DNA of 32,000 nt from Crocosphaera subtropica ATCC 51142 (GCF_000017845.1 NC_010546.1:930001-962000), one strand, 5' to 3'. Shown: positions 1 to 32,000, numbered from the stretch's first letter. Notes: generated by a model not told the origin, from the sequence alone. Translations and numbers: made by a program.

Positions 1-851
1 TCATCATCGGGAGGAAGCCGTTTCTTAGCGTCGGTTTTGCCAAATAAACCCACCGTATAGGTTCCCACGGCCACCCCTAATTGTAACGGGGGACTATCGG
101 TAGAGATCATTAAATTTGCCCCGGCAATCATGGCAGCTAATTTGCCAATATCTCCAGGTTTGGTCACCTTTAAATCAGAACAACTACTCAATAAAGGATT
201 GATCCAAGCCTCATCTCCACTACCCTGTAATAACACAATGGATAATGAGGGCTGTTTTTCTTGAATTCTATTGATAATATTACTCCACTGAGGCACCGGA
301 TAGGACTCACTTGCCCCTCCATAGATCAAGATATAACCACTTTCGTCGAGTAATAAGCGTTTTTGTTCAGCTTCGGCCCAAGGGATATCGTCTTTTGGTA
401 AAGCTATTTTCAGAGAAGGACAAGGGGATTGAATTCCTAGTCCTTGCATCAAGTCATGGTACATCTGGGCTGTATACTGTTCTGTTTTTTGGGGAACAGG
501 GTTAGAAATAAACCAAGAAGATTGACTTCCATAACCAACCGTCAAAGGAATGCCATTCAACCACAATAATAAGCTGATGCTCCAGCGTTTCTCTAAGGTT
601 AAGGCTATATCATACTCACGATCGCGGATTATCCCTAATAAGTTTAAATAATCAGCTAATCCATTACGATCTTGATAGTCGAATAAGAGAACTTCGTGAA
701 CCTGAGGACACACTCGATACGCAGCCTTTGCACGGGGTTCAACCAGGACATCAATAATAGCATTAGGATATTGAATTTTGAGGTCTTCTAGGGTCGGAAA
801 AAATAAAATTTGTTCGCTTATCCCCCCAGGAACCAGGGCTAATATTCGCAT
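1..851 (-). CDS. glycosyltransferase family 9 protein (heptosyltransferase-like); C-terminus runs off the window start
   Basis: My own minus-strand translation from ATG at 851-849 gives MRILALVPGGISEQILFFPTLEDLKIQYPNAIIDVLVEPRAKAAYRVCPQVHEVLLFDYQDRNGLADYLNLLGIIRDREYDIAL... The frame was open wherever I spot-checked it, down to base 3 (..RLPPDD). It is probably absent from the ORF track because it has no stop inside the window. Confidence 0.7.
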   Translation of the reverse strand, partial: MRILALVPGGISEQILFFPTLEDLKIQYPNAIIDVLVEPRAKAAYRVCPQVHEVLLFDYQDRNGLADYLNLLGIIRDREYDIALTLEKRWSISLLLWLNGIPLTVGYGSQSSWFISNPVPQKTEQYTAQMYHDLMQGLGIQSPCPSLKIALPKDDIPWAEAEQKRLLLDESGYILIYGGASESYPVPQWSNIINRIQEKQPSLSIVLLQGSGDEAWINPLLSSCSDLKVTKPGDIGKLAAMIAGANLMISTDSPPLQLGVAVGTYTVGLFGKTDAKKRLPPDD

Positions 852-979
852 AGTTTCGATGTTTAAATGGGTAGAAAGTGGGCTTAGTTACAGCACATCA
901 GCTTAATTTTAAGGGAAGAGTCCCGGAAATTGCTTTAATGTTCAGAATTAATTATGAACTACAGATAACGGGTCAGTGA

Positions 980-1168
980 TCACTGTTCTATCACTTCAAA
1001 GTCTGACTCCTCTAGAGATAATATAATTGATTCAGGTTGGTGATTAAGGGGATTTTGTTCTAATCTGACCAACCACCGTCCATTGCTTTCTTGAGCTTCG
1101 ATAAGCCCTTCCATTCCCCTAGCATAGTCAGGGTAAATGACACGCACGACCATTCCAATGCGGATCAT
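980..1168 (-). CDS. small conserved hypothetical protein (62 aa)
   Basis: ATG-initiated ORF in the track with no overlapping gene. No motif I can name. Confidence 0.4.
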   Translation of the reverse strand: MIRIGMVVRVIYPDYARGMEGLIEAQESNGRWLVRLEQNPLNHQPESIILSLEESDFEVIEQ

Positions 1169-1407
1169 AATAATACGTTTCTTTACAAAAAAATAGGTAA
1201 ATTTAAAGTTAACTTTAGGTTAAGTTTAGATTAAAACAGAGAACTCTACAATAGAGATGTGGAAAAGAGAACAAAGAAGGAAAAATATACTCAGAAGCAA
1301 CAAATATAACTTTTTTTATTCCATTTGTCCTGATCATCGAAGTCAAGTCAGATGTTGACCCAAAGGCTAAACTTTAGCCAAGGCCAAGGTATCATAGGCA
1401 AGAAGGC

Positions 1408-3327
1408 ATGGTTTGTTCTGAAAAATTAGGATTTTTAATGACTCTTTTTGATACGTTTGAGCCTATGGCAGCGATCGCTACTACGCCCCAGGCTATCCAA
1501 TTATTACATCCTCTCTGTCATTCGTTCGAGGGAACCTTATATATTCCGAAGACTATCTCTTTAATCGATACAACCACCTGTCATTATCAAGGTTCTCTGA
1601 AAGCCCATTTAGCAACAATTTGGTCAAAAAATCAGGCTTTCGTTTTTTGTTTAGCTACTGGTGCGGTTATTCGTCTGATTGCTCCATTATTGAACAATAA
1701 AGCCTCTGATCCAGCTATTATTGTGATTGATCCTCTGGGTCAATACGTCATTAGCTTATGCAGTGGTCATCAAGGAGGAGCCGATCATTTAGCCCAACTC
1801 ATCGCCCATCATCTCGATGCTACCCCCATTATTACAGGTGCATCCCATAATCTTAATTTACCGGCAATTGATGTTTTAGGCTTACCGTTTGGTTGGCGTA
1901 AAGGACTCGGAAATTGGACAGGGGTAAGCCATGCGATCGCTTCTCAAAAAACAGTTCAAGTGATACAAGAAACGGGTTCTAAGCTTTGGCAAGAGAATTT
2001 ACCTCAAAATCATCCTTTTTACTTTGGATTCGGTGAAATTAGCGAAAATACACAACCAGCAGCCCGTGTCTGGATCAGTGCAACCCATCGCAAATTTGCT
2101 GAAACGTCTACCCTTCCTAAAGTGCAGTGGTATCCTAGGGTCTTATGGGTGGGTTTAGGGTGTATTCGGGGAACGTCTCAGGGGTTCATTGCATCTGCCA
2201 TTGAAGCCGTTTGTCAGCAGTATCATTTAGCGGAAGAAGCGATCGCCGGAATTGCAACAATCGATATTAAAGCAGATGAAGTGGGAATTGTTCAATATTG
2301 CCAAGAGAAACAGTATCCTTTATTAACTTATTCTGCTGATATTTTAAATACTATCAATGTTCCTCATCCTTCTGAGGTAGTTAAGCAAGAAGTGGGAACC
2401 CCTAGTGTAGCTGAAGCAGCAGCGATTTATGGGGCAAATTATTGGTTTGATTATATAGGGAACAGGGAAAAAACTCACTTAGAAAAGTCTCTTTTAGTAA
2501 CAAAAGAAATCATTAAATCTGAGACGGAAGCGGTTACAATTGCTATTGCTCAAAGTGAGTTGGACTATATAGGAAAAACGGGTAAAATTTATTTAGTAGG
2601 AATTGGACCAGGAAGTTTAGATCAGATTACTCCTGGTGCAAAAACGGCTATTAATCAAGCAGATGCTATTATTGGTTATTCTTTATATTTAGACTTAATT
2701 AAACCGTTACAGCGTCCTGGTCAAATTGTTGAATCTTTACCCATTACCAAAGAGAAAAAAAGAGCGCAAAGAGCTATTGAATTAGCTAAATGGGGCTTAA
2801 CAGTTGCTGTCATTTCATCGGGAGATTGTGGAATTTATGGCATGGCTGGATTAGTGTTAGAAGAATTAAAAAATACTAATTGGGATGGGAATAATCCCAA
2901 TGTTGAGGTATTTCCAGGAATTACAGCGTTACAAGCAGCAGCAGCAAGGGTGGGAACCCCATTAATGCACGATTTTTGTGCCATTAGTTTGAGTGATTTA
3001 TTAACCCCTTGGGAGGTGATACAAAAGCGATTAACCGCAGCAGCAATAGGGGACTTTGTAACAGCCCTTTATAATCCGCGATCGCAAACTCGTCAAACTC
3101 AAATTATTGAAGCACAAAGCATTTTTTTAAAGCATCGTAAGTCTCATACGCCTGTTGCTTTAGTTCGCTGTGCTTATCGTCAAGACGAAAACATCATATT
3201 GACAAATTTAGGGGAACTTTTGCATCATAAAATTGATATGTTAACAACTGTTTTAATTGGCAATGATAGCACTTTTTTTCATGAAAATTGGATGATTACT
3301 CCAAGGGGATATAATACAATTAGTTAA
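1408..3327 (+). CDS. cobJ: bifunctional cobalt-precorrin-5A hydrolase (CbiG) / precorrin-3B C17-methyltransferase (CobJ/CbiH)
   Basis: 639-aa ORF. The N-terminal two thirds look CbiG-like. The C-terminal third is tetrapyrrole-methylase-like (KIYLVGIGPGSLDQITPGA, VAVISSGDCGIYGMAG, ALYNPRS). The true start may be an internal Met (MAAIATTPQ...). Confidence 0.85.
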   Translation: MVCSEKLGFLMTLFDTFEPMAAIATTPQAIQLLHPLCHSFEGTLYIPKTISLIDTTTCHYQGSLKAHLATIWSKNQAFVFCLATGAVIRLIAPLLNNKASDPAIIVIDPLGQYVISLCSGHQGGADHLAQLIAHHLDATPIITGASHNLNLPAIDVLGLPFGWRKGLGNWTGVSHAIASQKTVQVIQETGSKLWQENLPQNHPFYFGFGEISENTQPAARVWISATHRKFAETSTLPKVQWYPRVLWVGLGCIRGTSQGFIASAIEAVCQQYHLAEEAIAGIATIDIKADEVGIVQYCQEKQYPLLTYSADILNTINVPHPSEVVKQEVGTPSVAEAAAIYGANYWFDYIGNREKTHLEKSLLVTKEIIKSETEAVTIAIAQSELDYIGKTGKIYLVGIGPGSLDQITPGAKTAINQADAIIGYSLYLDLIKPLQRPGQIVESLPITKEKKRAQRAIELAKWGLTVAVISSGDCGIYGMAGLVLEELKNTNWDGNNPNVEVFPGITALQAAAARVGTPLMHDFCAISLSDLLTPWEVIQKRLTAAAIGDFVTALYNPRSQTRQTQIIEAQSIFLKHRKSHTPVALVRCAYRQDENIILTNLGELLHHKIDMLTTVLIGNDSTFFHENWMITPRGYNTIS

Positions 3328-3333
3328 GCCAGA

Positions 3334-3362
3334 TAGTAGAATGAGCATTGCTCATCCTACTA
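3334..3362. terminator. bidirectional hairpin between convergent cobJ and serS
   Basis: tagtagaatgagc-att-gctcatcctacta forms a 13-bp stem with one mismatch and a 3-nt loop. It sits exactly between the two stop codons. Confidence 0.6.
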
Positions 3363-3366
3363 CAAA

Positions 3367-4668
<1,302 letters not shown>

Positions 4669-4759
4669 CTATAGATTCCCTTTGTTAGAATAACTGATTA
4701 TGTCTGCATTAATCTAGAATTTTCTACCGAACTTCATTAATTTTATCTATTTTCTGATT

Positions 4760-5185
4760 ATGAGTTACACAATTATTGAACAATTTAATGCTGCTCAAAT
4801 TGAGGATTTATATGAACTTTATCAACTGTCTTGGTGGGGAAATGAGCGAGAAATTCCAGATATTAAAATTATGTTAGAAAACTCAGATATTAGTTTAGGT
4901 ATTTGTGAAAAAGAAAGCAAAAAATTAGTCGGGTTTACTCGTATTTTAACTGACTATATTTATCGTGCTGTTATTTGGGATGTTATGGTAGCACCGAACC
5001 ATCAAAAACAAGGATTAGGGAGTCAATTAATCAAAGAGATTTTAAATCATTCTAAACTCAAAAATGTAGAAACATTTATGTTAGTTTGTTTACCTGAGAT
5101 GATTCCTTTTTATGAAAAATTGGGCTTTAGCAATCATGATGGGAAATATAAATTTATGACGTTTGATGGTACGCTTAGTTATTAA
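4760..5185 (+). CDS. GNAT family N-acetyltransferase
   Basis: 141 aa with the acetyl-CoA-binding motif VAPNHQKQGLGSQLI (Q/RxxGxG). Confidence 0.8.
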   Translation: MSYTIIEQFNAAQIEDLYELYQLSWWGNEREIPDIKIMLENSDISLGICEKESKKLVGFTRILTDYIYRAVIWDVMVAPNHQKQGLGSQLIKEILNHSKLKNVETFMLVCLPEMIPFYEKLGFSNHDGKYKFMTFDGTLSY

Positions 5186-5530
5186 ACATAAGCAACTTGT
5201 CGATAGTTAAAGCAAGATGAGGTGTATCATTTTCATCAACATTTTGACAAAGAGAATAAGCAGTTTGCCAATTTTGAGATGAAATACGTTCTTCTTTATA
5301 TAAATTAATTCTCTTGATTAATATTTTATAAGCTTCCATCAGTTCATTATCTGAAAGCTGGCTAAGTTTCAAGATTTTTTTTTATATTTAAAAATTTCCA
5401 CTAACATTTGTTCATTAGCAAAAAAATTATAATTAGAAAAGACAATAATTTGCGAAAATCTAGAATTTCTTCGGAGAAGAGCAGAAAAAACAATATTACT
5501 ATCAATAATAATTGGTTTATGATTAGACAC
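5175..5530 (-). pseudogene. PIN-domain toxin gene, frameshifted at an A9 run and apparently C-terminally truncated
   Basis: Translation from GTG at 5530 gives VSNHKPIIIDSNIVFSALLRRNSRFSQIIVFSNYNFFANEQMLVEIFKYKKKS*. The -1 frame continues as (I)LKLSQLSDNELMEAY...VDENDTPHLALTIDKLLMFNN*, which is track ORF 5175..5372. The junction is T9 at 5375-5383 (A9 on the coding strand). IIIDSN carries the first PIN acidic residue. The usual C-terminal TGD segment is missing. Confidence 0.65.
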
Positions 5531-5538
5531 AGTTGATT

Positions 5539-5838
5539 TTATTCTTTAATATATTTGGATTTTAATGATTCCCAAACGGCTGCATCTACTTCATCAGCTA
5601 GTTCATTAACCATTGTTTCAGTTACTTCACTTTTACTTTGAATTAAGTCTAATGTCAGGTAATCAGAAAGATTATTTAAAGTTTCTTTGTTAATCGATTG
5701 TTCACTTGAGTTATGAATGAATTTTATTTTAACACTGATGCCTTGCTCTTGGATATCTATACGATAACTAAGGTTAGAATAACCAAGGTGTTTGACTAAA
5801 AACATAATAATTCGAAAGGTTAATACTGATAGCTTCAA
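5539..5838 (-). CDS. hypothetical protein, candidate antitoxin partner of the PIN gene
   Basis: ORF ends 8 nt upstream of the PIN GTG on the same strand. The start is uncertain: the track uses TTG at 5838, which abuts the IS end, and an internal ATG (MFLVKH...) is possible. No recognisable family. Confidence 0.4.
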   Translation of the reverse strand: MKLSVLTFRIIMFLVKHLGYSNLSYRIDIQEQGISVKIKFIHNSSEQSINKETLNNLSDYLTLDLIQSKSEVTETMVNELADEVDAAVWESLKSKYIKE

Positions 5839-5840
5839 TG

Positions 5841-6985
5841 TATAGCGTTTCTAAATGAGTCGTGAATAAAAAAAGCTCTGTTTAGGTAAAATTAAAAGAG
5901 TAATTTCAAAAAGAAACAAACTCATGATAATAGACAATAAGGAGAAAATTGAGCTAATTAAAGAGTTTCTTGAAAATTCATCAAACGGGAGAGAGACTCA
6001 AAGAGCTTTAGCGGTAAAGTTAGTGCTAGAAGGCTATCGTTATGAAAGAGTCTCAGAAATTTTATCTGTGTCACTAGGATTTATTAGTAAATGGGTTAAT
6101 GCTTTTAATTTTGGGGGTATAAATGGTTTAAAATAAGGATACAAAGGAAGTAAAAGTTACTTAACAAATCAAGAACGTACCGAGATAATTGAGTGGCTAA
6201 TTGAACAAAAAACCTGGGATATTTCTGAACTAGAAGTTTATCTAATTGAGAAATATGATGTGGTTTATCAATCTCTTCAAAGTTATTATAAGATTTTAAA
6301 AGAGGCGAAAATTTCTTGGCAAAAGGGGCAACAAATTAATCCTAGATATCATGAAGAAGTCACTCAAAAAAAAACCAAGAAATAGCGCAAATTCTGGAAA
6401 ATAGACGAGAGGAAATAGATTCAGGAAAGCTGATAGTGTATATAGTTGATGAATGTCATCTTCACTGGGAGGATATTTGCGGATATCTATGGAACTTAAT
6501 AAAAGAACCCTTAAAAATTCCTCTTTTAAATCCTAAAGAAAGACAGACATATTATGGGGCATTAAATTTATTAACTCAAGAATTTATTTTGCTTCCTTAT
6601 CAAAAAGGAAATGGAAAAAACACGGTAGATTTTGTCCAACAATTACAGAAAAAAAATCCCGAAGCTAAAACCTTATGGATTTGGGATGGAGCCAGTTATC
6701 ATAGAGGAAAAGAAATGCAAAAGTTTTTAGCTAGAGAAAATCAAGATTTGTCACCAGAAGAATGGCGAGTAACCTGTTGTCTTTTTGCTCCTTATTCCCC
6801 TCAAGAAAATCCCGTAGAAGCAATTTGGTTACAACTCAAAACTTTACTGAGAAGATTTTATAGATTTGGGAAAAATTTTAAAATTGTTAAACGTCTTTTT
6901 CAACTTTTTGTTGAGTTGAAACTATTCAATCTTCCTAATTTTAAAAACTACGAGGCTTTTTCACGATTCAGTTAGACTAGCTATA
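5841..6985 (+). mobile_element. IS630-family insertion sequence (about 1145 bp) with imperfect terminal inverted repeats and TA at both ends
   Basis: Left end tatagcgtttctaaatgagtcgtgaa. Reverse complement of right end tatagctagtctaactgaatcgtgaa. About 21 of the first 26 positions match. TA is the outermost dinucleotide on both sides, as expected for an IS630/Tc1 TA target duplication. The interior encodes an HTH plus a DDE transposase. Confidence 0.85.
5924..6975 (+). pseudogene. IS630-family transposase, interrupted by an in-frame TAA (6134-6136) and a -1 frame change at an A9 run (6366-6374)
   Basis: Segment 1 is an HTH (..RALAVKLVLEGYRYERVSEILSVSLGFISKWVNAF..GLK*). The same frame continues after the stop as GYKGSKSYLTNQERTEIIEWL...HEEVTQKKTKK*. 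The -1 frame then gives ..NQEIAQILENRREEIDSGKLIVYIVDECH...WIWDGASYH...PYSPQENPVE (DDE-type residues). Confidence 0.8.
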
Positions 6986-7196
6986 TTATTCAATCTATTG
7001 AAAATGCTTAATGTATGAGTCATAAAAGTTTTTCTGTATTATAAAGTTTGTAAAGTTTAAGTTTTTTTGTTAAAAAATTTTTTACGGTTATATTGCTATG
7101 TTAGAACAATAATTAGGATAGGATAAATCTTGTACTGTTAAAGATATATCATTTAACCTCAAATTCCGTTATCATCTCAATTTTAACCCGAAATTT

Positions 7197-8588
7197 ATGA
7201 CGAATCTTGCTGAGTATAAAAACATTTTGACTGATTTAATCGCTAAAAACTGCGATCGCGTTGACTATTTAGCCATTCGCCTCGAAACCTCCCAAGGAAC
7301 CAGCATCATGCTACGAGGAGACAAAATAGACACCCTCAGCGAAGGTATATCCACCGGTGGACAAGTACGCGCTTGTTACAAGGGAGGATGGGGGTTTGCT
7401 ACTTTTAACCAATTATCCACCTTACCCCAACGCATTGAAGAAGCCATCGCCTCAGCTAAAATTATCGGGGATGATGAGACGATTTTAGCCGACATTGCAC
7501 CTATCCAAACCCGTTGTCATTTACCTTTAACGGGACGAGATCCCAGACAAGTTCCCTTGGCCGAAAAAAAAGCCCTGTGTGACCACTACAACGCCATTCT
7601 ACGGGGATTAAACGAGCAAATCACCACCACCGTAGTGCGCTACGGAGACAGCAATCAGAGCATTATTTTAGCCACCTCAGAAGGAACGTTGATCGAACAA
7701 TCTTGGGCCGATCTCGAAATGCGTTTTTCGGCCACTGCCAGAAACGGAGACATGGTACAAACGGGACGAGAAACCACCGGATCACGGCGTGGTTATGATG
7801 ATCTTTTGGGACTGGATGAACAGGTGGAAGGGGCGGCCAAACGTGCCGTCAATGCCTTAGTTTTGCCCCCCGTTAAAGGCGATCGCTATACCATAGTGAT
7901 CGACCCCATTTTAACGGGTTTGTTCGTTCATGAGGCATTTGGCCACCTCTCAGAAGCGGATATGTTATACGAGAATCCTGATTTGTTGGAGGTGATGAGT
8001 TTCGGGCGAAAATTTGGTCCAGATACCCTACAAATTTTTGACGGGGCAGCCCCAGAAGGTCATCGAGGTAGTTACTATTATGATGATGAGGGCGTACCCG
8101 CAACCACGACCCAATTGATCAAAGATGGTGTCATGGTAGGGCGTTTGCATTCCCGTGAAACCGCCGGAAAATTAGAGGAAAAACCCACAGGAAATGCTCG
8201 CTGTTTAAATTATCATTATCCTCCTTTAGTTCGCATGACAAATACATGGATTGAACGAGGAAATACGCCAGTTAAGGATTTATTTTCAGGAATAAAAGAA
8301 GGGGTTTATGCTAAAAATTGGTTAGGGGGAATGACTAACGGTGAGATGTTTACCTTTAGTGCCGGTGAAGCTTGGATGATAAGAAATGGAGAAATTTGTG
8401 AACCGGTAAGAGACGTTACTTTATCGGGGAATGTGTTTAAAACTTTAGCAAATATTGAAGGGATAGGAGATGATTTTTATTGGGATGAATCAGGGGGTTG
8501 TGGTAAAGGGGGACAAAGTGGTTTAGCTGTGGGTTGTGGGGGACCTAGTTTAAGAATTAAAGATGTTGTAATTGGGGGAGAAGCTTAA
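7197..8588 (+). CDS. tldD: TldD family metalloprotease
   Basis: 463 aa with the HEAFGH (HExxxH) motif and a Gly-rich C-terminus (GGCGKGGQSGLAVGCGGP) typical of TldD/PmbA. Confidence 0.85.
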   Translation: MTNLAEYKNILTDLIAKNCDRVDYLAIRLETSQGTSIMLRGDKIDTLSEGISTGGQVRACYKGGWGFATFNQLSTLPQRIEEAIASAKIIGDDETILADIAPIQTRCHLPLTGRDPRQVPLAEKKALCDHYNAILRGLNEQITTTVVRYGDSNQSIILATSEGTLIEQSWADLEMRFSATARNGDMVQTGRETTGSRRGYDDLLGLDEQVEGAAKRAVNALVLPPVKGDRYTIVIDPILTGLFVHEAFGHLSEADMLYENPDLLEVMSFGRKFGPDTLQIFDGAAPEGHRGSYYYDDEGVPATTTQLIKDGVMVGRLHSRETAGKLEEKPTGNARCLNYHYPPLVRMTNTWIERGNTPVKDLFSGIKEGVYAKNWLGGMTNGEMFTFSAGEAWMIRNGEICEPVRDVTLSGNVFKTLANIEGIGDDFYWDESGGCGKGGQSGLAVGCGGPSLRIKDVVIGGEA

Positions 8589-8745
8589 ACAGTTATCAGT
8601 TAATATCTTTAATTGTCATTCCGAGATAACGAGGAATCTCATTAATTCCCTTACATAAATTTGTAGTGCTATATATAGAGGTGTTGTTAAATTATCGAAG
8701 AATTCTGGGCATATTATCAATACATTCTATATTGGCTTAGTAATC

Positions 8746-9654
8746 ATGCTCATTTACTTTATTCACGGGGTAGCTACTAGAAACGCAAATTATGCTAAGG
8801 ATTTAATTAAACTTATTCAAGAAAGATGTAAATTACTAAATTATGAATTGCCTCATTTTCATGCAGGTTTTTGGGGTGATGTTCTCAAAGGAACTGATAA
8901 ACTATGGCGAGATATCGATCAAGAACTACATAATCAGAAACAACGAGATAGTCAGTTTTGTCCTGAACAAGCGTTACGTTATCAGGAGTTTAGAAAAGAA
9001 TATTTTTCCTATTTTATTGGGGATACATTTAGTTATTTAAGTTCTGACAGAGGGAAAGAAATTCGTAAAAAACTTGCTAATCAATTGAGAGATTTTGTTA
9101 ACCATCATCCTGAAGAAAAAGAATTACATATTGTTGCTCATTCATTAGGCACAGTGATCCTGTGGGATGTTTTATTTTCTGATCGCTTTTCTCCCTCTGA
9201 TTCCGTGCATAGTATTCGTTCTTTAATTGGGAAAAAATATGGAAAAATCTCTCTTTCTGGTGTAACCACAATGGGATCTCCTATCCCATTTCTTAATTTA
9301 ACTTTAGGAATAGACGAAAAGCAAATACAAGACTTTTTAGAAGAGTATCAGGGTAACTCTTCTACCTGGAATAACATTATTAATTCTTACGATATTATTG
9401 CCTATCCTATTGGTTCCTTATTTACAAAATTAGATAAGTCTTCAAAAATTACTGTTAAAGATTGTTATATTAAAACGAATCATGATCTTTGGGATTTGGT
9501 AGAAAAAGTATCTGTTGTCTTTAATTCAGTTCCTGCTCATAATGATTATTTCCAGTCTGATGAAGTTGCTAAAATTATTGTTGATAATATAACAGAAAAT
9601 AAACAGATCGATTTCTTGATTAATTTTTATAAATCTTCTATTAGTAAAAAATGA
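8746..9654 (+). CDS. alpha/beta-hydrolase-like protein (putative esterase/lipase), function unknown
   Basis: 302 aa. It has a nucleophile elbow VAHSLGT (GxSxG-like), a candidate Asp (NSYDIIAYP) and a candidate His (PAHNDYF). Codon use is AT-rich. Confidence 0.5.
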   Translation: MLIYFIHGVATRNANYAKDLIKLIQERCKLLNYELPHFHAGFWGDVLKGTDKLWRDIDQELHNQKQRDSQFCPEQALRYQEFRKEYFSYFIGDTFSYLSSDRGKEIRKKLANQLRDFVNHHPEEKELHIVAHSLGTVILWDVLFSDRFSPSDSVHSIRSLIGKKYGKISLSGVTTMGSPIPFLNLTLGIDEKQIQDFLEEYQGNSSTWNNIINSYDIIAYPIGSLFTKLDKSSKITVKDCYIKTNHDLWDLVEKVSVVFNSVPAHNDYFQSDEVAKIIVDNITENKQIDFLINFYKSSISKK

Positions 9655-9705
9655 TATTATATTCAGAATTTGTTATCATTGCCTATCCTATATTGTACAT
9701 TTCAA

Positions 9706-9984
9706 TTAATCCTTATCTAATTCTTGATCCATCTCCTTTAAAATATCATCTAATGTTAAATCTTGAAACATTGCTTCTCGTTCTTCCGTATAATTCCCAT
9801 AACCCGAATCTTTTTCTAAATTAAGAAAGACTTCCCATGCTTTTTCCTCATCAGTACGTCTTGTCTCTTCTTGAGATTCTCTGACTTGTTTATTTTCTAA
9901 GAATTCAACAAAATTTAAGACTTCTTGTTTTAAACTTGAAGGAAGTTTTTGAATTTTTTGAGTAATGAATTGTTCAATAGACAT
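9706..9984 (-). CDS. DUF2281-like small protein (antitoxin-like N-terminus)
   Basis: 92 aa. The N-terminus IQKLPSSLKQEVLNFVEFLENKQ matches the DUF2281-type pattern. The C-terminal half is acidic. Confidence 0.45.
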   Translation of the reverse strand: MSIEQFITQKIQKLPSSLKQEVLNFVEFLENKQVRESQEETRRTDEEKAWEVFLNLEKDSGYGNYTEEREAMFQDLTLDDILKEMDQELDKD

Positions 9985-10050
9985 AGCTTTTCAAGCAATT
10001 ATCAATCTTTTTTATCTAAATTTTACTATAATTTAGAGTTGTTGCCCACC

Positions 10051-10698
10051 CTAAAGTTTATTATCTCGCCAGGTGAAAATTACTCTTTCTTCTGCTTGTC
10101 TAAATTCAATATTAAACTGATCGAAAATAACTTCTCTTCCTAATAATGATTGTTCTGTATCCGTTAGTGTTTGTAACCAAGCAACAGGTGCAATTAATTG
10201 ATGATTATCAATGGTAAATTCTACATTACGCAAAACATATTCTACATTACCCCCAATAGTTTCAGCGACTAAAGTTGACTCTGCATCGGCTAATTGATAA
10301 CCTAAATCTTGACCCATTTTATAAGAAATTAAGCTAACTTCTGCACCAGAATCAACTAACATGGTTGTTTGAATTTCAATTTGATTATGTTTTAACTTTA
10401 CTAAATAATTCGGTTGCCAATTATGACGAACAACAGAACGGAATTGAATCGGTAAAATTTGGATTGAATAATGCTTTCGAGGAACCAAGTAAATGACAAA
10501 AGTTTGATGAGTTGCTTCTGCTTCTTCTAAAACAGGTTTTAACTTTTTACCATGAGCAATTATCCCCTTTTCATTATAAGCAATATATTGATCTTTATAT
10601 AAATTAAGAACCCTCTCACGATTATTATTTAACCATCGTAATATCGCCTGAGCTTGCTCTTGAGAAATAGCGGAACTCATCTTTATCTTATCCTCCAT
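10051..10698 (-). CDS. DUF5678-like N-terminal domain fused to a retropepsin-like aspartyl protease domain
   Basis: 215 aa. LVDSGAEVSLIS carries the D-S-G-A active-site signature (Asp codon at 10351-10353, checked on the DNA). The N-terminus (WLNNNRERVLNLYKDQYIAYNEKGIIAHGKKL) resembles DUF5678. Confidence 0.6.
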   Translation of the reverse strand: MEDKIKMSSAISQEQAQAILRWLNNNRERVLNLYKDQYIAYNEKGIIAHGKKLKPVLEEAEATHQTFVIYLVPRKHYSIQILPIQFRSVVRHNWQPNYLVKLKHNQIEIQTTMLVDSGAEVSLISYKMGQDLGYQLADAESTLVAETIGGNVEYVLRNVEFTIDNHQLIAPVAWLQTLTDTEQSLLGREVIFDQFNIEFRQAEERVIFTWRDNKL

Positions 10699-10702
10699 AC
10701 TA

Positions 10703-11416
10703 TTATGAAGTTAAACTTTTTTCGACTCTTTCTATATCTAAATCGGAAAAATAATCGATCGCCCAATTAGACAGTCGCTGCATAAAGTGATAGGGATAGG
10801 TATTAGCAATACCCACAACCTCCATTTTAGCCCGTTTTGCTGCTTCAATTCCTGCTGGTGTATCTTCAATGACTAAACAACTTTCGGGGGTTAATTGTAA
10901 GGTAGGATCTAATTCATTAAAGCGTTCAACCGCTAATAAATAACCGTCTGGTTCCGGTTTACTTCTAGGAATTTCGTCACCGCCAACAATTACTTCAAAA
11001 TAGTTTAATATGTCTGCTTTTTCTAAAATGAATTTAACCTCAGACAATATTGTTCCTGTTACTAATCCTATTCGTAGATTATGCTGTTGTAAATGGGTTA
11101 AAAAATCTTTTAATTCAGGATAAATAGGTAATTCCTCTAATGTATTAATTCTTTTACGATAGGCGAGGGTTTTGGCTTCAATTAAATTGTCCAAATAGTC
11201 ATCAGATACCATTCTTCCTCGACGGGATAAAATATCTAATAAACACGCCCTATCGCTTCTACCTAAACACAATTCTTGATATTCTGAGGGATCGGGACGT
11301 AAATTTTCCCCTAATAAAATCTCATTGATCAATTCTTGATGAATCTCTTCATCATTAATAATGACCCCATTAAAATCAAAAATAACTGCTTTTAACATCT
11401 CATTGCTATCACTCAT
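10703..11416 (-). CDS. HAD-superfamily hydrolase (beta-phosphoglucomutase-like subfamily) with atypical motif I
   Basis: 237 aa. Motif I is VIFDFNGVI (D-x-N instead of D-x-D). Motif II is GLVTGT. Motif III/IV region is K..EPDGYL...VIEDTPAGIEAAKRAKM. Confidence 0.75.
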   Translation of the reverse strand: MSDSNEMLKAVIFDFNGVIINDEEIHQELINEILLGENLRPDPSEYQELCLGRSDRACLLDILSRRGRMVSDDYLDNLIEAKTLAYRKRINTLEELPIYPELKDFLTHLQQHNLRIGLVTGTILSEVKFILEKADILNYFEVIVGGDEIPRSKPEPDGYLLAVERFNELDPTLQLTPESCLVIEDTPAGIEAAKRAKMEVVGIANTYPYHFMQRLSNWAIDYFSDLDIERVEKSLTS

Positions 11417-11421
11417 ATCAA

Positions 11422-11877
11422 TTACGTCTGACTGCTTTCTAGTATAGTATCAATCATAGAACTATTATGAAATTCCACTTTGTTTCCATCTTCACAGGGA
11501 ACTAAGGTTTGAATAAGAAAGTCTTGAATCTTATTATCTTCATCAGCTACGATCACCCGTGCTGTGTGACCCCTTTGTATCACTTCCTGGCGATCGCAAT
11601 TTTCATAAGCATAAATAATTAATAAATCCCCTGGTTGACATAATAAAGCAGCCCCACCATTGGGACAAATTTCCCCTTTTCCCGTTTCTCCTGGGATCAC
11701 ATAGGTAGAAAATCGATTCCCGTTATTTAAGTTAACAATATCCACTTCTTCTAACGGCAAAATGCCTACTTTATCCAGTAAGATCGGATCGATCGTGATA
11801 CTACCGACATAGTCAATATTCGCTTCAGTTACCTGTACTCGATGTAACTTAGCGTGCATTAATCGAATCGTTCCCAT
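11422..11877 (-). CDS. panD: aspartate 1-decarboxylase
   Basis: [30 protein letters not shown] contains the Gly-Ser self-processing site. It also has [10 protein letters not shown] and [14 protein letters not shown]. The track ORF starts further upstream at a non-ATG codon, so I prefer ATG at 11877. There is a C-terminal extension relative to short PanD proteins. Confidence 0.85.
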
Positions 11878-12075
11878 ATCGTTTATTAAACTAATTCTAT
11901 TTCTATCGTGACATATTTTGATGTCTGATGACAGACTGTTACAAAACAAAGATTTATTAATTAATAATTACTCATTATTAATTGTTAATTATTCATTATT
12001 CCTTGTTCAAGAAAACCCTGGTCAAAATTGAGGGATTCCGTTAAGATGCAACTGTTGTCAGTGAAATCTAGATGA

Positions 12076-12969
12076 ATGAGGGAAGAAAATAAAACAGGTT
12101 GGTTACTGTTGATTCCAGCCTTAGCTGTACTTGCTTTTGTCTTTGCTTATCCTATTGGGCGGGCTTTTTGGTTAAGTTTATTCACAGAAAATTTAGGAAC
12201 TCAATTAGAACCGTTTTTTTCAGGCTTTACTAACTATGTCCGTATGGCAGGAGATGGCCGTTTTTGGCAATCTATGTGGAATACTTGGGTGTTTACAGGA
12301 GTTAGTGTTTTTCTAGAATTAGTGTTAGGAATGGTGGTAGCTTTAGTGTTAAATCAAGCCTTTTTCGGTAGAGGTGTGGTGAGAACCATTTCTATGATTC
12401 CTTGGGCGTTACCCACTGCTATTATGGGGTTAGCTTGGGCTTGGATTTTTAACGATCAATATGGGGTAGTCAATGATATTTTACAACGCCTAGGCATCAT
12501 TAATGTAGAAATTAATTGGTTAGGTGATCCCACATTAGCTATGATAGCTTTAATTATCGCTGATGTTTGGAAAACAACGCCTTTTATTAGCATTATTTTA
12601 TTAGCGGGTTTACAATCCATTCCTAAAGATTTATACGAAGCCCATGCCCTCGATGGGGCAAACCCGTGGCAGAGTTTTTATCAAATAACATTACCCTTAA
12701 TTATGCCTCAAGTTTTAATTGCTTTATTGTTTAGATTTGCCCAAGCTTTCGGGATTTTTGACCTGGTTCAAGTGATGACAGGAGGCGGTCCAGCCGGGGC
12801 AACGGAAACTGTTTCTATTTATATTTATTCGACAGTAATGAGATATTTAGACTTTGGTTATGGGGCAGCGTTAGTTGTGATTACATTTCTCTTATTAATT
12901 GCTGCAGTTGCTTTAACAGCTTTCTTATTAAATCAAGTCAGAAAAAGTGGGCAAGGGAGTTTGTTTTAA
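12076..12969 (+). CDS. carbohydrate ABC transporter permease (MalF/UgpA-like)
   Basis: 297 aa with multiple TM segments and an EAA loop (EAHALDGANPWQSFYQITLP). Confidence 0.85.
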   Translation: MREENKTGWLLLIPALAVLAFVFAYPIGRAFWLSLFTENLGTQLEPFFSGFTNYVRMAGDGRFWQSMWNTWVFTGVSVFLELVLGMVVALVLNQAFFGRGVVRTISMIPWALPTAIMGLAWAWIFNDQYGVVNDILQRLGIINVEINWLGDPTLAMIALIIADVWKTTPFISIILLAGLQSIPKDLYEAHALDGANPWQSFYQITLPLIMPQVLIALLFRFAQAFGIFDLVQVMTGGGPAGATETVSIYIYSTVMRYLDFGYGAALVVITFLLLIAAVALTAFLLNQVRKSGQGSLF

Positions 12970-13013
12970 TCCCTGATAAGTCTGAATTTTATTAATGTTT
13001 GGGAAATCTAACT

Positions 13014-13841
13014 ATGAATAACAAAAAAATTGTTCTTTATCTCGGTGTTTTCTTTGTCATTATCTTTTTTATCACTCCCATTATCTGGCAAATTCTAACT
13101 TCCATTAAAACCAACGAAGCGATTTCGGCTATTCCTAATGTTTATATTCCTAAAACTATAACGTTTGAACATTATATTGAATTATTTCGCCGTCGACCGT
13201 TTGGACTTTATATTTTTAATAGTGCCTTAGTTTCTATTGTATCTACGTTCATTTGTTTAGTAATTGGTTCCCCGGCTGCTTATGTATTAGCTAGACTCAA
13301 TATTCCTGGGAAAAATCTTATTTTAGGTTTAGTTTTAATTGTTTCTTTATTTCCCTATGTTTTATTATTTTTAGGCTTGTTAGAAGTGATCAAATTGTTT
13401 GGATTAGGAAATAATTATTTAGCCTTAATTGTTCCTTATACTGGAATCAATTTACCCTTGACCATTTTAGTGATGCGTAGTTTCTTTGAACAACTCCCCA
13501 AAGACTTAGAAGACGCAGCCCGTATTGATGGGTATAAAATGATTCCCATGTTGCTGCAAATTCTCTTACCCATGACCCTTCCTGCTTTAGTGACAACGGG
13601 TATTTTAACCTTTATTTTTGCCTGGAATGAATACATTTTTGCCCTCACCTTTATTACCCGTGAAACCATGAAAACCATTCCCGTAGCCACCGCTCAAATC
13701 GGGGGAGCAACCATTTTTGAAATACCCTATGGACCCATTGCAGCAGCCACGGTTTTAGGAACCTTTCCCCTGGTTTTATTAGTCTTATTCTTCCAGAGAA
13801 GGATTGTTGAGGGACTAACCGCAGGAGCCGTTAAAGGGTAA
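13014..13841 (+). CDS. carbohydrate ABC transporter permease (MalG/UgpE-like)
   Basis: EAA loop EDAARIDGYKMIPMLLQILLP. I prefer ATG at 13014 over the TTG at 12999 used by the track. Confidence 0.85.
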   Translation: MNNKKIVLYLGVFFVIIFFITPIIWQILTSIKTNEAISAIPNVYIPKTITFEHYIELFRRRPFGLYIFNSALVSIVSTFICLVIGSPAAYVLARLNIPGKNLILGLVLIVSLFPYVLLFLGLLEVIKLFGLGNNYLALIVPYTGINLPLTILVMRSFFEQLPKDLEDAARIDGYKMIPMLLQILLPMTLPALVTTGILTFIFAWNEYIFALTFITRETMKTIPVATAQIGGATIFEIPYGPIAAATVLGTFPLVLLVLFFQRRIVEGLTAGAVKG

Positions 13842-13847
13842 AATGAT

Positions 13848-13946
13848 TTGAGTTCGGAGTTAGGGGTTCGGAGTTCTGCGTTAGGATGTTTTGAACTGAA
13901 CATTAAACTCGGTTTTCTCAAATTATCTTGCGTCGAACTTAGGTTA
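13848..13946 (+). repeat. MITE-like dispersed repeat, copy 1
   Basis: Left arm tgagttcggagttagg, with GTTCGGAGTT duplicated at 13852-13861 and 13866-13875. Right arm cgtcgaacttaggtta (13931-13946). It starts 7 nt after the permease stop codon. Confidence 0.6.
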
Positions 13947-14018
13947 AAATAACTAACTAAATAAAAATAATAAAGCATAAAATATCCATTAGATTTGATT
14001 ATGTGAGGAGGTTGAAAA

Positions 14019-15299
14019 ATGTTGGATTTATTAGCCCTAACTTTAGCTAACTTCTTAGGAAAAACGCCCCCATCTCTCGAAGTCGTTCCCGTAGTCGCTT
14101 GGCAAGAGGCAAAAGTGTTCGATGTTCCTACCCAATCTGATTCGGTGGTAGAGTCCATTATTGCCGATTATCTAAAAAATTTAGCGGATTTAGGTTTTTC
14201 TGCTGAGAAACAAGGTATTTGGTTCCAATCAGACTGGGCTTATTTAGGGGATCATCAGTCCCAAACTCCCCTATCGGCCGCCTCTTTGACGAAAATTGCC
14301 ACCTCTTTAGCAGCTTTAGAAACCTGGGGAACCCAACATCGTTTTGAGACAGAATTTTTAACCGTTGGAACCGTAGAAAATGGAGTTCTAAAAGGGGATT
14401 TAATTGTCAAAGGTAGCGGTGATCCTTTATTTGTTTGGGAAGAAGCGATCGCCGTCGGTAATAAACTCAATGAACTGGGGATTAAAGAAGTCACGGGCAA
14501 CCTAATTATTGTGGATAATTTCGCCATGAATTTTAAATCAGATCCCCCAACTTCCGGACAATTACTACAACTCGCCTTAAATTCTCGTCGTTGGACTCCT
14601 ATCATTCAACAGCAATATCAAAAGTTACCGCCCAACACCCCCAAACCTCAAATTACCATTCAAGGAACGGTCAAAGTTCAAAATCAGGTGCCTGAAACGG
14701 CGAAAACCTTGCTCACCCATCAATCCTTAACCATGGCCGAACTACTTAAACAAATGAATATTTATAGTAATAATGTCATGTCCGAGATGATTGCTGAGTC
14801 GGTGGGTGGGGCTGCCGTTGTCTCAGAAATGGCGGCCAAAGCAGCTAAAGTGGATTCTCAAGAAATCCAATTGATCAATGGATCGGGGTTAGGGGTAGAA
14901 AATCGCATTTCTCCGAGGGCTTCAGTCGGAATGTTAATGGCGATCGAAGAAAAATTAAAAGATAATCCCTTGAGTGTGGCGGACTTGTTTCCCATGGGGG
15001 GAAGAGATACCACCGGAACAGTTCAATGGCGAAATCTGCCCGATGGTGTTGCCGTTAAAACGGGAACCCTAGCCCAAGTCAGTGCTTTAGCCGGGGTGAT
15101 CCCCACTAAAGAACGGGGGCTAGTGTGGTTTGCCATTATTAATCATGGATCTAATGTTGATCGTTTTCGTGTCGAACAGGATCGCTTGTTACAAAAGTTA
15201 GCCAATCATTGGAACTTAACCCCTATTGTTTCCCCAGTGAAAGCGACACAACCTGTCAAGTTAGGCGATCCTAAACGTAATTTGACTCAGGAAAGTTAG
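14019..15299 (+). CDS. dacB: D-alanyl-D-alanine carboxypeptidase/endopeptidase (PBP4, peptidase S13)
   Basis: 426 aa with the SxxK (AASLTKI), SxN (YSNNVMSE) and KTG (VKTGTL) motifs in the right order. Confidence 0.85.
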   Translation: MLDLLALTLANFLGKTPPSLEVVPVVAWQEAKVFDVPTQSDSVVESIIADYLKNLADLGFSAEKQGIWFQSDWAYLGDHQSQTPLSAASLTKIATSLAALETWGTQHRFETEFLTVGTVENGVLKGDLIVKGSGDPLFVWEEAIAVGNKLNELGIKEVTGNLIIVDNFAMNFKSDPPTSGQLLQLALNSRRWTPIIQQQYQKLPPNTPKPQITIQGTVKVQNQVPETAKTLLTHQSLTMAELLKQMNIYSNNVMSEMIAESVGGAAVVSEMAAKAAKVDSQEIQLINGSGLGVENRISPRASVGMLMAIEEKLKDNPLSVADLFPMGGRDTTGTVQWRNLPDGVAVKTGTLAQVSALAGVIPTKERGLVWFAIINHGSNVDRFRVEQDRLLQKLANHWNLTPIVSPVKATQPVKLGDPKRNLTQES

Positions 15300-15536
15300 T
15301 CCCGTAGGGTCAATAATAATGACGGGATTATTCTAACTAAAAGTGCGATCGCCTCCATTGCAAATTCTCAAGTGATTATACTAAGGCTTAGAAATAAGGT
15401 GAAACGACTTTGTTAAGTTGTTTTACTGAAAATTTCCTCGGTTTGCGTTCTAAATTTTAAGCTTTATTCCAAAGTGTTCTAGAATACAACTTTCATTGTT
15501 AGCATAGGGATCTTGAGAATTCTATCGAAAAATCCT

Positions 15537-16028
15537 ATGAATCAAGCTGTCGTTGCTGTTATGGATGGGACAAAAGCCCGTTTCTTTACCCTAGAAGAAG
15601 CTGAGTTTCCCGAATACGAGTCGAGTCCTAATTTGGTAGAACACGAATGTTTAACCAATACTGCCAAAGAAATGGCAGGAAGGGAACTATGGGCCAACAC
15701 CAAAGGGCGTAACCGAGGAGCGCGCACTCAAGGCCATGGTTATGACGACCATCGTAGTAACCATCTCAGTGAATACGAACGAAACTTTGCTAAGGATATT
15801 AGTCAGAAAATTACAGAGTGTCTTCTAGAATGGGACTCTCGTTTTATTCTTTTAGTGGCTGAACCTCAAATGCTAGGATTCGTCCGTGAGTCTTTATCTC
15901 CCCATTTGCCCAAAGGCATTAAACTCGAAGAACTGGCAAAAGACCTTTGTAAACTTAAACCTTTAGAACTTCATGAATATTTAGCCCATAAAAATTTAGT
16001 TCCTGCTCGTAAAGCAGTGGTACTTTGA
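15537..16028 (+). CDS. host-attachment-family protein (eRF1-domain-like)
   Basis: VVAVMDGTKARFF ... ERNFAKDISQKI ... ILLVAEPQMLGFVRESL ... LAKDL follows the remembered Host_attach family layout. ATG at 15537 is preferred over the track start at 15513. Confidence 0.55.
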   Translation: MNQAVVAVMDGTKARFFTLEEAEFPEYESSPNLVEHECLTNTAKEMAGRELWANTKGRNRGARTQGHGYDDHRSNHLSEYERNFAKDISQKITECLLEWDSRFILLVAEPQMLGFVRESLSPHLPKGIKLEELAKDLCKLKPLELHEYLAHKNLVPARKAVVL

Positions 16029-16035
16029 TGGTATT

Positions 16036-16071
16036 CCCCACTATCATCTTTCGATGGAGTGGGGTCTTTTT
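16036..16071 (+). terminator. Rho-independent terminator
   Basis: ccccactatcatc-tttc-gatggagtgggg forms a stem of about 12 bp with one bulge, followed by tcttttt. It starts 8 nt after the stop codon. Confidence 0.75.
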
Positions 16072-16119
16072 GAATTAATGCCTTAAAATAAGTGGTAACT
16101 GCTCACTAATAAGCAAAAT

Positions 16120-16911
16120 ATGATGAGCGATCGCTTAACCCAAACCTGGCAATGGCAGTCCGCCGAAGGGCTACCCTATTTAACTTGTTCCCTGCTGCAA
16201 GCTTGGCCTCACGGCTTTTTTACCCAACCGTTTTATCCAAAAACTCCTGAAGACTTAAGTAAAATTTTTCATCCCCAAGCGGATAGCTACCGCGTCAAAC
16301 AAGTCCACGGTAATCGTGTTTTGTCCCCTGGTGAAATTATAGAAGAGACTACAGAAGAGGGTTTTCCCCCTGCTGATGGGATCATTGCCAATCTCGAAAA
16401 ACAAGCCATTTGGGTGGCCAGTGCTGATTGTACCCCGGTTTTGATAGGAGATGAAGTCACGGGCAATATTGCAGCGATTCATGCCGGGTGGCGAGGAACG
16501 GCAAAAAGAATCGTCCCAGAAGCGATCGCCCGTTTACAAGCTTGGGGCAGTGCTTTAGAAAATTTACGCATTGCTATGGGGCCAGCTATTAGTGGAGACG
16601 TGTATCAGGTGTCTAAAGAAGTGGCCGGAGAAGTGGGAGAAAGTTTGTTTGAAAAAGAAAAAATAGATAGCTTAGAGGGGATTTTAAAGCCCTTAGAAAA
16701 GATTTCTAACCCTCCCATCTTATCTGATCCAGAACCTGGAAAAGTCCGTTTAGATGTGCGTCGTATTAATCAATTACAACTTGAACAATTGGGCATCAAA
16801 GCCGAGCAAATTAGTATAGCCCCTTATTGCACTTATCAATCCCCTTCTCATTTCTTTTCCTATCGACGCACCCAAGAAAAAAAGGTACAGTGGTCAGGTA
16901 TTATGATATGA
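16120..16911 (+). CDS. pgeF: peptidoglycan editing factor PgeF (YfiH/DUF152, laccase-domain protein)
   Basis: 263 aa with QVHGNRV, PADGII, SADCTPVL, IHAGWRG and FFSYRR motifs. Confidence 0.85.
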   Translation: MMSDRLTQTWQWQSAEGLPYLTCSLLQAWPHGFFTQPFYPKTPEDLSKIFHPQADSYRVKQVHGNRVLSPGEIIEETTEEGFPPADGIIANLEKQAIWVASADCTPVLIGDEVTGNIAAIHAGWRGTAKRIVPEAIARLQAWGSALENLRIAMGPAISGDVYQVSKEVAGEVGESLFEKEKIDSLEGILKPLEKISNPPILSDPEPGKVRLDVRRINQLQLEQLGIKAEQISIAPYCTYQSPSHFFSYRRTQEKKVQWSGIMI

Positions 16912-16913
16912 TA

Positions 16914-17067
16914 GGAGTTCAGCTTTAGATAGTATAGTATCAAGTCTCGAAGCAGGGAGAAGGGAGAAGGGAGAAAAAAGTTACTCTACTAAAATAAGCG
17001 GATTTGGTATGAGACTTCTTGTTGGGTGTCAGTTTTCCCTAGATTCTCTTCCGTCGAACTCAGGTTA
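16914..17067 (+). repeat. MITE-like dispersed repeat, copy 2, containing a 3 x 7-bp tandem repeat AGGGAGA at 16954-16974
   Basis: The right arm cgtcgaactcaggtta (17052-17067) matches copy 1 at 15 of 16 positions. The left arm ggagttcagctttaga matches copy 3 more weakly (12 of 16). It starts 3 nt after the pgeF stop. Confidence 0.5.
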
Positions 17068-17077
17068 TATTAATACT

Positions 17078-17656
17078 TCAAAATTTAGATAACTCTAAAT
17101 CAAATCCAGATAAGATATTTTCTCCTGATAAAGTGGTTGGTAATGAAACAATTTCTACTGGCTGATTTTGACGATAAATTTCGACTTGTTGATTTTGCGA
17201 ATTAATTAACCACCCTAATTTTAACCCACTGTTAAGATACTCTTGCATCTTGGTTTGAAGTTGATGTAAACTATCAGTTCTTGACCGTAATTCAATGACA
17301 AAATCGGGACAAATAGGAGCAAATGTTTCTTTTTCTTCTAAAGTTAATCTATTCCATCTTTGATTAGAAATCCAAGCTACATCGGGAGAACGTTTACCTC
17401 CATTGGGTAAGATGAAAACTGTAGAAGAACTAAACACTTTTCCTAGTTTGGTTTGACGATTCCATAACCAAACTAAACCATTTAATTCCGATTCCCTATT
17501 ACCACTAATTGCACCAACGGGAGGCATAATAATTAGTTCTCCTTTAGCGGTTTCTTCCAGTCGCCATTGATCATTAACTTGGCAAAGTTGATAAAATTGT
17601 TCATCGCTTAAGCCAACATTTTTTATGTTTAAAATAATCGGTTTAGTAAGCATCAT
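17078..17656 (-). CDS. Uma2 family endonuclease (DUF820)
   Basis: 192 aa with PD-(D/E)xK-like elements (SPDVAW, CPDFVIELRS). This family is very abundant in cyanobacteria. Confidence 0.75.
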   Translation of the reverse strand: MMLTKPIILNIKNVGLSDEQFYQLCQVNDQWRLEETAKGELIIMPPVGAISGNRESELNGLVWLWNRQTKLGKVFSSSTVFILPNGGKRSPDVAWISNQRWNRLTLEEKETFAPICPDFVIELRSRTDSLHQLQTKMQEYLNSGLKLGWLINSQNQQVEIYRQNQPVEIVSLPTTLSGENILSGFDLELSKF

Positions 17657-17673
17657 GATTTACTGTAATTCTA

Positions 17674-18423
17674 TTACAAAATTTGTGATAAAAATTTCTG
17701 ACTTCTTTCTTCTTGTGGGTTATTAAAAAAGTTTTCAGGTGTGGCTATCTCTACTATTTTACCTTCATCCATAAAGACCACCCTATCGGCCACTTCCCTC
17801 GCAAACCCCACCTCATGGGTGACACATACCATAGTCATACCTCCATCTGCTAAACTACGCATGGTATCTAAGACTTCTTTAATCATCTCCGGGTCAAGGG
17901 CTGAAGTGGGTTCATCAAATAACATAATTTTGGGTTCCATAGCTAATGCGCGGGCAATGGCCACCCGTTGCTGTTGTCCCCCAGATAATTGACCCGGATA
18001 TTTGTTGGCCTGTTCTAAAATCCCCACTTTTTCTAGTAGTTGCATGGCTTTGGCTTCGGCTTTATCTTTTTTCCAATGTCGCACCCAAATGGGGGCTAAG
18101 GTAACATTATTGAGGACAGTTAAATGAGGAAATAAATTAAATTGTTGGAATACCATGCCAACTTCTCGTCTAATGGCTTCAATATTTTTGAGGTCATGGG
18201 ATAGTTTAATCCCATCAACAATAATACTACCTTTTTGATAGGGTTCTAAGGCATTAAAGGTACGAATAAAGGTTGATTTTCCCGAACCAGATGGACCCAT
18301 AACAACCACAACTTCTCCTTGATTAACAGTAAGACTAACCCCTTGTAAAACATGAAAGTTGTTGTCATACCATTTTTCTACATCCTGGGCGATAATAGCT
18401 TTTTCTGGGAAAGTTTGGGTCAT
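17674..18423 (-). CDS. amino-acid ABC transporter ATP-binding protein (GlnQ/BgtA-like)
   Basis: Walker [10 protein letters not shown], signature LSGGQQQRV, Walker [15 protein letters not shown] at 18423 (MTQTFPEK...) is preferred over the track start at 18474. Confidence 0.9.
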
Positions 18424-18569
18424 GGTTTGAGTGATCCTTAATGATTGAATATTATCTATTTTAGCAATGATCAATGAAAGTTTTATATTGATTGCTTGAT
18501 TAATTCAAAAAGTAGATTAATTGATGCACAGTTTACATTAAAATAGTATTGATCTCTCTTGAAACTATT

Positions 18570-19565
18570 ATGAAAGTTATCTTTTTTGGAACTCCACAAT
18601 TTGCTGTACCGACGTTACAACAATTATTAGATCATCCTCAATTTAATGTGATTGGGGTGGTAACACAACCTGATAAAAGAAGAGGAAGAGGTACACAGTT
18701 AATGCCCTCAGCCGTTAAACAAGTGGCTTTAAATCATAATCTTTCTATCTGGCAACCTAAACGAATTAAAAAAGATCAAGACACCCTTTTACAGCTAAAA
18801 AATAGTCAAGCTGATGTGTTTGTCGTTGTGGCTTATGGACAAATTTTATCGTCAGAAATTTTACAAATGCCTAAATTGGGATGTATTAATGTTCATGGTT
18901 CTATTTTACCTCAATATCGTGGGGCTGCCCCGATTCAATGGTGTCTTTATAACGGCGATCGCCAAACAGGAATTACGACTATGTTAATGGATGAGGGGAT
19001 GGATACAGGAGATATGTTATTAAAGGCTTATACTGATATTTCTTTATTCGATAATGCTGATGAAATAGCTGAAAAATTAGCGAATCAAGGGGCAGATTTA
19101 TTAATTGAAACCTTAGAAAAATTAGAAGCCAATGAAATCGAAGCCACTCCCCAAAATGATAATGAAGCCACTTATGCTTCTTTAATTGGTAAAGATGATT
19201 TTATCATTGACTGGAATCAATCAGCGATCGCTATTCATAATCAAGTGAGAGGATTTTACCCAAATTGTTTTACCTCATTTCGAGATAATAAGTTAAAAAT
19301 TATGGCAACTATTCCTATTAATGATAATTATCTACAAGCATTAGGTGAAAAGTATAAAAGGTTAAAACATCAGATCAACTTATTAGATAAAACTGAAGGT
19401 AAACCTGGGAAAGTTGTTAGTATCATTAAAAATTTTGGTCCTGTTATTCAAACAGGAGAAGGGTTATTATTACTCTCAGAAATTCAGCGATCGGCAAAAC
19501 GTCCCCAGTCAGGTTGGGATTTAGTTAATGGAACCCGTTTAGAAGTAGGAGAACTATTAGGCTAA
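18570..19565 (+). CDS. fmt: methionyl-tRNA formyltransferase
   Basis: [28 protein letters not shown] and [20 protein letters not shown] at 18570 is preferred. Confidence 0.9.
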
Positions 19566-19573
19566 GGGTTAAC

Positions 19574-19936
19574 TTAATCATCTTCTTTTTGCTCAAAAAG
19601 CTGACAATTTTGGCACAAACCTTGAGGATTAACTGCACAACGAACGATTTCTGAATGGGCATTAAAACAACAATTAATGTTTCCCAAAATCCAACGACCA
19701 TTAACTAAAGTTTTTTCTTGAATATCTGCTGTTTTTTGCACATAAAGAGAAATTCTTTTTAATTGATAACCTCCCACTTGGTATTGATAATGATGATGAT
19801 ATTCTAAAATAGTGTATGTTTTTCCTTCTAACTCTAAATAATTGCCTTTTTTGGGATTCCAATCTAATTTAAGTTTTGCTAAAGATTGATGATTATGACT
19901 TAAAATCACTTCTGTTACAATAGAATCTTGATTCAT
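19574..19936 (-). CDS. Cys-rich conserved hypothetical protein
   Basis: ORF convergent with fmt. The C-terminus is NCCFNAHSEIVRCAVNPQGLCQNCQ. ATG at 19936 (MNQDSIV) is preferred. It may belong to a cyanobacterial DUF family, but I cannot name it with certainty. Confidence 0.45.
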   Translation of the reverse strand: MNQDSIVTEVILSHNHQSLAKLKLDWNPKKGNYLELEGKTYTILEYHHHYQYQVGGYQLKRISLYVQKTADIQEKTLVNGRWILGNINCCFNAHSEIVRCAVNPQGLCQNCQLFEQKEDD

Positions 19937-20038
19937 TCTTGGTCTAGTATTATCAATTAACGTCTGTATTATAATCAACTTTAACTAGATCGTGATACTT
20001 AGCTAATCATTGATGAACTTATTTATTCTTAATAATAT

Positions 20039-20068
20039 TTGACGAAATTTACCCACCATGACTATAAT
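20039..20068 (+). promoter_or_regulatory. sigma70-type promoter for the riboswitch-hupE transcript
   Basis: TTGACG (20039-20044), an 18-nt spacer, then TATAAT (20063-20068). This places the transcription start a few nt before the riboswitch P1 stem. Confidence 0.55.
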
Positions 20069-20074
20069 ACTCAA

Positions 20075-20200
20075 GCTATCGGTTTTAGTGGGGAACAGTC
20101 ACTAAAGGTAACAGGGAAAGCTTGGTGTAAGTCCAACACTGTCCCGCAACTGTGATGAAGCTTAAATGATTAGTTTCTAAGTCAGAATGCCTGCCGATAA
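20075..20200 (+). promoter_or_regulatory. cobalamin (B12) riboswitch
   Basis: The P1 halves are tatcgg and ccgata. The conserved core is ggggaac...acagggaaagcttggtgtaagtccaacactgtcccgcaactgt, and the B12-box-like segment is agtcagaatgcctgcc. An 8-bp hairpin aatgatca/tgatcatt (about 20221-20244) lies in the expression platform before the GAGG Shine-Dalgarno sequence. Confidence 0.88.
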
Positions 20201-20280
20201 CGAGACTATTCTTATCAGTTGAATGATCATGATTATGATCATTTGGCGGAGTATTTTTTAACTCTATCTGCGAGGTACGG

Positions 20281-20949
20281 ATGAGATTTTCATTTATTAA
20301 GGATCAATTGCGTCTAAAACTTAGTGTTATTTTAACAGTTTTAATCCTATTAATACTAGCACAACCAGCCACGGCACATCATCCCTTTGGTGGAGAAACC
20401 CCTAGTAATTTTTTTGAGGGATTTTTATCAGGTTTAGGCCATCCTATTATTGGATTAGATCATTTTGCTTTTATTATTGCCAGTGGTTTATTAGGAACAA
20501 AGTTTAAGCAAGGATTTTTAATTCCTATTGCTTTTGTTATGGCTACAATGATAGGAACAGGTATTCATTTACAAGCCATTGATTTACCTTATCCTGAGAT
20601 GATGATTGCTACTTCTGTGATTATTTTTGGAGGTTTATTAGCCAAGAAAAAACATGATTTTTCTTTTTCTAATATCCTTACCCTTATCTTTGCAACTGTA
20701 GCTATGATTGCAGGAATTTTTCATGGTTATGCCTATGGAGAAGCGGTTATTGGGGCTGAAATGAATCCTATTATTGCCTATTTAGCTGGCTTTGCTATGA
20801 TACAATTATTGTGCGCTTTTTCTGCTTTTGGTTTGGCGAGTCTTATGAATCAGCAGTTTCAGGATAAGGCCAATTTTATTCTACGAGTTATTGGATTTGG
20901 TATTAGTGGAATAGGTTTTGTCTTTTTTGGCCTTGCTTTCGGTGGTTAA
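20281..20949 (+). CDS. hupE: HupE/UreJ family metal transporter (probable cobalt uptake)
   Basis: 222 aa with a signal/TM segment followed by AHHPFGG, several further TM segments and FHGYAYG. It sits directly downstream of the B12 riboswitch. Confidence 0.8.
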   Translation: MRFSFIKDQLRLKLSVILTVLILLILAQPATAHHPFGGETPSNFFEGFLSGLGHPIIGLDHFAFIIASGLLGTKFKQGFLIPIAFVMATMIGTGIHLQAIDLPYPEMMIATSVIIFGGLLAKKKHDFSFSNILTLIFATVAMIAGIFHGYAYGEAVIGAEMNPIIAYLAGFAMIQLLCAFSAFGLASLMNQQFQDKANFILRVIGFGISGIGFVFFGLAFGG

Positions 20950-20985
20950 TAAAGTCTGATACAAGAAAAAACGTAGTATAAATAT

Positions 20986-21016
20986 GGGGACAAATTTGAT
21001 TATTGTTGTCCCCTTT
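20986..21016. terminator. bidirectional hairpin between convergent hupE and the C39-like gene
   Basis: ggggacaa-atttgattattg-ttgtcccc followed by ttt. The stem is a perfect 8 bp. Confidence 0.55.
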
Positions 21017-21023
21017 GGCAATT

Positions 21024-21875
21024 TTAACTTACAAAAATAACCTCCCCAAACCAGTAATCTTTTAATTCACTGAAAGGTTTAGCTTCTATTCCAAAGAGAG
21101 GATTTCCTAAAATTAATTCTTCTTTTTCTGTATCAATATCTATTAAAACAACAGCATGGGGAAACTGTTGACTTAACCAGCGTTGTTTAACATGAAGTAA
21201 AGCTAGTTGTTTTCGATTAATTAATTCATTTAATGTGAAATCATAATGGTATTCTGGGTTTAATCCTAATTTTTCCATCGCTGAAATTTCTGCTAGTGTA
21301 TTAGTACCTAAGCGATTAGTTTGAGTCAGTTTAACTACTTCTTTTTCATCAATTGCTGGATGTTTTCCACTTAACCTTGCTAAAGTTGCAATACTTGCTG
21401 GCGCACAAGTAACAGTGGTTGACTGTAACACAACTCCATCAACAATCCTTAATTCTCCCACATCATTAACTATAGGAGAAAACCAATAAAATAATAAAGA
21501 TAAACAACAGGTAATAATCCCTAATCCAACTAATAATTGGTTTCTTCGTTTACTCGATGATAATCCTGACAATTCTAATAGAAATAATAGTCCAAAAATA
21601 AAAAAACCAAAGCTTAATAATACATTATCAAATGCTGCTTGTATATAAAGGGAAAGGATATGAGGAAAAACTTGAGGAAGATAATAAGATATGTTTGAGC
21701 GATCAATGATAATTAATAAAGTTAAAATACCGGCTAAACTAATAAAAACTATTCTGGCTGTTTTTTGATGTTTTTCTAAAGCGTTTTCTGCGGTGATTCC
21801 TTTTTTTGCTAAGTCATTACCCAAATAACTACCTAACCCTAAACCGATGACACTAGGTATAACTAATTCAATCAT
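21024..21875 (-). CDS. membrane protein with C-terminal papain-like (peptidase C39-like) domain
   Basis: 283 aa. The N-terminal half is hydrophobic with about 5 TM segments. The C-terminal half has a candidate Cys (TCAPASIATLARLSGK) and a candidate His (FPHAVVLIDID), as in C39-type domains. Confidence 0.45.
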   Translation of the reverse strand: MIELVIPSVIGLGLGSYLGNDLAKKGITAENALEKHQKTARIVFISLAGILTLLIIIDRSNISYYLPQVFPHILSLYIQAAFDNVLLSFGFFIFGLLFLLELSGLSSSKRRNQLLVGLGIITCCLSLLFYWFSPIVNDVGELRIVDGVVLQSTTVTCAPASIATLARLSGKHPAIDEKEVVKLTQTNRLGTNTLAEISAMEKLGLNPEYHYDFTLNELINRKQLALLHVKQRWLSQQFPHAVVLIDIDTEKEELILGNPLFGIEAKPFSELKDYWFGEVIFVS

Positions 21876-22529
21876 GTTGTTAATCTCCTTATTTTTCTCT
21901 AAAATAGCTAAAGTAATAACGAGATGTCAGGAGTAAAATTACGGAAAGTTCTTTCAGTTATCAACTGTTTTCAGTTAATTGTTTTTAAAAACAATTAATA
22001 TTTCTTAAATCAAGACAGCAGAATAAAGACAATCAGCTAAGTTAATTAAAAACAAAGTTTATGACTTAAACAATTCCAACAACTTTAGGTGCGGAATTCT
22101 TCTAAGTTAGCATTTTTTAGTAATTAATCATAATTTTGTTTAAAATAAATCTTATTTTTTATACTTTTTAGTATTAGACTGTTCGTAAGGTTTAGCGACG
22201 TTTTAATAAACTTTTATCTTCATTCTTTGTAAAATCACTTTGTTGATTTTATATTATCTATAGCATTTCGATGATAACAAAATAAATATCTTTCATAACT
22301 GTATTAAAAAAACATAATAAATTGTTCCGTCTTCTGAATTCTGTTCGATCATAAAAATAGAAGTCTCATCATTAACTCCTATGACAAAACCCTATTAAAA
22401 ACAACCCTAATGTTGTGTTAATCATCCCTCAAAAATCAATCATTTCCTGATATTTATTTCCACAACTGTCAAGTCTTTGCAACAAAAATTACCATTCTAC
22501 TTGATCGATCGCTAAAGAAAGAGAACACT

Positions 22530-25500
22530 ATGAACAGTAAAACCTACGCTACTATTGATGGAAACGAAGCCGTTGCCAGAGTTGCCTATCGTCTCAACGA
22601 AGTGATCGCCATTTATCCCATTACCCCCTCTTCACCCATGGGAGAATGGGCCGATGCTTGGGCTTCTATCGGACAACCTAACTTGTGGGGGACGGTCCCC
22701 TCTATTGTGGAAATGCAAAGCGAAGGAGGGGCAGCCGGTGCCATCCACGGATCGTTGCAAACGGGGTCTTTAACAACGACATTTACCGCCTCTCAGGGCT
22801 TATTATTGATGATCCCTAACCTCTACAAAATAGCCGGGGAACTCACCGCAACGGTGATCCATGTAGCCGCGCGATCGCTGGCCGCCCAAGCTTTGTCTAT
22901 CTTCGGGGATCATGGGGACGTGATGGCAGCCCGTAGTACTGGGTTAGCCTTGATCGCCTCTGCATCCGTGCAAGAAGCCCAAGACTTTGCAGCTATTACC
23001 ACCGCAGCCAGTTATGAGAGTCGAGTTGCCGGACTACACTTTTTTGATGGGTTTCGCACCTCTCATGAAGTGCAGAAAGTAGAATTATTGGATGATACGG
23101 TGTTGCGATCGCTGATCAAAGACGAATGGGTGATCGCCCATAGACAAAGGGCCCTAACCCCCGATCGCCCGGTTATTCGAGGAACAGCCCAAAACCCTGA
23201 TGTGTACTTCCAAGCGAGAGAAACCGTCAACCCCTTCTATGCAGCCTATCCCGACATTTTGCAGAAGACAATGGATAAGTTTGCCCAACTGACGGGAAGG
23301 GAATATAAGTTATACGAATATCATGGTGATCCTGAAGCTGAAAAGGTCATTATTTTGATGGGTTCCGGTTGTGAAACTGTCCATGAAACCGTAGATTATT
23401 TAATTAGTCAAGGGGAGAAAGTTGGGGTTTTAAAAGTTCGGTTATATCGTCCCTTTGCTGCTGAAAAGTTAATTAAAACCTTACCAAAAACTGTCAAAAA
23501 AATTGCTGTATTAGACCGTACCAAAGAACCCGGTTCAGCAGGAGAACCTTTATATGTTGATGTAGTGACAGGTTTCATGGAATGTTGTGAGGAGATGCCT
23601 CTACCAAAAATAGTAGGGGGTAGATATGGTTTATCCTCTAAAGAGTTTACCTCAGCTATGGTAAAAGGGGTATTTGATAACTTAGCTTTAGATAACCCTA
23701 AAAATCACTTTACCATTGGTATTAAAGATGATCTCAGCCATACCAGTATTGATTATGATCCTAATTTTTCTACTGAACCAGATAATGTTGTCAGAGCAAT
23801 TTTCTATGGGTTAGGCTCAGATGGAACCGTCGGAGCTAATAAAAACTCCATTAAAATTATTGGAGAAGAAACGAATAACTATGCTCAAGGTTATTTTGTT
23901 TACGACTCCAAAAAATCAGGCTCAGTTACCGTATCTCATCTACGGTTTGGACCGAACCCTATCAAGTCTACTTACTTAGTAACCAAAGCCAACTTTATTG
24001 CTTGTCATCAATGGGAATTTTTGGAAAAATTTGACCTCTTAGAACCGGCCATAGAAGGATCAATCTTTCTCATTAACAGTCCCTACCAACCCGAATATGT
24101 ATGGCAACAGTTACCCCGTCCCGTGCAAGAACATATTATTAACAAAAACATCAACGTTTATGTTATCAACGCCTATGAAGTGGCCAGAAATGCAGGGATG
24201 GGTGGCCGAATAAACACTGTCATGCAAGTCTGCTTCTTTGCTTTGGCCAATGTACTGCCCAGAGAAGAAGCCATAGAACAAATTAAAAAATACATCCGTA
24301 AGACGTATGGGAAGAAAGGGGAAGACATCGTACAGATGAACATTAAAGCCGTTGACGCTGCTTTAGATCATCTCCATCAAGTTACCATACCCAACAGCAT
24401 TGATGATAACGCCCCAGATATCGCTCATCCTATCCCAGACACCGCCCCGGCATTCATCCGAGATGTGTTAGGTAAAATGATGGCTAGACAAGGGGAAGAT
24501 ATCCCTGTCAGCGCGTTACCTTGCGATGGTACTTACCCCAGTGGCACGGCAAAATGGGAGAAGCGTAATGTAGCGCAAGAGATACCCGTTTGGGATGAAG
24601 ATGTCTGCGTTCAATGTGGTAAATGTGTTCTTGTTTGTCCCCATGCGGTGATCCGGTCTAAAGTATATGAAGAAGCAGCCTTAAGTAACGCCCCTGAAAG
24701 CTTTAAAAGTGCCGATGCTAAAGACTTAGACTGGAAGAAAACCGAACTTAAGTTTACCATCCAAGTTGCGGCAGAAGACTGTACTGGTTGCGGTGTTTGC
24801 GTTGATGTTTGTCCCGCCAAAAATAAATCTCAACCCAAACTAAAAGCCATTAATATGGCCCCACAGTTACCCATCAGGGAACAAGAACGAGAAAACTGGG
24901 ACTATTTTCTATCTATTGCCAACCCCGACCGAAATACCCTGAAACTCAACAAAATAAGCCATCAACAGATGCAAGAACCCTTATTTGAGTTTTCAGGGGC
25001 CTGTGCCGGTTGTGGGGAAACCCCTTATATTAAGTTAGCTACCCAACTATTCGGCGATCGCATGGTGGTAGCCAACGCCACGGGATGTTCTTCTATTTAT
25101 GGCGGTAACTTACCCACCACTCCCTGGACCCATAACCAAGAAGGAAGAGGTCCGGCCTGGTCTAACTCTCTCTTTGAAGATAACGCAGAATTCGGGTTAG
25201 GGTTCCGTGTCTCCATCGATAAACAAACGGAGTTTGCCACAGAGTTAGTCAAAAGTCTTGCTTCTGATATCGGAGAAACCCTCGCTACAGGCATTTTAAA
25301 CGCCCAACAGAAAGATGAAGCAGACATCTTTGAACAACGGGAACGAGTCGCTTTTTTGAAACAACGGTTAACCCAGTTAAGCAATGGCAACTTAGAGGAA
25401 ACCACCCAAGCTAAAGTAACCATGTTGCAGTCTGTAGCAGACTATTTAGTTAAAAAGAGTGTTTGGATCATCGGGGGTGACGGTTGGGCCTATGATATTG

Positions 25501-26162
25501 GATATGGTGGGTTAGACCATGTGTTAGCCAGTGGCCGCAACGTCAATATTTTGGTCATGGACACGGAAGTTTATTCTAACACCGGGGGACAAGCATCTAA
25601 AGCGACTCCTCGCGCTGCGGTGGCTAAGTTTGCCTCTGGGGGGAAACCCTCACCCAAGAAGGACTTAGGGTTAATGGCCATGACTTACGGTAACGTTTAT
25701 GTGGCCAGTGTAGCGATGGGTGCAAAGAATGAGCATAGTATCAAAGCCTTTTTAGAAGCAGAAGCTTATGAGGGTGTTTCTTTGATTATTGCCTATTCTC
25801 ACTGTATCGCCCACGGTATCAATATGACCACTGCTATGAGTTATCAGAAGGACATTGTGGATAGTGGACGCTGGTTATTGTATCGGTATCATCCCGACTT
25901 AGTAGGAGAAGGAAAAAACCCCTTACAGTTAGATATGAGAAGTCCCAAGCTTCCCATTGAACGGACGATGTATCAAGAAAACCGTTTCAAAATGTTAGCC
26001 AGAAGTAAACCGGATGCTGCGAAAAAACTGCTTAAACAAGCGCAAGAAGATGTTAATACCCGTTGGCAAATGTATCAATATTTAGCGGCAAGGCAGTTAG
26101 AAATGGGTAACGGAAATGGACATAGTAAGGGGAATATTGAGACTGAAACAACCGTTAATTAG
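22530..26162 (+). CDS. nifJ: pyruvate:ferredoxin (flavodoxin) oxidoreductase
   Basis: 1210 aa with two ferredoxin-type clusters (CVQCGKCVLVCPH, CTGCGVCVDVCPA) and TPP-binding GGDGWAYDIGYGGLDH. Confidence 0.95.
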   Translation: MNSKTYATIDGNEAVARVAYRLNEVIAIYPITPSSPMGEWADAWASIGQPNLWGTVPSIVEMQSEGGAAGAIHGSLQTGSLTTTFTASQGLLLMIPNLYKIAGELTATVIHVAARSLAAQALSIFGDHGDVMAARSTGLALIASASVQEAQDFAAITTAASYESRVAGLHFFDGFRTSHEVQKVELLDDTVLRSLIKDEWVIAHRQRALTPDRPVIRGTAQNPDVYFQARETVNPFYAAYPDILQKTMDKFAQLTGREYKLYEYHGDPEAEKVIILMGSGCETVHETVDYLISQGEKVGVLKVRLYRPFAAEKLIKTLPKTVKKIAVLDRTKEPGSAGEPLYVDVVTGFMECCEEMPLPKIVGGRYGLSSKEFTSAMVKGVFDNLALDNPKNHFTIGIKDDLSHTSIDYDPNFSTEPDNVVRAIFYGLGSDGTVGANKNSIKIIGEETNNYAQGYFVYDSKKSGSVTVSHLRFGPNPIKSTYLVTKANFIACHQWEFLEKFDLLEPAIEGSIFLINSPYQPEYVWQQLPRPVQEHIINKNINVYVINAYEVARNAGMGGRINTVMQVCFFALANVLPREEAIEQIKKYIRKTYGKKGEDIVQMNIKAVDAALDHLHQVTIPNSIDDNAPDIAHPIPDTAPAFIRDVLGKMMARQGEDIPVSALPCDGTYPSGTAKWEKRNVAQEIPVWDEDVCVQCGKCVLVCPHAVIRSKVYEEAALSNAPESFKSADAKDLDWKKTELKFTIQVAAEDCTGCGVCVDVCPAKNKSQPKLKAINMAPQLPIREQERENWDYFLSIANPDRNTLKLNKISHQQMQEPLFEFSGACAGCGETPYIKLATQLFGDRMVVANATGCSSIYGGNLPTTPWTHNQEGRGPAWSNSLFEDNAEFGLGFRVSIDKQTEFATELVKSLASDIGETLATGILNAQQKDEADIFEQRERVAFLKQRLTQLSNGNLEETTQAKVTMLQSVADYLVKKSVWIIGGDGWAYDIGYGGLDHVLASGRNVNILVMDTEVYSNTGGQASKATPRAAVAKFASGGKPSPKKDLGLMAMTYGNVYVASVAMGAKNEHSIKAFLEAEAYEGVSLIIAYSHCIAHGINMTTAMSYQKDIVDSGRWLLYRYHPDLVGEGKNPLQLDMRSPKLPIERTMYQENRFKMLARSKPDAAKKLLKQAQEDVNTRWQMYQYLAARQLEMGNGNGHSKGNIETETTVN

Positions 26163-26181
26163 GTTTTGTTTCTGATAGTTG

Positions 26182-26206
26182 AGGGTGGGTTTTTATGACT
26201 CACCCT
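26182..26206. terminator. weak hairpin between convergent nifJ and tcmP
   Basis: agggtg-ggtttttatgact-caccct forms a 6-bp stem with a large loop. Confidence 0.3.
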
Positions 26207-26219
26207 ATTCATGTATATT

Positions 26220-27101
26220 TTATTCTTGTAATTTTAATTTTTCATAGAGTTTAAATATATCATTGGTAATTTTAACTGCCGTTTTGTTATGACTAGCTAA
26301 ACATAAAGCATAAAGAACAGAATTAGTGGAATTTTTCATAAGAACTGGTTGACTAACATACTGAAAAATTGTTCTTAATTGTTTAGTATATAAATCAGCT
26401 AACCATTCTGCTTTGATTATTTCACGTTTTAAAGAAGATGTTTGTTCACTTTGCTCAGGAAATAAGCTTAATTGAACAGTAGGAGGTTGTTTATAAACTT
26501 CTGTTATCCAATCAGTATTACCCATTACTCTATTTAATAATTCAATATGTTCTGGTTTTGGTTCTCTATCTTTAGGGAGTATCCGCGTTATTCCCATCAC
26601 AGAAAAATTAACAAAAATATCGCATTTTCTTGTATTAGCTAACTTTGTTATAGTTTCCCAATCAATTGATAATCCATAAGGATCTAGAAAAACAAACGCT
26701 CTTGTTGAACTAGAATTGAATTTAGGTATTAATTGATCACATAAGACTTCATTACAGTTTCCGTGATAGACTTCGATGTTACAGTCAGAAAAATCATCTT
26801 TAAGTCTCTCTATTCGTTCTATTCGTTGTGAAGAAATATCAATAAACCAATAACCATCAAATTTAGGTTCTATTTGTAAAGCACGCAAAGGAGAACCTTT
26901 AATATACCTTTTTTCATCGTCTTTTGCTCTTGGTCTAAGAGAACCAGCAAACGCATCAATATAGTAGTATTTTGTGAGCCATTTCTCTTTTTGTTTATTC
27001 ATAATGATAGAATAAGCTTCAAGATATTTAGCTAATAAATCTAGCTTATCTTCCGACCATTTTCCGATAATATCTTCTCCATCTTCACCAAACCGACTCA
27101 T
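26220..27101 (-). CDS. tcmP: three-Cys-motif partner protein TcmP family (RlmJ-like methyltransferase-fold candidate)
   Basis: 293 aa. Motifs were checked on the DNA: YIDAFAGS (26940-26963), GSPLRAL, and FLDPYG (about 26673-26687). The ATG at 27101 is preceded by AAGG and lies 17 nt after the DUF5131 stop. Confidence 0.65.
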   Translation of the reverse strand: MSRFGEDGEDIIGKWSEDKLDLLAKYLEAYSIIMNKQKEKWLTKYYYIDAFAGSLRPRAKDDEKRYIKGSPLRALQIEPKFDGYWFIDISSQRIERIERLKDDFSDCNIEVYHGNCNEVLCDQLIPKFNSSSTRAFVFLDPYGLSIDWETITKLANTRKCDIFVNFSVMGITRILPKDREPKPEHIELLNRVMGNTDWITEVYKQPPTVQLSLFPEQSEQTSSLKREIIKAEWLADLYTKQLRTIFQYVSQPVLMKNSTNSVLYALCLASHNKTAVKITNDIFKLYEKLKLQE

Positions 27102-27118
27102 AATAAAATTACCTTAAG

Positions 27119-27907
27119 CTAATGTGTAGAAAGTAAAAATTTTTGTTTAATTTCCATAAACTTACTCTTGCTAGAAAATTTATGCTTATATTGCATCAAA
27201 TGTTCATTCCAAGCAATAGGCATTTGATCCCAAGTTCTATCATTAAAAATTCTACCACCTGCCTTAGAATAGCGTCCTCCCCATTGTTTAAAAAAGAAGG
27301 GAACCTCTGCTTTTTGTGTTTGCTCTAAAATAGACTGAACCCACTCAGGTTGAATAGGACGATGTTTAAAACCAGACTCACCCCCAACAATTACCCAATG
27401 AATACCAGTTAAATCTAATTCTAATGGTCCTAAAAGGGGTTCACAAGATAGGAAGCGTACCTTAGCTGGAACTTTCCTTAGAGCATCAATTCTCTTGGTA
27501 TAGGTTTGACTTTCCACTGATACACCTATCCAAATATTATCGGACCATTCTAACTCAGGAGCCAATTCTACAAGTCTTTGATCCCGTTTAGTTAAAATTT
27601 GGTAGATATGCCAAGGTGTTTCCTTCATCACTGCAAAAACGTCTTGCAGATAACTGATAGGAACATCTTTATGAAAAAGATCACTCATTGAATTAACAAA
27701 AATTCGGCTAGGAGTACGCCAACGTCTGGGTTGATCAAGTCTTTCTGGATGAAGCGTTAAGTCAAAGCCTTCTGGAAAACTGTTCGTAAAACGCTGAGTT
27801 AAAGCCTCAGCATAACAATAACGACATCCAGGACTGACTTTAGTGCATCCAGTCGAAGGATTCCATGTTTTATCCGTCCATTCAATACCAGTGTTGCTAC
27901 TTGACAT
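27119..27907 (-). CDS. DUF5131 / phage Gp37-Gp68 family three-Cys protein
   Basis: MSSSNTGIEWTDKTWNPSTGCTKVSPGCRYCYA has a C-x6-C-x2-C motif at 27815-27847, checked codon by codon. It also has FLSCEPLLGPL, WVIVGGESG and FFFKQWGG. ATG at 27907 is preferred over the TTG at 27943 used by the track. Confidence 0.75.
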   Translation of the reverse strand: MSSSNTGIEWTDKTWNPSTGCTKVSPGCRYCYAEALTQRFTNSFPEGFDLTLHPERLDQPRRWRTPSRIFVNSMSDLFHKDVPISYLQDVFAVMKETPWHIYQILTKRDQRLVELAPELEWSDNIWIGVSVESQTYTKRIDALRKVPAKVRFLSCEPLLGPLELDLTGIHWVIVGGESGFKHRPIQPEWVQSILEQTQKAEVPFFFKQWGGRYSKAGGRIFNDRTWDQMPIAWNEHLMQYKHKFSSKSKFMEIKQKFLLSTH

Positions 27908-28133
27908 GACTCTAAGTATATAGCTTGCTAGATGAGTTTTCAATTAAGATTAATACATCTTAACTATTTTTTATTTCTCTTTTTTTAAAGAGTATCTTAA
28001 TTAAGATCAAAAAACTATTACAAGTATTCAAAATAATGCTACTCAGATTTATGATTTAATTACAACACAAAAAGAAATTGATAATATTTCTCGGACGAAA
28101 CCCGAACTAAAATTAACCACAGATTATGGACAC

Positions 28134-28661
28134 TTGTATCAAGGAGATTGTTTAGATTTAATGTTTCATACAGCATCAGATAGTATTGATTTAATTTTTG
28201 CCGATCCTCCATTTAACTTAAGTAAAATATATCCTTCAAAAATAAATGATCAACTCATGGATAGAGATTATTTAAGCTGGTGTGAAACTTGGTTAAAAGA
28301 CTGTATTCGTATTTTGAAACCAGGAGGAAGTTTATTTTTATGGAACTTACCAAAATGGAATACTTATTTATCACAATTTCTGAATCAATATCTTACATTT
28401 CGTCATTAAATAACGGTTGATATTAAATACTCGTTTCCGATTTCAGGACGATTATATCCTTCTCATTACTCTTTACTTTATTACTGTAAAGGAGATAAAC
28501 CTAAAACATTTCACTCAGATAGACTACCTTTAGAAATTTGCTCTAATTGTTATAAAGAACTTCGAGATTATGGTGGATATAAAGATAAGTTAAATCCTCT
28601 AACTCAGTTAGAAAACAAAATCAACATACTAATAATAGTAATCCAAATAAAAATAATGTAG
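28134..28661 (+). pseudogene. beta-class N6-adenine/N4-cytosine DNA methyltransferase remnant (nonsense codon plus loss of the C-terminal SAM-binding half)
   Basis: LYQGDCLDLM...IDLIFADPPFNL (motif IV) ...GGSLFLWN...LTFRH then TAA at 28407-28409. The same frame continues ITVDIKYSFPISGRLYPSHYSLLYYCKGDKPKTFHSDRLPLEICSNCYKELRDYGGYKDKLNP. Similarity ends near 28598 and there is no FxGxG motif. No in-frame ATG lies upstream (open back to 28005), and the only start is TTG at 28134. Confidence 0.7.
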
Positions 28662-28736
28662 TTTTTCAAACAGAATTAGATTTTTCAATCAAAGAAACCT
28701 AAATGTTAATAAGGACGAAAAATTAGCGATCGCAAA

Positions 28737-28833
28737 TTTTGTAGATTGAGTTAAAAAACGAAATCCAATACAACTTATTCTTGTCTTTTACATCTATTGC
28801 TTGGGTTGCACTTTGTTTAACCCAACTTACAAA
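28737..28833. repeat. pair of inverted hairpin repeats (TTGTAnnTTGGGTT...AACCCAA type)
   Basis: Copy A is ttttgtagattgagttaaaaaacgaaatccaatacaa (28737-28773, degenerate). Copy B is ttgcttgggttgcactttgtttaacccaacttacaaa (28798-28833), with a perfect 7-bp stem ttgggtt/aacccaa and in the opposite orientation. Confidence 0.5.
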
Positions 28834-28883
28834 TATCATATATTAAAAGATAAAGTAATTAAGGAATCGGCTCTCCCGTAATT

Positions 28884-29147
28884 ATGGTGATGATTGGAGC
28901 TAAAATGCCATTACTTAATACATCTGAATTACTCTGTTGTGTGAACAGATATGAATCACAACATGAAGAAGCAGTCAACTACCTAGAGTCAACAAACAGA
29001 AATATCACTCATAATTATATTTTAGTCGAATGTGTAGCACTAGCTTTTGTTAAAAAATTTTCTCGTTTACAAACTCTAGAATTTATTTCTGATTTACTTA
29101 AACACCCCGATTCAGATAACTCAACTTTAGCGCAGCCTGGTCTGTAG
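28884..29147 (+). pseudogene. truncated PIN-domain (VapC-like) fragment
   Basis: MPLLNTSELLCCVNRYESQHEEAVNYLESTNRNITHNYILVECVALAFVKKF resembles the N-terminal half of PIN toxins (xxDTSxxxALxxxxDxxHxxA...TSNYVLVETxAL). Asn replaces the first Asp. The ORF ends at 87 aa, and the distal acidic residues are absent. Confidence 0.4.
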
Positions 29148-29227
29148 TGCCGTCGGTTCCATCTCATCAGATTCAAAGAATTAGTTGATGAGTTAACCTA
29201 AAATCAATTAGTATCATAAGAAGCACC

Positions 29228-29256
29228 AACCCATAGGATAAGTGTACCTATGGGTT
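29228..29256 (+). other. perfect 10-bp-stem hairpin upstream of ribF
   Basis: aacccatagg-ataagtgta-cctatgggtt. No T-run follows, so it is not a classical terminator. Confidence 0.45.
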
Positions 29257-29294
29257 ATCTATATGACTAAAATTTTCAGGATAAGGACTTGAAT

Positions 29295-30215
29295 GTGTGG
29301 GTAACATCATCAACTAGCAACGTCATCACGCCAACGGCGATCGCTTTAGGTAATTTTGACGGTATCCATCTAGGACATCGACAAGTGCTTAAACCTATCC
29401 TAGAACTTCAGAAACAATATACTCCCACCATTGTTACCTTTACCCCTCACCCTCAAGAATTTTTTAGCGGCCAAACACGACAGTTATTAACTCCTCTCAC
29501 GGAAAAAGTCAAACTTTTGGAGTCCCTCAACGTTAAACAATTAGTCCGTTTACCCTTTGATCGCAGTTTAGCTTCTCTGAGTCCTCAAGCATTTGTAGAA
29601 GACATTTTAGTGAAGCAGCTTAATGCTAAATATATCAGCGTAGGAGAAGATTTTCGCTTTGGAAAAGGGAGAGCAGGAAATGCCCAAATTTTACAAGAAT
29701 TAGCTCAACAATTTGGAGTCTTTGTTCATATTACTAAGTTACAAACTTGTCTCAATAAAGATGACCCGTTACGGATTAGTAGTTCAAGAATTCGTCAATG
29801 TTTAGCCACGGGAAACGTCAGACAAGCTAAAGAAATGTTAGGTTATTCTTATTCATTAGAAGGAATTGTCGTTAAAGGGCAACAGGTAGGTAGAACCATT
29901 GGTTTTCCTACGGCTAACCTACAAGTTCCTTTAGATAAATTATTACCCCGTCGTGGGGTTTATTGTGTTCGCGCTCTTTTGACCACAGAAGAAGTGGTTA
30001 AGGGCGTGATTAATATTGGTAGTCGTCCTACCGTTAATGGCCAAGTTCCTACAGTGGAAGTTCATTTATTAGATTGGTCAGGAAACTTATATCGAACTTT
30101 TGTAAAAGTTCAGTTAGACAAATTTTTACGTTCTGAACAAAAATTTCCCTCCCTAGATGCACTCAAAAATCAAATTAAACAAGACTGTATCATAGCCCGT
30201 CAGATATTAGAGTAA
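29295..30215 (+). CDS. ribF: bifunctional riboflavin kinase / FMN adenylyltransferase
   Basis: WVTSS..TPTAIALGNFDGIHLGH at the N-terminus, and a C-terminal kinase part (GRTIGFPTANL, VEVHLLD). GTG at 29295 sits 7 nt after AAGGA and is preferred over TTG at 29289. Confidence 0.9.
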   Translation: MWVTSSTSNVITPTAIALGNFDGIHLGHRQVLKPILELQKQYTPTIVTFTPHPQEFFSGQTRQLLTPLTEKVKLLESLNVKQLVRLPFDRSLASLSPQAFVEDILVKQLNAKYISVGEDFRFGKGRAGNAQILQELAQQFGVFVHITKLQTCLNKDDPLRISSSRIRQCLATGNVRQAKEMLGYSYSLEGIVVKGQQVGRTIGFPTANLQVPLDKLLPRRGVYCVRALLTTEEVVKGVINIGSRPTVNGQVPTVEVHLLDWSGNLYRTFVKVQLDKFLRSEQKFPSLDALKNQIKQDCIIARQILE

Positions 30216-30549
30216 TATCATTTACATCGACTAAATTTTGTAACAAGACTCTCACCAATTAGGACGAAACTCAAAGTCTGAACTTATAATATAATTATGC
30301 AGCCACCCATCCTATCTCCTAGAAATAAGTGGTAAGAATCGGTCACGTTTTTTCTGCCTGGAACTTATGAAGATCACTGCTTGGCTGAAGCCTCCCCACT
30401 CAGTAACTACTCAATAATAATCAACGACTGATGTTCCTTTGACTTTTGACACAATATAGTAGGGAGTTTCTGCAAAGAAATCTGCCTAAAAGATTAGTTT
30501 TTGTCGATTTATAGCAACTAATGAATAGATCACGCTTCAGGAGACAGTT

Positions 30550-31623
30550 ATGTACACTTGTCACAATCCACTCCATTGTTATCTTCCACCTTATGTCCTG
30601 AAGAATTTAGCCCAATGTGAAGACCCAGAAATCCGTCGTTTAGCCATTGAAGCTCTCGAAGCATCAGCAGAAGCAAGAGCTATTCGGGCGACAATGGGGG
30701 CCATCGCTACTATCGCCCCCATGTTTTCCTCCACACCCATATCCACTAAAAAGAACCGTTTAGTTTACGACATGGAAGAAAGACGATTTGTCTTACCAGG
30801 TAAATTGGTTCGTCGTGAAGGAGAAGATCCAACCGGTGATTCGGCGGTGGATGAAGCTTATGATCATGCTGGTATCACCTATGACTTTTATAAGCAACGT
30901 TTCAATCGCAACTCTATCGATAATCGAGGGATGGATTTAATTTCTAGTGTTCATGTGGGTCGTCAGTATAATAACGCTTTTTGGAACGGGCGACAGATGG
31001 CCTACGGCGACGGAGATGGCCAAATCTTCATCCGATTTACAAAAGCACTGGATGTAGCTGGCCATGAAATCACTCACGGTGTTATTACCCATGAAAGTAA
31101 TCTAGAATATCAAGGAGAGTCAGGGGCATTGAATGAAAGTTTTGCTGATGTCATGGGGGCTTTAGTACAGCAATGGCATCTAGGTCAAAATGATCCCAAC
31201 ACAGCCGACTGGGATATGGGCGAGCTAATTATGGGATCGAGTCCAGCCACCCGACTACGAACCTTCAAAGCTGAAAAAGCTTACGAAGATGATCCCTACC
31301 TAGGCACTGACCGTCAGCCCAAACACATCAGAGACAAGTACACGGGTCTTGAGGACAATGGTGGGGTCCATATTAACTCCGGCATTCCTAATCATGCGTT
31401 CTATCTCATTGCCTTAGACATAGGCGGACCGAGTTGGGAAAAAGCTGGAAAAATTTGGTACCAAACCCTACGCAATCTTAATTCTCAAAGCGATTTCCAA
31501 GAAGCTGCTGATATGACTTATCAAGTGGCAGGACAACTTTTTGGTAATGGTAGCTTAGAGCAACAAGCGGTTAAACAAGGTTGGGATGGGGTTGGCATTA
31601 ACATCTCCAGTGGTAGTTGGTAA
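30550..31623 (+). CDS. protealysin-like M4 (thermolysin family) metalloprotease, no signal peptide
   Basis: HEITHG (HExxH) plus GALNESFADV (third zinc ligand Glu) and GGVHINSGIPNHAFY. The short N-terminal propeptide carries a PPL-type motif (HCYLPPYVLKNLA). AGGAG lies 7 nt upstream of the ATG. Confidence 0.85.
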   Translation: MYTCHNPLHCYLPPYVLKNLAQCEDPEIRRLAIEALEASAEARAIRATMGAIATIAPMFSSTPISTKKNRLVYDMEERRFVLPGKLVRREGEDPTGDSAVDEAYDHAGITYDFYKQRFNRNSIDNRGMDLISSVHVGRQYNNAFWNGRQMAYGDGDGQIFIRFTKALDVAGHEITHGVITHESNLEYQGESGALNESFADVMGALVQQWHLGQNDPNTADWDMGELIMGSSPATRLRTFKAEKAYEDDPYLGTDRQPKHIRDKYTGLEDNGGVHINSGIPNHAFYLIALDIGGPSWEKAGKIWYQTLRNLNSQSDFQEAADMTYQVAGQLFGNGSLEQQAVKQGWDGVGINISSGSW

Positions 31624-31627
31624 CCAT

Positions 31628-31782
31628 AAGTTAACCTGAGTTCCGAGTTAGACCATTATTGCGGATGGGATCCAACCGTTGCCGCGCGGCGGTTGGAGAG
31701 CGCACCAAGCAAACGAGACAATAGGTGTTTCAGACAAAGAGAGAAGTAGCCTTTGAGCTTATCCCGAACTTAGGTTAAGTTA
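31628..31782 (+). repeat. MITE-like dispersed repeat, copy 3, with a GC-rich hairpin core
   Basis: Terminal inverted repeats are taagttaacctgagttccgag and the reverse complement of cccgaacttaggttaagtta (about 16 of 19 match). The core has an 8-bp stem tccaaccg/cggttgga (31671-31697) around the palindrome ccgcgcgg. Confidence 0.6.
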
Positions 31783-31897
31783 TGGAAAATTATGTTAGTG
31801 AAGACGGCAAGAGAGCTTCTAGCTTACGGAAAAATCCTAAACCAAGCTGTCTCACTATACTTTCAAGACTTAGCCCCTAAAAATTAGGATATTTTCT

Positions 31898-32000
31898 ATG
31901 AAAATTACATTTCGTCAATCAGGAGGATTTGCTGGCTTAATTAGGGGCTGTGAAATCGATACAGCTAACTTATCTGAGTCTGAGGCCGCTTACTTAAAGG
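31898..32000 (+). CDS. emfourin-like protealysin inhibitor (N-terminal 34 codons; continues beyond the window)
   Basis: MKITFRQSGGFAGLIRGCEIDTANLSESEAAYLK. The position downstream of a protealysin-like protease and the SGGFAG start fit my recollection of the emfourin (M4in) family. Confidence 0.55.
   Translation, partial: MKITFRQSGGFAGLIRGCEIDTANLSESEAAYLK

Follow-up and report, generated by a model that had tools for sequence, protein, structure and literature searches.

The DUF5131 (Gp37/Gp68) and TcmP proteins form a gene pair that is already catalogued, both through the families PF07505 and TIGR04474, whose definitions (Pfam and NCBIfam/TIGRFAMs) carry no function, and as PDC-M41, one of the 145 PDC candidate systems of a guilt-by-embedding preprint (BREX, DISARM or type I restriction-modification [R-M] loci). 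No phage-protection test of DUF5131/TcmP or of PDC-M41 was found in the literature searched, and the two families are not mentioned in the supplement of Millman et al. 2022. The closest fold to TcmP, and its only significant sequence relative in the PDB, is that of RlmJ, the 23S rRNA A2030 N6-methyltransferase (4blu, 6qdx, 7p8q; DUF519), which is a housekeeping enzyme working alone, whereas TcmP has a radical SAM neighbour. Proteins resembling spore photoproduct lyase (SPL), PA0069 and Rv2578c (PF20903, TIGR04070, NF033668, NF038135) replace DUF5131 beside TcmP in 15 loci, and the radical SAM mobile pair (TIGR04471 protein A and TIGR04470 protein B) is likewise a mobile two-gene cassette based on SPL-clade proteins, but both of its members are radical SAM proteins and, unlike DUF5131-TcmP, it has no partner resembling a methyltransferase.

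The pair described here lies on the minus strand of a 32,000-nucleotide stretch of Crocosphaera subtropica ATCC 51142 (the window, meaning the whole of the DNA analysed). The DUF5131 gene (27119..27907, minus strand) encodes 262 amino acids from an ATG at 27907 and its product matched PF07505 over profile positions 1–243 of 243 (E 1.6e-95; 319.7 bits against a gathering threshold of 28.9), while the 293-residue product of the TcmP gene (26220..27101, minus strand) matched TIGR04474 over positions 1–261 of 263 (E 2e-72; 244.3 bits, cutoff 53) and was 100% identical to the protein annotated as TcmP in this strain. The PADLOC models PDC-M41A (TcmP, E 3.7e-65) and PDC-M41B (DUF5131, E 1.2e-107) were also matched by neighbouring genes 17 nt apart, making this the same system as PDC-M41, although PDC-M41 was discovered inside BREX, DISARM or type I R-M loci and no defence system surrounds the pair in the window. 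From the TIGR04474/PF07505 pair definition it differs in nothing, the three-Cys adjacency included. PDC-M30A, a longer (~375 aa) TcmP-like protein, was matched only weakly by the window TcmP (E 6.5e-9), and DUF5131 matched TIGR04471 protein A at E 1.5e-26, yet with a score of 93 against an equivalog cutoff of 355. An earlier note on this DNA had described DUF5131 and TcmP as a recurrent family pair, and the profile scores place both proteins in these families far above chance. The note had also called the module uncharacterised; this description stands in so far as the family definitions give no function, but the pair was already catalogued and TcmP annotated in the genome.

The same note had described two co-directional minus-strand genes with AAGG before the second ATG, and this arrangement is present: the spacer (CTTAAGGTAATTTTATT; 27102..27118, minus strand) is 17 nt long and puts AAGG 10 nt ahead of the TcmP ATG, which is consistent with co-transcription and coupled translation of DUF5131 and TcmP. 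DUF5131 first with a 13–17 nt spacer is the cyanobacterial order and one of four arrangements of the pair. When listed mechanically from a TTG, the DUF5131 ORF extends over 27119..27943; however, translation almost certainly begins at ATG 27907 (MSSSNTGIEW...), to which the N-termini of all homologues correspond. The TTG at 27943 belongs instead to the –35 hexamer of the region's best-matching promoter-like site (TTGAAA, 17 nt, TATACT; 27915..27943, minus strand; 10/12 matches), which ends 8 nt before the DUF5131 ATG and would leave a very short leader or none. As a promoter this site is only suggestive, the number of such sites in the region equalling the shuffle expectation, and no intrinsic terminator was scored in the region.

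TcmP and the rRNA methyltransferase RlmJ

A profile of 69 diverse TcmPs retrieved only RlmJ-family entries from the PDB (RlmJ, E 5.5e-5), although the E value for the Legionella DUF519 homologue 2oo3 was only 0.097, and hhalign aligned TcmP with RlmJ at 95.8% probability (E 7e-9). The AF2 model of TcmP (pLDDT 94.9) gave RlmJ/DUF519 structures as all of its top 13 Foldseek matches in the PDB, with TcmP-RlmJ TM-scores of only 0.35–0.5. The earlier proposal of a SAM-methyltransferase fold with a degenerate DPPY motif agrees with the profile, hhalign and model searches, which all point to RlmJ, and the assignment of TcmP to a predicted class I SAM-methyltransferase fold, closest to that of the rRNA m6A methyltransferase RlmJ, holds across these sequence and model comparisons. 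With an E limit of 0.01, TcmP had no match in Pfam, and it is a relative of the RlmJ/DUF519 family rather than one of its members. The BFVD structure search returned generic methyltransferases only, and single-sequence PDB searches with both proteins of the pair gave nothing meaningful, the weak Dps matches being due to chance.

Motifs I, II, III and IV and the GSP serine of RlmJ align with TcmP, and the three blocks quoted from the sequence in the earlier note (YIDAFAGS, GSPLRAL and FLDPYG) were found in TcmP in that order and are collinear with RlmJ as had been proposed (YiDAFAGsG with YLDTHAGAG, GSP with GSP and LDP-YG with IDPPYE). Motif I, the SAM-binding loop (Y47-IDAFAG-53; codons 26943..26963, minus strand), aligns with RlmJ YLDTHAG, in which H42 stacks on the SAM adenine (PMC3814359), and its D49 and F51 are invariant across the 69 TcmPs. 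The serine of G69-S70-P71 (codons 26889..26897, minus strand) is likewise invariant; its counterpart in the RlmJ alignment is S100, a residue hydrogen-bonded to the amino-acid part of SAM (PMC3814359). Motif IV (F138-LDPYG-143; codons 26673..26690, minus strand) is a DPPY motif minus one Pro, with D140 and P141 invariant across the 69 sequences and D140 in the aligned position of RlmJ's catalytic D164. Taken together, the residues that RlmJ uses for SAM contacts and catalysis (S100, E118, D143 and D164; PMC3814359) correspond to TcmP S70 (invariant), D/E88, D/N115 and D140 (invariant), and the N-terminal helix of TcmP carries an invariant K19 where the essential K18 is found in RlmJ.

Notwithstanding this conservation, TcmP differs from RlmJ in having a longer first helix, in reading DP-Y for DPPY, where the alignment gap falls at the second Pro (LDPYG against IDPPYE) and an intact DPPY/F is absent, and in lacking the helical subdomain of about 40 residues that lies between motif I and the GSP serine of RlmJ (a gap of ~38 residues in the alignment; a few TcmPs carry an unrelated insertion at this position). 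Because motif IV is short of one Pro and the RNA-binding subdomain of RlmJ is missing, the activity and the substrate of RlmJ cannot be assumed for TcmP, which is a putative catalyst. The sole long TcmP (P0256, 552 aa), considered as a possible fusion clue, was a tandem self-duplicate and probably an assembly artefact.

DUF5131 and the radical SAM enzymes

The quoted DUF5131 blocks (GCTKVSPGCRYCY, SCEPLLGPL and VIVGGESG) were all found in the first protein of the pair. The three-Cys motif C21-x6-C28-x2-C31 (GCTKVSPGCRYCY; codons 27815..27847, minus strand) has invariant cysteines in 26 cyanobacterial DUF5131 sequences and in 27 from many phyla, as the earlier note had anticipated for the family, and the motif was present in 80/80 viral homologues. 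A fourth cysteine, C155 of SCEPLL, is invariant only among cyanobacteria and is replaced elsewhere by L, I, F, V or M, so that three invariant cysteines and a variable fourth give the three-ligand pattern of radical SAM clusters. The GGESG block (G175, G176, E177, S178 and G179; codons 27371..27385, minus strand) is invariant in both the cyanobacterial and the phylum-wide alignments and stands at the end of the fifth β-strand (171–177) of the AF2 model, where it may represent a radical-SAM GxIxGxxE-type motif.

This model (pLDDT 78) comprises six β-α units in what may be a partial barrel, with the three-Cys motif in a low-confidence loop (22–35) of what is a cofactor-free structure, and Foldseek returned weak matches to TIM-barrel proteins, spore photoproduct lyase, LipA, MiaB and SuiB (best E 2.6e-3). 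The hhalign comparison of DUF5131 with the SPL-like and PA0069-like partners of TcmP reached E 1.5e-4 at a probability of only 51%; it pairs the CX6CX2C of DUF5131 with the canonical radical SAM CX3CX2C through a 3-residue insertion and also aligns the LTK and EP motifs; on this alignment these proteins have the Cys triad, LTK and EP in common. In RadicalSAM.org, DUF5131 is one of the radical SAM subgroups (Megacluster-5-2) and spore photoproduct lyase occupies the adjoining 5-3 (PMC9477430), within one megacluster. The window DUF5131 itself had no match to Pfam Radical_SAM (PF04055) or to the SPL models PF20903 and TIGR04070; it differs from SPL in its Cys spacing, in being shorter (~250 aa) and in its weak structural match, and the lesion-repair role of SPL is not indicated for it. 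On the sequence and model comparisons, DUF5131 is probably a radical-SAM-type [4Fe-4S] enzyme of the spore-photoproduct-lyase clade, for which an Fe-S cluster and SAM cleavage would be expected.

Linkage, distribution and genomic contexts

A genome scan with a 15-sequence TcmP alignment, pattern-limited in its reach, recovered 402 relatives among 185,579 species genomes, a patchy and rare distribution; in sequence collections TcmP forms ~4000 clusters at 50% identity, and DUF5131 is a large family with at least 8000 scored matches and at least 594 IMG/VR contigs carrying it. Many of the carriers (Nitrospirae, Elusimicrobia, Thermodesulfovibrionales, Dehalococcoidia) appear from their source names to be of groundwater or subsurface origin. 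An adjacent three-Cys protein was encoded in 71/79 genomic TcmP loci, the partner being DUF5131 in 56, an SPL-family PF20903 protein in nine and a PA0069/Rv2578c-like Radical_SAM protein in six, and the remaining eight loci were contig-end cuts or decayed copies, so that no intact, evaluable genomic TcmP gene stood without a radical-SAM-type three-Cys neighbour. The alternative partners matched PF20903/TIGR04070 below the equivalog cutoffs (e.g. 137.9 against 400) and TIGR04470 protein B weakly, also below its cutoff. TcmP and its partner are adjacent in all four gene arrangements, often with overlaps of 1–4 nt; the cyanobacterial pairs have DUF5131 first with spacers of 7–39 nt (mode 13) and are 60–70% identical across many cyanobacterial orders, with no synteny around the pair between genomes and heterogeneous, in many cases housekeeping, neighbourhoods.

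DUF5131 was present at 53/54 viral TcmP loci, whereas 50/80 of the closest viral DUF5131 loci, 41 of them with ample flanks, had no TcmP. With most viral DUF5131 genes standing without TcmP, the latter is not needed for the core reaction, and the partner swapping and prophage architecture show a dependence that is one-way, of TcmP on the radical enzyme and not the reverse. Clustering the neighbours of TcmP-less DUF5131 genes revealed no common partner (three C5-methyltransferases and two PDC-M30A-like proteins occurred among them), and the idea that such genes pair with other DNA methyltransferases, for which there were two suggestive phage examples, was set aside after a crude motif census showed no enrichment of amino-methyltransferase motifs (9/458 ORFs near viral DUF5131, 10/438 distant).

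In prophages, the two genes converge in 47/54 copies of the pair and overlap at their 3′ ends. Such an arrangement implies a promoter for each gene, and their regulation in prophages is probably independent. The neighbours of the pair there include recombinases, HTH proteins and CI-type repressors with a Peptidase_S24 (LexA-like) domain; the TcmP gene of Gordonia phage PantheRoc runs in the same direction as the immunity repressor and overlaps it, with DUF5131 on the other strand, and in phage phi1026b DUF5131 lies ~2.6 kb from an SOS-response-associated peptidase. Elsewhere, the pair is part of DISARM-like or type IIG restriction loci in some phyla: one locus (L080) has a DISARM-like operon, a type IIG/DrmMI-like methyltransferase is common to 6/15 alternative-partner loci, and restriction-modification, dGTPase, PARIS and AbiL-type genes are further neighbours.

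The earlier note had judged the setting to fit a mobile modification or anti-phage function rather than housekeeping. A link to mobile and defence contexts is seen in other genomes (PDC-M41, prophage immunity regions, DISARM-like and type IIG loci) but not in the window, where the pair is embedded in no defence system and its surroundings are mostly housekeeping, the flanking genes including a nifJ-type pyruvate:ferredoxin oxidoreductase and, at the opposite end, ribF. The AT-rich islet of that note proved weak (30.2% GC for TcmP and 37.8% for DUF5131, against 36.6 ± 5.5% for window genes), no convincing direct or inverted repeats were found bounding it as mobile-element boundaries, and its toxin-antitoxin debris gained no evidence, the only short ORF of the interval 28410–29288 examined (28884–29147, 87 aa) having no Pfam match. 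The divergent DNA methyltransferase remnant, by contrast, was recovered as a 91-aa N6/N4 fragment with a DPPF motif (28134..28409, plus strand) that matched PF01555 (E 6.9e-12; profile positions 1–57 of 221 only) and PADLOC MTase_II (E 1.8e-37; positions 126–216 of 428). Downstream it has no continuation in an ORF of at least 60 aa; up to 28884 the longest ORF measures 43 aa. This fragment, divergently oriented, is the sole defence-like neighbour of the pair in the window, and it is treated here as a neighbour rather than as a part of the module.

Possible roles of the pair

The reading that we prefer, tentatively and as one nearly as probable as its opposite, is that DUF5131 and TcmP constitute a self-contained, mobile, two-enzyme nucleic-acid base-modification module in phage-host conflict. 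The three cysteines of DUF5131 would ligate a [4Fe-4S] cluster, leaving its fourth iron to bind SAM, and reductive SAM cleavage would generate a 5′-deoxyadenosyl radical for hydrogen abstraction from the substrate. TcmP would be an RlmJ-like SAM-dependent methyltransferase retaining the exocyclic-amine machinery (motif IV Asp, motif X Lys); it would share its target site with DUF5131, methylating either ahead of the radical chemistry or following it, and the two proteins would probably form a complex. The target would be a base in nucleic acid, most likely DNA, and the module, as cargo of prophages and defence loci, would mark the nucleic acid of its carrier or alter that of an invader. A more specific form of this proposal, which we consider possible but rather doubtful, is that TcmP with an SPL-clade radical SAM enzyme makes up an uncharacterised kind of DNA-modifying conflict system that writes or erases a non-canonical base, in which DUF5131, SPL-like and PA0069-like proteins would be interchangeable, and which would be deployed from prophage immunity regions and sometimes plugged into DISARM/type IIG loci.

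It is unlikely that the pair instead modifies rRNA or tRNA, whether as translational tuning or as an abortive-infection effector on the translation machinery, even though the next structural neighbour of TcmP is E. coli YhhF (2fpo; listed only as a putative methyltransferase, which we take to be RsmD, a methyltransferase of 16S rRNA), RNA is the substrate of many radical SAM enzymes, with MiaB among the weak structural matches of DUF5131, and some Mycobacterium abscessus prophage DUF5131 genes are labelled RNA methyltransferase, these labels being unreviewed. RlmJ, the closest solved relative of TcmP, does act on RNA and does not methylate single-stranded DNA (PMC3814359), but the helical subdomain in which its E60 contacts the substrate analogue AMP is the very part that is missing from TcmP, and its catalytic site has been described as closer to those of DNA m6A methyltransferases (PMC3814359). 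The radical SAM partners, moreover, belong to a clade whose characterised member acts on DNA, and the pair is embedded in DNA-targeting systems. That member, spore photoproduct lyase, is a DNA repair enzyme and the only one in the clade known to be characterised, which raises a role in repair or damage tolerance, where the radical SAM enzyme would reverse a lesion, TcmP would serve as a base-flipping or lesion-recognition subunit, and light-exposed cyanobacteria and lysogens would benefit. Alternative partners matching SPL families (PF20903, TIGR04070), the 60–70% identity of the pair across cyanobacterial orders, the LexA-like domains of the adjoining prophage repressors and the SOS-associated peptidase near DUF5131 in phi1026b would agree with such a role; however, the SPL-family scores lie far under their equivalog cutoffs, the distribution in the pattern-limited scan is patchy and rare, synteny is absent, UV pressure would be unlikely in the apparent groundwater and subsurface carriers, and TcmP retains all of the methyl-transfer residues, which a pure recognition subunit would not need. 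We rate repair as about as unlikely as RNA modification.

Type II R-M gene pairs occur in co-directional, convergent and divergent arrangements, and the likeness of DUF5131-TcmP to them as a two-gene mobile unit of defence loci and prophages, with a methyltransferase-fold protein, a DNA-acting-clade enzyme and variable orientation, could mean that TcmP methylates the DNA of its carrier as an antidote while the radical SAM effector damages or cleaves unmethylated invader DNA. The predominantly convergent prophage copies, the overlap of TcmP with the repressor of PantheRoc opposite DUF5131 and the embedding of the pair among R-M, BREX and DISARM genes fit this antidote arrangement, which we nevertheless find quite improbable. 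Methyltransferases of R-M systems commonly occur as orphans whereas TcmP is never alone among the loci analysed, and it is DUF5131 that is often alone, a persistence not expected of a lone toxic effector and not accompanied by any enrichment of amino-methyltransferase motifs nearby; in addition, no nuclease domain or REase model was found in either protein among the Pfam and PADLOC models, and the frequent 1–4 nt overlaps suggest stoichiometric co-expression over opposed regulation. Most improbable of all is small-molecule chemistry, in which the pair would make a modified nucleotide or antiviral metabolite in a viperin-like manner and have no polymer substrate. Radical SAM proteins are already present in defence (the viperin model NF038283, to which faint matches were seen, and the Ophion and HXS systems) and the pair needs no third conserved component, yet the similarity to viperin is negligible (E ~7e-3; model cutoff 180 bits), the nearest relatives of the two proteins work on nucleic-acid polymers, and no nucleotide kinase, phosphatase or transporter recurs among the neighbours.

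If the more specific proposal of a DNA-modifying conflict system is correct, the large DUF5131 family would gain its first assigned function, as would the SPL-like "DNA repair photolyase" proteins of bacteria that do not sporulate. Should the pair write or remove a nucleic-acid modification by radical chemistry, this would be new enzymology in phage-host conflict, would give those SPL-like proteins a role and may lead to a new base-modifying tool. While the pair itself was already known, the partner swapping, the adjacency in all arrangements, the occurrence of DUF5131 without TcmP, the prophage convergence and the embedding in DISARM-like or type IIG loci are added here, and the swapping and prophage architecture provide concrete, testable constraints. 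A putative Hna-TcmP operon was also observed in Sinorhizobium meliloti.

Family assignment and predicted folds

The upstream protein was a full-length member of PF07505/DUF5131 (E 1.6e-95), and the downstream protein, which gave no match in the Pfam search, was a full-length TIGR04474 TcmP (E 2e-72) with 100% identity to an annotated protein of Crocosphaera subtropica (formerly Cyanothece) ATCC 51142. Both matched the PADLOC candidate defence system PDC-M41, TcmP as component A (3.7e-65) and DUF5131 as component B (1.2e-107), and more weakly PDC-M30. The PDC systems are 145 untested candidates, proposed from members embedded in BREX, DISARM or type I R-M loci (bioRxiv 10.1101/2024.01.29.577857). 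The pair is known, as a named family pair and a catalogued defence candidate, and its existence is no discovery. Full-text literature searches found no functional study of DUF5131 or TcmP, the latter being mentioned solely in gene lists, and no characterised system bears a mechanistic likeness to the pair. DUF5131 was mentioned once, in RadicalSAM.org (PMC9477430), where it forms the radical SAM subgroup Megacluster-5-2 and has spore photoproduct lyase (5-3) next to it.

A profile of 69 diverse TcmP sequences (30–51% identical to the window protein) retrieved only RlmJ-family entries from the PDB, with the 23S rRNA m6A methyltransferase RlmJ at E 5.5e-5 and the Legionella DUF519 homologue 2oo3 at only E 0.097, and hhalign of the profile against E. 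coli RlmJ covered the motif I–IV core (95.8% probability, E 7e-9). The AlphaFold2 model built from the 69-sequence alignment was very confident (pLDDT 94.9, pTM 0.91); in a Foldseek search of the PDB, RlmJ/DUF519 structures made up all of the top 13 matches and further class I methyltransferases, among them YhhF of E. coli (2fpo), ranked below them, with modest TM-scores (0.35–0.5). These searches bear out the earlier note, which had proposed an RlmJ-related SAM-methyltransferase fold with a degenerate DPPY motif. The RlmJ structure (PMC3814359) has H42 stacked against the adenine of SAM, which D143 also binds, with E118 at the ribose and S100 and D164 at the amino-acid moiety; catalysis requires K18 and D164. 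Residues H42, S100, E118, D143 and D164 align with TcmP F51, S70, D/E88, D/N115 and D140, with F51, S70 and D140 invariant. K19 is also invariant, in the N-terminal helix of TcmP where RlmJ carries K18, and we infer the equivalence of the two lysines, because the local alignments begin at residue 34. TcmP probably binds SAM and may transfer a methyl group to an exocyclic amine. However, TcmP lacks the helical subdomain of about 40 residues present in RlmJ, reads DP-Y where motif IV of RlmJ reads DPPY, and has a longer first helix; it is thus a relative of RlmJ and not a member of the RlmJ family, and its substrate is not readable from RlmJ. A double-length TcmP representative (P0256, 552 aa) was rejected as a domain fusion, being a near-exact tandem repeat of itself, and most likely arose as an artefact of assembly or of a circular contig.

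In DUF5131, C21, C28 and C31 were invariant in 26 cyanobacterial proteins and in 27 from many phyla and two phages, and the CX5-7CX2C motif was present in 80 of 80 viral homologues, which upholds the three-Cys assignment made previously; a fourth Cys (SCEPLL) was conserved in cyanobacteria only. The radical SAM pattern consists of three ligands and an open iron site. The AlphaFold2 model of DUF5131 (pLDDT 78) contained six strand–helix units, with low confidence in the Cys loop, as expected when the cofactor is absent from the model, and its Foldseek matches were weak (best E 2.6e-3), comprising generic TIM barrels together with spore photoproduct lyase, lipoyl synthase, MiaB and SuiB. The window protein also matched TIGR04471 (radical SAM mobile pair protein A) at E 1.5e-26, under the model cutoff.

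Partners and genomic contexts of TcmP

Scanning a single genome of each species with a sequence pattern gave 402 relatives, from which 79 loci were kept, and the ORFs called in these were searched with purpose-built HMMs. TcmP was obligatorily linked to a radical SAM-type gene: the partner was DUF5131 in 56 loci, a spore photoproduct lyase (SPL)-family protein (PF20903) in nine and a PA0069/Rv2578c-like Radical_SAM protein in six, while in the eight loci with no visible partner either a contig end cuts the locus or the TcmP fragment is decayed. DUF5131 preceded TcmP in 35 loci (mostly cyanobacteria, modal spacer 13 nt) and followed it in 18, often with a 4-nt overlap; two loci were convergent and one was divergent. 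Hhalign of DUF5131 against the alternative partners aligned the Cys triad, LTK and EP motifs common to them (E 1.5e-4, probability 51%), with a 3-residue insertion in DUF5131 turning CX3CX2C into CX6CX2C. TcmP is thus a partner dedicated to radical SAM enzymes of the SPL clade as a whole, which provides the strongest reason to count DUF5131 among them. On a 5.5-Mb contig of Cyanobacteriota bacterium JS3 (L069, 10001–10396), a TcmP fragment of 131 aa has no radical SAM gene beside it and looks like a decayed copy, so the pair can be lost through erosion.

Among 54 TcmP loci from IMG/VR (L086–L139), DUF5131 was present in 53, and in 47 the two genes were convergent with 3' ends overlapping by 3–88 nt, unlike the co-directional pairs of cyanobacterial chromosomes; this overlap in prophages hints at antisense or independent regulation of the two genes. 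DUF5131 itself occurred on at least 594 IMG/VR viral contigs, with TcmP in 30 of the 80 closest, and in 181 records of the GenBank phage collection, where TcmP was found in five. Because DUF5131 often occurs without TcmP whereas nearly all TcmP loci carry DUF5131, the dependence is one-way, of TcmP on the radical enzyme and not the reverse. Neither a common alternative neighbour nor an enrichment of amino-methyltransferase motifs was found near viral DUF5131 genes without TcmP. Two loci scored as TcmP-less (L147, 1101–2219, and L158) encoded upstream of DUF5131 a protein of 372–404 aa with a TcmP/RlmJ-like motif I (YADLFAGPGRY), probably a longer PDC-M30A-type partner missed by the TcmP HMM, so that the TcmP-less share of viral DUF5131 is somewhat overestimated. 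At three further TcmP-less loci (L181, L187 and L195), a C5-cytosine DNA methyltransferase (FAGIGG...PCQ motifs) lay directly downstream of DUF5131.

The viral pair sits where prophages carry their immunity and cargo genes. In Gordonia phage PantheRoc (L002, 6004–7736), gene 41 (TcmP) runs in the same direction as gene 42, the immunity repressor, and overlaps it; gene 40 (DUF5131) is convergent, and both pair genes lie between integrase and Cro. Across about 40 dereplicated viral loci, surveyed for two genes on each side of the pair, the families most often found were HTH_3 (11), Peptidase_S24 (9), HTH_31 (8), Cro/C1 HTH (6), recombinases and, from the tail end of P2, gpD (6) and gpU (4).

In non-cyanobacterial genomes, type I, II and IIG R-M components, DrmMI/PglX-like methyltransferases, dGTPase, PD-Lambda-5, GajB, AbiLi and AriA were found within three genes of the pair, intermixed with ordinary metabolic genes. 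Six of the 15 alternative-partner loci, from MAGs of Nitrospirae, Nitrospinae and Thermodesulfovibrionales (L080, L070, L072, L076, L078 and L067), had in common a type IIG/DrmMI-like methyltransferase of about 1200 aa on the same strand upstream of TcmP and the SPL-like or PA0069-like gene. Further upstream than this methyltransferase, L080 and L076 have a protein of about 1000 aa in common, of which the L080 copy matches SNF2/DEAD helicases. In L080 (729–11964), five consecutive same-strand genes with overlaps or gaps of at most 4 nt encode an SNF2/DEAD helicase, an adenine methyltransferase, an 809-aa protein, TcmP and an SPL-like enzyme, a tight packing like that of a DISARM-type operon. 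In Sinorhizobium meliloti, TcmP (SMa2243) and the Hna defence gene are given as one putative transcription unit. Cyanobacterial neighbourhoods were mostly housekeeping and showed no synteny, with Uma2, GmrSD, PIN, AAA_21 and RadC genes scattered near the pairs.

Proposed activity of the pair

Our best-supported reading, which we place a little short of an even chance, is that the pair forms a self-contained mobile two-enzyme module modifying a nucleic-acid base, probably in DNA. The radical step would fall to DUF5131, holding a [4Fe-4S] cluster, cleaving SAM and abstracting H by means of the 5'-deoxyadenosyl radical, and TcmP would transfer a methyl group by SN2 chemistry at the same site, or at the least handle the base there in a SAM-dependent way. 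The two proteins would probably act as a complex, because translational coupling is frequent, and their biological role would lie in phage–host conflict. The analysis shows the predicted folds, the conserved motifs, the obligatory linkage, the exchange of partners and the contexts; the cluster, the cleavage of SAM, catalysis by TcmP, the substrate and the role are inferred. The existence of the pair will not surprise a specialist; the constraints found here make a biochemical and phage-challenge project well defined.

Modification of RNA is suggested by the kinship of TcmP with RlmJ, but seems unlikely given the missing helical subdomain and contexts that are those of DNA-acting systems. The patchy distribution of the pair, the apparently subsurface lineages of many carriers and the intact methyl-transfer residues of TcmP make repair of a DNA lesion rather unlikely, although such a role would agree with SPL kinship and with the abundance of the pair in cyanobacteria. 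An R-M-like pair of antidote and effector would suit the convergent prophage architecture; lone DUF5131 genes are frequent, however, and lone TcmP genes absent, and we consider this arrangement likewise rather unlikely and the synthesis of a small molecule by the two enzymes very improbable.

The copy in the Crocosphaera window

The two co-directional minus-strand ORFs described in the earlier note, DUF5131 (27119..27943, listed from a TTG) and TcmP (26220..27101), were present with their 17-nt spacer (CTTAAGGTAATTTTATT), an AAGG 10 nt 5' of the TcmP ATG and all of the peptide blocks quoted for them. The DUF5131 start is better placed at the ATG at 27907 (MSSSNTGIEW..., 262 aa), because the N-termini of all homologues match there. 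The TTG at 27943 coincides with the -35 hexamer of a promoter-like site on the minus strand (TTGAAA, 17 nt, TATACT; 27915–27943), the best match in the region, ending 8 nt before this ATG, and this explains the mechanical ORF call. Consensus promoter-like sites were no more frequent in the region than in shuffled sequence and the site is therefore only suggestive; it suggests a leaderless or near-leaderless DUF5131 mRNA. Between the convergent stops of nifJ (26162) and TcmP (26220), a short inverted repeat (AGGGTG, 13 nt, CACCCT; 26182–26206) could be a weak bidirectional terminator hairpin, unscored by the terminator scan because it has no T-run.

The pair is flanked by a nifJ-type pyruvate:ferredoxin oxidoreductase gene (22530–26162) and ribF (29289–30215). 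Its sole defence-like neighbour in the window is a 91-aa N-terminal fragment of an N6/N4 (beta-class, DPPF) DNA methyltransferase (28134–28409, plus strand), divergent from DUF5131, which corresponds to the methyltransferase remnant that had been noticed there. No ORF of at least 60 aa continuing it was found downstream; long ORFs are absent from the following ~880 nt (28410–29288), the longest listed before one at 28884 being 43 aa, and the fragment looks like a decayed gene. The 87-aa ORF at 28884–29147 gave no Pfam match. Other suggestions on the local setting were mostly unsupported: the supposed AT-rich islet is only mildly AT-rich (GC of TcmP 30.2%, DUF5131 37.8% and the methyltransferase fragment 27.9%, against 36.6 ± 5.5% for genes of the window), but several ordinary window genes also reach 29–31%, and a search for repeats bounding the islet found none. 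In a related Crocosphaera MAG (L044), TcmP also lies near nifJ, with one extra gene in between, so that the insertion would seem to be an old one in this genus.

The window also encodes, some 9 kb away, a Uma2-family putative restriction endonuclease (PF05685, E 1.2e-44; 17078–17656, minus strand), and Uma2 likewise tops the Pfam families of the genes next to the pair in other cyanobacteria (4 of 127). The family is very abundant in cyanobacteria anyway.
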